A stretch of DNA of 8,237 bases from a virus. The position numbers were made by a program, and so were the translations under genes. The stretch lies in UHGV virus genome UHGV-0217139; one strand, written 5' to 3'. How positions within the stretch are numbered: the stretch's first letter is position 1; each line of letters opens with the position of its first letter. Positions 1 to 8,237 of this stretch are shown here, one piece after another. The notes beneath the pieces were generated by a model. It was not told the DNA's origin, ran no database searches, and saw only the letters and a program-made list of their open reading frames with translations.

Positions 1-126
1 GGCATAACCTGAATCTGAGGCAGCACCTGGCACGGCTGGGACGGAAGTCGCTGTCGTTTTCAAAATCGGTGGAGCTGCATGACAAAGTCATCGGGCATTA
101 TCTGAACATAAAACACTATCAATAAG

Positions 127-615
127 TTGGAGTCATTACCGGAAATCTCAACATTTTCAACTGTAAGAAACTTGTCCCATAGTCCACATAAGCATGTCCT
201 CCCTTTTGGTTTTGTTCAATCTCCAATACTTGCAACCCTCTGCTTAGATAAAAGTTATTTTGGTAGCTTACTACGCCGATTGAACAAACATCATGATCTC
301 AAGCTAAGTGTGTTTATGGATGATGTGATCATCTCGTCAAACGATTTGGCCCAATTACAAGCGGCTTACGACGAAGCACTAGTGGCAATGCGCAAATCTG
401 GTTATCAAGCCAACATGAGTAAAACTCAGGCACCATCGTCAAAGATTAGCGTGTTTAATTTAACTTTGAGTAAGGGAGTTATGAAAGTCACATCTCAGAA
501 AATGAGTGACTTCCTGATTGATTTCTATTCAAGCAATTATGAGCCGCACAGAATAGGGGTCAAAAACTACGTCGAAGCTGTTAATCCAGGGCAAGCGAAA
601 CTCTTTAAGTTGTAA
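127..615 (+). CDS. Reverse-transcriptase-like palm-domain fragment (motifs B to E only), N-terminally truncated; possibly a pseudogene
   Basis: Translation contains LPFGFVQSPILATL (RT motif B-like, LPQG...SP.L), then ~20 aa later SVFMDDVIIS (motif C, YxDD-like with FMDD), then KSGYQANMSKTQ and FNLTLSKG (motif D/E-like G..N..KT and FLG). No motif A is present; the frame is closed by stops at 103-105 and 109-111 and the first possible start is TTG at 127 with no convincing RBS. Composition is visibly AT-richer than the P4 core. Confidence 0.5.
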   Translation: MESLPEISTFSTVRNLSHSPHKHVLPFGFVQSPILATLCLDKSYFGSLLRRLNKHHDLKLSVFMDDVIISSNDLAQLQAAYDEALVAMRKSGYQANMSKTQAPSSKISVFNLTLSKGVMKVTSQKMSDFLIDFYSSNYEPHRIGVKNYVEAVNPGQAKLFKL

Positions 616-880
616 TTGCGATCGCATGTAGTAGCAACTGGGCTTGACTGAATGCCTGCCGCCATTTTGCCGCCACTACCAAAGAAAAAAGGGCTACGCT
701 TTCACGTAACCCCTTGATTTATTTGGGGGCTGGCGGAGTTTGAATAAATAATGTATTGCTTTGATTTTTAATGATTTTGTTTAATTCAGTTTTTGTGCGT
801 ATACCTAATCGTATACCAATGGCTGTAAGTTAATGTGAAATGAAAGCGCATTTTTACTTGGATTGATGCTATATCGTACA

Positions 881-1187
881 GGAAAAAAATTTTTTTTCGA
901 AAGAACTGTTCACACTGTTCACCTTTCTTTTTTCTCCTTTTATTTCAGAGTGATAGGTGGTGAATAATGGGTGAAGGGTGAACATTCGATTCTTCACCTC
1001 CGGCATTCTGCCGGTGTGACTCATACCGGTGATTAATCCCCCATACTGAAATCACACAGGGAGAAAAAAAAGTTTTTTTTGATTTGATTGTTCACACTGT
1101 TCACCTTTCGTTTTTCTCTTTTAATTTCAGTGTGATAACGGGTGAATATACGGTGAAGGGTGAACAGTGGATTGTTCACCTTCGGGG
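881..1187. repeat. crr: P4-type cis replication region (crr): two ~125-bp direct repeats (881-1003 and 1061-1187) with type I iteron octamers
   Basis: The two units are highly similar and start 180 bp apart. Each begins with an A/T tract (A7T8 / A8GT8) and carries TGTTCACAC-TGTTCACC (907-923; 1089-1105), inverted GGTGAA-type copies (956-983; 1140-1166) and a further TTCTTCACC/TGTTCACC (990-998; 1173-1180). As I recall, P4 crr is two 120-bp repeats separated by 60 bp that bind alpha protein via TGTTCACC iterons. Position just 3' of alpha fits. Confidence 0.75.
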
Positions 1188-1195
1188 GATGTCGG

Positions 1196-1223
1196 GATAA
1201 AAAAAGACCGGCAGATGCCGGTC
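1196..1223 (-). terminator. Rho-independent terminator of the alpha operon
   Basis: Inverted repeat GACCGGCA/TGCCGGTC at 1206-1223 (GC-rich stem, short loop) followed on the minus strand by a run of 7 U (plus-strand A run 1199-1205), 8 nt downstream of the alpha stop codon. Confidence 0.7.
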
Positions 1224-1230
1224 AGGTGGG

Positions 1231-3564
1231 TCAGGCTGTTGTAGGGTCGTCACATTTTGGCAGCCAGTCGCCGTAGCTTTCCTCTTTCAGCGTCAGGTTG
1301 GTCTGTATCCCCTGTTTGGTATGGCGCTTCTCGTAATTCAGCCCGTATTCCTTCAGCATCACCGGCAGCCCCAGCCCGAACATTTTCAGACTGAGTACAT
1401 TCCGGTAGCCGTTTGCCTCCATGTAGGCCAGATAGGCGTGATAGAGGTATTTACGGTAATTACGCGGGATGATACTGGCGTTCCCCATATACATGCCGCT
1501 GGTCTGCGGCAGGGTTTCCAGATAGCCGATAAAATCAAACGTCGGGTCGGCATCCCGTTTGATGTTCAGCGCCTCGTCTGAGTTCTGCTGGGACTGAAGC
1601 AGTGACCGGGCGAGCATCGGGTCGCTGAACTTCTGCATCAGGTGACGCACGATGACCGCCAGCTCGCGGGTGATTTTGTCCTTAAGCTGCGGGTCGCGCT
1701 CCTGCGGGGCTATCTGTTCCGGGAAGTGAATAATCACCCGCCGGCGTGACACGCCGCCGCTGCGGTCGGTGAAGCGCATCGGGTTATTGTTCACGGCCAG
1801 AATCACCGCCGGGATATGCGTGGAGTACGCATCCCGGTATTTCGGATCCACGGACACCGCATCGCCGCCGGTGATGGCCTTGAGTCCGGCACCGTCGCCG
1901 CTCCATTTTTCCTGGTCCGGCAGGCGTATCAGTGAGAAGCCAGTTAACGCGGCACGTTCACGCGGGGATTCCAGCGTCTCAATGGTGGCCGACGTGGCGT
2001 TATCCTCCCCGGCCAGCAGGGTGGCTATTTCGGCCATGATACTTTTGCCGCTGCCGCCGGGACCGGTCACCTCCAGAAAGAGCTGCCAGTCGTAGCGGTT
2101 TGCCAGCACCATAAACAGTGCGGCCAGAATCACGTCGCGTTTTTCCGCACGGCCACCGGCGGCACGGTCAAGCCAGCGCCAGAACGCGGGGGCGTGGGTT
2201 TCCAGCGTTTCCCCTTCCACCGGCGGGGTGAAATCCACATCGCACAGGGTACGCATCCAGTGTGACGGACTGTGCGGGTGGAACGTGCCGTTCTGCGTGT
2301 CGAGCACGCCGTTACGAAAGCCAATCAGGCAGCGGGAGGGGGCTTCCTGCTGCGGAATAATCAGCTTCAGGGTGTCCACCACGGAGGCCACCTTCCCGGA
2401 GGAGAACGGCGCGCGCAGCCGCTGAAACAGCCCGGCCACATCCCGGGCAAAGTCCTGTGGTGGCAGCACCTTCCAGACACCATTTTCATAACGGGACAGA
2501 AGCTGGCCGTTGGCATCGACCGCGAGCGCCTCGCCGTAATGCTCATAGATACGCATGGCCTTTTCGCTGGTACTCATGGCGGAAAACTCCGCTTCGCTCA
2601 TGGTGTCGAACGGGCTTTCAGCCGGTGGCCGGATGGCATCATAAATGGCCTTACGGGTGGCTTCCCCGCCGTACTGCGTGAAGGCATCATTCCAGTCACC
2701 GAAGACCGGCGGCAGGGCAACAACACCTTCACACGCATCTGCGGCTGCGGCGGCTTTTTTCTGGCCGTCACCGCTGAGGTCACGGTCAGCAGCAAGGACT
2801 ATCTGACAGGCCGGATGCTTCTGCCGGGCAAGGCTGGCCAGAGAAAGGAGGTTCACGGAAGAAAGCGCCACCATCACCGTTTCACCGGTCAGGTGATGTA
2901 CGGTAAGTGCGGTCGCGTATCCCTCCGCTATCCACAGACGTTTTCCGGCCTGATTCTGTCCTTCAAGGATGTGACAGGTGCCCCTGACCTGTCCGCCTTT
3001 CAGGGTGCGCTTACGGCCGTCAGCACTGATTAACTGAAGGTTAACCAGTGCGCCGCTGTCGTCATACAGTGGCACCACAAGGTCACCGGCGCGCCAGCTC
3101 ACGCCACCGGCTCTGTGTGTGCCGGTCAGCATCCGGCATTCCCGGCCGGGAAAGCCCTTGCGGGTCAGGTAGGCGTTACCGGTTCCGGGACGGGTTTTTG
3201 CCATCAGGGTTTGTGCCAGTGCGGCGGCGTTCTTCCGGGCAGCGTCTGTTTCAGCAACGGCGGCGGCCGTCACTGCCGGGTCAGCCGGGGGCAGACTGCC
3301 GGTCACGGCAGCCACCTTTGCGGCCGCGTCGGACGGGGAGACACCAAACACCTTTTCAACCAGTTTCAGGCCGTCACCGGCACCACACTGATTGCAGTAC
3401 CAGGTGCCGCGCCCCTCCCTGTCATCAAAACGGAAGCGGTCACTCCCGCCACAGACCGGACAGGGCTGATGACGGTTCTTCAGCACCTGAATCCCCAGCG
3501 CCGGGAGAATACGCGGCCAGTGGCCGAGCGCATGGCTGACGGTGGCGGTTACGTTCATTTTCAT
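1231..3564 (-). CDS. alpha: P4 alpha-type bifunctional DNA primase / helicase (replication initiator)
   Basis: 777-aa ORF. N-terminal zinc-binding primase motif CPVCGGSDRFRFDD...WYCNQCG and Walker A GPGGSGKS in the C-terminal half. RBS AAGGAGA 8 nt upstream of ATG. Length equals P4 alpha as I recall it (777 aa). Followed by crr iterons. Confidence 0.9.
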   Translation of the reverse strand: MKMNVTATVSHALGHWPRILPALGIQVLKNRHQPCPVCGGSDRFRFDDREGRGTWYCNQCGAGDGLKLVEKVFGVSPSDAAAKVAAVTGSLPPADPAVTAAAVAETDAARKNAAALAQTLMAKTRPGTGNAYLTRKGFPGRECRMLTGTHRAGGVSWRAGDLVVPLYDDSGALVNLQLISADGRKRTLKGGQVRGTCHILEGQNQAGKRLWIAEGYATALTVHHLTGETVMVALSSVNLLSLASLARQKHPACQIVLAADRDLSGDGQKKAAAAADACEGVVALPPVFGDWNDAFTQYGGEATRKAIYDAIRPPAESPFDTMSEAEFSAMSTSEKAMRIYEHYGEALAVDANGQLLSRYENGVWKVLPPQDFARDVAGLFQRLRAPFSSGKVASVVDTLKLIIPQQEAPSRCLIGFRNGVLDTQNGTFHPHSPSHWMRTLCDVDFTPPVEGETLETHAPAFWRWLDRAAGGRAEKRDVILAALFMVLANRYDWQLFLEVTGPGGSGKSIMAEIATLLAGEDNATSATIETLESPRERAALTGFSLIRLPDQEKWSGDGAGLKAITGGDAVSVDPKYRDAYSTHIPAVILAVNNNPMRFTDRSGGVSRRRVIIHFPEQIAPQERDPQLKDKITRELAVIVRHLMQKFSDPMLARSLLQSQQNSDEALNIKRDADPTFDFIGYLETLPQTSGMYMGNASIIPRNYRKYLYHAYLAYMEANGYRNVLSLKMFGLGLPVMLKEYGLNYEKRHTKQGIQTNLTLKEESYGDWLPKCDDPTTA

Positions 3565-3578
3565 GGTGTTGTTCTCCT

Positions 3579-3899
3579 TCAGTGCAGTACCGGCGCTTTT
3601 ATGTGACGGGCACAGAGTTCATCCATCACAACCAGCCCGAGAAAGGACAGCGACGGCGCGGCCTTCAGGGGGCCGGATTCCATTAAATCTTCCAGCAGGG
3701 CACAGGCTATCTGACGCCCTTTTTCCTCACCGTGCTGGCGCAGATAAAAGCCCTCCAGCTCAGCGGCGATGGCCGCCTCCAGTGATTCAAGGGTGAGATG
3801 CGGGTAGCGGTGCTGACGTTCGCACACGGTCAGCCAGGCACAGGCGACAGCACGACGGTAAAGGGCTGCGCGTAAGACGGGCGGTAAGGGTGTTTTCAT
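3579..3899 (-). CDS. P4 orf106-like small protein of the left operon (function unknown)
   Basis: 106-aa ORF directly upstream of alpha on the same strand; RBS GGGAGGA 6 nt before ATG; stop 15 nt before alpha start. Length and position match P4 orf106 as recalled. Confidence 0.6.
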
Positions 3900-4034
3900 T
3901 TGCTTTCCTCCCTGTGACAGATGACTGCATTCCGTGCCGGTTGCATTAACTGATAAGGCATATCTGCGTCTCCTGAAGACGTGCGTATCCCTGCGCGAAT
4001 ACGCACATTTAATTTTTCGGGTGTCGTTTTTTAA

Positions 4035-4490
4035 TTACAGATAATTGCGGTAACTGTTATCCGGGGTGATTTCCGGGTCAGGCTCCGTGCGGGGAATTTC
4101 CCGCCATTCCCGCGCCACCGGTGCCGCCCGGCTGACCGGAACAGGGTCCTGCGGGTAAATATCCAGATATTTCTCCCGCCATTTCTGTAATTCCGGGTCT
4201 CCGGCCATTTCTTTCAGTACCGCATGCCGGTTTACGGGGCTGCGTTTAAACAGGTCAGGACGGTCACAGGTAAATTCCCGCAGAAAACGCCCCAGCGGGA
4301 TGTCTGTGGTGCGCCCGTCGGCGAGGATACGCACAAGGATACTGAATTTACGGCGGTACGGGTTCCAGACAATGTCCGGGCAGCGGTACGGCATTTCCCA
4401 CGGAATACCGTCTTCCAGAATGCCGACCACGGCCACATCGGGAAAACCGGCAGAACGGTAAATCTCACCGGGCTGGGGAAAATCAAACAT
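4035..4490 (-). CDS. P4 orf151-like protein (function unknown)
   Basis: 151-aa ORF; its ATG overlaps the epsilon stop by 8 nt (operon coupling). Length and position match P4 orf151 as recalled. Confidence 0.6.
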   Translation of the reverse strand: MFDFPQPGEIYRSAGFPDVAVVGILEDGIPWEMPYRCPDIVWNPYRRKFSILVRILADGRTTDIPLGRFLREFTCDRPDLFKRSPVNRHAVLKEMAGDPELQKWREKYLDIYPQDPVPVSRAAPVAREWREIPRTEPDPEITPDNSYRNYL

Positions 4491-4770
4491 GCGTCCTGTC
4501 TCCCCGGTCTTTCTGCTGGGCGAGAAAATCGCGGCACAGGCCTTTGGCTTTCAGCTCATTCAGCACAAAATCAATATCTTCATTCAGGTAGCTGAAAATA
4601 TGCGGAATGTAGAGCTGATGCAGGCCGGAGAGTTCACGGTGAATCAAATCACCCCCAACAAACTGGGATACGGCGCTGGCGCGGTTGAGCTTATGGTAAG
4701 CCTCAATGCTGAGGTGTTCACAGGCGTCATGACGCGCTGAGACGGTCTGAGGGGCTTTTTTATTACGCAC
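4483..4770 (-). CDS. epsilon: P4 epsilon-like protein (helper-prophage derepression), GTG start
   Basis: The track gives a 175-aa ORF, but the in-frame GTG at 4770 has a GGAGG RBS 6 nt upstream and yields exactly 95 aa, the size I recall for P4 epsilon. The upstream in-frame part overlaps kil/eta in another frame. Confidence 0.55.
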
Positions 4771-4960
4771 GGGACACCTCCACCACCGGCAGACGGGCAG
4801 CAAGGGAGAGCACATAGTCACGGACAAAGGAACGGCGGGCACTGCGTTCATCACCGGCGACGGTGCGAAGCATACAGATACGGGGATGACGGTCTGCGCG
4901 ACGGACAGCCGCAAACACAAAGACAAATTCAGGGTGTGAGGGGGTAAGGGTTGTAGCCAT
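4763..4960 (-). CDS. kil: P4 kil-like 65-aa protein (C-terminal in-frame part of eta)
   Basis: ATG at 4960 preceded by a strong RBS AAGGAGG (7-nt spacer); 65 codons to stop at 4763-4765; overlaps the epsilon start by 8 nt. P4 kil is described as a 65-aa product forming the terminal part of the eta ORF. Confidence 0.6.
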
Positions 4961-5338
4961 AAGGCAGCCTCCTTCGAGTAGCAAATAACTGCTATCGCCG
5001 GAGTTCTCACGCTCGATGGCGATAGCCCAGACGGGGGTGAGAATACCGGCCTCGAAGAATACCGGCCAGCCCGGAGGCTGCCCCGCCTGAGCTACCATTG
5101 ACTCAGTGGCATAACATGCGATTGCGAACAGGATCATACCTGCACGGCAAACCACACGCCACACCATAATCTGGCGCTCTGTGGCGTTGATTGCGACACA
5201 AAAAAAGACGCATGGCGCGTCATATGTCGCCTTCGAGTTACACGGGTTCTCACGCCCGGCTGCCGATTTTGCGGCAACGGAAAGACTATATCCGCAAATG
5301 CCGGTCTGAGGATGAGTCTCCTGTGTCAGGGCTGGCAC
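4763..5338 (-). CDS. eta: P4 eta-like ORF (long form containing kil in frame)
   Basis: 191-aa ORF in the same frame as and ending at the same stop as kil; P4 eta is recalled as ~197-199 aa, starting upstream of the early promoter. The start codon is uncertain. Confidence 0.4.
4990..5300 (-). promoter_or_regulatory. P4-type immunity / early-left leader region (candidate P_LE, seqA/seqB/seqC-like motifs, CI RNA locus); boundaries unresolved
   Basis: Exact 10-mer GTTCTCACGC occurs twice (5003-5012 and 5246-5255), with a partly complementary GGGGGTGAGAATACCGG at 5033-5049. Hairpin GCTATCGCC(4991-4999)/GGCGATAGC(5018-5026) encloses the first copy in its loop. An 11-bp direct repeat GAATACCGGCC lies at 5041-5051 and 5057-5067. 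A -10-like TATAGT sits on the minus strand at 5285-5290. The pattern fits the P4 CI-RNA antisense immunity arrangement, but I cannot place the RNA ends. Confidence 0.35.
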
Positions 5339-5339
5339 A
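5322..5339 (+). promoter_or_regulatory. Delta/Ogr-type activator site (TGT-N12-ACA) at about -55 of the sid late promoter
   Basis: TGTgtcagggctggcACA; the dyad centre is ~82 bp upstream of the sid ATG, consistent with a transcription start near 5385 and a ~27-nt leader. P2/P4 late promoters carry TGT-N12-ACA centred near -55. Confidence 0.55.
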
Positions 5340-5359
5340 TCTGCAATGCGTCGTGTTGT

Positions 5360-5377
5360 TGTCCGGTGTACGTCACA
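5360..5377 (+). promoter_or_regulatory. Second TGT-N12-ACA dyad, ~38 bp downstream of the first (possible promoter-proximal Delta site)
   Basis: TGTccggtgtacgtcACA; centre ~17 bp upstream of the start predicted from the first dyad. I recall P4 Psid having a second Delta site near -18, but this is from memory. Confidence 0.4.
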
Positions 5378-5411
5378 ATTTTCTTAACCTGAAGTGACGA
5401 GGAGCCGGAAA

Positions 5412-6146
5412 ATGTCTGACAACACCATCCCTGAATATCTGCAACCCGCACTGGCACAACTGGAAAAGGCCAGAGCCGCCCACCTTGAGAACGCCCGACT
5501 GATGGATGAGACCGTCACGGCCATTGAACGGGCAGAGCAGGAAAAAAATGCGCTGGCGCAGGCCGACGGAAATGACGCTGATGACTGGCGCACAGCCTTT
5601 CGTGCAGCCGGTGGTGTCCTGAGCGACGAGCTGAAACAGCGCCACATTGAGCGCGTGGCACGCCGGGAGCTGGTACAGGAATATGACAATCTGGCCGTGG
5701 TGCTGAATTTTGAACGTGAACGCCTGAAAGGGGCGTGTGACAGCACGGCCACCGCCTACCGGAAGGCACATCATCACCTTCTGAGTCTGTATGCAGAGCA
5801 TGAGCTGGAACACGCCCTGAATGAAACCTGTGAGGCGCTTGTCCGGGCAATGCATCTGAGCATTCTGGTACAGGAAAATCCGCTCGCCAACACCACCGGC
5901 CATCAGGGCTACGTCGCACCCGATAAGGCTGTCATGCAGCAGGTGAAATCATCGCTGGAACAGAAAATTAAACAGATGCAAATCAGCCTCAGCGGCGAGC
6001 CGGTTCTCCGGCTGACCGGACTGTCAGCGGCAACACTTCCGCACATGGATTATGAGGTGGCAGGCACACCGGCACAGCGCAAGGTGTGGCAGGACAAAAT
6101 AGACCAGCAGGGAGCAGAGCTTAAGGCCAGAGGACTGCTGTCATGA
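5412..6146 (+). CDS. sid: P4 Sid external scaffold (capsid size determination) protein
   Basis: 244 aa from ATG 5412 with RBS GAGGAG upstream (the track ORF begins at an upstream GTG, giving 250 aa). N-terminus MSDNTIPEYLQPALAQLEKARAAHLENARLMDETV matches P4 Sid as recalled; coiled-coil-like composition; stop overlaps the delta start (ATGA). Confidence 0.85.
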   Translation: MSDNTIPEYLQPALAQLEKARAAHLENARLMDETVTAIERAEQEKNALAQADGNDADDWRTAFRAAGGVLSDELKQRHIERVARRELVQEYDNLAVVLNFERERLKGACDSTATAYRKAHHHLLSLYAEHELEHALNETCEALVRAMHLSILVQENPLANTTGHQGYVAPDKAVMQQVKSSLEQKIKQMQISLSGEPVLRLTGLSAATLPHMDYEVAGTPAQRKVWQDKIDQQGAELKARGLLS

Positions 6147-6643
6147 TTTACTGCCCGTCGTGTGGACATGTTGCTCACACCCGCCGCGCACATTTCATGG
6201 ACGATGGCACCAAGATAATGATTGCACAGTGCCGGAATATTTATTGCTCTGCGACATTTGAAGCGAGTGAAAGCTTTTTCTCTGACAGTAAAGATTCAGG
6301 AATGGAATACATTTCAGGCAAACAGAGATACCGCGATTCACTGACGTCAGCCTCCGGCAGTATGAAACGCCCGAAAAGAATGCTTGTTACCGGATATTGT
6401 TGTCGGAGATGTAAAGGCCTTGCACTGTCAAGAACATCGCGGCGTCTGTCTCAGGAAGTCACCGAGCGTTTTTATGTGTGCACGGATCCGGGCTGTGGTC
6501 TGGTGTTTAAAACGCTTCAGACCATCAACCGCTTCATTGTCCGCCCGGTCACACCGGACGAACTGGCAGAACGCCTGCATGAAAAACAGGAACTGCCGCC
6601 AGTACGGTTAAAAACACAATCATATTCGCTGCGTCTGGAATGA
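6143..6643 (+). CDS. delta: P4 Delta late-gene transcriptional activator (tandem Ogr-like zinc finger)
   Basis: 166 aa; two Cys4 zinc-finger modules (CPSCGH...CRNIYC and CRRCKG...CTDPGCG); translationally coupled to sid; same length as P4 delta as recalled. Confidence 0.85.
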   Translation: MIYCPSCGHVAHTRRAHFMDDGTKIMIAQCRNIYCSATFEASESFFSDSKDSGMEYISGKQRYRDSLTSASGSMKRPKRMLVTGYCCRRCKGLALSRTSRRLSQEVTERFYVCTDPGCGLVFKTLQTINRFIVRPVTPDELAERLHEKQELPPVRLKTQSYSLRLE

Positions 6644-6716
6644 GGGCTGCCGGTTAACACCGGCCGTCGCCGCACACCGTATTTTTATTCTTCAGCATGA
6701 TGAGAAAGAGATAACG

Positions 6717-7289
6717 ATGGAAAGCACAGCCTTACAGCAGGCCTTTGACACCTGTCAGAATAACAAAGCAGCATGGCTGCAACGCAAAAATGAGCTGGCA
6801 GCGGCCGAACAGGAATACCTGCGGCTTCTGTCAGGAGAAGGCAGAAACGTCAGTCGCCTGGACGAATTACGCAATATTATCGAAGTCAGAAAATGGCAGG
6901 TGAATCAGGCCGCCGGTCGTTATATTCGTTCGCATGAAGCCGTTCAGCACATCAGCATCCGCGACCGGCTGAATGATTTTATGCAGCAGCACGGCACAGT
7001 ACTGGCGGCCGCACTGGCACCGGAGCTGATGGGCTACAGTGAACTGACGGCCATTGCCCGAAACTGTGCCATACAGCGTGCCACAGATGCCCTGCGTGAA
7101 GCCCTTCTGTCCTGGCTTGCGAAGGGGGAAAAAATTAATTATTCCGCACAGGATAGCGACATTTTAACGACCATCGGATTCAGGCCTGACGCGGCTTCGG
7201 TGGATGACTGCCGTGAAAAATTCACCCCTGCGCAGAACATGATTTTTTCGCGTAAAAGTGCGCAACTGGCATCACGTCAGTCTGTGTAA
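6717..7289 (+). CDS. psu: P4 Psu polarity-suppression (Rho antagonist) / capsid decoration protein
   Basis: 190 aa; RBS AAGAG 6 nt upstream; last gene of the sid-delta-psu operon and directly followed by cos, as in P4; length matches P4 Psu as recalled. Confidence 0.85.
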   Translation: MESTALQQAFDTCQNNKAAWLQRKNELAAAEQEYLRLLSGEGRNVSRLDELRNIIEVRKWQVNQAAGRYIRSHEAVQHISIRDRLNDFMQQHGTVLAAALAPELMGYSELTAIARNCAIQRATDALREALLSWLAKGEKINYSAQDSDILTTIGFRPDAASVDDCREKFTPAQNMIFSRKSAQLASRQSV

Positions 7290-7453
7290 AATTCCCCGAA
7301 AACCCGCTTGTTTTTACTGAAAAAAGCCATGCATCGATAAGGTGCATGACTTTGCATGCGTTTTCCCGCCCCATTATCAACAAAACACGCCATTCCCGGC
7401 GCGGCCTGAGCGTGTCAGTGCAACTGCATTAAAACCGCCCTGCAAAGCGGGCG

Positions 7454-7472
7454 GGCGAGGCGGGGAAAGCAC
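7454..7472. other. cos: cos site: 19-nt P2/P4-type cohesive-end sequence
   Basis: Exact GGCGAGGCGGGGAAAGCAC, the 19-nt 5' cohesive end sequence of P2 and P4 as I recall it, located ~165 bp downstream of psu where P4 cos lies. Confidence 0.75.
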
Positions 7473-7780
7473 TGCGCGCAAATGTTGATGTGTTCAATTT
7501 TTTCAAAGTCTGAGAGCGCAATTGAGTTTGCTCGCTTCATCTACGACAATAAGTTAGAGTAGTGATTAGAAAGGGGAATGTTTAATATTATTGAGTTAAA
7601 GTTATTTTTGTGTTTTTGGATGACTCTATTGATGTGTTTATGATAGTGTTATTTTTACGGAGTGGATGGAGGATTAATTTCATTTAATGCATTAACATAA
7701 TGCATGTGTTTTAATGTGGCTGTTAAATATTGTGGCGGTTTTTTAGGCTATAAAAACATTTGTGTGCTTCTTATTTTTTT

Positions 7781-8237
7781 TTATTTATATTTTTGTGGGG
7801 TAATTTCAACATATGAAGAAGCGAACCATTCTACAGGTTTTTTGTTTTTCAATTCTTCTGTGTCAAAATTATCATCTGGTGTTGACCTAAATGTAATATA
7901 ATAAACGCCTGGCTTATTTAATCCAACAATATAGCTAAGGGTTTTTTCTGCTCCTATTAAAACATGTGTCTTTGATAATGATTTACTTTTTGATTCTGGA
8001 TAGTGTTTTTTATCTCTCAAAGATGTATAGAGATTTGGTGTAAAAGATTGAGATTGTTCAACTTTATCGCCATTTGCGCTTACTTTGTACACAGTTAAAG
8101 CTCCTTTGGATGTGTCAAAGGATAATGGTCGTTTGCCGTTATTTTTTATGGTTACATTAATAATCATTCCTAGCTGTGTTTTTAACGGGATAACATTAAT
8201 AGCAATACTGCTAGAGTCAGTGCCCTTAATTTGCTCT
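7781..8237 (-). CDS. 3' part of a cargo gene of unknown function in the post-cos variable region; 5' end lies beyond the window
   Basis: The minus-strand frame stays open from the window edge (8236) to the TAA at 7781-7783, giving 152 codons; the M at 8167 in the ORF track is internal. Very AT-rich codon usage unlike the P4 core. Sequence (…VYYITFRSTPDDNFDTEELKNKKPVEWFASSYVEITPQKYK) matches no family I recognise. Confidence 0.55.
   Translation of the reverse strand, partial: EQIKGTDSSSIAINVIPLKTQLGMIINVTIKNNGKRPLSFDTSKGALTVYKVSANGDKVEQSQSFTPNLYTSLRDKKHYPESKSKSLSKTHVLIGAEKTLSYIVGLNKPGVYYITFRSTPDDNFDTEELKNKKPVEWFASSYVEITPQKYK

What the first reader, a model, noticed from the sequence alone, without database searches (positions are those of the whole stretch)
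1..880. Reverse-transcriptase-like remnant in the low-GC left flank next to crr
ORF 127-615 carries recognisable RT palm motifs B, C (FMDD instead of YADD) and D/E but lacks motif A and any N-terminal region. It sits in AT-richer DNA that ends where the crr repeats begin (~880). An RT directly next to a satellite's replication module is not part of canonical P4. It could be a decayed retron, Abi-type or defense-associated RT, or a group II intron fragment, or flanking host-island DNA beyond the element's end.
Basis: partly seen in the sequence, partly recalled or inferred. Interest (0 to 1): 0.6.

Follow-up and report, generated by a model that had tools for sequence, protein, structure and literature searches.

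The report
Broken reverse transcriptase from neighbouring prophage
The reverse-transcriptase-like ORF is real, but it is the dead 3' two-thirds of a gene from a P2-like helper prophage next to the P4-like satellite, cut off by an IS1 insertion; intact copies elsewhere form a compact, uncatalogued retron-like module (structured leader RNA, small protein, 257-aa RT).

Summary
Window 141-615 encodes RT motifs B-E (Pfam RVT_1, 60 bits against a cutoff of 29.6) and lacks motif A. The cause of the truncation was missed: window 1-140 is the end of IS1, and the ORF's first five codons are IS1 sequence. The RT is not satellite cargo. Window 141-~726 is ~99% identical to the right end of P2-like prophages integrated at ssrA, where an intact 257-aa RT follows gpD and ogr. 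The satellite starts at ~727 with its own degenerate ssrA-like att arm. The remnant has lost 100 codons (including the motif A aspartate), its promoter, its leader and a partner gene, so it is non-functional. Across 34 distinct relatives the intact module is always a structured leader, a 51-64 aa small protein, then an overlapping RT. Covariation supports the leader hairpins and a helix that hides the small protein's ribosome-binding site. Retron RTs are the closest solved relatives. Even so, the family scores far below genuine members of every catalogued retron type, has no HTH gene, and has FN in place of VTG. It works like a type VI retron but is not a member. The window feature itself is an ordinary IS-disrupted pseudogene.

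The parts
1..140 (+). Right end of IS1: C-terminal 40 codons of the transposase (3-125) and the terminal inverted repeat ending ...GGAGTCATTACC at 140
   Evidence: Pfam DDE_Tnp_IS1 7.1e-19, 68.9 bits, profile 92-131/131. This stretch is multicopy in 4966 of 5426 complete E. coli genomes, median 10 places per genome. Similarity to the intact RT gene stops exactly at 141.
141..615 (+). 3' two-thirds of a 257-aa retron-like RT gene (codons 101-257 plus stop at 613-615): motif B 199-246, motif C FMDD 313-324, motifs D/E and thumb region following. It is a pseudogene; the annotated ORF start (TTG at 127) is IS1 sequence.
   Evidence: RVT_1 60.2 bits. The coding part is identical to L001 9001-9475, the intact gene WP_000151541.1. 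The missing part holds motif A with invariant D73.
616..726 (.). Non-coding right arm of the P2-like prophage (its attP arm). It includes at 691-712 (minus strand) the hairpin plus T-run that serves as the ssrA terminator when the prophage abuts ssrA.
   Evidence: Colinear with L001 9476-9586. The same arm follows ogr directly in L003, which lacks the RT. Terminator-like site at L001 9572-9551, minus strand.
722..744 (-). att junction: a degenerate copy of the ssrA 3' end (GGGCTGGCGGAGTTTGAA at 727-744, against ssrA GGAGCTGGCGGGAGTTGAA). It belongs to the satellite's crr-side end; the crossover lies within ~722-730.
   Evidence: The identical sequence ends the satellite in L002 (host DNA beyond it) and L003 (P2-like DNA beyond it), while L001 has the true ssrA 3' end there. 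No tRNA or tmRNA gene is called in the window.
745..880 (.). Satellite DNA between its att arm and the crr repeats; not part of the RT-bearing element
   Evidence: Shared with L002 and L003. Window 719-880 matches ~1200 E. coli genomes that lack the RT.

Best explanation
Shown: the window's left end is a three-part junction. An IS1 element (1-140) has inserted into codon ~100 of an RT gene. The surviving RT piece (141-615) and the 110 bp after it are the right end of a P2-like prophage integrated at the tmRNA gene ssrA. At ~727 the P4-like satellite begins with its own imperfect ssrA-like att arm, so helper prophage and satellite sit in tandem at one att site. The remnant lacks the catalytic motif A aspartate, the promoter, the leader RNA and the upstream small-protein gene, so it is an inactive pseudogene. 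Its sequence is still identical to intact copies, so the disruption is recent. Also shown, in intact relatives: the gene belongs to a compact 250-260 aa RT family. It is always preceded by a ~185-nt structured leader and a 51-64 aa small protein (SP) whose stop overlaps the RT start. In E. coli, Klebsiella and relatives the module is an optional ~1.2 kb cargo between ogr and attP of P2-like phages. Inferred: the intact module is a retron-like anti-phage abortive-infection system that works like a type VI retron. The leader carries the RT template between invariant inverted repeats (CCUGACG...CGUCAGG), followed by UUAG, a candidate branching G. A second, covarying helix pairs an upstream leader segment with the SP Shine-Dalgarno sequence and keeps a toxic SP untranslated until infection changes RT or cDNA activity and frees the ribosome-binding site. 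The two long-range helices cannot both be fully formed, which suggests a switch.
For: IS1; multicopy. RT domain.

Origin of the DNA: 29 complete E. coli genomes match window 141-744 at 98.7-99.3%, annotated 'reverse transcriptase domain-containing protein | ssrA'. In L001 the order is tail genes, gpD, ogr, 57-aa ORF, 257-aa RT, ssrA. Base-level colinearity starts at window 141.

Satellite boundary and optional nature of the RT: the same satellite is found with no P2 neighbour (L002) and with a P2-like neighbour lacking the RT (L003). L004/L007 (Escherichia sp. MR) has the window's arrangement. Thirteen Klebsiella phage records carry the RT at their extreme end.

Family: 72 protein clusters; conserved motifs.

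Retron affinity: the top 13 PDB profile hits are all retron RTs, with Ec86 at 5e-13 over nearly full length, and group II RTs at about 1e-4. The best PADLOC hits are retron RT models.

Architecture: leader, SP, overlapping RT, and no HTH gene, in 34 of 34 distinct leaders. ogr lies 67-109 nt upstream in 24 of 47 contexts.

RNA: MFE -68.8 kcal/mol, z = -2.86. The inverted repeat is invariant in 34 of 34. The helix over the SD forms 9-11 bp in all 17 distinct combinations, with compensatory changes at six positions; 0 of 2000 partner shuffles reach the observed pairing, and slid registers give 0.30-0.65 against 0.83. HP1 and HP2 covary.

Type VI precedent for a translationally repressed SP inside the retron transcript: 10.1101/2025.10.22.683967 and 10.64898/2026.04.27.721009.
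Against: Nothing contradicts the structural account, but the other side of the IS1 is outside the window. It is therefore unknown whether this is a simple insertion or an IS1-mediated deletion of the helper prophage. For the functional inference:
- No experiment exists for this family.
- The RT scores only 63 bits on the best retron model, where a genuine type VI RT scores 259.
- The retron VTG motif is replaced by (V/A)FN and NAxxH is only partly kept.
- The inverted repeat is invariant, so it has no covariation support and could instead be a protein-binding palindrome.
- The SP has no similarity to type VI SPs or to any Pfam family.
- No leader boxes are shared with a reference type VI retron.
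- msDNA production and SP toxicity are untested.
Confidence: 0.85

Rival explanations
1. The intact family is not retron-like in mechanism. It would be a DRT/UG-type system whose RT copies a short repeat template in the leader (protein-primed or repeat-addition cDNA, as in DRT9/DRT10) and signals to the small hydrophobic protein.
For: The centre of the leader carries lineage-specific short direct repeats (8-13 nt at 9-18 nt spacing) in about 8 of 18 lineages, above shuffles (sum 140 against mean 108, maximum 125), and copy number varies between close relatives. VTG is absent and scores on retron models are weak. The ncRNA, membrane-type protein, RT layout parallels DRT10 (PMC12632851).
Against: UG/DRT models score lower than retron models: UG33 33 bits, Drt3a 17.6 against cutoff 200, Drt5 13 against 550. 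All top solved-structure hits are retron RTs. The inverted repeats followed by UUAG and a hairpin match retron msr layout (layout recalled from knowledge of Ec86). DRT10 RTs are ~456 aa with SLATT partners.
Confidence: 0.12
2. The RT module serves the P2-like phage's own life cycle (for example control of lysogeny or lysis, or exclusion of its satellite) and is not general anti-phage defence.
For: It sits directly after the late activator gene ogr at the prophage end. In this window the RT-bearing helper lies against a P4-like satellite.
Against: It is optional among otherwise similar P2-like prophages (L003 lacks it). It also occurs next to unrelated phage tail genes, integrases and plasmid/ICE-type genes, which is the behaviour of a mobile accessory cargo. 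Its architecture parallels toxin-bearing type VI retrons.
Confidence: 0.08
3. The RT is cargo of the P4-like satellite itself, like retron Ec73 in the P4-like retronphage phiR73.
For: It lies ~260 bp from crr. P4-like elements are known to carry retrons (Rousset et al., 10.1101/2021.01.21.427644; phiR73 from general knowledge).
Against: The satellite ends at ~727 with the same att arm in copies that have host DNA or RT-less P2 DNA beyond it. Window 141-726 is colinear with the P2-like prophage end including its ssrA-proximal arm. The satellite's own cargo hotspot lies at the other end, between psu and int.
Confidence: 0.02
4. The fragment is a piece of a group II intron or an Abi-type RT.
For: Generic RT motifs are present, with weak hits to group II RT models (TIGR04416 at 18-23 bits).
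Against: TIGR04416's cutoff is 300 bits. Rfam finds no intron RNA domains in the window or in the intact locus. No Abi model appears among the PADLOC hits. Group II RTs rank far below retron RTs against solved structures.
Confidence: 0.02

Closest known systems
Type VI retrons (Retron-Vpa2, Retron-Sen3, Retron-Eco12)
   Same: Same order of parts and same logic: a structured leader flanked by inverted repeats, then a small helical, hydrophobic protein of 50-80 aa, then the RT. The SP ribosome-binding site is buried in a conserved RNA helix (for type VI; here). RT_VI is the best-scoring PADLOC model. Direct repeats in the RNA are also noted for the Vpa2 hyRNA.
   Different: There is no Cro/C1 HTH gene in any of 34 loci. 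The RT is 257 aa against ~320, and scores 63 bits where a genuine type VI RT scores 259; it is 25% identical to a Sen3-like RT. The SP is unrelated in sequence. No leader boxes are shared.
Canonical retrons, e.g. Retron-Eco1 (Ec86)
   Same: Ec86 RT is the best solved-structure match, aligned over nearly the whole protein (E=5e-13). Inverted repeats bracket a structured RNA directly upstream. The 5' repeat is followed by UUAG and a hairpin, as at the Ec86 branching G (the Ec86 detail is from my own knowledge).
   Different: About 50 N-terminal residues are missing relative to Ec86. VTG is replaced by (V/A)FN and NAxxH by (V)AAxxxH. The effector is a small protein upstream of the RT, not an enzyme downstream. 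msDNA is untested.
Defence cargo hotspots of P2-like phages and P4-like satellites (Rousset et al. 2022)
   Same: It is an optional, swappable accessory module in a P2-like prophage, of a kind (an RT system) found in those hotspots.
   Different: The described P2 hotspots lie next to cos (tin/old region) and at Z/fun. This module sits at a third position, between ogr and attP.
DRT10 (UG17) and DRT9
   Same: Tripartite layout of ncRNA, membrane-associated protein and RT; short repeat patterns in the ncRNA.
   Different: DRT10 RTs are ~456 aa with SLATT partners and belong to the UG/Abi branch. UG/DRT models score weakly here.
STY2879 of Salmonella Typhi CT18
   Same: Essentially the same gene: a 257-aa protein reported as 99% similar to WP_000151541, function stated as unknown (PMC4409374). 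It falls in the same >90% identity cluster.
   Different: STY2879 is intact and is used as a serovar-specific diagnostic target. Here the gene is truncated and sits in an Escherichia strain.

Membership tests
Reverse transcriptase domain (Pfam RVT_1) | Score above Pfam's gathering threshold | tested here: met
   60.2 bits against 29.6 for the 162-aa remnant, covering the C-terminal half of the profile only.
IS1 | IS1 transposase C-terminus followed by the terminal inverted repeat; multicopy in enterobacterial genomes | tested here: met
   DDE_Tnp_IS1 68.9 bits against 24.1, ending at profile position 131/131. Matches in 4966 of 5426 E. coli genomes, median 10 places per genome.
Cargo of a P2-like prophage | Synteny: tail genes, gpD, ogr, module, att site | tested here: met
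   L001 annotation; L008; 24 of 47 distinct contexts with ogr 67-109 nt upstream and gpD before it. The window's 141-726 is colinear with that end.
Part of the P4-like satellite | Located between the satellite's two att arms | tested here: not met
   The satellite's crr-side att arm is at 727-744, and the RT lies outside it. The same satellite occurs without the RT.
Retron (general) | RT most similar to retron RTs | tested here: met
   The top 13 PDB profile hits are all retron RTs and the top PADLOC hits are retron RT models. Similarity is weak, however: 63 bits at best, and NCBIfam retron_St85 49.5 against cutoff 235.
Retron (general) | Retron-specific motifs NAxxH and VTG | tested here: not met
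   In the Ec86 alignment VTG corresponds to the family-invariant (V/A)FN. Of NAxxH only the His, and usually the Ala, is kept.
Retron (general) | Adjacent structured ncRNA bracketed by inverted repeats (a1/a2) with a branching G after the 5' repeat | tested here: inconclusive
   Intact relatives have CCUGACG...CGUCAGG ~165-180 nt apart, invariant in 34 of 34, followed by UUAG and a covarying hairpin. Because the repeat is invariant there is no covariation, and branching cannot be tested. None of this is present in the window.
Retron (general) | Production of msDNA | not testable with these tools
   Needs expression of an intact copy and nucleic-acid analysis.
Type VI retron | RT belongs to the type VI clade | tested here: not met
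   RT_VI: 63 bits for this family against 258.9 bits for a Sen3-like reference RT. The reference also scores above 90 bits on most other retron types. BLASTP gives 25% identity, E=5e-4.
Type VI retron | Cro/C1-type HTH gene next to the RT (present in ~78% of type VI) | tested here: not met
   The SP stop overlaps the RT start in all 34 distinct loci, leaving no room for an HTH gene. The reference locus has HTH_VI at 95.5 bits.
Type VI retron | Small accessory protein of the SP_VI clusters | tested here: not met
   No PADLOC hit for the SP, whereas the reference SP scores 128 bits on SP_VI. hhalign probability is below 1% against Sen3-like and Vpa2 SPs. A protein of analogous size and position is present.
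Type VI retron | SP ribosome-binding site sequestered in the ncRNA structure | tested here: met
   A helix of 9-11 bp between a leader segment and the SD in 17 of 17 distinct combinations, with compensatory changes and clean controls.
Group II intron RT/maturase | Family-level RT score and intron RNA domains | tested here: not met
   TIGR04416 at 18-23 bits against cutoff 300. No intron RNA family in the window or in the intact locus.
Abi / DRT (UG) reverse transcriptases | Family-level match to an Abi, DRT or UG model | tested here: not met
   Best are UG33 at 33 bits, Drt3a 17.6 against 200 and Drt5 13 against 550. No Abi model is listed.

The most novel reading that the evidence does not exclude
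Intact relatives of this remnant define an uncatalogued, minimal retron type: leader RNA, small protein and a 257-aa RT, with no HTH. The leader would switch between the a1/a2 priming helix and a mutually exclusive helix that hides the toxin's ribosome-binding site, so reverse transcription would be coupled directly to toxin translation. The module would occupy a third, undescribed cargo slot (ogr-attP) of P2-like phages.
Probability: 0.35. Interest if true: 0.6.

Novelty: new variant of a known kind. Interest (0 to 1): 0.35.

Why it matters
For this window, the result removes a false lead. The RT is not a new satellite-borne function. It is a pseudogene left by IS1 at the edge of the neighbouring helper prophage, and the satellite boundary moves from ~880 to ~727.

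More widely, the intact gene is common: E. coli, hundreds of K. pneumoniae contigs, and S. Typhi STY2879. It is annotated only as an 'RT domain protein' and is missed by current defence-system models. The covariation-supported leader, the conserved overlapping small ORF and the fixed ogr-att position make it a well-defined candidate for a minimal retron-like defence system, one that could be tested with a 1.2 kb construct.

It also shows a helper prophage and its satellite stacked at one ssrA att site. Finally, it raises a practical warning: all six primer sites of the 'Typhi-specific' STY2879 LAMP assay are present in this Escherichia sequence.

Tried and rejected
- **Blocked look-ups.** A tblastn with a frame error failed.
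- RNAalifold on the raw MAFFT leader alignment recovered only the invariant helices, because the centre is length-variable and a 2-nt gap was misplaced. I replaced it with rule-based extraction of the paired segments plus shuffle and slide controls. Rfam finds no family for the leader or for the window's left end.
- **Literature.** The type VI preprints' supplements hold no RT sequences and no mention of this accession, and Mestre 2020 has no supplement held. I therefore could not check whether this family is in their retron dataset. I obtained a reference type VI locus through the published Sen3 SP sequence instead.
- **Ideas considered and rejected.** Satellite cargo, group II intron, Abi/DRT and DRT10/UG17.
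- **Not resolved.** The order in which the helper and the satellite integrated, and what lies left of the IS1.

Full report
**1. The observation**

ORF 127-615 is present. Its 162-aa product matches Pfam RVT_1 at E=3.1e-16 (60.2 bits, cutoff 29.6), but only over profile positions 110-197 of 205. Motifs B (window 199-246), C (FMDD, 313-324) and D/E are there; motif A and the N-terminal region are not. The RT call is therefore real and not a chance motif match. That stretch is multicopy in 4966 of 5426 complete E. coli genomes. The ORF's TTG start and first five codons are IS1 sequence. Low GC (0.36-0.43) extends through crr to ~1200 and does not stop at 880.

**2. Which element the DNA belongs to**

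Window 141-744 matches 29 complete E. coli genomes at 98.7-99.3%, always under the features 'reverse transcriptase domain-containing protein | ssrA'. The remaining ~1200 matching genomes hit only window 719-880. In strain CV839-06 (L001) the order is P2-type tail genes, gpD, ogr, a 57-aa ORF, an intact 257-aa RT (WP_000151541.1), then the 3' end of the tmRNA gene ssrA. Base-by-base alignment shows identity starting exactly at window 141, which corresponds to RT codon 101, and running through the stop codon and a further ~110 bp.

Three copies of the same satellite were recovered through its alpha protein:
- L002 has host genes (csiD and so on) beyond crr.
- L003 has a P2-like prophage beyond crr but no RT; ogr is followed directly by the same ~75-bp arm.
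- L004/L007 (Escherichia sp. MR) has the window's arrangement, with the contig ending inside the IS1.

In the junction alignment all satellites end with GGGCTGGCGGAGTTTGAATAAATA..., an imperfect copy of the ssrA 3' end (true sequence GGAGCTGGCGGGAGTTGAA), and differ to the left of it. So the satellite begins at ~727. Window 141-726 is the right end of a P2-like helper prophage, and the RT module (~1.2 kb, L001 ~8299-9515) is an optional cargo between ogr and attP. The arm also carries, at window 691-712 on the minus strand, the hairpin plus T-run that terminates ssrA when the prophage abuts it. Neither the IS1|RT junction nor the RT|satellite junction occurs in any of the 5426 complete E. coli genomes.

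**3. State of the remnant**

IS1 removed codons 1-100, which include the invariant motif A aspartate (D73 in alignment A3). It also removed everything upstream: promoter, leader and small ORF. The remnant cannot be a working polymerase. Its coding part shows no differences from intact copies, so the disruption is recent and not long decay. What lies left of the IS1 is outside the window and outside the only matching public contig.

**4. What kind of RT it was**

The full-length protein retrieves 72 clusters of 245-275 aa proteins from Enterobacterales and from Endozoicomonas, Herbaspirillum and metagenomes, all named only 'reverse transcriptase domain-containing protein'. The consensus at motif C is Y(M/V)DD; FMDD is a branch peculiarity. 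A profile of the family against all PDB chains gives retron RTs as the top 13 hits (Ec86 5e-13, Eco8, Kva2, Ec78, Ec67, Ec83). Group II intron RTs appear only at ~1e-4. The Ec86 alignment spans query 11-249 against Ec86 59-296. Ec86's VTG aligns with the family-invariant (V/A)FN, and NAxxH with (V)AAxxxH.

In PADLOC the best models are retron RTs (RT_VI 63 bits, I-B 54, IX 52), while UG/DRT models are weaker (UG33 33 bits) and no Abi model is listed. NCBIfam gives retron_St85 49.5 against cutoff 235, group II 23 against 300, and Drt3a 17.6 against 200.

To calibrate these scores I located a genuine type VI retron through the published Sen3 SP sequence. Its RT scores 258.9 bits on RT_VI and above 90 bits on most other retron models. 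Its HTH scores 95.5 on HTH_VI and its SP 128 on SP_VI. The P2-borne RT is 25% identical to it (E=5e-4). The family is therefore retron-related, but it is more distant from every catalogued type than those types are from one another.

**5. The module around intact copies**

Upstream of the RT in L001 lies a 57-aa ORF overlapping the RT start. Before that is a ~185-nt non-coding stretch bracketed by CCTGACGT...ACGTCAGG. Scans with the window's own RT fragment and motif, and with leader boxes taken from the loci recovered that way, gave 80 loci and 34 distinct leaders.

Every one has the same order. The leader comes first, then a 51-64 aa SP (pattern M..GLV...NE...NY), then an RT whose start overlaps the SP stop by 8-38 nt. 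None has an HTH gene. The distance from the 3' repeat to the SP ATG is fixed at 20-21 nt.

The E. coli leader folds at -68.8 kcal/mol (z = -2.86). The inverted repeat (7 bp core) and a GCGCUUGCGC hairpin are invariant in 34 of 34. The 5' repeat is always followed by UUAG and a hairpin that takes at least six different stem sequences across 20 distinct variants. A second hairpin also covaries.

A further long-range helix pairs the segment after the first hairpin (E. coli CUCCGUAGA) with the sequence 1-3 nt after the 3' repeat (UCUAUGGAG), which contains the SP Shine-Dalgarno. It forms 9-11 bp in all 17 distinct combinations and shows compensatory changes at six positions, for example G-C/C-G/A-U at position 10. 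None of 2000 partner shuffles reaches the observed pairing, and slid registers fall to 0.30-0.65 against 0.83. X lies inside the loop closed by the inverted repeat, and X' follows the 3' repeat almost immediately. The two helices therefore cannot both be fully formed; this is an inference.

The SP has no similarity to type VI SPs or to any Pfam family, and the leader shares no boxes with the reference type VI locus.

**6. Context of the module**

In 24 of 47 distinct contexts ogr lies 67-109 nt upstream on the same strand, with gpD before it, across diverged P2-like phages (ogr 54-100% identical). K. michiganensis has the module after ogr at a non-ssrA site, and thirteen Klebsiella phage records carry it at the very end of the record. 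Other lineages place it beside different tail or baseplate genes, integrases, tRNA-Met or tmRNA, or plasmid/ICE-type genes. The P2 hotspots described so far are next to cos and at Z/fun, so ogr-attP is an additional cargo position.

**7. Mechanism**

Shown: the anatomy of the junction, the loss of essential parts, the family's retron affinity, and the conserved leader-SP-RT layout with a covarying helix over the SP ribosome-binding site.

Inferred: intact modules act as retron-like abortive-infection systems in the manner of type VI retrons. In those, a toxic SP is encoded within the retron transcript and its RBS is sequestered; either infection-induced msDNA derepresses its translation (Vpa2) or an HTH antitoxin holds it in check (Sen3). 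Because this family has no HTH, RNA-level control is the more likely regime. I put ~0.85 on the structural account and ~0.5-0.6 on the functional one.

The main rival for the intact family (~0.12) is a DRT-like repeat-copying mechanism. It is suggested by lineage-specific short direct repeats in the leader centre and by the missing VTG motif.

**8. Comparison and novelty**

The window feature itself is an ordinary IS-disrupted pseudogene. The family it came from works like a type VI retron but fails three of four type VI membership tests and one general retron motif test. I file it as a new variant of a known kind, not as a member. I could not check whether it appears in the Mestre retron dataset. 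The only literature on the gene treats it as STY2879, a diagnostic marker of unknown function.

Noticed in passing
window 161-351 and 595-615: All six primer sites of the published 'S. Typhi-specific' STY2879 LAMP assay (PMC4409374) are present in this Escherichia sequence: five exact and F3 with one mismatch. The >90% identity protein cluster also includes many K. pneumoniae and E. coli entries. The assay may cross-react with strains carrying this prophage gene, even the truncated copy.
   Followed up: partly
L001 8400-8520 and the equivalent centre of the leaders in L008, L017, L029, L042, L049, L058, L061, L067: The centre of the leader RNA carries lineage-specific short direct repeats (8-13 nt exact, spaced 9-18 nt; e.g. 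CTGGGCTTA x2-4, GATTAACGGTTA x2, ACGTTGCTTAACG x2). Copy number differs between close relatives. They exceed shuffles overall (140 against mean 108, maximum 125) but are clear in only ~8 of 18 lineages. Their purpose is unexplained; they may be a repeat template.
   Followed up: partly
window 727-8237, with L002, L003, L004: The rest of the window is a P4-like satellite integrated at ssrA: crr, alpha primase 1231-3564 (-), sid/delta/psu 5394-7289 (+). In the window and in L003 it sits in tandem with a P2-like helper prophage at the same att site. The order of integration could not be determined.
   Followed up: partly
window 5015-5102, 5201-5278, 5239-5291 (minus strand): Rfam finds C4 antisense RNA (74 bits), isrK (67 bits) and the c4 a1b1 target (50 bits). 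This is the P4-type CI RNA immunity region of the satellite.
   Followed up: no
window 7500-8237 (continues beyond the window; L004 4024-5785): A 30% GC stretch after psu is the satellite's cargo hotspot. It holds a 217-aa ORF with no family (window 7781 onward, minus strand, cut by the window end) and, just outside the window, a 367-aa DUF8426 protein that hits the PADLOC candidate defence family PDC-S02 (64 bits).
   Followed up: partly
protein cluster P0036 (K. pneumoniae, 302 aa): In one abundant Klebsiella cluster the small protein and the RT are annotated as a single in-frame 302-aa product (SP sequence MTKQHKIGLVKVLETT... joined to the RT). This is either a natural fusion or a start-site call that reads through the overlap.
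   Followed up: no
window 691-712 (minus strand): The ssrA terminator hairpin supplied by the P2-like prophage arm is stranded here, separated from ssrA by the whole satellite. The satellite must provide its own sequence downstream of ssrA at the other junction (L004 2574 onward).
   Followed up: no

What the first reader, a model, noticed from the sequence alone, without database searches (positions are those of the whole stretch)
881..1187. Two 180-bp-spaced iteron repeats downstream of the alpha terminator
Each ~125-bp unit holds about six copies of the TGTTCACC octamer in both orientations and starts with a long A/T tract (a likely unwinding or bending element). This matches the P4 crr architecture and implies alpha-dependent, plasmid-like replication capacity. 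The repeats lie downstream of the alpha terminator, so they act as a cis DNA site rather than a transcribed element.
Basis: partly seen in the sequence, partly recalled or inferred. Interest (0 to 1): 0.4.

Follow-up and report, generated by a model that had tools for sequence, protein, structure and literature searches.

The report
P4 satellite crr site, origin deleted
The two repeats are the already well-known "crr" replication site of a P4-type satellite prophage, but this copy of the element has lost a 757-bp piece carrying the replication origin that crr works with, so it probably cannot replicate in the usual way.

Summary
Window 884-1183 holds two ~124-bp direct repeats, 182 bp start to start. 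Each has six TTCAC/GTGAA iteron cores, three per orientation, behind an A/T tract. They lie just past the alpha terminator.

[quoted passage not shown] It is 97.6% identical to P4 4291-4590, and all ten annotated "ori type 1 repeats" are unchanged. The same sequence occurs in 1152 of 5426 complete E. coli genomes, so it is already known.

Relative to P4 and to a 99.5-99.8% identical E. coli relative, the window lacks 757 bp (P4 8719-9475), at a junction flanked by a 6-bp TGCCGG microhomology. The missing piece carried every ori1 iteron, ORF88/vis and the -35 hexamer of the promoter-like site I take to be PLE. From memory of the P4 map, it also carried PLL. No iteron cluster exists outside crr in the window. 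All 30 sampled relatives with sufficient flank keep an ori-like cluster.

The junction was found in no collection searched. Alpha, including its origin-binding domain, and cnr are intact. The crr is therefore most likely an orphaned alpha-binding site in a grounded satellite. Replicon II (ori2 plus crr) activity remains an untested possibility.

The parts
884..1183 (.). [quoted passage not shown]
   Evidence: 97.6% identity to P4, where this stretch is annotated 'crr'. Homology to P4 starts exactly at 884.
880..1003 (+). crr direct repeat 1 (~120-bp unit)
   Evidence: the repeat finder family D1; equals P4 'crr 120bp direct repeat' 4291-4410.
1062..1185 (+). crr direct repeat 2
   Evidence: 82% identical to repeat 1, start-to-start spacing 182; equals P4 4471-4590.
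883..897 (.). A7T8 tract opening repeat 1
   Evidence: Read directly. Conserved in 96 distinct crr units of relatives, 1.37 bits per column.
1064..1080 (.). A8-G-T8 tract opening repeat 2; two A longer than in P4 and in the closest E. coli relative
907..923 (+). Two type 1 iterons, TGTTCACA (907-914) and TGTTCACC (916-923)
   Evidence: P4 annotation 4314-4321 and 4323-4330.
959..984 (-). Three iteron cores on the minus strand: TATTCACC (959-966), degenerate CCTTCACC (970-977), TGTTCACC (977-984)
   Evidence: P4 annotates the first and third.
991..998 (+). Iteron TCTTCACC
   Evidence: P4 4398-4405.
1089..1105 (+). Two iterons, TGTTCACA (1089-1096) and TGTTCACC (1098-1105)
1141..1166 (-). Three iteron cores on the minus strand: TATTCACC (1141-1148), degenerate CCTTCACC (1152-1159), TGTTCACC (1159-1166)
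1173..1180 (+). Iteron TGTTCACC
1197..1223 (-). t-alpha, intrinsic terminator of the alpha transcript
   Evidence: 7-bp GC-rich stem plus T7; identical to P4's annotated terminator 4604-4628.
1231..3564 (-). alpha, an intact 777-aa primase-helicase-origin-binding protein that reads the iterons
   Evidence: Zn-ribbon, Toprim, D5_N and Pox_D5 domains. Residues 671-770 match PDB 1KA8, deposited as 'putative P4-specific DNA primase', E = 1e-63; a held paper cites 1ka8 as the winged-helix DNA-binding domain of P4 alpha. Seven aa differences from P4, none in that domain.
3579..3899 (-). ORF106 / cnr homologue (DUF5375), intact 106 aa
5299..5304 (.). Deletion junction (TGCCGG microhomology). 757 bp present in P4 (8719-9475) and in the closest E. 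coli relative are missing here: all of ori1, ORF88/vis and the -35 of the PLE-like promoter
   Evidence: blastn segments 884-5304 = P4 4291-8718 and 5299-7453 = P4 9470-11624, and the same against L004. Sequences read; P4 features; promoter scans.
5285..5290 (-). Surviving -10 hexamer (TATAGT) of the PLE-like promoter; its -35 (TTGCCT in P4) is lost
   Evidence: P4 site TTGCCT-18-TATAGT at 8728..8699. No promoter-like site in window 4900-5700.

Best explanation
Window 884-1183 is the crr of a P4-family satellite prophage integrated at ssrA. It is a non-coding, cis-acting cluster of binding sites (type 1 iterons, consensus TGTTCACC) for the element's own alpha protein. The sites are arranged as two ~120-bp direct repeats, each with six cores in a fixed pattern behind an A/T tract. 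As I recall the P4 literature, alpha binds the same iterons at ori1 about 4.5 kb away, bridges ori1 and crr by looping, and starts replication at ori1. Crr is required in cis and works in either orientation, and Cnr tightens alpha binding to limit copy number. In this copy of the element that partnership is broken. A 757-bp microhomology-mediated deletion removed ori1 outright, together with vis (the excision factor) and the -35 of the promoter-like site that drives cI-epsilon-cnr-alpha. By my memory of the P4 map it also removed the late promoter PLL. The crr is therefore intact in sequence but most probably orphaned. The satellite can neither replicate by the ori1 route nor excise normally, and alpha is probably poorly expressed. 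Shown here: identity with crr, iteron enrichment and conservation, intact alpha and cnr, and the absence of ori1, vis and the -35. Inferred: the loss of replication, excision and alpha expression.
For: Identity. The region is 97.6% identical to P4 over the stretch annotated crr, 120-bp repeats and 'ori type 1 repeat' x10. All ten iterons are identical. Enrichment. 5 exact octamers against 0.28 expected, all inside crr. 12 of 35 TTCAC/GTGAA cores lie in 3.7% of the window, P = 3e-9, with the same internal spacing in both units. Constraint. An nhmmer profile of the unit finds 1-3 units downstream of alpha, always in the same orientation, in 68 of 80 alpha-encoding loci from Enterobacterales with 57-99% alpha identity. 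In 96 distinct units, iteron columns carry 1.49 bits against 1.05 for the rest (Mann-Whitney P = 8e-5), and the A/T tract carries 1.37 bits. Cognate reader. Alpha is intact with its C-terminal domain (PDB 1KA8, cited as the P4 alpha winged-helix DNA-binding domain) unchanged. Non-coding. The site is placed after t-alpha, with no Rfam match and only ORFs of 51 aa or fewer. P4's GeneMark ORF across repeat 1 is cut to 51 aa here by the module swap at 884. Orphaned status. Window 884-5304 = P4 4291-8718 and 5299-7453 = P4 9470-11624. The same 757 bp are present in the 99.5-99.8% identical E. coli S1-INA-02-B element, where they hold seven iteron hits. No 150-bp stretch outside crr has more than one iteron-like site. 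30 of 30 relatives with alpha at least 78% identical and enough upstream flank have an ori-like cluster. P4's TTGCCT-18-TATAGT site loses its -35, and no promoter-like site remains in 4900-5700.
Against: Function was not measured. Binding, looping and the cis requirement are recalled from the P4 literature (Flensburg & Calendar 1987; Ziegelin et al. 1993, 1995, 1997; Ziegelin & Lanka 1995). A second P4 replicon (replicon II: alpha with an internal ori2, plus crr) has been described. Tocchetti et al. 1998 and Magnoni et al. 2006 are listed in the references of PMC6092414. Alpha and crr are both intact here, so loss of ori1 need not abolish all replication if alpha is expressed from some other promoter. 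The deletion rests on a single assembled sequence and was found in no other sequence searched, so an assembly artefact cannot be excluded. The promoter scan is a consensus match only.
Confidence: 0.9

Rival explanations
1. The crr is still functional. Together with the intact alpha gene and its internal ori2, it forms a replicon-II-type origin, so the element keeps an alpha-dependent, plasmid-like replication capacity without ori1.
For: Alpha (777 aa, 7 substitutions, none in the DNA-binding domain) and crr (all iterons identical to P4) are intact. The existence of a P4 'replicon II' is documented by titles cited in PMC6092414. From memory, it needs alpha, a 36-bp ori2 inside alpha, and crr.
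Against: The native promoters of the alpha operon appear lost or crippled. The -35 of the PLE-like site falls in the deleted 757 bp, and from memory PLL does too. cnr, the negative regulator, is intact. I could not retrieve the ori2 coordinates, and only 58% of 36-nt windows of alpha are identical to P4, so ori2 integrity is untested. Vis is gone, so excision to a free replicon is unlikely. As far as I recall, replicon II was demonstrated in plasmid constructs, not in whole P4.
Confidence: 0.07
2. The repeats are part of the integration apparatus (integrase or Vis arm-type sites of the att region), not a replication site.
For: They lie only ~140 bp from the ssrA-type att core (~726-745). In P4 the attP arm repeats are annotated within 120-140 bp of crr.
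Against: Homology between this ssrA-integrating element and P4 begins exactly at the first base of crr (884). P4 integrates at a different site, in leuX by my recollection. The att and arm segment to the left is unrelated to P4. The repeats therefore travel with alpha, not with the integrase. The octamer is the one annotated in P4 ori1, and the P4 arm repeats are separate 12-mers. The unit stays downstream of alpha across relatives drawn from many different genera and contigs.
Confidence: 0.01
3. The chromosomal crr persists because it acts as a sink or handcuffing partner for alpha made by incoming or co-resident P4-type satellites, an incompatibility-like function that works independently of the element's own replication.
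For: There are twelve intact alpha-binding cores with no cognate origin in cis. Extra iteron clusters control replication in other iteron replicons such as P1 incA (my knowledge). E. coli genomes that carry crr have a median of two matching places, up to 8. A single two-repeat crr can itself give more than one place, so this is only weak evidence for co-resident elements.
Against: There is no evidence of selection on this particular copy. The deletion junction is unique, so the orphaned state looks recent, and conservation of crr is simply inherited. One chromosomal copy is a weak sink for a multicopy replicon.
Confidence: 0.02

Closest known systems
crr (cis replication region) of satellite phage P4, P4 coordinates 4291-4590 (GenBank X51522 / NC_001609)
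   Same: Position after t-alpha, two 120-bp repeats, all ten annotated type 1 iterons, A/T tracts, 97.6% nucleotide identity, and a cognate alpha 99% identical.
   Different: Repeat spacing is 182 rather than 180 (two extra A). The flanking att/int module is of the ssrA type rather than P4's. The partner ori1 is deleted.
P4 ori1 (P4 ~9176-9413: three type 2 repeats, six type 1 iterons, AT-rich stretch)
   Same: It uses the same TGTTCACC octamer in both orientations. From memory, alpha binds it.
   Different: From memory, ori1 is where replication starts and crr is an auxiliary site. Ori1 has its own type 2 repeats and a different iteron arrangement. It is absent from this window.
Auxiliary iteron clusters of iteron plasmids and phage-plasmids (for example P1 incA, R6K gamma-origin enhancer arrangements)
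   Same: A cluster of initiator-binding repeats lies outside the site of initiation and acts in cis through initiator-mediated pairing or looping (my knowledge).
   Different: Those iterons are ~19-22 bp, mostly in one orientation, and the origins use DnaA. Here the sites are 8-bp, in both orientations, inside a 120-bp higher-order repeat, with no DnaA box in crr. From memory, crr is positively required rather than purely inhibitory.
Replication origins of Gram-negative PICI satellites (two iteron sets flanking an AT-rich region, next to pri-rep)
   Same: Satellite-encoded primase/initiator with an adjacent iteron-bearing cis site (PMC6092414).
   Different: In PICIs the iteron block is the origin itself. 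P4's system is bipartite (ori1 plus crr), and the crr AT tracts are short A(n)T(n) runs at the unit edge.

Membership tests
P4 crr (cis replication region) | Lies immediately downstream of the alpha gene and its terminator, between alpha and the att site | tested here: met
   Alpha 1231..3564 (minus strand), terminator 1223..1197 (minus strand), repeats 880-1185, att core ~726-745.
P4 crr (cis replication region) | Two ~120-bp direct repeats separated by ~60 bp | tested here: met
   124-nt copies, 82% identical, spacing 182, 58-bp spacer.
P4 crr (cis replication region) | Five annotated type 1 iterons (TGTTCACC and one-mismatch variants) per repeat, in both orientations | tested here: met
   10 hits at one mismatch or fewer in 907-1180, at the positions annotated in P4. 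5 exact against 0.28 expected.
P4 crr (cis replication region) | Sequence homology to the P4 crr | tested here: met
   97.6% over 417 nt covering crr, the terminator and the alpha 3' end (window 884-1300); base-by-base alignment.
P4 crr (cis replication region) | Cognate alpha protein with the C-terminal winged-helix origin-binding domain encoded in the same element | tested here: met
   Residues 671-770 match PDB 1KA8 at E = 1e-63, with no substitution there relative to P4.
P4 crr (cis replication region) | Required in cis for alpha-dependent replication and bound by alpha | not testable with these tools
   Needs EMSA or footprinting and a replication assay.
Complete P4 replicon I (alpha + cnr + ori1 + crr) | ori1 with six type 1 iterons and an AT-rich region in the same element | tested here: not met
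   P4 8719-9475 is absent. No iteron cluster outside crr, at most 1 per 150 bp. 30 of 30 relatives have one.
Complete P4 replicon I (alpha + cnr + ori1 + crr) | Promoters driving the cI-epsilon-cnr-alpha operon (PLE and PLE-upstream PLL) | tested here: not met
   The -35 of the TTGCCT-18-TATAGT site lies in the deleted segment, and no promoter-like site is found in 4900-5700. That PLL sits inside the deleted segment is recalled from the P4 map, not annotated in the record. This is a consensus scan only.
P4 replicon II (alpha with internal ori2 + crr) | Intact 36-bp ori2 inside alpha | not tested
   The ori2 coordinates could not be retrieved because the papers are not held. The alpha gene has 37 nt differences from P4, and 58% of 36-nt windows are unchanged.
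DnaA-dependent iteron plasmid origin | DnaA boxes and a multi-13-mer-type unwinding element next to the iterons | tested here: not met
   No TTATCCACA-like site in crr. The A/T tracts are not among the 12 least stable 20-mers of the window.

The most novel reading that the evidence does not exclude
This is a naturally occurring ori1-less P4-type satellite that keeps alpha, cnr and a perfect crr. Either it still replicates from the cryptic replicon II (ori2 inside alpha plus crr), or its orphaned chromosomal crr serves as an alpha sink that interferes with incoming satellites of the same specificity. In both cases it would be a natural test case for what crr does on its own.
Probability: 0.06. 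Interest if true: 0.4.

Novelty: already known. Interest (0 to 1): 0.12.

Why it matters
As a feature it adds nothing new. Crr was described with the P4 sequence in the 1980s, is annotated in the reference record, and occurs in about a fifth of complete E. coli genomes. The useful outcome is a correction: presence of crr plus alpha should not be read as a working replicon. Here the partner origin, the excision factor and the operon's promoter are gone, so this satellite is probably grounded. It still carries sid-delta-psu and its cargo genes. That matters for anyone scoring P4-like satellites as 'intact' from protein-coding markers alone, because this element would pass on most of them (alpha, sid, delta and psu all intact) while lacking its non-coding origin.

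Tried and rejected
- **Primary literature.** I tried to read the P4 replication papers (Tocchetti 1999 by DOI, a guessed PMC id and a guessed PubMed id; Lindqvist 1993; Christie & Dokland 2012). None is held. Full-text searches for crr, ori1 and iteron terms returned nothing useful. Mechanistic statements therefore rest on my own knowledge and on the GenBank annotation.
- **Deletion junction.** I looked for it in complete E. coli genomes (0 of the 1005 genomes that match part of the query), species-representative genomes, viral contigs and metagenome contigs. There was no hit, so neither its source nor an independent confirmation was found.
- **Transcribed RNA.** No Rfam match at the gathering threshold. 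At E of 1 or below the only match is a chance XIST hit, 21.6 bits against a gathering score of 70. Rejected.
- **Coding.** Only ORFs of 51 aa or fewer. The P4 GeneMark ORF is not conserved across the module boundary. Rejected.
- **DnaA-type origin.** No DnaA box in crr. Rejected.
- **A/T tract as the main unwinding element.** Not among the least stable 20-mers. Left open, with bending at least as likely.
- **Integrase arm sites.** Rejected, because the repeats segregate with alpha and not with the int/att module.

Full report
**1. What is in the sequence**

The window's largest ORF is a 777-aa protein on the minus strand (1231..3564). It has primase zinc-ribbon, Toprim, D5_N and Pox_D5 domains. 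A GC-rich hairpin with a T-run follows its stop codon at 1223..1197 on the minus strand.

Just beyond that lie two direct repeats, at 880-1003 and 1062-1185. They are 124 nt long, 82% identical and 182 bp apart start to start.

The octamer TGTTCACC occurs exactly five times in the 8237-base window. All five are inside 916-1180, against 0.28 expected, and none of 200 dinucleotide-preserving shuffles reaches five. With one mismatch allowed, ten of the 18 hits fall in 907-1180, five per unit and on both strands.

Counting the pentamer core TTCAC/GTGAA gives six per unit, three in each orientation. The centre-to-centre spacings are identical in both units (9, 42, 11, 7, 15). Twelve of the window's 35 cores lie in 3.7% of its length (binomial P = 3e-9).

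Each unit opens with an A(n)T(n) tract, at 883-897 and 1064-1080. The one qualification is that 'about six octamers' is true of the core, five at one mismatch or fewer, and two or three for the exact octamer.

**2. What it is**

A blastn search of 600-1300 against phage records hits Enterobacteria phage P4 at 97.6% identity over window 884-1300. [quoted passage not shown]

The alignment shows all ten annotated iterons and the terminator unchanged. The differences are a few substitutions between iterons and two extra A in the A-run of repeat 2, which explains 182 rather than 180 bp.

Over the whole window, 884-7453 corresponds to P4 4291-11624 at about 98% identity. The order is crr, alpha, ORF106/cnr, ORF151, epsilon, the cI region, sid, delta, psu and the right cos end. 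Rfam finds the C4 immunity RNA at 5015-5102 and its a1/b1 targets at 5239-5291.

Alpha differs from P4's by seven residues. None is in residues 671-770, which match PDB 1KA8 at E = 1e-63. A held paper cites 1ka8 as the winged-helix DNA-binding domain of P4 alpha.

The finding is therefore the crr of a P4-family satellite prophage.

**3. It is ordinary and under constraint**

The 304-bp crr matches 1152 of 5426 complete E. coli genomes, 1077 of them over at least 80% of its length.

I fetched 80 alpha-encoding loci from species-representative genomes of Enterobacterales, with alpha identity from 57 to 99%. A profile of the ~120-bp unit found one, two or three units downstream of alpha in 68 of them, always in the same orientation relative to alpha.

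In 96 distinct units (61-99% identical to the window's unit 1), the iteron columns are more conserved than the rest: 1.49 against 1.05 bits, Mann-Whitney P = 8e-5. The A/T tract carries 1.37 bits, against 0.95 for the remaining columns. Two caveats apply. The alignment was made with a P4-derived profile, and the units are phylogenetically related.

The region has no Rfam match worth the name, only ORFs of 51 aa or fewer, and no DnaA box. The GeneMark ORF that RefSeq places across P4's repeat 1 is truncated here at the point where homology to P4 ends, so it is not conserved.

Homology to P4 starts exactly at the first base of crr. To the left is an ssrA-type att region instead of P4's. The repeats therefore belong with the replication module and not with the integration module.

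**4. How it works**

The mechanism below is recalled from the P4 literature and was not tested here. The papers could not be retrieved.
- Alpha combines primase, helicase and origin recognition.
- Its C-terminal winged-helix domain binds the type 1 iterons in both ori1 and crr.
- Alpha bridges the two sites, which lie about 4.5 kb apart.
- Replication starts at ori1 and proceeds bidirectionally.
- Crr is needed in cis, in either orientation.
- Cnr increases alpha's affinity for the sites and so limits copy number.

The P4 record supports the architecture. It annotates ori at 9086-9809 with three type 2 and six type 1 repeats.

The role of the A/T tract is unknown to me. It is conserved, but it is not among the 12 least stable 20-mers of the window. 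An A(n)T(n) tract is a classic intrinsic bend, which would suit a looping site at least as well as an unwinding element.

**5. The twist: the partner origin is gone**

The P4-homologous part of the window is 757 bp shorter than P4.
- Window 884-5304 equals P4 4291-8718, and window 5299-7453 equals P4 9470-11624. The two segments overlap by the hexamer TGCCGG, which occurs at both P4 breakpoints.
- The closest relative is E. coli S1-INA-02-B, 99.5-99.8% identical and also integrated next to ssrA. It contains exactly these 757 bp, with seven iteron hits in them.
- By the P4 annotation, the missing segment holds ORF88 (annotated 'excisionase and transcriptional regulator', i.e. vis) and every repeat of ori1. 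From memory of the P4 map it also holds the late promoter PLL.
- It also holds the -35 hexamer of the only sigma-70-like site upstream of the cI leader in P4, TTGCCT-18-TATAGT at 8728..8699, which I take to be PLE. In the window the -10 survives at 5285-5290, but no promoter-like site is detected in 4900-5700.
- Outside crr, no 150-bp stretch of the window holds more than one iteron-like site.
- All 30 relatives with alpha at least 78% identical and enough upstream flank carry an ori-like cluster of at least four iterons 1.5-3.5 kb upstream of alpha.
- Ori1 itself is found in 1067 E. coli genomes, nearly as many as crr.
- The junction sequence occurs in none of the 1005 complete E. coli genomes that match one side or the other of the junction, nor in the representative genomes, viral contigs or metagenome contigs.

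The deletion is thus private to this sequence and looks recent. It could also be an assembly error, which I cannot exclude.

**6. Consequence for the interpretation**

The identification as crr is right. The deduction that the element has alpha-dependent replication capacity is not supported for this copy. The ori1 replicon is incomplete, the operon encoding alpha appears promoterless, and the excision factor is missing.

The best reading is an intact but orphaned alpha-binding site in a grounded satellite. That satellite still carries intact alpha, cnr, sid, delta and psu genes.

One known caveat remains. A second P4 replicon using an ori2 inside alpha together with crr has been described; the titles are listed in the references of PMC6092414. 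I could not obtain the ori2 coordinates. With 37 nucleotide differences in alpha, only 58% of 36-nt windows are unchanged. I give residual replicon II activity about 7%.

**7. Verdict**

This is a known feature, correctly spotted and correctly named, and of low interest in itself. The only point beyond the textbook is the private loss of ori1, vis and the promoter elements. That loss reverses the functional inference. It also illustrates that gene-based calls of 'intact' P4-like satellites can miss loss of the non-coding origin.

Noticed in passing
window 5299-5304 (junction); P4 8719-9475 missing: A 757-bp microhomology (TGCCGG) deletion removes ori1, ORF88/vis and the -35 of the PLE-like promoter (and, from memory of the P4 map, PLL). 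The Ogr/Delta-type TGT-N12-ACA site (5322-5339) and sid-delta-psu just to the right are untouched. The junction is found in no searched collection.
   Followed up: yes
window 1-140: The terminal ~140 bp look like an IS1 end (recognised by eye, and consistent with thousands of multi-copy hits in E. coli genomes that start at base 1). It abuts and truncates a reverse-transcriptase gene.
   Followed up: partly
window 127-615 (+): C-terminal part of a reverse transcriptase (Pfam RVT_1, profile positions 110-197 of 205), lacking its N-terminus. In other E. coli genomes the full gene (774 bp) is the last gene of a P2-like prophage (tail, gpD, ogr, RT) lying directly against ssrA. It is probably a prophage-borne RT-type defence gene, inactivated here.
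   Followed up: partly
window ~600-883: Hybrid attachment site. Up to ~725 the sequence is identical to the P2-like prophage end. A core of ~20 nt (GGGGGCTGGCGGAGTTTGAA) resembles the reverse complement of the ssrA 3' end. From there on the sequence is identical to the satellite arm of E. coli S1-INA-02-B. A helper-type P2-like prophage and the P4-like satellite therefore sit in tandem at ssrA. A 23-nt motif at 798-820 recurs between int and ssrA in the relative and is possibly an integrase arm site.
   Followed up: partly
window 1064-1071: The A-run of crr repeat 2 is two bases longer than in P4 and in the closest E. coli relative, shifting the repeat spacing from 180 to 182 bp. This is either homopolymer slippage or a sequencing error.
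   Followed up: no
loci L014, L031-L033, L035-L037, L039, L044, L046, L056, L058, L060, L063, L065, L067-L069, L073, L077, L083 (downstream of alpha): In about 20 of 80 relatives, 0.7-3 kb of cargo is inserted between alpha and crr or between crr units. The cargo includes an OLD/AriA/GajA-like ATPase, an Mrr-type nuclease (PDC-S02), FRG/PDC-S15, SIR2 and DUF3800 proteins. A minor 'primase-att' defence hotspot of P4 is already reported (PMC13586616). That the insertions can be bracketed by crr units may be a new detail.
   Followed up: partly
loci L008, L010, L015, L016, L021, L022, L024, L026 and others: The crr copy number varies among relatives from one to three units. One element with 99% identical alpha (L008) has a single unit, as expected from recombination between the direct repeats.
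   Followed up: partly
window 7454-8237: Past the P4 cos end the sequence is not P4. It is AT-rich and holds most of the window's least stable 20-mers. It matches the cargo region between psu and int of the E. coli relative, which encodes two hypothetical proteins. This is the classical P4 defence hotspot; I did not analyse it.
   Followed up: no
window 5201-5278 (-): Rfam isrK (67 bits) overlaps the C4 a1/b1 target match (5239-5291) in the leader of the immunity region. The Salmonella sRNA family evidently corresponds to the P4-type leader transcript.
   Followed up: no

What the first reader, a model, noticed from the sequence alone, without database searches (positions are those of the whole stretch)
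4763..5338. Nested and overlapping genes: kil inside eta, and epsilon starting at GTG inside the kil stop region
A 65-codon ORF with an excellent RBS is the in-frame tail of a 191-codon ORF, as described for P4 kil/eta. The next gene is best explained by a GTG start with GGAGG RBS giving 95 aa, overlapping the kil stop by 8 nt, rather than the 175-aa reading in the ORF track. This compact overlap is typical of the P4 left operon and easy for automated annotation to miss.
Basis: partly seen in the sequence, partly recalled or inferred. Interest (0 to 1): 0.35.

Follow-up and report, generated by a model that had tools for sequence, protein, structure and literature searches.

The report
P4-type kil/eta/epsilon overlap, eta truncated
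This is the already-described overlapping gene cluster (kil inside eta, then epsilon) of a satellite phage closely related to P4. In this copy a private 751-base deletion has cut off the start of eta along with its promoters, the vis gene and the replication origin, so the finding is ordinary apart from showing a decaying element.

Summary
The window is a P4-like satellite, 97-99% identical to phage P4 and 99.5-99.8% identical to an E. coli prophage.

- **kil:** 65 codons, 4763-4960(-), with an AAGGAGG ribosome-binding site. It is the in-frame tail of a 191-codon ORF.
- **epsilon:** starts at GTG 4770, 6 nt after GGAGG, and overlaps the kil stop by 8 nt. It is 95 aa.

Comparative data support kil and the epsilon start:
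- Kil is under strong purifying selection (pN/pS 0.15-0.2) and belongs to the Icd-like family.
- The 95-aa epsilon matches Pfam PF25738 end to end.
- The start is GTG or ATG in every relative, always behind GGAGG.
- In 11 loci a stop lies 4 codons upstream of it.
- The 175-aa frame shows no coding signal.

The 191-codon ORF, however, is not intact eta. A 751-bp deletion at a TGCCGG microhomology (junction 5299-5304) was not seen in any other sequence searched. It removed eta codons 1-18, vis/alpA, the late promoter region, the ori iterons and the -35 box of the early promoter. The first 13 codons of the ORF are the reverse complement of sid-promoter DNA.

The nested arrangement and its role in RNA-controlled, translation-dependent antitermination were published for P4 in 1999. 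Interest is low.

The parts
4483..4770 (-). epsilon (anti-repressor E / 'derepression protein'). It is 95 aa with a GTG start at 4770, a GGAGG SD at 4781-4777, an 8-nt overlap with the kil stop, and an 8-nt overlap of its own stop with the orf151 ATG (4490).
   Evidence: Pfam PF25738 scores 168 bits and matches 1-95/95. P4 and PGAP both annotate 95 aa. Homologues are 95-99 aa and start at the same column. GTG/ATG plus GGAGG is conserved, and 11 loci have a stop 4 codons upstream.
4763..4960 (-). kil, 65 aa, an Icd-like host cell-division inhibitor / killing protein. It is the first translated gene after the early promoter.
   Evidence: NCBIfam NF033153: E 4e-21, 74.8 bits against a cutoff of 25. 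It is 98.5% identical to P4 8171-8365. pN/pS is 0.15-0.20, and variable columns by codon position are 16/11/48.
4963..4978 (-). kil translation-initiation region (seqC). It comprises CTCGAAGG (4978-4971) and GGAGGCTGCC (4972-4963), includes the SD, and is complementary to two stretches of the CI RNA.
   Evidence: There is a 10-nt perfect complement to CI GGCAGCCUCC and a 7-nt complement to CI CUUCGAG. Six seqC types co-vary with CI and with seqA in about 81 of 86 loci.
4901..4980 (-). C-rich, G-poor stretch at the 5' end of kil. It is a candidate Rho-loading (rut) region of the published terminator timm.
   Evidence: This is the largest C-minus-G excess (+9 to +11 per 60 nt) in the operon leader. 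The position agrees with the published description, but Rho dependence was not tested here.
5015..5102 (-). CI immunity RNA gene (C4 antisense RNA family), lying inside the eta reading frame.
   Evidence: Rfam RF01695: 74.3 bits against a gathering score of 45, full length 1-87.
5201..5291 (-). 5' leader of the early (PLE) transcript. It gives the isrK-type RNA match 5201-5278, with a terminator-like hairpin at 5221-5207 plus a U-run. It also gives the c4-a1b1 target match 5239-5291, and contains seqA CTCGAAGG at 5237-5230.
   Evidence: Rfam RF01394 scores 67 bits and RF03163 scores 50.3 bits. The terminator scan is.
5285..5290 (-). TATAGT, the surviving -10 hexamer of the early promoter PLE. 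Its -35 (TTGCCT) has been deleted.
   Evidence: The intact relative has TTGCCT-18-TATAGT, whereas no promoter-like site is found in window 4700-5480. The same hexamer is annotated 'consensus -10 sequence' in X02534. The isrK model starts 7 nt downstream, at 5278.
5299..5304 (.). Junction of a 751-bp deletion at a TGCCGG microhomology. The missing segment corresponds to P4 8719-9469 and L003 6082-6832. It held the -35 of PLE, eta codons 1-18, vis/alpA, the PLL-side activator dyad and five ori iterons.
   Evidence: BLAST and MAFFT against P4 and L003. The junction is absent from 5,426 E. coli genomes and from the viral, genome and metagenome collections. Only the window has a sid-kil distance of 451; the others have 1171-1226.
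4763..5338 (-). The 191-codon ORF. It consists of 178 native eta codons (from ICGYS...) fused to 13 fortuitous codons ([13 protein letters not shown], 5338-5300) derived from the antisense of the sid-promoter region. It is a truncated eta remnant that contains kil.
   Evidence: Translation compared with the 196-aa eta of L003. In P4 the same 13 codons head an unrelated 48-aa ORF. No SD precedes GTG 5338. Pfam PF10554 Phage_ASH matches residues 17-138.
5322..5377 (+). Two TGT-N12-ACA dyads (5322-5339 and 5360-5377) upstream of the sid ATG at 5413. They are the retained sid late-promoter control region, and the first dyad overlaps the ORF's GTG.
   Evidence: Pattern search; the same two dyads occur in L003. 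Their assignment as Delta/Ogr sites rests on established knowledge of P2/P4 late promoters and was not tested here.

Best explanation
The region is the immunity and early-control segment of the left operon of a P4-like satellite prophage. In intact relatives it contains a stack of overlapping elements: the constitutive early promoter PLE, a leader carrying seqA, the CI immunity RNA, the kil ribosome-binding site (seqC), kil, and then epsilon.

The published P4 logic fits what the sequence shows.

- **Immunity.** CI RNA pairs with the kil Shine-Dalgarno region. Untranslated kil RNA exposes a C-rich stretch, and Rho terminates transcription (timm). This keeps epsilon and alpha off.
- **Readthrough.** When kil is translated, or when eta is translated from the upstream late promoter PLL (eta is the same frame, entered by coupling to the vis/alpA stop), ribosomes cover the terminator and transcription continues.
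- **Epsilon.** It is then translated by coupling, from a GTG that overlaps the kil/eta stop by 8 nt behind a GGAGG embedded in the last kil codons.

The eta-specific 130 codons appear to be selected only for staying open, not for their amino-acid sequence.

In this particular window a private 751-bp microhomology deletion removed the -35 of PLE, the eta start, vis/alpA, the PLL region and the ori iterons. What remains is intact kil, CI and epsilon genes behind a crippled promoter, plus a truncated eta frame with an accidental GTG head. I infer that the element is transcriptionally nearly silent on this side, defective for replication and excision, and recently inactivated, because all other genes keep P4 lengths.

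Shown here: the coordinates, the homology, the selection patterns, the RNA matches, the complementarity and its covariation, and the deletion and its content. Inferred: Rho dependence, promoter inactivity, translational coupling and loss of replication.
For: **Identity of the locus.** The region is 97.1% and 98.9% identical to P4 on either side of the gap. It is 99.5% and 99.8% identical to an E. coli prophage that has eta (196 aa), vis (88 aa) and epsilon (95 aa) annotated.

**kil.** It matches NF033153 at 74.8 bits. pN/pS is 0.15-0.20 in the kil frame, against 2.3-3.2 in the other frames.

**epsilon.** PF25738 matches 1-95/95. Homologues from Escherichia, Salmonella, Citrobacter, Enterobacter, Klebsiella, Serratia, Edwardsiella and Buttiauxella are 95-99 aa and start at the same column. 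The 95-aa start is the only one common to 87 loci, and 11 loci have a stop 4 codons upstream of it. GGAGG lies 6 nt upstream of the start codon in all eight diverged loci examined, with the start GTG in the window and P4 and ATG in the other six.

**eta.**
- The frame is open for at least 180 codons in 84 of 87 loci.
- It has 0 stops, against 302 and 432 in the other two frames.
- It is also open in 4 loci where gene callers reported only the 64-66-aa kil.
- Despite this, pN/pS is about 0.8 and there is no codon periodicity, with 63/65/66 variable columns.

**RNA elements.** C4/CI, isrK-type and a1b1 Rfam hits all lie inside the ORF. CI has a 10-nt perfect complement to the kil SD. seqA, seqB and seqC co-vary three ways over six sequence types. 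A C>G bubble sits at the kil 5' end.

**Deletion.** The promoter TTGCCT-18-TATAGT is present in the relative and lost in the window. The ori iterons and the PLL-side dyad are lost.

**Published model.** It is summarised in PMC10111431, which cites Forti et al. 1999 J Bacteriol 181:5225. Epsilon as an anti-repressor of P2 C is described in PMC2995052.
Against: - No expression data exist for this locus. A -10-only promoter may retain some activity, and readthrough from upstream antisense transcription cannot be excluded.
- Rho dependence and the position of timm rest on the literature for P4 and on a composition signal only.
- The near-neutral pN/pS of the eta-specific part could be partly masked by overlapping RNA constraints. 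However, the inter-RNA segments give the same values (0.73-1.1).
- The identification of TTGCCT-18-TATAGT as PLE rests on three things: its position relative to the RNA 5' ends, a 1984 '-10' annotation, and my recollection of the P4 literature. I could not read the primary papers.
- The deletion could be an assembly error, since no reads are available.
Confidence: 0.85

Rival explanations
1. The 191-codon ORF is a genuine, functional eta variant of this element. On this reading it is translated from GTG 5338, and the compact sid-eta junction is a natural alternative architecture of P4-like satellites.
For: The frame is open from 5338, and by coincidence it begins V-P-A-L, like P4 Eta (M-M-M-P-A-L). 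alpA-less P4-like variants are common (PMC8628076).
Against: - Codons 1-13 are the antisense of the sid-promoter region. In P4 and L003 that region sits 750 bp away from eta and heads an unrelated 48-aa ORF.
- No SD precedes the GTG, and no promoter-like site lies upstream.
- The junction was found in none of 87 related loci or 5,426 E. coli genomes, nor in three contig collections.
- The nearest relative, 99.5-99.8% identical, has the full segment.
- The published alpA-less variants keep a frameshifted pseudogene rather than a deletion.
Confidence: 0.04
2. The 751-bp gap is an assembly or cloning artefact, and the real genome carries an intact vis-eta-ori segment. In that case the window would hold the standard P4 kil/eta nest.
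For: The junction is unique among all sequences searched. The flanks are otherwise 99.5-99.8% identical to an intact element. The ori region contains short iterons that can trouble assemblers.
Against: The breakpoints fall at a clean 6-bp direct repeat (TGCCGG) outside the iterons, which is the signature of a real illegitimate-recombination deletion. Assemblers rarely collapse 751 bp of unique sequence. The neighbourhood shows other decay, namely an IS end abutting a truncated reverse-transcriptase gene.
Confidence: 0.1
3. Epsilon starts upstream, giving the 175-aa reading (GTG 5010) or another in-frame start inside kil, so kil and epsilon overlap extensively in two frames.
For: The epsilon frame stays open for about 107 codons upstream of GTG 4770 in most E. 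coli-type loci.
Against: - 11 loci have a stop 4 codons upstream of the GTG, another locus allows at most 109 codons, and the upstream starts are not conserved.
- pN/pS in that frame across kil is 2.3-3.0.
- The Pfam model begins exactly at the GTG.
- The few long database proteins begin with the Kil N-terminus and then continue in the epsilon frame. I read them as frameshifted or mis-called kil-epsilon fusions.
Confidence: 0.01
4. The deletion rewired the operon. The sid-promoter activator dyads now lie upstream of the surviving PLE -10. They could act as a new helper-activated (Ogr/Delta-dependent) promoter that replaces PLL and expresses kil-epsilon-alpha only when a P2-type helper is active.
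For: A -10 without a -35, combined with an upstream TGT-N12-ACA dyad, is the general layout of P2/P4 late promoters. Dyads are retained at 5322-5339 and 5360-5377, and the -10 lies at 5290-5285.
Against: Taking 5278 as the transcription start, the dyad centres lie at about -52 (5330.5) and about -90 (5368.5). A promoter-less silent state is the simpler reading.
Confidence: 0.05

Closest known systems
Bacteriophage P4 kil/eta nested genes with CI RNA immunity (Forti et al. 1999, J Bacteriol 181:5225; summarised in PMC10111431)
   Same: Kil is 65 aa and 98.5% identical. The CI RNA gene, seqA and seqC have the same layout, and the kil SD is complementary to CI. The same frame extends upstream of kil through CI and the PLE leader. 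The kil stop / epsilon GTG overlap of 8 nt is the same.
   Different: The eta start (MMM at the vis stop), vis, the PLL region, ori and the PLE -35 are deleted here. The immunity-specificity 8-mer is CTCGAAGG instead of P4's TTCACAGG, with matching changes in CI and seqA.
P4 epsilon (E) anti-repressor of P2 C; Pfam PF25738 'Derepression protein'
   Same: It is 95 aa with a GTG start and matches the model full length. It sits between kil and orf151 with 8-nt overlaps on both sides.
   Different: It differs from P4 only by a few substitutions. Nothing about it is unusual.
Icd / C4-RNA immunity modules of P1, P7, N15 and PY54 (icd downstream of a C4-type antisense RNA; NCBIfam NF033153)
   Same: A small Icd-like ORF sits directly downstream of a C4-family RNA whose loops pair with the ORF's translation start. 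Kil is 42-52% identical to the N15 and PY54 icd-region products.
   Different: In those phages the module controls an antirepressor (ant) operon of a full temperate phage. Here it controls a satellite's epsilon-alpha operon, and an upstream in-frame extension (eta) is entered from a late promoter.
alpA-less ('Type B#03') P4-like satellites (de Sousa & Rocha 2021, PMC8628076)
   Same: The element has psu, delta, sid, the eta/ash ORF, epsilon and alpha, but no functional alpA/vis.
   Different: The published alpA-less variants almost all retain a frameshifted alpA pseudogene. Here alpA is removed cleanly, together with ori and both left-operon promoter elements.

Membership tests
Icd-like host cell division inhibitor (P4 Kil; NCBIfam NF033153) | Sequence matches the family model above the curated cutoff | tested here: met
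   74.8 bits against a cutoff of 25; residues 12-59 match model positions 1-48/48.
Icd-like host cell division inhibitor (P4 Kil; NCBIfam NF033153) | Lies directly downstream of a C4/CI-type antisense RNA, and its translation start is complementary to that RNA | tested here: met
   The C4 hit is at 5015-5102 and the kil ATG at 4960. There is a 10-nt perfect complement over the SD, and covariation over six types.
Icd-like host cell division inhibitor (P4 Kil; NCBIfam NF033153) | Protein-level conservation of the short ORF | tested here: met
   pN/pS is 0.15-0.20, and codon-position variability is 16/11/48.
Icd-like host cell division inhibitor (P4 Kil; NCBIfam NF033153) | Overexpression kills cells or blocks division | not testable with these tools
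   This needs an expression assay. It is reported for P4 Kil in the literature.
P4 eta (long form of the kil frame) | In-frame upstream extension of kil that spans the CI RNA gene and the PLE leader | tested here: met
   178 native eta codons are retained and align with the 196-aa eta of L003. The Rfam hits lie inside the ORF.
P4 eta (long form of the kil frame) | Start codon(s) (MMM) overlapping the vis/alpA stop, giving translational coupling | tested here: not met
   The start and vis are deleted. The ORF head [13 protein letters not shown] is foreign sequence without an SD. All intact relatives have the 4-nt vis/eta overlap.
P4 eta (long form of the kil frame) | Expression from an upstream late promoter (PLL) with an activator dyad | tested here: not met
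   The dyad at L003 6496-6513, upstream of vis, lies in the deleted interval and has no counterpart in the window.
P4 epsilon / Derepression protein (PF25738) | Full-length match to the family model | tested here: met
   168 bits against a cutoff of 27; residues 1-95 match model positions 1-95.
P4 epsilon / Derepression protein (PF25738) | Start codon overlapping the kil/eta stop behind a GGAGG inside kil | tested here: met
   The overlap is 8 nt here and 8-14 nt in relatives. GGAGG is conserved and GTG alternates with ATG.
P4 epsilon / Derepression protein (PF25738) | Binds and inactivates the P2 C repressor | not testable with these tools
   Known for the P4 E protein (PMC2995052). It is inferred here from 94-97% identity.
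C4 antisense RNA family (RF01695; P4 CI RNA) | Covariance-model match above the gathering score | tested here: met
   74.3 bits against 45, with model positions 1-87/87 matched.
P4-like satellite (core set int, psu, delta, sid, alpA, epsilon/ash, alpha) | Presence and order of the core genes | tested here: inconclusive
   psu (190 aa), delta (166), sid (244), the eta/ash ORF, epsilon (95) and alpha (777) are present in P4 order. alpA is absent because of the deletion. The integrase lies outside the window.
P4-like satellite (core set int, psu, delta, sid, alpha, plus cis sites) | Replication origin (ori iterons) together with crr | tested here: not met
   Only the five crr copies of TGTTCACC remain (916-1180). 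The five ori copies of the relative fall in the deleted segment.

The most novel reading that the evidence does not exclude
The eta-specific 130 codons may be a 'translated spacer'. On this reading the reading frame is kept open across genera only so that ribosomes can escort late transcripts through two small-RNA genes and a Rho terminator, and the amino-acid sequence is not under selection. The Pfam family Phage_ASH (PF10554), which satellite-detection pipelines use as the 'epsilon' marker, would then largely reflect conservation of the overlapping CI/seqA RNA elements rather than of a protein domain, at least in P4-like elements.
Probability: 0.55. Interest if true: 0.3.

Novelty: already known. 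Interest (0 to 1): 0.15.

Why it matters
There is little new biology here. The kil-in-eta nest, CI RNA control of kil translation, translation-dependent readthrough of timm, and the 95-aa GTG-initiated epsilon were all worked out for P4 between 1984 and 1999.

The practical value lies in annotation.
- The reference P4 record still labels this frame a 137-aa 'transcriptional repressor'.
- Pipelines call either the long form or the 65-aa form.
- The satellite literature uses the eta/ash Pfam model as its 'epsilon' marker.

This copy also shows how one microhomology deletion can silence a satellite, removing both left-operon promoters, vis and ori, while leaving every remaining ORF intact. ORF-based 'completeness' scores would miss that.

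Tried and rejected
- **Junction searches.** I searched for the deletion junction (a 23-mer) in IMG/VR, GTDB representative genomes and JGI metagenomes, with no match. I also looked for a contiguous match in 5,426 complete E. coli genomes and found none; matches break at the junction. The deletion therefore cannot be called a recurrent architecture.
- **Primary papers.** I tried to read Forti et al. 1999 (PMC94026) and Liu et al. 1997 (PMC191670), but neither is held. Keyword searches for PLE/PLL/Psid returned nothing useful. Promoter names and timm therefore rest on a secondary summary and on my own knowledge.
- **The 175-aa epsilon.** I considered it and rejected it.
- **Long epsilon-family database proteins (137-167 aa).** I considered these as evidence for a longer epsilon. 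I rejected that because they begin with the Kil N-terminus and then continue in the epsilon frame, which I read as frameshifted or mis-called kil-epsilon fusions.
- **Short kil calls in Klebsiella-type loci.** I considered that loci where only a 64-66-aa kil is called might lack an open eta frame. They do not: the frame is open back to MMM at the vis stop.
- **Structure prediction.** I did not run it. It would not bear on the overlap question.
Full report
**What the window is**

The 8.2-kb window carries the P4 gene set in P4 order and with P4 lengths.
- On the minus strand: alpha 1231-3564 (777 aa), orf106/cnr 3579-3899, orf151 4035-4490, epsilon, and kil/eta.
- On the plus strand: sid 5413-6146 (244 aa), delta 6143-6643 (166 aa), and psu 6717-7289 (190 aa).

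Window 2900-5304 is 97.1% identical to P4, and 5299-6997 is 98.9% identical. The closest complete-genome relative is an E. coli prophage in the ssrA island region. It is 99.5% and 99.8% identical on the two sides of a gap.

**Checking the observation**

Every stated feature is present.
- The minus-strand ORF 4763-5338 has 191 codons, starting at GTG 5338.
- The in-frame ATG at 4960 is preceded by AAGGAGG (4974-4968, 7-nt spacer). It gives 65 aa, [65 protein letters not shown].
- GTG 4770 is preceded by GGAGG (4781-4777, 6-nt spacer). It gives 95 aa ending at 4483 and overlaps the kil stop by 8 nt (GTGCGTAA).
- The epsilon stop overlaps the orf151 ATG by 8 nt in the same way.

**kil is a real protein-coding gene**

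- Kil matches the NCBIfam Icd-like host cell-division inhibitor model (NF033153) at 74.8 bits against a cutoff of 25.
- It is 98.5% identical to P4 8171-8365 and 42-52% identical to the icd-region products of N15 and PY54.
- I compared 73 unique sequences from 87 related loci: IMG/VR contigs, P4, the E. coli relative, and Enterobacter, Klebsiella, Serratia and Edwardsiella loci.
- In that set the kil frame has pN/pS 0.15 (0.20 among the seven most diverged). Variable columns by codon position are 16/11/48. The other two frames give 2.3-3.2.

**epsilon starts at the GTG**

- P4's own record annotates epsilon as 95 aa at 7888-8175, overlapping the upstream frame by 8 nt. PGAP annotates 95 aa in the 99.6% relative.
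- Pfam PF25738 (95 model positions) matches residues 1-95 of the short reading. In the 175-aa reading the match starts only at residue 82.
- Of the 91 database homologues listed, the full-length ones aligned are almost all 95-99 aa and start at the same alignment column. They come from eight enterobacterial genera.
- The few long homologues begin with the Kil N-terminus and then continue in the epsilon frame. I read them as frameshifted or mis-called kil-epsilon fusions.
- At the DNA level, the 95-aa start is the only candidate shared by all loci. In 11 loci a stop lies four codons upstream of it.
- In the six more distant loci examined the start is ATG, and GGAGG lies 6 nt upstream in all eight loci compared.
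- The 175-aa reading is an artefact of an accidentally open frame in GC-rich DNA.

**What lies inside the 'eta' frame**

Rfam places three RNA elements on the same strand inside the ORF:
- the CI immunity RNA (C4 family, 5015-5102, 74.3 bits);
- an isrK-type leader RNA (5201-5278), which carries a terminator-like hairpin;
- the a1/b1-type target element (5239-5291).

CI contains GGCAGCCUCC, a perfect 10-nt complement of the kil SD region (4972-4963). It also contains CUUCGAG, the complement of CUCGAAG just upstream of that region.

Across 86 loci the 8-mer abutting the kil SD takes six main forms. These are CTCGAAGG (the form here), GTTATCGG, TTCACAGG (the form in P4), TCTAACGG, CTTCAAGG and CTTATTGG. 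In about 81 of the 86 loci its reverse complement is present in CI, and the same 8-mer is present in the 5' leader.

This three-way covariation is strong comparative support for the published mechanism, in which CI RNA pairs with seqA and seqC and blocks kil translation. It also shows that this element has a different immunity type from P4.

The most C-rich, G-poor stretch of the leader (4980-4901) coincides with the start of kil. This is consistent with a Rho-loading site at the reported position of timm. Rho dependence itself was not tested here.

**eta in intact relatives**

- In every intact relative the kil frame extends upstream to MMM, MM or MN codons that overlap the stop of vis/alpA by 4 nt, giving 185-199 aa.
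- This also holds in four loci reached through Kil, where gene callers had reported only the 64-66-aa form.
- The frame is open for at least 180 codons in 84 of 87 loci. The eta-specific part has no stops, against 302 and 432 stops in the other two frames.
- Yet the eta-specific codons show pN/pS of about 0.8 in every sub-segment, including those between the RNA elements. They also show no codon periodicity, with 63/65/66 variable columns.
- This fits the published conclusion that it is translation of eta, not its product, that prevents termination of late transcripts (summary in PMC10111431).
- It also suggests that the Pfam 'Ash' family match (PF10554, residues 17-138) mainly tracks RNA-level conservation.

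**The twist in this window**

Relative to both P4 and the 99.5-99.8% relative, the window lacks 751 bp (P4 8719-9469; L003 6082-6832). The breakpoints are joined at a 6-bp direct repeat, TGCCGG, at window 5299-5304. The lost segment contained five things:
- the -35 box of the promoter TTGCCT-18-TATAGT, which the scan finds in the relative but not in the window. Its -10 (5290-5285) survives. It is annotated as a -10 in the 1984 P4 record and sits 7 nt upstream of the isrK-model 5' end;
- eta codons 1-18, including the MMM starts;
- vis/alpA;
- a TGT-N12-ACA dyad about 100 bp upstream of vis. I take this to be the PLL activator site;
- the five ori copies of the TGTTCACC iteron. The five crr copies at 916-1180 remain.

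The first 13 codons of the 191-codon ORF ([13 protein letters not shown]) are the antisense of the sid-promoter region. In P4 the same codons head an unrelated 48-aa ORF. No SD precedes GTG 5338. That GTG overlaps a retained sid-side dyad at 5322-5339.

The junction appears nowhere else that I searched:
- no contiguous match in 5,426 complete E. coli genomes, although 1,005 of them match each flank;
- no hit in the viral, genome or metagenome contig collections;
- a sid-kil spacing of 451 bp only in the window, against 1171-1226 bp in all other loci where it could be measured.

**Interpretation**

The nested and overlapping gene arrangement is the known P4 one. kil, CI RNA and epsilon are intact members of it, while eta is a truncated remnant.

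I infer that this copy can no longer express the left operon normally, having lost the PLE -35 and the PLL region. I also infer that it can no longer excise (no vis) or replicate (no ori). The inactivation looks recent, because all remaining ORFs keep full length.

alpA loss is frequent in P4-like satellites, although usually by frameshift (PMC8628076). An assembly artefact cannot be excluded without reads, but the clean microhomology junction argues for a real deletion.

**Verdict**

The arrangement is already known, and interest is low.

Noticed in passing
window 5299-5304 (junction); missing segment = L003 6082-6832 / P4 8719-9469: A private 751-bp microhomology (TGCCGG) deletion removes vis/alpA, the ori iterons, the PLL-side dyad, the PLE -35 and the eta start. 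It is not seen in any other sequence searched.
   Followed up: yes
window 4971-4978, 5230-5237 and the CI RNA at 5015-5102; loci L004-L087: At least six 'immunity types' exist among P4-like elements. The 8-mer next to the kil SD co-varies with its complement in CI RNA and with a copy in the 5' leader. The window has CTCGAAGG and P4 has TTCACAGG, so the two are probably heteroimmune.
   Followed up: partly
window 4766-5338 (Pfam hit on residues 17-138) versus 4486-4770: Pfam PF10554 'Phage_ASH' hits the eta frame, not epsilon. The P4-like satellite survey (PMC8628076) nevertheless uses PF10554 as its 'epsilon' marker. True epsilon is PF25738. RefSeq P4 still annotates a 137-aa 'transcriptional repressor' in this frame and has no kil, eta or CI RNA features.
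   Followed up: partly
window 882-1003 and 1062-1185; TGTTCACC at 916, 977, 1098, 1159 and 1173: Two diverged direct repeats of about 120 bp, carrying five type-1 iterons, lie downstream of alpha. This is the crr element, retained although ori is gone.
   Followed up: partly
window 1-744: Bases 1-140 match a sequence present in many copies in nearly all E. coli genomes, probably an IS end. Bases 141-744 are the 3' part of a reverse-transcriptase-domain gene (Pfam RVT_1, weak retron and group II hits) next to an ssrA-derived att repeat. A second, decayed island appears to abut the satellite.
   Followed up: partly
window 5201-5278 (-): There is a full-length match to the Salmonella IsrK Hfq-binding sRNA family, with an intrinsic-terminator-like hairpin (5221-5207) plus a U-run. 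It lies between the early promoter and the CI RNA, inside the eta frame. How transcripts pass this hairpin to make CI is not clear from the sequence alone.
   Followed up: no
L092 2501-2919; L093 1675-2093: Some Klebsiella-type P4-like loci lack epsilon. In them kil is followed directly, with a 4-nt overlap, by a 75-aa gene and then by cnr.
   Followed up: no
window 7781-8237 (-): A low-GC gene downstream of psu and cos corresponds to a 217-aa hypothetical protein in the relative and is cut by the window end. It lies in the known defence hotspot of P4-like satellites, and its function is unknown (only a weak DUF4352 hit).
   Followed up: no

What the first reader, a model, noticed from the sequence alone, without database searches (positions are those of the whole stretch)
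4990..5260. Repeated GTTCTCACGC motif and a hairpin in the leader region: signature of P4-style RNA immunity
The exact 10-mer occurs at 5003-5012 and 5246-5255 on the plus strand (both transcribed as GCGUGAGAAC from the minus strand), and a partly complementary GGTGAGAA-containing segment lies between them at 5033-5049. The first copy sits in the 18-nt loop of a 9-bp hairpin (4991-4999 / 5018-5026). In P4, immunity is mediated by the small CI RNA, whose seqB pairs with seqA and seqC on the nascent transcript to cause termination before kil. The motif layout here is compatible, but which copies are seqA, B or C and where CI RNA ends cannot be decided from sequence alone.
Basis: partly seen in the sequence, partly recalled or inferred. 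Interest (0 to 1): 0.45.

Follow-up and report, generated by a model that had tools for sequence, protein, structure and literature searches.

The report
P4-type antisense RNA immunity locus
This is the well-known small-RNA "immunity" switch of satellite phage P4, sitting in a P4-like prophage of E. coli; the RNA gene and its target sites are intact, but a 751-base deletion has removed half of the promoter that normally drives it, so it is an ordinary, already understood element that may be silent in this copy.

Summary
The window is a P4-like prophage integrated at ssrA. It is 97.5% identical to P4 and comes from E. coli assembly GCA_005280595.1.

All parts are on the minus strand:
- 5255-5246: seqA, in the loop of a small hairpin.
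- 5221-5200: terminator t1.
- 5096-5018: the cI gene for CI RNA (Rfam C4, 74 bits). seqB is at 5043-5037.
- 4960-4763: kil (65 aa).

Sixteen distinct P4-like E. coli loci show three-way compensatory covariation of seqA, seqB and seqC. The same holds for a second module: the CI hairpin-2 loop (5058-5051) pairs with 5237-5230 and with 4978-4971, which abuts the kil ribosome-binding site. This resembles the two-part a'/b' recognition of P1/P7 C4 RNA.

The 10-mer repeat alone is not statistically remarkable. Homology and covariation are what make it real.

One twist: a 751-bp deletion between two CCGGCA repeats removes the PLE -35 box, the eta start codon, vis, PLL and ori. I found the junction only in the source assembly. 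The circuit is therefore probably weakly expressed or silent here.

Novelty: already known.

The parts
5285..5290 (-). Surviving -10 box (TATAGT) of promoter PLE. The -35 box is missing.
   Evidence: In P4 the scan calls TTGCCT-18 nt-TATAGT at 8728-8699. In the window the same -10 is kept, but the best -35 candidate matches only 3 of 6 and no promoter is called.
5299..5304 (.). Deletion junction: a single copy of CCGGCA (TGCCGG on the + strand). P4 and 99.6%-identical prophages have two copies 751 bp apart. The missing DNA carries the PLE -35, the eta start codon, vis (ORF88), PLL and ori.
   Evidence: alignment A2 with P4 and E. coli S1-INA-02-B. The junction is absent from 5,426 complete E. 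coli genomes, from GTDB representatives and from metagenome contigs. It is present in the source contig SZVK01000058.1.
5259..5278 (-). First leader hairpin (GUUGCCG-CAAAAU-CGGCAGC).
   Evidence: Paired in the Rfam isrK and c4-a1b1 alignments and in the minimum-energy folds.
5243..5258 (-). seqA hairpin: a CGGG/CCCG stem presenting seqA (10-mer 5255-5246; core GUGAGAA 5253-5247) in its loop. This is the upstream target of seqB.
   Evidence: seqA-seqB pairs in 100% of cells, and 6 of 7 pairs show changes on both sides, across 16 distinct loci.
5230..5237 (-). Upstream target (CUCGAAGG) of the CI hairpin-2 loop; second recognition module.
   Evidence: Direct repeat D4, table. 8 pairs, 100% paired, 6 with changes on both sides.
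5200..5221 (-). Intrinsic terminator t1 (GACGCG-CCA-UGCGUC followed by U7), between seqA and cI.
   Evidence: Terminator scan, the same site in P4, and the 3' hairpin of the Rfam isrK model.
5018..5096 (-). cI gene: mature CI RNA of about 79 nt. Closing stem 5097-5081 / 5036-5020; hairpin 1 at 5080-5067 with a UCCG tetraloop; hairpin 2 at 5066-5045; 3' GCCA tail.
   Evidence: Rfam C4 RF01695, 74.3 bits against a gathering score of 45. Folds at -48.2 kcal/mol, z = -4.7, into the cloverleaf-like shape. The closing stem is paired in 100% of cells with 3 compensatory pairs. The ends are placed by mapping window 5096 to P4 8501 and 5018 to P4 8423; the P4 end coordinates are from my memory of Forti et al. 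1995, not read here.
5051..5058 (-). Loop of CI hairpin 2 (UCUUCGAG): antisense module complementary to 5237-5230 and to 4978-4971.
5037..5043 (-). seqB core (UUCUCAC), single-stranded between hairpin 2 and the closing stem; complementary to seqA and seqC.
   Evidence: Cognate duplexes average about -33 kcal/mol against -22 for non-cognate ones.
4991..5026 (-). seqC hairpin: 9-bp stem (5026-5018 / 4999-4991) presenting seqC (10-mer 5012-5003; core 5010-5004) in its 18-nt loop. Its 5' arm is shared with the 3' strand of the CI closing stem. It is a candidate for terminator t4 of P4; that assignment is an inference.
   Evidence: I6; -18.6 kcal/mol. 99.3% of cells paired and 3 of 9 pairs compensatory. 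seqC-seqB: 7 pairs, 100% paired, 6 compensatory.
4971..4978 (-). Downstream target (CUCGAAGG) of the CI hairpin-2 loop. Its last two G are the first two G of the kil Shine-Dalgarno sequence GGAGG (4972-4968).
   Evidence: D4; 8 pairs, 100% paired, 6 compensatory.
4763..4960 (-). kil, 65 codons: first translated gene downstream of the immunity region. It is nested in frame in the eta reading frame, whose own start codon has been deleted.
   Evidence: RefSeq annotates the ORF covering it in relatives as 'host cell division inhibitor Icd-like protein'. The long ORF matches Pfam Phage_ASH.

Best explanation
The region is the immunity locus of a P4-like satellite prophage, orthologous to P4 coordinates about 8390-8718.

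How it works in P4 (established knowledge from Deho, Ghisotti, Forti, Sabbattini and Briani 1992-2002, as summarised in PMC4825925 and PMC3632133):
- Leftward transcription from the constitutive promoter PLE runs through an untranslated leader.
- The cI segment of that transcript is cut out, by RNase P at the 5' end, to give a stable RNA of about 79 nt called CI RNA.
- CI RNA pairs through seqB with seqA upstream and seqC downstream on nascent transcripts.
- This pairing causes premature termination, so kil and the replication genes (epsilon, alpha) stay off in the lysogen.

What is shown here: all RNA-level parts are present and intact. These are the seqA hairpin, terminator t1, a cloverleaf-like CI RNA with seqB exposed, the seqC hairpin and kil with its ribosome-binding site. 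Recognition is two-part. seqB pairs with seqA and seqC. The loop of CI hairpin 2 pairs with a second site next to each target. The downstream copy of that second site abuts the kil Shine-Dalgarno sequence.

What is inferred:
- CI binding at seqC and the second site blocks kil translation and so exposes the transcript to termination, as C4 RNA does at icd in P1.
- The seqC hairpin is P4's atypical terminator t4.
- In this particular prophage the circuit is weakly expressed or silent. A 751-bp deletion has replaced the PLE -35 box and removed PLL, vis, ori and the eta start codon. The same deletion removes the drive for kil, so losing immunity would be harmless.

The confidence given (0.9) is for the identity of the locus and its P4-type mechanism. 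That this particular copy is weakly expressed or silent I hold at about 0.6.
For: - Homology and synteny with P4 at 97.6%.
- Three Rfam families above gathering score in the expected order and strand: c4-a1b1 50.3 against 46.7, isrK 67 against 50, C4 74.3 against 45.
- Terminator t1 is found in the window and at the homologous P4 site.
- CI RNA folds into the expected shape, z = -4.7.
- Among 16 distinct P4-like loci, every cell of seqA-seqB, seqC-seqB and both loop-target helices is a standard pair. 6 of 7 and 6 of 8 pairs show changes on both sides, 0 of 500 shuffles reach the observed covariation score, and structures slid by 1-3 columns pair in only 29-47% of cells.
- Cognate CI-target duplexes average -33 kcal/mol against -22 for non-cognate ones.
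- kil is a 65-codon ORF with a GGAGG ribosome-binding site directly after the second target.
- Promoter loss: P4's PLE is called as TTGCCT-18 nt-TATAGT. The window keeps TATAGT but its best -35 candidate is 3 of 6, and no promoter is called in 4700-5500.
Against: - No expression data, so production, processing and activity of CI RNA in this strain are untested.
- A -10-only promoter or read-through transcription could still give some CI RNA.
- The P4 coordinates for the CI RNA ends, and the identity of t4, come from memory of papers I could not open (PMC176756 is not held).
- Simple folding gives no clear antiterminator that would explain how CI enhances t1. The t1 hairpin forms with probability 0.83 unblocked and 0.97 with seqA and its neighbouring site blocked.
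- The covariation set is E. coli only, and the helices were first defined on the window sequence.
Confidence: 0.9

Rival explanations
1. The locus is fully active in this prophage despite the deletion. The remaining -10 box, or transcription entering from upstream, makes enough CI RNA to confer immunity against superinfecting P4-like satellites that carry the same target alleles. On this view the RNA parts have been retained as a trans-acting exclusion device.
For: Every RNA element downstream of the junction is identical or nearly identical to those of undeleted relatives: 100% over window 4955-5295 with E. coli Ec42, and identical across the immunity region to strain S1-INA-02-B in the three-way alignment. 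The -10 TATAGT is a 5-of-6 match to consensus.
Against: The -35 is 1-3 of 6 at any spacing from 15 to 19, there is no TG extension, and no promoter is called. The genes upstream on this strand side (sid, delta, psu) run the opposite way. Sequence identity is also what a recent deletion would give, with no selection needed.
Confidence: 0.3
2. The repeated 10-mer and the hairpin are chance, or reflect protein-coding constraint of the eta/ash reading frame that spans the region. No RNA function is involved.
For: A 10-mer repeat is unremarkable in 8.2 kb. A long ORF matching Pfam Phage_ASH covers the region.
Against: The three sites change together so as to keep Watson-Crick pairing, in two independent modules, with 0 of 500 shuffles reaching the observed score. 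Pairing is also kept in a relative where RefSeq marks the ash ORF as an incomplete pseudogene (strain CU42ET). Rfam covariance models score above threshold.
Confidence: 0.01
3. The 751-bp deletion is an assembly or sequencing artefact. The real prophage has an intact PLE, vis, PLL and ori, and so has a normal P4-type immunity circuit.
For: The junction is seen only in one draft assembly contig, reported for 2 samples. It is absent from 5,426 complete E. coli genomes and from the other collections searched.
Against: The junction is a clean join at a 6-bp direct repeat, which is typical of a real slippage or illegitimate-recombination deletion. Six bases is far shorter than the overlaps assemblers use (my inference). 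The flanks are otherwise co-linear with relatives.
Confidence: 0.07

Closest known systems
Immunity region of satellite phage P4 (PLE leader with seqA and t1, cI/CI RNA with seqB, seqC, kil/eta); NC_001609 about 8390-8730
   Same: Orthologous DNA, 97.6% identical over the left operon. Same order and strand of seqA, t1, cI, seqC and kil. Identical seqA, seqB and seqC cores (GUGAGAA / UUCUCAC). Identical CI closing stem and hairpin 1.
   Different: The CI hairpin-2 loop and its two targets carry another allele: UCUUCGAG / CUCGAAGG here against CCUGUGAA / UUCACAGG in P4. There is a 9-nt indel between t1 and cI. The PLE -35, eta start, vis, PLL and ori are deleted.
c4 antisense RNA system of phages P1 and P7 (C4 RNA with a' and b', targets a1 b1 and a2 b2, then icd and ant); Rfam RF01695, RF03163, clan CL00128
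   Same: The same covariance models hit. Two-part antisense recognition with one target pair upstream and one downstream of the RNA gene. The downstream target sits at the ribosome-binding site of an Icd-like small toxic protein. RNase P processing of both RNAs is reported (PMC5499578).
   Different: No ant antirepressor follows; the downstream genes are the P4 genes kil, epsilon and alpha. I did not verify which P4 module corresponds to a and which to b. Only about 80% identity to the P1-like plasmid copies, and only over the CI part.
IsrK sRNA of the Salmonella Gifsy-1 prophage (Rfam RF01394)
   Same: The leader from hairpin 1 through seqA to t1 (5278-5201) scores 67 bits against a gathering score of 50. 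PMC4825925 states that P4 seqA RNA is a structural homologue of IsrK, and PMC3632133 says the same.
   Different: The context is a P4-like satellite, not a lambdoid prophage. The orf45-anrP targets of IsrK are not present here; I did not search for them specifically.

Membership tests
P4 immunity region | Sequence homology and synteny with P4 between epsilon and PLE | tested here: met
   Window 884-5304 aligns to P4 4291-8718 at 97.6%; alignments A1 and A2.
P4 immunity region | cI gene encoding a cloverleaf-like CI RNA of about 79 nt | tested here: met
   Rfam C4 74.3 bits against 45. Fold -48.2 kcal/mol, z = -4.7. Closing stem 100% paired with compensatory changes.
P4 immunity region | seqB inside CI complementary to seqA (upstream) and seqC (downstream) | tested here: met
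   Both helices of 7 bp are 100% paired across 16 distinct loci, and 6 of 7 pairs have changes on both sides.
P4 immunity region | Intrinsic terminator t1 between PLE/seqA and cI | tested here: met
   GACGCGCCAUGCGUC followed by U7 at 5221-5200; the same site is found in P4.
P4 immunity region | kil (65 aa) as the first translated gene after the leader | tested here: met
   ATG at 4960, stop at 4763, 65 codons, GGAGG 8 nt upstream.
P4 immunity region | Constitutive promoter PLE (-35 TTGCCT, -10 TATAGT) driving the leader | tested here: not met
   The -10 is kept (5290-5285), but the -35 is replaced by Psid-side sequence. The best -35 candidate is 3 of 6 and no promoter is called, whereas the scan does call P4's PLE.
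P4 immunity region | Upstream PLL promoter, vis, and an eta start that allows immunity-insensitive read-through | tested here: not met
   All lie in the 751 bp missing from the window; vis is absent from the source contig's gene list.
P4 immunity region | Stable processed small RNA in vivo and a superinfection-immunity phenotype | not testable with these tools
   Needs a northern blot or RNA-seq, and phage crosses.
P1/P7 c4-type antisense system (Rfam clan CL00128) | Match to the C4 and c4-a1b1 covariance models | tested here: met
   74.3 against 45 bits and 50.3 against 46.7 bits.
P1/P7 c4-type antisense system (Rfam clan CL00128) | Two separate antisense segments, each matched in an upstream and a downstream target | tested here: met
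   The hairpin-2 loop module and the seqB module covary independently with both targets. There are 14 allele combinations among 18 loci.
P1/P7 c4-type antisense system (Rfam clan CL00128) | Downstream icd-ant operon (antirepressor) | tested here: not met
   The downstream genes are kil, epsilon, orf151, orf106 and alpha. RefSeq labels kil/eta as Icd-like, but there is no ant gene.
IsrK (RF01394) | Covariance-model match of the leader plus terminator | tested here: met
   67 against 50 bits at 5278-5201(-).
IsrK (RF01394) | Gifsy-type context with orf45-anrP regulated in trans | not tested
   The context here is P4-like. No search for anrP was made.

The most novel reading that the evidence does not exclude
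P4-like satellites of E. coli may carry a combinatorial, two-module RNA 'immunity code'. The first module is the CI hairpin-2 loop, with at least 8 alleles. The second is seqB, with at least 4 alleles. Each allele is matched at three places: in CI, in the upstream target and in the downstream target. The two modules have been reassorted by recombination, giving 14 combinations among only 18 loci sampled. This could set satellite-versus-satellite exclusion groups. The window carries one such combination (UCUUCGAG with UUCUCAC), which differs from P4 in the loop module only. The pattern itself is solid. What is uncertain is whether the loop module and the reassortment have already been described for P4, since I could not open the P4 papers, and whether one-module mismatches really give heteroimmunity. 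The probability given is for the pattern being both functionally meaningful and not yet described.
Probability: 0.3. Interest if true: 0.45.

Novelty: already known. Interest (0 to 1): 0.2.

Why it matters
The finding is mainly an annotation result.

It has modest wider value in three ways:
- It shows that the ORF that RefSeq's annotation labels 'Icd-like' and Pfam calls 'Ash' over this region is really an RNA-level regulatory locus.
- It gives clean comparative evidence that the hairpin presenting seqC, and a second loop-target module next to the kil ribosome-binding site, are under selection for pairing.
- It documents a natural deletion that removes both left-operon promoters together with ori. 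That is a plausible route by which P4-like satellites decay into harmless remnants.

Tried and rejected
- **Junction searches to find the source.** The 33-mer found nothing in genome or metagenome contigs. The 18-mer gave only chance hits in unrelated phyla. The fusion ORF 4763-5338 is not on record. The source was found instead through the exact alpha protein.
- **Antiterminator hypothesis for t1.** I tested whether CI binding to seqA and its neighbouring site frees the t1 hairpin. The hairpin already forms with probability 0.83 unblocked and 0.97 blocked, so folding gives no clear switch. I dropped this as a claim.
- **CI hairpin 1 as a translational blocker of kil.** GGCAGCCUCC in hairpin 1 is 10 of 10 complementary to the kil ribosome-binding region GGAGGCUGCC (I4). 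Pairing potential is kept in 159 of 160 cells, but only through C-to-U wobble changes, with no compensatory change and no excess over shuffles. Hairpin 1 is also a stable UNCG-type tetraloop hairpin. The result is inconclusive and I do not claim it.
- **Whole-leader minimum-energy fold.** It pairs seqA with seqB in cis. I treat this as showing complementarity only, not a structure.
- **Primary P4 papers.** Sabbattini et al. 1995 (PMC176756) is not held, so the P4 coordinates for the CI RNA ends and the t4 assignment rest on memory.
- **Chance or coding-constraint explanation.** Rejected on the covariation evidence.

Full report
**What the window is.** BLAST against phage records hits satellite phage P4. 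Window 884-5304 aligns to P4 4291-8718 at 97.6%, window 5299-7453 aligns to P4 9470-11624 at 98.2%, and 7454-7482 aligns to P4 1-29 across the joined cos ends. The gene order matches P4: alpha 1231-3564(-), orf106, orf151, epsilon, the immunity region, then sid, delta and psu on the + strand. The closest complete genome, E. coli S1-INA-02-B, is 99.6% identical and carries the element as a prophage at ssrA next to ypjA. An exact-protein look-up with the alpha protein found the source contig, SZVK01000058.1 of assembly GCA_005280595.1, with the same gene order.

**Checking the observation.** The exact 10-mer is at 5003-5012 and 5246-5255, and nowhere else even with one mismatch allowed. The segment between them contains GTGAGAA, which is complementary to the TTCTCAC core of both copies. 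The 9-bp perfect inverted repeat 4991-4999 / 5018-5026 with an 18-nt loop is real (I6). The repeat by itself is not significant. With one mismatch allowed, 22 of 200 shuffles give at least two matches, and 103 different 10-mers recur in the window. The case therefore rests on homology and comparative evidence, not on the repeat.

**What it is.** Rfam gives three hits above gathering score, all on the minus strand and in the order expected for a P4/P1-type antisense system:
- c4-a1b1 at 5291-5239;
- isrK at 5278-5201, which is the leader with seqA and its terminator;
- C4 at 5102-5015, which is CI RNA.

Two papers state that IsrK and C4 are the structural homologues of what the P4 literature calls seqA and CI RNA (PMC3632133; PMC4825925). 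PMC4825925 also states that CI RNA pairs with seqA upstream and seqC downstream to cause termination. Alignment to P4 and coordinate mapping assign the parts:

| Part | Window coordinates (minus strand) | Note |
|---|---|---|
| PLE -10 box | 5290-5285 | TATAGT |
| Leader hairpin | 5278-5259 | |
| seqA | 5255-5246 | in the loop of the CGGG/CCCG hairpin 5258-5243 |
| Terminator t1 | 5221-5200 | |
| CI RNA | about 5096-5018 | window 5096 = P4 8501, 5018 = P4 8423; the P4 ends are recalled, not read here |
| seqB core | 5043-5037 | |
| seqC | 5012-5003 | |
| kil | 4960-4763 | 65 codons, GGAGG at 4972-4968 |

The 79-80-nt CI RNA folds into a 16-17-bp closing stem plus two hairpins. seqB is left single-stranded and the RNA ends in a 3' GCCA tail (-48.2 kcal/mol, z = -4.7). 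That shape fits its reported processing by RNase P (PMC5499578).

**Comparative test.** A distant BLAST of 4955-5295 against 5,426 complete E. coli genomes finds the locus in 2,654 of them, at identities from 100% down to about 70%. P1-like plasmids also match, over the CI part only. I fetched 16 spread-out examples and aligned them with the window and P4. The table shows that seqA, seqB and seqC always change together, with four alleles:
- GUGAGAA / UUCUCAC
- GUAGGAA / UUCCUAC
- GUGGAAA / UUUCCAC
- UUGGCGU / ACGCCAA

The loop of CI hairpin 2 (5058-5051, UCUUCGAG) is complementary to CUCGAAGG at 5237-5230, just after seqA, and again at 4978-4971, directly abutting the kil Shine-Dalgarno sequence. 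All three sites change together and there are at least 8 alleles. P4 itself has CCUGUGAA / UUCACAGG.

I counted pairs on a gapless composite alignment of 16 distinct sequences:

| Helix | Pairs | Cells paired | Pairs changed on both sides |
|---|---|---|---|
| seqA-seqB | 7 | 100% | 6 |
| seqC-seqB | 7 | 100% | 6 |
| Loop with upstream target | 8 | 100% | 6 |
| Loop with downstream target | 8 | 100% | 6 |
| CI closing stem | 17 | 100% | 3 |

No shuffle out of 500 reaches the observed covariation score. Structures slid by 1-3 columns pair in only 29-47% of cells. Cognate CI-target duplexes average -33 kcal/mol against -22 for non-cognate ones, and combinations that share one module fall in between. 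This excludes chance and excludes coding constraint of the overlapping eta/ash frame. Pairing is even kept in a relative whose ash ORF RefSeq marks as an incomplete pseudogene. The two modules are reassorted, with 14 combinations among 18 loci.

Its 5' arm (5026-5018) is the last part of the 3' strand of the CI closing stem plus GCC. The same nucleotides can therefore either close the CI cloverleaf or form the hairpin that presents seqC in its loop. Both alternatives are supported by compensatory changes. As I recall it, P4's main lysogenic terminator t4 lies between cI and the Rho-dependent site timm and is not a canonical intrinsic terminator (abstract of Briani et al. 2000, cited in PMC4825925). 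This hairpin is the obvious candidate, but that is an inference.

**How it most likely works.**
- Shown here: the parts, their complementarity and their selection for pairing.
- From the literature: CI RNA is processed from the PLE transcript and acts in trans on nascent PLE transcripts, enhancing termination at t1 through seqA and further downstream through seqC.
- Inferred: binding of the CI loop to 4978-4971 occludes the kil ribosome-binding site, as C4 does at icd in P1. Untranslated kil RNA would then be open to Rho.
- A simple antiterminator model for t1 is not supported by folding.

**The twist in this copy.** Both P4 and the 99.6%-identical prophage have 751 bp that the window lacks. 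In them CCGGCA occurs twice, 751 bp apart; the window has one copy, at 5299-5304. The missing DNA holds the PLE -35 box, the eta start codon, vis (ORF88), PLL and the ori repeats. P4's PLE is called by the promoter scan as TTGCCT-18 nt-TATAGT. In the window only TATAGT remains, the best -35 candidate is 3 of 6, and no promoter is called. The junction is absent from all 5,426 complete E. coli genomes, from GTDB species representatives and from metagenome contigs. It is present in the source contig. This prophage can therefore neither replicate nor, probably, transcribe its left operon normally. The immunity RNA gene is intact in sequence but is likely weakly expressed or silent. Because kil depends on the same promoter, losing immunity would carry no cost.

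**Comparison with known systems and verdict.** In sequence and anatomy this is a member of the P4 immunity family, and it works like the P1/P7 c4 system. It fails one defining feature, the PLE promoter, and it lacks the PLL/vis/eta antitermination branch, because of the deletion. Nothing here is a new kind of element, so I rate it already known and of low interest. The reassorted two-module specificity pattern is the only aspect that might be under-described. I could not check the primary P4 papers to find out.

Noticed in passing
window 5299-5304 (junction); equivalent to P4 8719-9469: A 751-bp deletion between two CCGGCA repeats removes the PLE -35 box, the eta start codon, vis, PLL and the replication origin. 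I found the junction only in the source assembly (GCA_005280595.1), not in 5,426 complete E. coli genomes, GTDB representatives or metagenome contigs.
   Followed up: yes
window 5051-5058, 5230-5237, 4971-4978; loci L043-L058: A second antisense module: the CI hairpin-2 loop and two targets, the downstream one abutting the kil ribosome-binding site. It covaries at all three sites and is reassorted with the seqB module, giving 14 combinations in 18 E. coli loci.
   Followed up: yes
window 5073-5082 and 4963-4972: CI hairpin 1 (GGCAGCCUCC, with an anti-Shine-Dalgarno-like CCUCC) is 10 of 10 complementary to the kil ribosome-binding region GGAGGCUGCC. Pairing potential is kept in 159 of 160 cells, but only through wobble-compatible changes, so there is no covariation evidence either way.
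   Followed up: partly
window 4961-5102 (-): In an unprocessed read-through transcript, the predicted minimum-energy fold (-70.4 kcal/mol, z = -4.4) pairs the CI antisense segments in cis with seqC and the second target, and buries the kil ribosome-binding site. This may mean self-repression in cis, or it may just reflect the complementarity.
   Followed up: no
window 1-880: Positions 141-744 match a reverse-transcriptase-domain ORF fragment (127-615, Pfam RVT_1) plus a partial ssrA copy, which is the prophage attR end. Some part of the first 880 bases, most likely the first ~140 at the contig end, belongs to an element repeated tens of thousands of times across E. coli genomes and plasmids (72,782 places).
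   Followed up: partly
window 882-1185: Two diverged copies (about 82%) of the P4 crr 120-bp direct repeat, with TGTTCACC-type iterons. crr is kept although the matching ori has been deleted.
   Followed up: no
window 7483-8237: Beyond cos, the P4 non-essential region (gop, beta, cII) is replaced by different cargo: part of a 217-aa hypothetical protein, followed in the source contig by a DUF8426 protein. Full-length matches occur in only 2 of 5,426 complete E. coli genomes.
   Followed up: partly
window 5015-5102; E. coli plasmids (hits H86-H103): The CI RNA part matches about 900 places on E. coli plasmids at about 80% identity, under genes annotated 'ash family protein'. These are presumably the c4 genes of P1-like plasmid prophages.
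   Followed up: no

What the first reader, a model, noticed from the sequence alone, without database searches (positions are those of the whole stretch)
5322..5377. Two TGT-N12-ACA dyads 38 bp apart upstream of sid
Both dyads fit the P2 Ogr / P4 Delta activator-site consensus. The upstream one is positioned for a -55 site of the sid promoter and the second would then sit near -17. The first dyad also overlaps the putative eta start on the other strand, so this short interval may serve both divergent late promoters (P_sid and P_LL).
Basis: partly seen in the sequence, partly recalled or inferred. Interest (0 to 1): 0.4.

Follow-up and report, generated by a model that had tools for sequence, protein, structure and literature searches.

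The report
Known P4 sid promoter activator sites
The two dyads are the already-described activator-binding sites of the satellite phage P4 sid late promoter, sitting in a P4-type prophage that has lost the neighbouring eta gene, P_LL promoter and replication origin, so the suggested sharing with P_LL does not apply.

Summary
Both TGT-N12-ACA dyads are at the stated coordinates. Window 5299-5420 is 100% identical to P4 nt 9470-9591, the sid promoter, so these are P4's own dyads. With the -10 hexamer CACAAT (5374-5379) and an inferred start at 5386, their centres fall at -55.5 and -17.5. This is the same register as the mapped P2 P_O promoter. Dyad I is present in all 22 related Sid loci, always 52 bp from the -10 hexamer. 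Dyad II is perfect only in the P4-type lineage, which has a two-domain 166-aa delta. The 21 divergent relatives have TGT-N12-AGA and a single-domain delta.

The window lacks P4 nt 8719-9469 (751 bp). That segment holds the P_LE -35 hexamer, eta, P_LL with its own dyad, and ori. The loss is a TGCCGG microhomology deletion, also found in assembly GCA_005280595.1. Near-identical relatives are intact. The ORF starting at 5338 belongs to Pfam Phage_ASH and is read across the junction; it is not eta.

Verdict: already known and ordinary. The deletion is a minor curiosity.

The parts
5322..5339 (+). Site I: TGT-N12-ACA dyad (TGTGTCAGGGCTGGCACA), centred at about -55.5 of P_sid. This is the upstream activator (Ogr/delta) site.
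   Evidence: Exact match. Identical to P4 9493-9510. Present in 22 of 22 related Sid loci as TGTGyCA-N4-TGsyACA. Always 52 bp from the -10 hexamer. Same register as P2 P_O.
5360..5377 (+). Site II: second TGT-N12-ACA dyad (TGTCCGGTGTACGTCACA), centred at about -17.5. Its ACA half lies inside the -10 hexamer.
   Evidence: Exact match. Identical to P4 9531-9548. Perfect in the P4-type sequences (P4, window, L003-L012, L014). The 21 divergent relatives have TGT-N12-AGA.
5356..5362 (+). TTGTTGT block at about -30 to -24. It is invariant in all 23 aligned sequences and contains the left TGT of site II.
   Evidence: Alignment conservation line.
5374..5379 (+). Inferred -10 hexamer CACAAT of P_sid. 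There is no recognisable -35, as expected for an activator-dependent promoter.
   Evidence: CA(C/G)AAT is conserved in 23 of 23 sequences. The consensus sigma-70 scan finds no complete promoter in 5150-5450.
5386..5386 (+). Inferred P_sid transcription start. It has not been mapped here.
   Evidence: It is 7 nt downstream of the T of the -10 hexamer. This position puts site I in the same register as the annotated P2 P_O start.
5412..6146 (+). sid (244 aa), first gene of the late operon. The ribosome-binding site GAGGAG is at 5399-5404.
   Evidence: Translation. P4 sid annotation. 94 homologues found.
6143..6643 (+). delta, the cognate activator (166 aa, two Ogr/Delta zinc-finger domains).
   Evidence: Pfam Ogr_Delta with 2 matched stretches. 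164 of 166 residues identical to P4 delta.
6717..7289 (+). psu, the last gene of the late operon.
   Evidence: Pfam Psu, E = 9.8e-89.
5299..5304 (.). Deletion junction: a single TGCCGG copy where P4 and near-identical relatives have two copies flanking 751 bp. The lost segment holds the P_LE -35 hexamer, eta, P_LL, the Cox boxes and ori.
   Evidence: BLAST breakpoints. Both TGCCGG copies are present in intact relatives L038, L039 and L041. The same junction is present in L040, assembly GCA_005280595.1.
5285..5290 (-). Orphaned -10 hexamer (TATAGT) of the early promoter P_LE. Its -35 hexamer (TTGCCT) was removed by the deletion.
   Evidence: P4 scan: TTGCCT-18-TATAGT at L001 4438-4409. No promoter-like site in window 5150-5450.
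4763..5338 (-). It is the Phage_ASH-family frame over the CI RNA region, extended across the junction.
   Evidence: Pfam Phage_ASH, E = 6.9e-22, and no AlpA hit. Rfam C4 at 5015-5102, isrK at 5201-5278 and c4-a1b1 at 5239-5291 lie within it. No gene with this exact product is on record.

Best explanation
The interval 5322-5386 is the late promoter P_sid of a P4-type satellite prophage.

Site I (5322-5339, centre about -55.5) is the upstream activator site. It is bound by the zinc-finger activators of the Ogr/delta family: P2 Ogr from a helper phage, or the element's own delta, which is encoded 730 bp downstream. From that position the activator recruits RNA polymerase to a promoter that has a usable -10 hexamer (CACAAT) but no -35. 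This switches on sid-delta-psu when a helper is present.

Site II (5360-5377, centre about -17.5) is a second site, specific to the P4 lineage, that overlaps the core promoter. Its role is modulatory and is not resolved here.

Shown here: the sequence identity with P4, the conservation, the invariant spacing, the presence of the activator gene, and the absence of a -35. Inferred: the transcription start at 5386, and activator binding in this particular element.

The interval does not serve P_LL. P_LL, eta and ori have been deleted from this element.
For: - Window 5299-5420 is 100% identical to P4 9470-9591.
- The window is 97.6-98.2% identical to P4 across alpha-cI and sid-delta-psu-cos.
- Dyad I is found in 22 of 22 related Sid loci, 21 of them with 55-66% Sid identity and from about 12 enterobacterial genera.
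- The distance from the start of dyad I to the -10 hexamer CA(C/G)AAT is 52 bp in 23 of 23 sequences, while the distance from the -10 hexamer to the ATG varies from 27 to 35 bp.
- The P2 record NC_001895 annotates mapped starts and activator sites. These place the sites about 55-58 bp upstream of the starts, and P_O has TGTGTCAG at -64, exactly as P_sid does if +1 is 5386.
- There is no sigma-70 consensus promoter in 5150-5450.
- delta is intact, with two Ogr_Delta domains and 99% identity to P4 delta.
- TGT-N12-ACA is cited as the consensus of the P2 late promoters, with Christie & Calendar 1985 and Julien & Calendar 1995 as sources (PMC3931495).
- From memory, not verifiable in the held library: delta footprints at -55 and -18 on P_sid (Julien & Calendar 1995; Reiter et al. 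1998, whose reference is confirmed), and mutational proof that the -55 dyad is needed (Van Bokkelen et al. 1991).
Against:
- None of the four P2 late promoters has a perfect TGT-N12-ACA, so the consensus is loose and a pattern match alone is weak evidence.
- Site II is a perfect dyad only in the P4-type clade. It differs from the relatives by one base, at the least constrained position of the -10 hexamer. Its palindromy could therefore be incidental in sequence terms.
- The deletion removed a conserved block from about -88 to -120 (TTTTCCTG-N5-TTTTCCTGG...GCCGG). Any contribution of that block to P_sid is unknown.
Confidence: 0.92

Rival explanations
1. One reading: the interval is a shared control region for two divergent late promoters, P_sid rightward and P_LL/eta leftward. 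Dyad I would serve both, as one site serves P2 P_P and P_O.
For: P2 really does use one activator site (3057-3087) for divergent P_P (start 3016) and P_O (start 3127), each about 55 bp away. An ORF on the minus strand starts at 5338, inside dyad I.
Against: - No eta homologue exists in the window, and no trace of the 751-bp P4 segment carrying eta, P_LL and ori.
- The minus-strand ORF belongs to Pfam Phage_ASH, not AlpA.
- In P4 and in 17 of 17 relatives, eta starts 538-561 bp from sid. In P4 and a close relative, P_LL has its own perfect dyad 111 bp upstream of eta.
- Ten loci with an identical Sid all have eta about 550 bp away.
Confidence: 0.02
2. Deletion-made hybrid promoter. The microhomology deletion brought dyad I next to the orphaned P_LE -10 hexamer (TATAGT, 5290 to 5285 on the minus strand). 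Ogr/delta bound at dyad I would then also drive leftward transcription of the CI RNA/epsilon/alpha operon, replacing both P_LE and P_LL.
For: - The dyad is palindromic.
- P2 shows that one site can activate in both directions.
- The P_LE -35 hexamer is gone, so the leftward core now resembles an activator-dependent promoter.
- Dyad I lies only about 52 bp from the expected leftward start.
Against: - The spacing is 49 bp from the dyad start to the -10 hexamer, against an invariant 52 bp in 23 of 23 natural P_sid promoters. This is a 3-bp shift, roughly 100 degrees around the helix.
- There are no compensatory changes near the junction relative to intact relatives.
- The arrangement looks like a recent accident.
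Confidence: 0.07
3. The dyads are chance matches, or sites for a host factor such as CRP (TGTGA-N6-TCACA), and are not phage activator sites.
For: - TGT-N12-ACA specifies only 6 bases. The window holds four other matches that look accidental.
- 3.4% of random windows contain a pair within 60 bp.
- Dyad I resembles a CRP site widened by 2 bp.
Against: - The position, spacing and extended half-sites of dyad I are conserved across about 40% Sid divergence.
- The spacing between the TGTG and CACA blocks is 2 bp wider than in the canonical CRP site.
- The region is identical to the experimentally studied P4 promoter.
- Background density in related loci is 0.26 per kb away from this position.
Confidence: 0.02

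Closest known systems
P_sid late promoter of satellite phage P4 (X51522 / NC_001609, nt about 9490-9560), with delta/Ogr sites I (-55) and II (-18)
   Same: 122 bp around the promoter are 100% identical. The operon downstream (sid, delta, psu) is the same, with a 99% identical delta. The dyads and the -10 hexamer are the same.
   Different: The upstream context differs. The window ends P4 homology at about -82, where a deletion joins it to the P_LE leader. The conserved block at -88 to -120 and everything up to the P_LE -35 hexamer (eta, P_LL, ori) are missing.
The four late promoters of phage P2 (P_P, P_O, P_V, P_F), activated by Ogr
   Same: The activator site lies about 55-58 bp upstream of the mapped starts. 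The left half-site TGTGTCAG of P_O is identical to dyad I and in the same register. No -35 is present.
   Different: The P2 sites are imperfect dyads; none matches TGT-N12-ACA exactly. They have no second site near -18. P_P and P_O share one site, whereas P4-type elements keep separate sites for P_sid and P_LL.
P_LL, the divergent late promoter of P4 upstream of eta (ORF88), activated by delta/Ogr and by P2 Cox
   Same: In P4 it carries its own perfect TGT-N12-ACA (TGTAAGACAGCCTGAACA, P4 9133-9150) and a TCACAA-type -10 hexamer. Activation by Cox is described in PMC3936717.
   Different: It is absent from this window. In P4 it lies about 360 bp to the left of dyad I, beyond ori.
P_sid of other P4-like satellites (Klebsiella, Raoultella, Citrobacter, Enterobacter, Mangrovibacter and others)
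   Same: Dyad I, the TTGTTGT block, the -10 hexamer and the 52-bp spacing are all conserved.
   Different: These elements have TGT-N12-AGA in place of a perfect site II, and a single-domain delta of 67-87 aa instead of the 166-aa two-domain protein.

Membership tests
Ogr/delta-dependent late promoter (P2/P4 type) | Dyad of the TGT-N12-ACA type centred about 55 bp upstream of the transcription start | tested here: met
   Dyad I has its centre at 5330.5. The start is inferred at 5386 from the conserved -10 hexamer, which gives -55.5. This matches the register of the annotated P2 P_O start. The start itself is inferred, not mapped.
Ogr/delta-dependent late promoter (P2/P4 type) | Recognisable -10 hexamer but no functional -35 hexamer (activator-dependent core) | tested here: met
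   CACAAT is conserved as CA(C/G)AAT in 23 of 23 sequences. The consensus scan finds no -35/-10 pair in 5150-5450.
Ogr/delta-dependent late promoter (P2/P4 type) | Drives a late or helper-exploitation operon, with a cognate Ogr/Delta zinc-finger activator available | tested here: met
   sid, delta and psu lie directly downstream. delta matches Pfam Ogr_Delta in two stretches and is 99% identical to P4 delta.
Ogr/delta-dependent late promoter (P2/P4 type) | The site is conserved in related elements | tested here: met
   Dyad I is present in 22 of 22 related Sid loci at -85 to -93 from the ATG. Background density elsewhere is 0.26 per kb.
Ogr/delta-dependent late promoter (P2/P4 type) | The activator binds the site, and transcription depends on it and on the RNA polymerase alpha subunit | not testable with these tools
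   Known for P4 itself from published footprinting and genetics, recalled from memory (Julien & Calendar 1995; Van Bokkelen et al. 1991; Reiter et al. 1998). These papers are not held in the library.
P4 P_sid site II (second delta site at about -18) | Second TGT-N12-ACA overlapping the core promoter | tested here: met
   5360-5377, centre -17.5, identical to P4.
P4 P_sid site II (second delta site at about -18) | Conserved among P4-like elements | tested here: not met
   It is a perfect dyad only in P4-type sequences. All 21 divergent relatives have TGT-N12-AGA. Only the left TGT, inside the invariant TTGTTGT, is universal.
P4 P_LL / eta divergent late unit | eta (ORF88, AlpA family) gene on the opposite strand | tested here: not met
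   tblastn with P4 ORF88 gives no significant hit. There is no AlpA or HTH_17 Pfam hit among the window ORFs.
P4 P_LL / eta divergent late unit | P_LL promoter DNA with its own dyad, the Cox boxes and the adjacent ori repeats | tested here: not met
   P4 8719-9469 has no match in the window. The ori type-1 repeats occur only in the crr region.
Single activator site shared by divergent promoters (P2 P_P/P_O type) | Two outward-facing cores, each with the canonical spacing from one dyad | tested here: not met
   The rightward spacing is the canonical 52 bp. The only leftward -10 hexamer (the orphan P_LE TATAGT) is 49 bp from the dyad, 3 bp short of a spacing that is invariant in 23 of 23 promoters.

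The most novel reading that the evidence does not exclude
The TGCCGG microhomology deletion removed the P_LE -35 hexamer, eta, P_LL and ori. As a result, the palindromic P_sid site I now lies about 52 bp upstream of the orphaned P_LE -10 hexamer. This could make a hybrid leftward promoter that is inducible by the helper phage (Ogr/delta-dependent). The immunity RNA, epsilon and alpha genes of this replication-dead prophage would then be switched on only when a P2-type helper is active.

A second, milder reading is that the perfect site II arose together with the tandem duplication of the delta zinc-finger domain in the P4 lineage, as a delta-specific control site.
Probability: 0.07. Interest if true: 0.4.

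Novelty: already known. Interest (0 to 1): 0.12.

Why it matters
The finding matters little as a discovery. The dyads are the textbook control sites through which a helper phage, or the satellite's own activator, switches on the P4 capsid-size and anti-termination genes. Here they are base-for-base those of P4.

The check has three practical uses:
- It shows that the "eta" label and the idea of a shared P_LL promoter are artefacts of reading an ORF across a deletion junction.
- It gives a comparative result: site I and its 52-bp spacing to the -10 hexamer are invariant across P4-like satellites, while a perfect site II is confined to the lineage with a two-domain delta.
- It flags this prophage as a recent derivative that has lost ori. 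It probably can no longer replicate, yet it keeps an intact helper-responsive sid-delta-psu cassette.

Tried and rejected
- Primary literature: Julien & Calendar 1995, Van Bokkelen et al. 1991, Lindqvist et al. 1993, Christie & Dokland 2012 and Reiter et al. 1998 are not held. Full-text searches found only secondary mentions. The published footprint positions and the mapped P_sid start are therefore cited from memory only.
- The junction 32-mer was searched in metagenome and viral contig collections: 0 hits.
- The 191-aa junction-spanning ORF was looked up by exact product: not on record.
- The 128-aa downstream ORF was found only on one 1-kb metagenome scaffold.
- ARAGORN found no tRNA or tmRNA in the window.
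- The repeat finder on 5280-5420 reported nothing with a seed of 6, because the dyad arms are only 3-7 bases long.
- A perfect P_LL dyad was sought in divergent relatives. It was not found with N12 spacing; they show TGT-N11/N13-ACA-like variants. This was not pursued, because P_LL is absent from the window.
- CRP was considered as an alternative binder and rejected on half-site spacing.
- An assembly artefact was considered for the deletion and rejected. The same junction occurs in an independent NCBI assembly that differs from the window at 7 positions.

Full report
**Observation.** An exact pattern search finds TGT-N12-ACA at 5322-5339 (TGTGTCAGGGCTGGCACA) and at 5360-5377 (TGTCCGGTGTACGTCACA). 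The starts are 38 bp apart, and both lie upstream of the sid ATG at 5412. The window holds six such sites against 2.06 expected. In random sequence of the same composition, 3.4% of windows contain a pair 60 bp or less apart. Statistics alone are therefore only suggestive. Identity and conservation carry the argument.

**What the window is.**
- Window 884-5304 matches P4 (X51522) 4291-8718. This covers crr, alpha, orf106, orf151, epsilon and the cI region.
- Window 5299-7453 matches P4 9470-11624. This covers P_sid, sid, delta, psu and the cos end. Identity across both matched blocks (884-5304 and 5299-7453) is 97.6-98.2%.
- Pfam confirms the alpha primase-helicase, DUF5375, the Derepression family (epsilon), Ogr_Delta and Psu.
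- Rfam finds the CI RNA (C4) at 5015-5102, isrK at 5201-5278 and the c4-a1b1 target at 5239-5291, all on the minus strand.
- The left end is an IS1 terminus (1-141) followed by a truncated reverse-transcriptase ORF.
- The region after cos (7454-8237) is not P4.
- This is therefore a chromosomal prophage of the P4 type.

**The dyads are those of P4 P_sid.** Window 5299-5420 is identical at every base to P4 9470-9591. In P4 coordinates the dyads are 9493-9510 and 9531-9548. Eleven further loci that encode identical or 99%-identical Sid carry both dyads, with 0-2 mismatches over 113 bp.

**Geometry.**
- The hexamer CACAAT (5374-5379) is conserved as CA(C/G)AAT in 23 of 23 aligned sequences.
- Taking it as the -10 hexamer puts the start at about 5386 and the dyad centres at -55.5 and -17.5.
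- The P2 record NC_001895 annotates mapped starts and activator sites. P_O starts at 3127 and P_P at 3016, and they share one site at 3057-3087. P_V has its site at 10239-10266 and its start at 10308. P_F has its site at 17555-17583 and its start at 17626-17628.
- Aligned on these starts, P_O has TGTGTCAG beginning at -64, exactly as P_sid does with +1 at 5386.
- The consensus sigma-70 scan finds no complete promoter in 5150-5450, as expected for an activator-dependent core.
It is an inference.

**Conservation.** I built a Sid alignment and retrieved 23 loci from one-genome-per-species contigs. Twenty-one of them have 55-66% Sid identity. They come from Mangrovibacter, Scandinavium, Enterobacter, Citrobacter, Kluyvera, Tatumella, Klebsiella, Buttiauxella, Raoultella, Superficieibacter, Pseudescherichia and one assembly labelled Vagococcus.
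- Dyad I is present in all 22 loci that have enough upstream DNA, as TGTGyCA-N4-TGsyACA.
- The background density of the pattern elsewhere in these loci is 0.26 per kb.
- The distance from the start of dyad I to the -10 hexamer is 52 bp in 23 of 23 sequences. The distance from the -10 hexamer to the ATG ranges from 27 to 35 bp. The constraint is therefore on promoter geometry, not on the coding start.
- Site II behaves differently. The left TGT lies in an invariant TTGTTGT block, but the right half is AGA in all 21 divergent relatives. The variable base is the third position of the -10 hexamer.
- A perfect site II co-occurs with the 166-aa two-domain delta (P4, the window, L014). All 21 relatives have a single-domain delta of 67-87 aa. 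This is one lineage, so the co-occurrence is suggestive only.

**Mechanism.** The following rests on established knowledge of the P2/P4 system. The TGT-N12-ACA consensus and its sources are confirmed as cited in PMC3931495. The Reiter et al. 1998 reference is confirmed in PMC13586616. The details are from memory.
- Ogr-family zinc-finger activators bind the -55 dyad and activate through the alpha subunit of RNA polymerase.
- P4 delta additionally protects a site near -18 on P_sid.
- The -55 dyad is essential by mutational analysis.

Given the base-for-base identity with P4 and an intact delta, the same mechanism is the best explanation here. Binding in this particular element is inferred, not shown.

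**The eta/P_LL claim fails.**
- The window lacks P4 8719-9469 (751 bp). BLAST breakpoints overlap in a 6-bp TGCCGG at 5299-5304.
- The missing segment contains ORF88/eta (8764-9030), P_LL with its own perfect dyad (9133-9150), the Cox-box region and the ori repeats.
- It also contains the -35 hexamer of P_LE. The P4 scan gives TTGCCT-18-TATAGT, while the window scan gives nothing.
- tblastn with eta, and blastn with the 751-bp segment, find nothing in the window.
- The minus-strand ORF starting at 5338 inside dyad I matches Pfam Phage_ASH, not AlpA. It is the long frame over the CI RNA region, read through the junction.
- In P4 and in 17 of 17 relatives, the eta start is 538-561 bp from the sid ATG. 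All ten loci with an identical Sid have eta at that distance.

**Is the deletion real?**
- None of 5426 complete E. coli genomes has the junction.
- Metagenome and viral contig collections have none either.
- A look-up of the window's exact alpha protein found NCBI assembly GCA_005280595.1, contig SZVK01000058.1 (L040). It matches window 65-8237 at 99.91%, including the junction, and differs at 7 positions elsewhere.
- Three other contigs with the same alpha protein (L038, L039, L041; 99.8-99.9% identical) are intact. They carry both TGCCGG copies flanking the segment.
- The deletion is therefore a recent, natural, microhomology-mediated event in an otherwise ordinary P4-type prophage. It should abolish replication from ori and cripple P_LE.

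**Residual novel reading.**
- After the deletion, the palindromic site I lies about 52 bp upstream of the expected start of the orphaned P_LE -10 hexamer. P2 shows that one site can serve two divergent promoters.
- However, the dyad-to--10 spacing on that side is 49 bp, against the invariant 52 bp.
- No compensatory change is seen near the junction.
- I give this about 7%.

**Verdict.** The feature is already known, and interest is low.

Noticed in passing
window 5299-5304 (junction); corresponds to P4 8719-9469 missing: A 751-bp deletion relative to P4 and to 99.8-99.9% identical relatives removes the P_LE -35 hexamer, eta, P_LL, the Cox boxes and ori. One TGCCGG copy remains where intact relatives have two. 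The same junction is in GCA_005280595.1, but in none of 5426 complete E. coli genomes.
   Followed up: yes
window 6143-6643 versus L015-L036 (delta ORFs after sid): The two-domain 166-aa delta and a perfect site II occur together in the P4-type lineage. All 21 divergent P4-like elements have a single-domain delta (67-87 aa) and TGT-N12-AGA at the site II position. This is one lineage only, so the association is phylogenetically confounded.
   Followed up: partly
L001 5150-5185 and the homologous columns of the alignment (about -88 to -120 of P_sid); absent from the window: A strongly conserved block lies just upstream of site I in all relatives: TTTTCCTG-N5-TTTTCCTGG...GCCGG, a short direct repeat. 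Its function is unknown. It may be the right edge of ori or an upstream promoter element. The deletion removed it from this element.
   Followed up: no
window 5356-5362: TTGTTGT at about -30 to -24 of P_sid is invariant in 23 of 23 sequences. A similar TGTTGC lies at a comparable position in P_LL of P4 and its relatives. It is not found in the P2 late promoters. It may be a core element specific to P4-type late promoters.
   Followed up: partly
window 1-141 and 127-615: An IS1 terminus abuts a 162-aa ORF carrying only the C-terminal part of a reverse-transcriptase domain (RVT_1 profile positions 110-197). IS1 probably truncated a retron-type or similar RT gene. The same 581 bp end several Klebsiella 'phage' records at 99.5% identity.
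   Followed up: partly
window 656-744: This stretch resembles the Fels-2 attP / ssrA 3'-end repeat (91-92% identity). Several P4-like loci with an identical Sid lie next to smpB. This suggests the element sits at the ssrA attachment site, in tandem with an older island remnant. No tmRNA gene is inside the window.
   Followed up: no
window 7454-8237 (ORF 7781-8167, minus strand): This is non-P4 cargo after cos, in the known defence hotspot between psu/cos and int. In L040 the corresponding gene is called as 217 aa and sits next to a DUF8426 protein. The window differs from L040 by a 1-bp indel at 7774. There is no Pfam hit, and the exact 128-aa product is otherwise seen on only one metagenome scaffold.
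   Followed up: partly
window 4022-4039 and 5225-5242: Two further perfect TGT-N12-ACA matches are created by substitutions relative to P4. They are shared with the near-identical relatives. One lies upstream of orf151 and the other inside the isrK/seqA leader. There is no positional or comparative support, so they are probably chance.
   Followed up: partly
L014 (URND01000141.1): A 6.8-kb contig labelled 'uncultured Clostridiales bacterium' carries a P4 sid region with 99% identity. It is most likely an Escherichia contig mis-binned into a metagenome-assembled genome.
   Followed up: no

What the first reader, a model, noticed from the sequence alone, without database searches (positions are those of the whole stretch)
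7454..7472. Exact P2-type cohesive-end sequence: packaging by a P2-family helper is implied
The 19-mer GGCGAGGCGGGGAAAGCAC is present intact downstream of psu. If my recollection of the P2/P4 cos sequence is right, the element, including whatever cargo lies beyond, can be packaged by a P2-like terminase and spread horizontally.
Basis: partly seen in the sequence, partly recalled or inferred. Interest (0 to 1): 0.35.

Follow-up and report, generated by a model that had tools for sequence, protein, structure and literature searches.

The report
P2/P4 cos site in crippled satellite
The 19-base sequence is the well-known DNA-packaging (cos) site shared by phage P2 and its satellite P4, but this satellite copy has lost its replication origin and excision gene, so it probably cannot spread.

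Summary
GGCGAGGCGGGGAAAGCAC occurs once, at 7454-7472. It is identical to the cohesive end that opens the P4 record and to the annotated cosL/cosR of P2. It lies in the intact ~57-bp conserved cos core (about 7424-7480), 164 bp after psu, exactly as in P4. Window 884-7453 is P4 4291-11624 at 97.8% identity, so 7453|7454 is the P4 circular junction.

The element is a P4-like satellite integrated at ssrA. Its cos marks the border with the AT-rich variable defence hotspot, whose two-gene cargo is already catalogued. All of this is textbook (Ziermann & Calendar 1990; Rousset et al. 2022).

The inference that the element can be packaged and spread is only partly supported. This copy has a 757-bp deletion, with its junction at 5299-5304. 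The deletion removes the alpA/vis gene, all six ori iterons and the early/late promoter region. None of 5,426 complete E. coli genomes has this deletion, but a near-identical NCBI draft contig does. P2-type packaging uses excised, closed circles, so this cos is probably stranded.

To the left, a degenerate ssrA att copy abuts the last gene of a P2-like prophage, which is cut by IS1 at the contig end. Whether a helper is present is unresolved. Interest is low.

The parts
7454..7472 (+). 19-nt cohesive-end sequence GGCGAGGCGGGGAAAGCAC. By analogy with P2/P4, the staggered nicks would fall at 7453|7454 on the top strand and 7472|7473 on the bottom strand.
   Evidence: It is an exact and unique match. 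It is identical to P4 1-19 and to the annotated cosL/cosR of P2. The window-to-P4 alignment stops exactly at 7453 = P4 11624. The nick positions are inferred from the ends of those records; they were not measured here.
7424..7480 (.). Conserved cos core of about 57 bp: TGCATTAAAACCGCCC-N8-GGGCG | 19-mer | TGCGCGC(A). It corresponds to the '55-bp core' of P2-family cos sites.
   Evidence: A three-way alignment with the circularised P4 and P2 junctions shows this block conserved. In a profile of 114 unique IMG/VR cos regions, the window deviates at 1 of 50 conserved positions: -13 C>T, a variant found in 10 of 114. The 55-bp core is cited to Ziermann & Calendar 1990 in PMC5694545 and PMC2231350.
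7435..7454 (-). Inverted repeat CCGCCC/GGGCGG with an 8-nt loop, inside the left half of the cos core. On the - strand it is followed by TTTTAA and looks like a terminator.
   Evidence: (I6). The loop positions (-16 to -10) are the variable ones in the survey, while the arms are >=90% conserved. No function was tested.
6717..7289 (+). psu, the last conserved satellite gene before cos.
   Evidence: The ORF is. Pfam Psu scores 9.8e-89. It matches P4 psu at 10888-11460.
7481..8237 (-). Start of the variable hotspot. It holds about 300 bp of AT-rich spacer, then the 3' part of a 217-aa cargo gene that begins beyond the window end.
   Evidence: GC falls from about 0.5 to about 0.3 after 7500. Matches to hundreds of E. 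coli satellites stop at 7478-7489. The cargo genes are seen in L002, L003 and L009. The 367-aa partner hits PADLOC PDC-S02 at 2.7e-18. WP_001493296 is listed in a supplementary table of Rousset 2022 as half of a two-gene locus.
5299..5304 (.). Junction (microhomology TGCCGG) of a 757-bp deletion equivalent to P4 8719-9475.
   Evidence: The window joins P4 8718 to 9470/9476, and L002 13168 to 13920. The deleted interval holds P4 ORF88 ('excisionase and transcriptional regulator'), the ori type-2 repeats and six ori type-1 repeats. The same deletion is in the NCBI contig SZVK01000058.1 (L009). It is in none of 5,426 complete E. coli genomes.
5322..5339 (+). TGT-N12-ACA motif (TGTGTCAGGGCTGGCACA) upstream of sid, kept 17 bp beyond the deletion junction. 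It is the presumed Ogr/Delta activator site of Psid.
   Evidence: The sequence is read directly. The assignment as the late-activator site rests on established knowledge of P2/P4 late promoters and was not tested.
5412..6643 (+). sid (5412-6146) and delta (6143-6643), both full length.
   Evidence: Ogr_Delta 6.9e-22.
5015..5291 (-). Immunity RNA region: C4/CI RNA at 5015-5102, with the isrK and c4-a1b1 target elements at 5201-5291. The region is retained, but the deletion starts 13 nt upstream.
   Evidence: Rfam matches above the gathering score. The wild-type sequence upstream has TTGCCT-18 nt-TATAGT, and the deletion replaces the -35 part. That this is the early promoter is my inference.
1231..3564 (-). 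alpha primase/helicase gene, intact at 777 aa.
   Evidence: Pfam Toprim_3, D5_N, Pox_D5.
884..1183 (+). crr (cis replication region) with its TGTTCACC-type iterons retained.
   Evidence: It aligns to P4 crr at 4291-4590. The iterons are at 907-1173.
723..747 (.). Degenerate copy of the 3' end of ssrA (TTGGGGGCTGGCGGAGTTTGAA). It is the left att junction of the satellite.
   Evidence: Compared with the real ssrA ends in L002 and L006 and with the equivalent copy in L002 at 8588. The genuine ssrA lies beyond the integrase on the other side, in L002, L003 and L009.
141..722 (+). Right end of a P2-like prophage: the 3' part of a reverse-transcriptase-domain gene (ORF 127-615) plus the sequence up to att.
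   Evidence: It is 99% identical to the region that follows gpD and ogr of a P2-like prophage at ssrA in E. coli CV839-06. Pfam RVT_1 scores 3.1e-16.
1..140 (+). 3' end of IS1, which cuts the RT gene. It probably marks a contig end.
   Evidence: It matches IS1 in L003 and in phage RCS47. The related contig L009 also ends inside this IS1.

Best explanation
Window ~7424-7480 is a genuine, sequence-intact P2/P4-type cos site. In a working element, the terminase of a P2-family helper recognises this core on a closed circular copy of the satellite. It makes staggered nicks (7453|7454 top, 7472|7473 bottom) that leave 19-nt 5' cohesive ends, and threads the DNA into a Sid-shrunken P2 capsid. Here the site belongs to a P4-like satellite integrated at the 3' end of ssrA. 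Its order is att - crr - alpha - epsilon - immunity RNA - [deletion] - sid - delta - psu - cos - two-gene defence-candidate cargo - int - ssrA. The cos marks the border between the conserved satellite backbone and the variable hotspot. In this particular copy a 757-bp deletion between two TGCCGG repeats has removed alpA/vis, the whole ori iteron cluster and the promoter region of the left operon. The copy therefore most likely cannot excise or replicate, and so cannot offer the terminase its normal substrate. The cos is intact because the damage is recent: the rest of the element is 99.6-99.9% identical to intact relatives.

Shown: the sequence identities, the deletion and the gene content. 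Inferred: cleavage by terminase, and the loss of mobility.
For: The 19-mer is unique and identical to the P4 and P2 cohesive ends. The core flanks are conserved against P4, P2 and 114 unique cos regions, matching 49 of 50 conserved positions. Window 884-7453 is P4 4291-11624 at 97.8%, ending exactly at the P4 genome end. The ssrA context with int and cargo is seen in L002, L003, L007 and L009. Published work places the hotspot next to the shared cos and states that P4 packaging uses closed circles cut at a 55-bp cos. The deletion was mapped against P4 and two genomes. It removes the features annotated in the P4 record as excisionase/regulator and the ori repeats. The 88-aa Phage_AlpA gene is present in intact relatives L007, L008 and L010 and missing in L009. 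All six ori iterons are absent, while the crr iterons are present. The deletion is shared by an independent NCBI contig, so it is not a one-off misassembly. It is private to this lineage.
Against: No experiment shows that this cos is cut, or that the element is immobile. A co-resident related satellite could supply AlpA/Int in trans, and an excised non-replicating circle might still be packaged at low frequency; plasmids that carry only P4 cos are packaged. The integrase here is of the ssrA type, not the P4 type, so its dependence on AlpA is inferred from P4 Vis and from my recollection of CP4-57. The functional limits of cos from the deletion analysis of Ziermann & Calendar could not be read. 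Only conservation supports the claim that the flanks suffice.
Confidence: 0.75

Rival explanations
1. One reading: this is a fully functional cos in a mobilisable satellite. On infection by, or induction of, a P2-family helper, the whole element with its cargo is excised, replicated, packaged and transferred.
For: The cos core is intact. sid, delta, psu, alpha, epsilon and crr are full length. The Psid activator motif is retained. Int and both att copies are present in the same lineage. Intact relatives with the same cargo exist. The length of about 10.3 kb suits P4-size heads, since cosmids of 5-10 kb are packaged.
Against: alpA/vis, all ori iterons and the region upstream of the immunity/left operon are deleted. 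In P4, ori is required in cis for replication (established knowledge; ori is annotated). Vis is annotated as the excisionase and described as the recombination directionality factor.
Confidence: 0.15
2. A domesticated remnant. The host keeps the dead satellite because Psid-sid-delta-psu and the hotspot cargo still interfere with incoming P2-like and other phages. The chromosomal cos would act, if at all, as a decoy or cleavage target for the invader's terminase.
For: The deletion stops 17 bp short of the Psid activator motif and leaves sid, delta and psu intact. The cargo hits a PADLOC defence-candidate family. The deletion is inherited in at least two assemblies.
Against: Near-identity to intact relatives (99.6-99.9%) means there has been too little time to show selection for retention. 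The lineage is rare, with none among 5,426 complete genomes. There is no evidence of any decoy effect.
Confidence: 0.08
3. The 19-mer is the cos of a P2-like prophage, or a chance or assembly artefact, rather than a satellite cos.
For: A P2-like prophage end lies in the same window at 141-722. The +27 to +65 flank looks somewhat more P2-like than P4-like.
Against: The 100 bp to the left are 91% identical to P4 and unlike P2 beyond -30, and psu is 164 bp upstream. The shuffles gave no chance match. The same arrangement is found in hundreds of genomes.
Confidence: 0.02

Closest known systems
cos of satellite phage P4 (NC_001609/X51522, junction 11624|1)
   Same: The 19-mer is identical. 91 of the 100 bp to the left are identical. 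It has the same position 164 bp after psu and the same backbone (97.8% over 6.5 kb).
   Different: Base +20 is T, as in P2, where P4 has C. There is one substitution at -13. The sequence diverges from P4 after about +29. P4 carries gop/beta/cII there, while this element carries an AT-rich spacer and a two-gene PDC-S02-like cargo. The integrase/att module is of the ssrA type, not the P4 type. This copy lacks vis and ori.
cos of phage P2 (NC_001895, cosL 1-19 / cosR 33575-33593) and other Peduoviridae
   Same: The 19-mer is identical and the core from about -30 to +26 is conserved. The +27 to +65 flank is weakly similar (ATTTTTTCA..GTCTGAG.GCGC).
   Different: Beyond -30 the left flank is unrelated. 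In P2, cos lies between old/tin and Q; here it lies between psu and the satellite hotspot.
P4-like satellites with a cos-adjacent defence hotspot (Rousset et al. 2022; de Sousa & Rocha 2021)
   Same: The psu - cos - variable cargo - int layout is the same. Conserved sequence ends a few bases after the cohesive end. One protein of this two-gene cargo is listed in their table.
   Different: This copy is an alpA-less variant made by a clean 757-bp deletion that also takes ori. The alpA-less variants they describe are mostly frameshift pseudogenes.
Phage lambda cos
   Same: It works alike: a terminase recognises a specific site and makes staggered nicks that leave 5' cohesive ends (established knowledge; general description).
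   Different: There is no sequence relationship. Lambda has 12-nt ends and packages from concatemers, whereas P2/P4 use monomeric closed circles.

Membership tests
P2/P4-type cos site | The 19-nt cohesive-end sequence GGCGAGGCGGGGAAAGCAC | tested here: met
   19 of 19 bases match the P4 and P2 records.
P2/P4-type cos site | A conserved core of about 55 bp around the cohesive end (Ziermann & Calendar 1990, as cited) | tested here: met
   The block from -30 to +26 is conserved against P4 and P2. 49 of 50 positions that are >=90% conserved match in a survey of 114 sites. The core definition is cited second-hand.
P2/P4-type cos site | Cleavage by P2-family terminase (gpM/gpP) to give 19-nt 5' overhangs | not testable with these tools
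   This needs in vitro cleavage or sequencing of virion DNA ends.
P2/P4-type cos site | The site is presented on a closed circular monomer (an excised, replicating element) | tested here: not met
   alpA/vis and all ori iterons are deleted. The substrate requirement comes from the literature. The loss of mobility is inferred, not measured.
P4-like satellite (seven core components of de Sousa & Rocha 2021) | psu, sid, delta, alpha and epsilon are present in the conserved order | tested here: met
   L009 shows Psu, Ogr_Delta, the 244-aa Sid, Derepression (epsilon) and the 777-aa primase.
P4-like satellite (seven core components of de Sousa & Rocha 2021) | An integrase next to the hotspot | tested here: met
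   It lies outside the window, but it is present in the near-identical contig L009 (407 aa; Phage_integrase 4.1e-30) next to ssrA.
P4-like satellite (seven core components of de Sousa & Rocha 2021) | alpA (vis/orf88) | tested here: not met
   It is deleted in the window and in L009, and present as an 88-aa Phage_AlpA gene in L007, L008 and L010. The element therefore counts as an alpA-less (Type B) variant.
P4 replicon | Both cis elements, ori and crr, are present together with alpha | tested here: not met
   crr and alpha are present. The ori type-1 and type-2 repeats are absent.

The most novel reading that the evidence does not exclude
A satellite that can neither replicate nor excise has kept a perfect cos, a helper-inducible sid-delta-psu operon and a defence cargo, directly beside the stump of a P2-like prophage. 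The chromosomal cos might then be used in situ by an incoming P2-type terminase. It could act as a decoy or suicide cut that aborts the infection, or as a start point for packaging the adjacent cargo-int-ssrA region.
Probability: 0.05. Interest if true: 0.55.

Novelty: already known. Interest (0 to 1): 0.12.

Why it matters
The finding confirms a textbook feature. P4-like satellites carry the helper's cos, which is what lets them, and the defence genes in the adjacent hotspot, travel in P2 capsids. The useful lesson for a genome scan is a caution: an intact cos does not show that an element is mobile. Here the cis-acting origin and the excision regulator are gone, so the cargo is probably fixed in this lineage. 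The IS1-cut P2-like prophage end next to the satellite, and an intact satellite-helper tandem in another sample, add a small data point on helpers and satellites sharing the ssrA site.

Tried and rejected
- **Chance match:** rejected. No match arose in 200 shuffles, and the conserved flanks are present.
- **cos of a P2 prophage rather than a satellite:** rejected. The left flank is P4/psu.
- **The deletion as an assembly artefact:** unlikely. An NCBI contig that differs from the window at a few bases has the same junction.
- **Reading Ziermann & Calendar 1990 for the functional limits of cos:** the paper is not held, so the 55-bp core is cited second-hand.
- **tRNA or tmRNA in the window:** none was found. 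The att copy at 723-747 is too degenerate and short.
- **Finding the exact source genome among complete E. coli genomes:** it is not there.
- **P2-like similarity of the right flank (+27 to +65):** the local alignment score has a median of 15 against P2-like sites and 8 against P4-like sites. Shuffled controls reach 11-18, so this is only suggestive.
- **Helper prophage in the two closest complete genomes:** the cos query found one place in each. A combined cargo plus P2-terminase query found a second place in each that the tool did not locate. The result is inconclusive.
- **Helper prophage in the window's own genome:** not testable, because the contig ends in IS1.

Full report
**1. The observation**

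GGCGAGGCGGGGAAAGCAC is present once in the window, at 7454-7472 on the + strand. No other site matches with up to two mismatches, and none of 200 dinucleotide-preserving shuffles produced a match. It lies 164 bp after the stop codon of a 190-aa ORF at 6717-7289, which is Psu (Pfam 9.8e-89).

**2. Is it the P2/P4 cohesive end?**

Yes.
- The P4 reference record NC_001609 begins with exactly these 19 bases.
- The P2 reference NC_001895 annotates bases 1-19 as 'cosL; left cohesive end' and 33575-33593 as 'cosR'. Both have this sequence.
- A megablast of the whole window against phage records aligns window 884-7453 to P4 4291-11624 at 97.8% identity. The alignment ends at the last base of the linear P4 genome. 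Window 7453|7454 is therefore the closed P4 cos junction.

**3. Flanking signals**

I joined the ends of P4 and of P2 in silico and aligned 240 bp around the site.
- All three sequences share a block from about -30 (TGCATTAAAACCGCCC...) through the 19-mer to +26 (TGCGCGC). This is window ~7424-7480.
- The block corresponds to the ~55-bp core of P2-family cos sites. That core is attributed to Ziermann & Calendar 1990 by PMC5694545, PMC2231350 and PMC9122126. The original paper is not held.
- Left of the core the window follows P4 (91 of 100 bases identical) and is unrelated to P2.

For a wider test I collected every IMG/VR stretch with the exact 19-mer.
- Fifty positions between -40 and +33 are >=90% conserved in this set.
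- The window carries the consensus base at 49 of them.
- The exception is C>T at -13, a variant present in 10 of the 114 regions, including 4 P4-like ones.
- It lies in the loop of a CCGCCC/GGGCGG inverted repeat whose arms are conserved.

**4. What the element is**

The window is a P4-like satellite. From left to right it contains:
- crr at 884-1183;
- alpha at 1231-3564 (-);
- orf106, orf151 and epsilon;
- the C4/CI immunity RNA and its targets at 5015-5291 (-), with Rfam matches above the gathering score;
- sid, delta and psu;
- cos;
- then AT-rich DNA, where GC falls from about 0.5 to about 0.3.

753 of 5,426 complete E. coli genomes contain at least 80% of the window. Most of their alignments stop at 7478-7489, a few bases beyond the cos core. 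[quoted passage not shown]

Two complete genomes (S1-INA-02-B and Ec1120) and several other contigs carry the same continuation. After cos come a 217-aa and a 367-aa gene on the - strand, then an integrase, then ssrA.
- The 367-aa protein hits the PADLOC candidate family PDC-S02 (2.7e-18).
- The 217-aa protein, WP_001493296, is listed in a supplementary table of Rousset et al. as half of a two-gene ('hypothetical + hypothetical') locus.

The exact 19-mer also occurs in 38 stretches of species-representative genomes. These are mostly Enterobacterales: Escherichia, Salmonella, Klebsiella, Raoultella, Kosakonia, Dickeya and others.

**5. What is unusual in this copy**

Compared with P4 and with the two closest genomes, the window lacks 757 bp. 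Window 5304 corresponds to P4 8718, and window 5299 also corresponds to P4 9470, with the hexamer TGCCGG present at both ends of the missing segment.

In the P4 record the missing interval (8719-9475) contains:
- ORF88, annotated 'excisionase and transcriptional regulator' (Vis/AlpA);
- the three ori type-2 repeats;
- all six ori type-1 repeats.

A motif search confirms that the TGTTCACC-type iterons survive only in crr (907-1173). The ori cluster is gone.

Intact relatives (L007, L008, L010) encode the 88-aa Phage_AlpA protein between sid and the Ash-family ORF. The NCBI contig SZVK01000058.1 of assembly GCA_005280595.1 (L009) lacks it and matches window 65-8237 at 99.9%, with the same junction. 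No complete E. coli genome has the junction. The deletion is therefore real, inherited and rare.

On the sid side the deletion stops 17 bp before a TGT-N12-ACA motif (5322-5339), which I take to be the Ogr/Delta site of Psid (assignment from established knowledge). On the other side it starts 13 nt upstream of the a1b1/isrK match. There it replaces the -35 part of a TTGCCT-18 nt-TATAGT promoter-like sequence. That this is the early promoter is my inference.

**6. Consequence for the interpretation**

P4 packaging uses covalently closed circles that are cut at cos (PMC2231350). Producing such circles requires excision and, normally, alpha/ori/crr-dependent replication. That ori is needed in cis is established P4 biology, which I cite from memory (Flensburg & Calendar 1987; Ziegelin et al. 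1993). Vis is annotated as the excisionase in the P4 record and is described as the P4 recombination directionality factor.

Without alpA/vis, without ori, and probably without the left-operon promoter, this copy most likely cannot deliver a packaging substrate. The cos is perfect because the damage is recent: the rest of the element is 99.6-99.9% identical to intact relatives.

Rescue in trans, or low-level packaging of a rare excised circle, cannot be excluded. Plasmids that carry only P4 cos are packaged.

**7. Helper prophage**

The window itself holds a clue.
- Bases 141-722 are 99% identical to the segment that follows gpD and ogr at the right end of a P2-like prophage integrated at ssrA in E. 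coli CV839-06. This segment is a reverse-transcriptase-domain gene plus the sequence up to att.
- A degenerate copy of the ssrA 3' end at 723-747 joins it to the satellite.
- The RT gene is cut by IS1 (1-140), and the related contig also ends inside that IS1. Whether the rest of the helper lies beyond cannot be seen.
- An intact sister satellite sits in tandem with P2-like tail genes in another sample (L008).

In the two closest complete genomes, the cos query found only the satellite's own site. A combined cargo plus P2-terminase query reported a second, unlocated match in each. That result is inconclusive.

**8. Verdict**

The site is a bona fide member of a long-known class, at its known position in a very common element. 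Its inference of mobility holds for the family but probably not for this copy. Novelty: already known. Interest: low.

Noticed in passing
window 5299-5304 (junction); equivalent to P4 8719-9475: A 757-bp deletion between two TGCCGG hexamers removes alpA/vis, all ori iterons and the promoter region of the left operon. It stops 17 bp short of the Psid TGT-N12-ACA motif. It is shared with NCBI contig SZVK01000058.1 and absent from 5,426 complete E. coli genomes.
   Followed up: yes
window 1-747: IS1 (1-140) cuts a reverse-transcriptase-domain gene (ORF 127-615). In other strains this is the last gene of a P2-like prophage integrated at ssrA. A degenerate ssrA-end att copy (723-747) joins that prophage end directly to the satellite, so helper and satellite were, or still are, in tandem at one att site.
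   Followed up: partly
L008 13065-21744: In a Logan assembly (ERR15416028), an intact sister satellite with the identical alpha protein is followed directly by P2-like tail genes (gpD, gpU, tape measure, tube, sheath). This is a satellite-helper tandem.
   Followed up: no
window 7435-7454 (- strand): The left half of the conserved cos core forms a 6-bp GC hairpin followed by TTTTAA on the - strand. It looks like an intrinsic terminator facing the cargo/int genes, which are transcribed towards cos. The variable positions of the core fall in its loop.
   Followed up: partly
window 7481-7518: The first ~45 bp beyond the core resemble the right flank of P2-like phage cos sites (ATTTTTTCA..GTCTGAGAGCGC) more than that of P4. 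This hints at past exchange across cos. The alignment scores overlap the shuffled controls, so the evidence is weak.
   Followed up: partly
window 7779-8237 (- strand) and L009 4024-5785: The hotspot cargo is a 367-aa protein that hits the PADLOC candidate defence family PDC-S02, with a weak type II REase hit, plus a 217-aa protein with no family. Among complete E. coli genomes, only two carry this cargo.
   Followed up: partly
L009 758-8266 versus L007: Between two sister elements, the smpB-ssrA-int-cargo-psu-sid half is 98.5% identical while the alpha half is 99.9% identical. This suggests recombination within the element or at the att/int side.
   Followed up: no
NZ_CP145662.1 and NZ_CP126598.1 (genomes of L002 and L003): Each genome shows a second match to a query made of the cargo plus 1 kb of the P2 large-terminase gene. 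Each has only one P2-type cos by megablast. They may hold a divergent P2-family prophage, but the second match was not located.
   Followed up: no

What the first reader, a model, noticed from the sequence alone, without database searches (positions are those of the whole stretch)
7473..8237. Variable cargo region starts right after cos: AT-rich DNA plus a truncated gene of unrecognised family
Base composition drops sharply just past the cos 19-mer, and the only coding signal is the 3' 152 codons of a minus-strand gene running off the window. In P4-like satellites the segment between cos/psu and int (gop-beta-cII in P4 itself) is a known hotspot where diverse anti-phage systems are swapped in (Rousset et al. 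2022). The visible C-terminal sequence has no motifs I can assign and does not look like what I would expect of P4 gop, beta or cII. This is the most likely place for an undescribed system, but most of it is outside the window.
Basis: partly seen in the sequence, partly recalled or inferred. Interest (0 to 1): 0.8.

Follow-up and report, generated by a model that had tools for sequence, protein, structure and literature searches.

The report
Unvalidated defence cargo in P4 satellite
The AT-rich end of this window is the swappable cargo slot of a P4-like phage satellite, and the cut-off gene is the membrane-anchored half of a conserved two-gene module (a modified-base 'reader' protein plus a membrane protein) that two earlier surveys listed as a likely anti-phage system but nobody has tested.

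Summary
GC falls from 0.54 to 0.32 just after the exact cos 19-mer (7454-7472). A minus-strand frame (7781-8236, 151 codons plus stop) runs off the window.

In two near-identical complete E. coli genomes the gene is intact. It encodes "B", 217 aa: an N-terminal membrane helix, a coiled-coil stalk and an Ig-like beta-sandwich that is probably periplasmic. Directly upstream lies "A", 367 aa (Pfam DUF8426), then the integrase and ssrA.

A has a PUA-like (YTH/EVE-type) reader domain. PADLOC candidate PDC-S02 has the same domain fused to an Mrr nuclease. In A it is joined to a non-nuclease C-domain with a conserved hydrophobic helix.

A is followed by B in 13 of 13 fetched contexts: P4-like satellites, the P2 prophage hotspot next to the portal gene, a Vibrio island and metagenomes.

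The cargo is not gop-beta-cII, and no validated system in PADLOC v2.0.0 matches it. It is not unrecorded: Rousset 2022 list it as untested system #61 ("BsuPI"), and DefensePredictor flags A as a predicted novel defence gene.

Best reading: an unvalidated anti-phage module, with a modified-nucleotide sensor coupled to a membrane partner. The mechanism is inferred, not shown.

The parts
7435..7454 (-). G+C-rich hairpin followed by a T-run on the minus strand (CCGCCCGCTTTGCAGGGCGG TTTTAATGCA), just inside the conserved backbone. It is a possible terminator for transcripts leaving the cargo toward psu.
   Evidence: Terminator-like site at L001 14982-14963, mapped to the window with the offset of 7528. 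A consensus match only; function not shown.
7454..7472 (+). cos cohesive-end 19-mer of P2/P4 (GGCGAGGCGGGGAAAGCAC).
   Evidence: Exact match, 0 expected by chance. The same string occurs in the P4 and P4-like sequences of Rousset 2022 Table S2A.
7473..7483 (.). Last backbone bases after cos. The backbone/cargo junction lies at about 7478-7489.
   Evidence: In the ten listed E. coli genomes that hold the backbone but not this cargo, the match ends at query 7478-7489. By eye, the window and P4 NC_001609 agree up to about 7483.
7484..7780 (.). AT-rich non-coding spacer (GC 0.30) between the cos junction and the stop codon of gene B. It is presumably the 3' untranslated end of the cargo operon and contains a perfect 8-bp palindrome at 7687-7705.
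   Evidence: Composition. No Rfam family falls here. Palindrome. Promoter- and terminator-like sites in the homologous stretch of L001 are no more frequent than in shuffles.
7781..8237 (-). 3' part of gene B (WP_001493296.1, 217 aa). Stop codon 7781-7783; codons for residues 67-217 at 7784-8236. The first 66 codons (cytoplasmic N-terminus, membrane helix, most of the coiled-coil stalk) lie beyond the window end.
   Evidence: Translation matches residues 67-217 of the full protein from L001. Homologues. Purifying selection.
7802..8209 (-). Ig-like (BsuPI/E-set type) beta-sandwich domain of B, residues 76-211, complete within the window and probably periplasmic.

Best explanation
The window ends inside the cargo of a P4-like satellite integrated at ssrA. 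In near-identical E. coli loci the cargo is a two-gene operon, read int -> A -> B toward cos.

A (367 aa, DUF8426) is cytoplasmic. Residues 1 to about 170 form a PUA-like (YTH/EVE-type) pocket domain. The C-domain has no nuclease signature. It carries an invariant S-P-G motif, a conserved hydrophobic helix and a disordered acidic tail.

B (217 aa; residues 67-217 are in the window) is a bitopic inner-membrane protein. It has a short conserved cytoplasmic N-terminus, one membrane helix, a coiled-coil stalk and an Ig-like beta-sandwich facing the periplasm.

Most likely this is an anti-phage defence module. A would sense a modified base or nucleotide that marks infection: either hypermodified or methylated phage nucleic acid, or a free methylated nucleotide such as m6dAMP released when a phage degrades the host genome. 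A would then act with B at the membrane to stop the infection, probably at the cost of the cell (abortive infection).

Shown: the location, gene structures, folds, strict A-B linkage and residence in mobile-element hotspots. Inferred: defence function (about 0.65), A as the sensor (about 0.5), a membrane-level effector step (about 0.3).
For: Location: psu, cos, B, A, int and ssrA lie in this order in two complete genomes. The backbone is shared by 753 genomes and this cargo by two.

Linkage: A lies immediately upstream of B in 13 of 13 fetched contexts, usually with a gap or overlap of a few bases, down to 25% B identity.

Hotspot residence:
- P4-like satellites in E. coli and Pantoea.
- P2-like prophages, right next to the portal gene, beside GmrSD or an AAA_13 ATPase.
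- A V. parahaemolyticus int-AlpA-VapE island.
- An Aliivibrio hotspot (Rousset Table S6).

Effector-swap logic: the same N-domain matches PDC-S02 (E 2.7e-18, profile positions 3-155 only). A true PDC-S02 protein carries Mrr_cat after it.

Mechanistic precedent: in Metis a PUA-like pocket binds m6dAMP and switches on an effector, and type II Metis uses a membrane effector.

Independent prediction: DefensePredictor log-odds 6.5 for A and Rousset system #61.

Both genes are under purifying selection.
Against: - No experiment: neither Rousset 2022 nor DefensePredictor cloned this cargo.
- PADLOC has no model for B and only a partial match for A.
- The ligand is unknown, and homology to the MisA pocket could not be tested.
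- The B beta-sandwich is a generic fold that says little about function. A single membrane helix with an outward-facing Ig domain is not a typical pore-forming effector and would suit a sensor or an exclusion protein equally well.
- The A C-domain has no recognisable activity.
- Residence in hotspots is association, not proof.
Confidence: 0.5

Rival explanations
1. B is an accessory protein.
Against: The similarity stops at the reader domain: PDC-S02 profile positions 3-155 of 324, and the A profile matches residues 31-176 of the Salmonella enzyme. No Mrr_cat, HNH or other nuclease Pfam model matches A. The only invariant C-domain residues are H178 W179 I196 S264 P265 G266, which is not a PD-(D/E)xK, HNH or GIY-YIG set. 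There is no PDB sequence relative. Rousset's representative sequence lacked the first 103 residues.
Confidence: 0.1
2. Envelope-level exclusion. The periplasmic Ig-like domain of B blocks adsorption or DNA injection of incoming phages (superinfection-exclusion style). A regulates or stabilises B from the cytoplasmic side.
For: B is membrane-anchored with its conserved domain predicted to face outward. Satellites and prophages often carry exclusion genes (general knowledge). The B fold resembles extracellular adhesion and scaffold domains such as RbmA and FnIII.
Against: This does not explain the strictly conserved cytoplasmic reader protein, whose most conserved residues lie in a nucleotide-pocket-type domain. 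Firmicute phage and satellite relatives of A occur without any B, which suggests A carries the core activity.
Confidence: 0.15
3. Not an anti-phage system. The pair is an addiction (toxin-antitoxin-like) module, or a factor serving the satellite's own life cycle or host fitness, that simply rides in the cargo slot.
For: No phenotype is known. Only 7 of 19 P4-hotspot cargoes that Rousset cloned protected against their eight-phage panel. gop-beta in P4 itself behaves like a toxin-antitoxin pair.
Against: The same pair sits in three unrelated kinds of mobile-element hotspot, next to known defence genes such as GmrSD. A language-model predictor trained on defence genes scores A highly. The reader domain is otherwise found in restriction-type proteins.
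Confidence: 0.2
4. The open frame in 7781-8236 is a chance ORF or a decayed remnant in AT-rich junk DNA.
For: AT-rich horizontally acquired DNA; the gene is cut by the window end; no family model matches.
Against: An open stretch this long occurs in 2 of 2000 shuffles. The gene is full-length and intact in two genomes. Homologues span 25-100% identity in many genera. dN/dS is about 0.03. The structure is predicted with confidence.
Confidence: 0.01

Closest known systems
Rousset et al. 2022 P4-hotspot system #61 'BsuPI' (Table S1B) and the Aliivibrio wodanis 'hypothetical + BsuPI (1TM)' pair (Table S6)
   Same: It is the same cargo. Protein 2 there is identical to B, and protein 1 is A from residue 104 onward. 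Same psu-int location.
   Different: That entry is a catalogue line only. It was not cloned or tested. Its protein 1 lacks the PUA-like domain because of an old start-codon call, and the 'nuclease' note is not borne out here.
PADLOC candidate PDC-S02 (single gene: reader domain + Mrr_cat nuclease)
   Same: Homologous N-terminal PUA-like reader domain (E 2.7e-18).
   Different: PDC-S02 proper has a C-terminal Mrr_cat PD-(D/E)xK nuclease (Pfam E 1.7e-23) and works as one gene. A replaces the nuclease with the DUF8426 C-domain and is always paired with membrane protein B.
Metis (MisA-MisB type I; MisC-MisB type II; Osterman et al. 2025 preprint; PUA-Cal-HAD, 2026 preprint)
   Same: The logic may be the same: in type I a PUA-like pocket senses a methylated mononucleotide and switches on the attached effector, and type II uses a membrane effector. 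Type II is also a P4-hotspot cargo, Rousset's 'Hydrolase + 3TM'.
   Different: This cargo has no calcineurin-like phosphoesterase and no HAD phosphatase partner, and B has one membrane helix plus an Ig domain instead of the three helices of MisC. Homology of the pockets was not testable here.
Type IV restriction enzymes with PUA-superfamily readers (VcaM4I; YTH-like N-domain of Staphylothermus McrB; Mrr family)
Two-gene 'cytoplasmic protein + membrane protein' defence systems (Kiwa KwaA/KwaB; RT-nitrilase + 1TM; Hydrolase + 3TM)
   Same: Operon of one soluble and one membrane protein carried in the same P4 hotspot.
   Different: No sequence relationship: PADLOC, which holds Kiwa models, returns nothing for B and only PDC-S02/REase_II for A. 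B's bulk is an outward-facing Ig-like domain.
P4 gop-beta-cII
   Same: Same slot between cos and int.
   Different: No similarity by BLASTP or profile search.

Membership tests
P4-like satellite psu-int anti-phage hotspot cargo (Rousset 2022) | Lies between psu/cos and the integrase of a P4-like element | tested here: met
   psu 6717-7289 and cos 7454-7472 in the window. In L001 and L014 the order is psu, cos, B, A, int, ssrA.
P4-like satellite psu-int anti-phage hotspot cargo (Rousset 2022) | Content varies between otherwise conserved satellites, with the break next to cos | tested here: met
   753 genomes share the backbone. In the ten listed genomes that lack this cargo the match ends at 7478-7489. 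Two genomes carry the cargo.
P4-like satellite psu-int anti-phage hotspot cargo (Rousset 2022) | Protects against phage when cloned | not testable with these tools
   Absent from the tested sets of Rousset 2022 and DefensePredictor.
gop-beta-cII (canonical P4 cargo) | Sequence homology to Gop, Beta or cII | tested here: not met
   BLASTP best E 0.09 over 12 residues; no profile match at E <= 10.
PDC-S02 (PADLOC candidate) | N-terminal reader domain | tested here: met
   A residues 10-176 against PDLC04806 positions 3-155 of 324, E 2.7e-18. This applies to gene A, which lies outside the window.
PDC-S02 (PADLOC candidate) | C-terminal Mrr_cat nuclease with full-length profile coverage | tested here: not met
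   Only the first half of the profile is matched. No Mrr_cat in A, whereas Salmonella EHB39536.1 has it.
Type IV (modification-dependent) restriction enzyme | Modified-base reader domain | tested here: inconclusive
Type IV (modification-dependent) restriction enzyme | Nuclease catalytic domain or motif | tested here: not met
   No nuclease family matches. The invariant C-domain residues H178 W179 I196 S264 P265 G266 fit no known nuclease motif.
Metis | HAD phosphatase MisB in the operon | tested here: not met
   The cargo holds only A and B. Neither has a HAD match.
Metis | Calcineurin-like phosphoesterase (MisA) or 3-TM MisC effector | tested here: not met
   No metallophosphatase match in A. 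B has one membrane helix.
Metis | PUA-like pocket that binds m6dAMP | not testable with these tools
   The PUA-like fold is present. No MisA sequence or ligand co-folding was available.
DUF8426 (Pfam PF28530) | Match to the Pfam model | tested here: met
   Precomputed PF28530 hits on A's 100%-identical cluster and its homologues; the accession is named DUF8426. The model is absent from the local Pfam copy. This concerns A, not the gene in the window.
BsuPI / E-set Ig-like beta-sandwich (for B) | Fold and sequence match to the family | tested here: inconclusive
Kiwa and other PADLOC v2.0.0 systems | Match to any system model | tested here: not met
   B matches no family. A matches only PDC-S02 and REase_II.

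The most novel reading that the evidence does not exclude
A nuclease-free, 'type IV restriction-like' abortive-infection system. A YTH/EVE-type reader (A) detects a modified nucleotide that appears only during infection: m6dAMP from host-genome breakdown, or a hypermodified phage base. It then acts at the inner membrane through its own conserved hydrophobic helix together with a bitopic partner (B) that has a periplasmic Ig domain. This would be a sensor-effector pairing not seen in any validated defence system, and the module is spread across P4 satellites, P2 prophages and Vibrio islands.
Probability: 0.25. Interest if true: 0.75.

Novelty: new variant of a known kind. Interest (0 to 1): 0.5.

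Why it matters
If the pair is a working defence system, it would add a second effector class to a reader domain that otherwise feeds an Mrr nuclease (PDC-S02).

It would also extend a recent idea beyond Metis: that PUA-like pockets sense modified nucleotides as danger signals.

It would give a function to a widespread orphan family (429 cluster representatives of B, plus DUF8426).

The corrected N-terminus of A exposes a reader domain that the 2022 catalogue entry missed. This turns an anonymous 'hypothetical + hypothetical' cargo into a hypothesis with named residues to mutate.

If the pair shows no phage phenotype, it is still a clean example of cargo turnover at the P4 cos junction.

Tried and rejected
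- gop-beta-cII identity: rejected, no similarity.
- Known defence families: PADLOC, Pfam, NCBIfam and PHROGs return nothing for B. For A they return only PDC-S02/REase_II (N-domain) and the unknown-function phrog_10226.
- Nuclease reading (Rousset's note): rejected on motif conservation and on the limits of the profile coverage.
- Metis membership: considered after a literature hit and rejected, because MisA, MisB and MisC are all absent.
- PDB sequence relatives: none for A, and one insignificant match for B.
- Genome-collection scan for B relatives: the first alignment was too diverse to search with. The second found a single locus, in Pantoea. Contexts were obtained through exact-protein look-ups instead.
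BFVD gave one full-length viral homologue of A, an uncharacterised myovirus protein, E 1.4e-16.
- B is not encoded in any INPHARED phage record or PLSDB plasmid.
- Literature searches for PF28530, DUF8426, BsuPI+phage and the three accession numbers returned nothing.
- The promoter and terminator scan of the cargo found no more sites than in shuffles, so the promoter of the operon remains unassigned.
- Rfam finds nothing in the AT-rich spacer.

Full report
**1. The observation**

The window is almost a whole P4-like satellite. It holds the alpha primase (1231-3564, minus strand), the C4/CI immunity RNA region (5015-5291), sid/delta/psu (5394-7289) and the exact cos 19-mer at 7454-7472.

GC is 0.544 up to 7472 and 0.318 from 7473 to the end. 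The sliding profile drops from 0.525 to about 0.30 within one step.

On the minus strand the frame read from 8236 is open for 151 codons and stops at 7781-7783. The other two frames are full of stops. Only 2 of 2000 dinucleotide-preserving shuffles of 7473-8237 give an open stretch that long.

A megablast of the whole window shows that 753 of 5426 complete E. coli genomes carry at least 80% of it. In the ten listed genomes that lack this cargo the match ends at 7478-7489. Only two genomes continue through 8237. The cargo junction therefore sits a few bases after cos, as Rousset et al. 2022 describe for this hotspot.

**2. What lies beyond the window**

The two genomes that continue are Ec1120 (L001) and S1-INA-02-B (L014), at 99.6-99.7% identity. 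Both have the same layout: psu, cos, gene B (217 aa, WP_001493296.1), gene A (367 aa, WP_234007003.1), integrase, ssrA tmRNA.

B, A and int are all on the minus strand. A ends 4 bp before B starts, and int ends 43 bp before A starts.

The window fragment is residues 67-217 of B. Its two coding differences from L001 are synonymous.

The cargo (L001 15010-17112) has GC 0.328, against 0.527 for psu.

Between E. coli and a Pantoea P4-like element, B has dN 0.14 with saturated dS (dN/dS about 0.03). A has dN 0.21 with dS too saturated to estimate. Both are real, constrained genes.

**3. Gene B, the one seen in the window**

No Pfam, NCBIfam, PADLOC or PHROG model reaches significance.

An AlphaFold2 model from 23 homologues has a long N-terminal helix (residues 12-70, low confidence). 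This helix includes a hydrophobic segment at 18-40 with Kyte-Doolittle score 1.99. A confidently predicted beta-sandwich follows (residues 76-211, pLDDT about 85-93 over most of it).

The exhaustive profile search found 429 cluster representatives at E <= 0.001. Nearly all of the 150 listed are 170-290 aa and match most of the profile. So B belongs to a broad orphan family.

In 1-TM members the short N-terminus is net positive. In 2-TM members the loop between the helices is positive and the extreme N-terminus has no K or R. Both patterns place the beta-sandwich outside the cytoplasm. This is an inference from the positive-inside rule, not a measurement.

**4. Gene A, the partner**

Homologues carry Pfam PF28530 (DUF8426), a model newer than the local Pfam copy.

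In an alignment of 20 family members down to 22% identity, ten of the 16 invariant residues lie in this domain: W13 R16 G18 H37 F85 D93 G106 S110 R138 W143. The rest are H178 W179 I196 and S264 P265 G266. That set fits no PD-(D/E)xK, HNH or GIY-YIG nuclease motif.

The C-domain (about residues 180-335) has only weak ferredoxin-like matches and no PDB sequence relative. It contains a conserved hydrophobic helix (279-297, Kyte-Doolittle 1.73). The protein ends in a conserved, disordered acidic tail...EPDDFEGI.

**5. The reader domain links A to restriction-type proteins, with the effector swapped**

PADLOC matches A only to PDC-S02, and only to profile positions 3-155 of 324 (E 2.7e-18).

A Salmonella protein found through A's N-domain matches PDC-S02 end to end (E 1.4e-82). 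It has Pfam Mrr_cat at residues 225-338. The A profile aligns only to its residues 31-176. So PDC-S02 is reader plus Mrr nuclease, and A is the same reader plus a different, non-nuclease C-domain.

Proteins of 356-357 aa in the lysogeny module of a Streptococcus prophage and in a Streptococcus satellite share A's first ~210 residues (profile E 3e-31). They also carry a QSPGD motif followed by a longer hydrophobic stretch, and they have no B-like neighbour.

BFVD holds one full-length structural homologue, in an uncultured myovirus (E 1.4e-16).

**6. A and B form an obligate pair carried in mobile-element hotspots**

A DUF8426 gene lies immediately upstream of B in every context fetched:
- E. 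coli, two genomes.
- A Pantoea P4-like element.
- V. parahaemolyticus int-AlpA-VapE islands next to rpoD.
- Photobacterium.
- Shewanella, where B is split by a frameshift.
- A metagenome contig beside serine recombinases.
- Three P2-like prophages, where the pair abuts the portal gene and neighbours GmrSD or an AAA_13 ATPase.
- Three short metagenome contigs with B at 25-27% identity, including a 2-TM form, with overlaps of 1-4 bp.

Profile searches on the loci then held confirm these assignments.

**7. Prior knowledge**

Rousset et al. 2022 (PMC9122126) list this cargo as P4-hotspot system #61. The entry reads: Pfam 'BsuPI', 14 occurrences, '1 TM in protein 2', 'Likely a nuclease'. Their protein 1 is an N-terminally truncated model starting at residue 104. 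They also show a homologous pair in an Aliivibrio hotspot. The cargo is not among the 19 systems they cloned.

DefensePredictor (PMC13092281) lists WP_234007003.1 in Table S10 as a 'Predicted novel defense gene' with log-odds 6.5 and no remote-homology annotation. The accession does not appear in the tested or validated tables.

Searches for PF28530, DUF8426, BsuPI+phage and the accessions found no further literature.

Metis (bioRxiv 10.1101/2025.11.05.686725) shows that a PUA-like pocket can sense m6dAMP and trigger an effector. Its type II form uses a membrane effector in this same P4 hotspot. The Metis proteins (calcineurin-like MisA, HAD MisB, 3-TM MisC) are absent here.

**8. Interpretation**

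- Shown: the location, the intact two-gene operon, the folds, the strict A-B linkage, residence in hotspots, absence of nuclease motifs, and absence of homology to gop-beta-cII.
- Inferred, about 0.65: the pair is an anti-phage system.
- Inferred, about 0.5: A's pocket domain is the sensor, for a modified base or nucleotide.
- Inferred, about 0.3: the output is a membrane event that involves B and possibly A's own hydrophobic helix, and ends in abortive infection.

The rivals are a cryptic nuclease (0.1), envelope-level exclusion by B (0.15), a non-defence or addiction function (0.2) and a spurious ORF (0.01). They are laid out with their tests in the fields above.

**9. Verdict**

'Undescribed' should read 'catalogued twice, never tested, mechanism unknown'.

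Relative to known systems this is a new variant: a reader domain known from restriction-type candidates, coupled to a novel C-domain and a membrane partner with a periplasmic Ig domain.

Interest is moderate (0.5). The window shows only the less informative half of the module, and prior catalogues exist. The corrected domain assignment does give a directly testable hypothesis.

Noticed in passing
window 5015-5291 (minus strand): Rfam finds C4 antisense RNA (5015-5102), isrK (5201-5278) and the c4 a1/b1 target (5239-5291). This is the P4 immunity RNA region, so the satellite backbone looks functional.
   Followed up: no
window 1-723: In many E. coli genomes the whole-window match begins at 662 or 723, and features under the left end are ypjA/AIDA-like autotransporter fragments. 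The left end of the satellite lies about there, and the first ~660 bases are chromosomal flank. The very high number of matching places (75,402) suggests some stretch of the window is repeated in many genomes.
   Followed up: partly
L001 15966-17069 (gene A, outside the window): An older RefSeq model of A (WP_001493294, 264 aa, starting at a GTG that is residue 104) removes the PUA-like domain. Rousset 2022 used it as the representative sequence. Many 222-264 aa database entries look like the same truncated call.
   Followed up: partly
L003 2605-3340 and L004 2167-2902 (Shewanella sp. SG44-2): The B homologue is split into two overlapping ORFs (91 + 156 aa). The split appears both in the NCBI assembly and in a Logan assembly of a sequencing run. 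It could be a pseudogene, a strain-specific frameshift or a programmed shift.
   Followed up: no
L013 4776-5681 (metagenome contig): This B homologue is 301 aa. The profile matches its coiled-coil segment two or three times, so the stalk between the membrane helix and the Ig domain has been lengthened by duplication.
   Followed up: no
L001 15966-16040 (C-terminus of A): A ends in a disordered (pLDDT < 50), conserved acidic tail...DDDVEPDDFEGI. Distant subfamilies keep an 'FP...acidic...G-I/M/L' pattern. It looks like a short docking motif; the partner is unknown.
   Followed up: no
L015 2971-4044 and L016 2968-4038 (Streptococcus prophage and satellite): Relatives of A in Gram-positive phage lysogeny modules keep the reader domain and an SPGD motif. 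They have a longer, glycine-rich hydrophobic stretch (GLLIFALIAGGGATFFGGKISIFGI) and no B partner. This hints that the A C-domain itself may be membrane-active.
   Followed up: partly
window 7687-7705: A perfect 8-bp palindrome, ATGCATTA-aca-TAATGCAT, is the only inverted repeat found in 7400-7800 at the settings used; it lies in the AT-rich spacer. It could be a weak terminator or a protein-binding site.
   Followed up: no
L005-L007 (Vibrio parahaemolyticus, next to rpoD): The A-B pair sits in a small island with two integrase-type genes, two AlpA genes and a VapE-like primase. The layout is satellite-like, and the same place recurs in further assemblies (15 similar places not shown).
   Followed up: no
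L008 4926-7154 and L011 3500-5218 (P2-like prophages): In P2-like prophages the pair shares the portal-proximal hotspot with an AAA_13 ATPase (742 aa) or a GmrSD type IV restriction enzyme. It therefore stacks with other defence genes.
   Followed up: no
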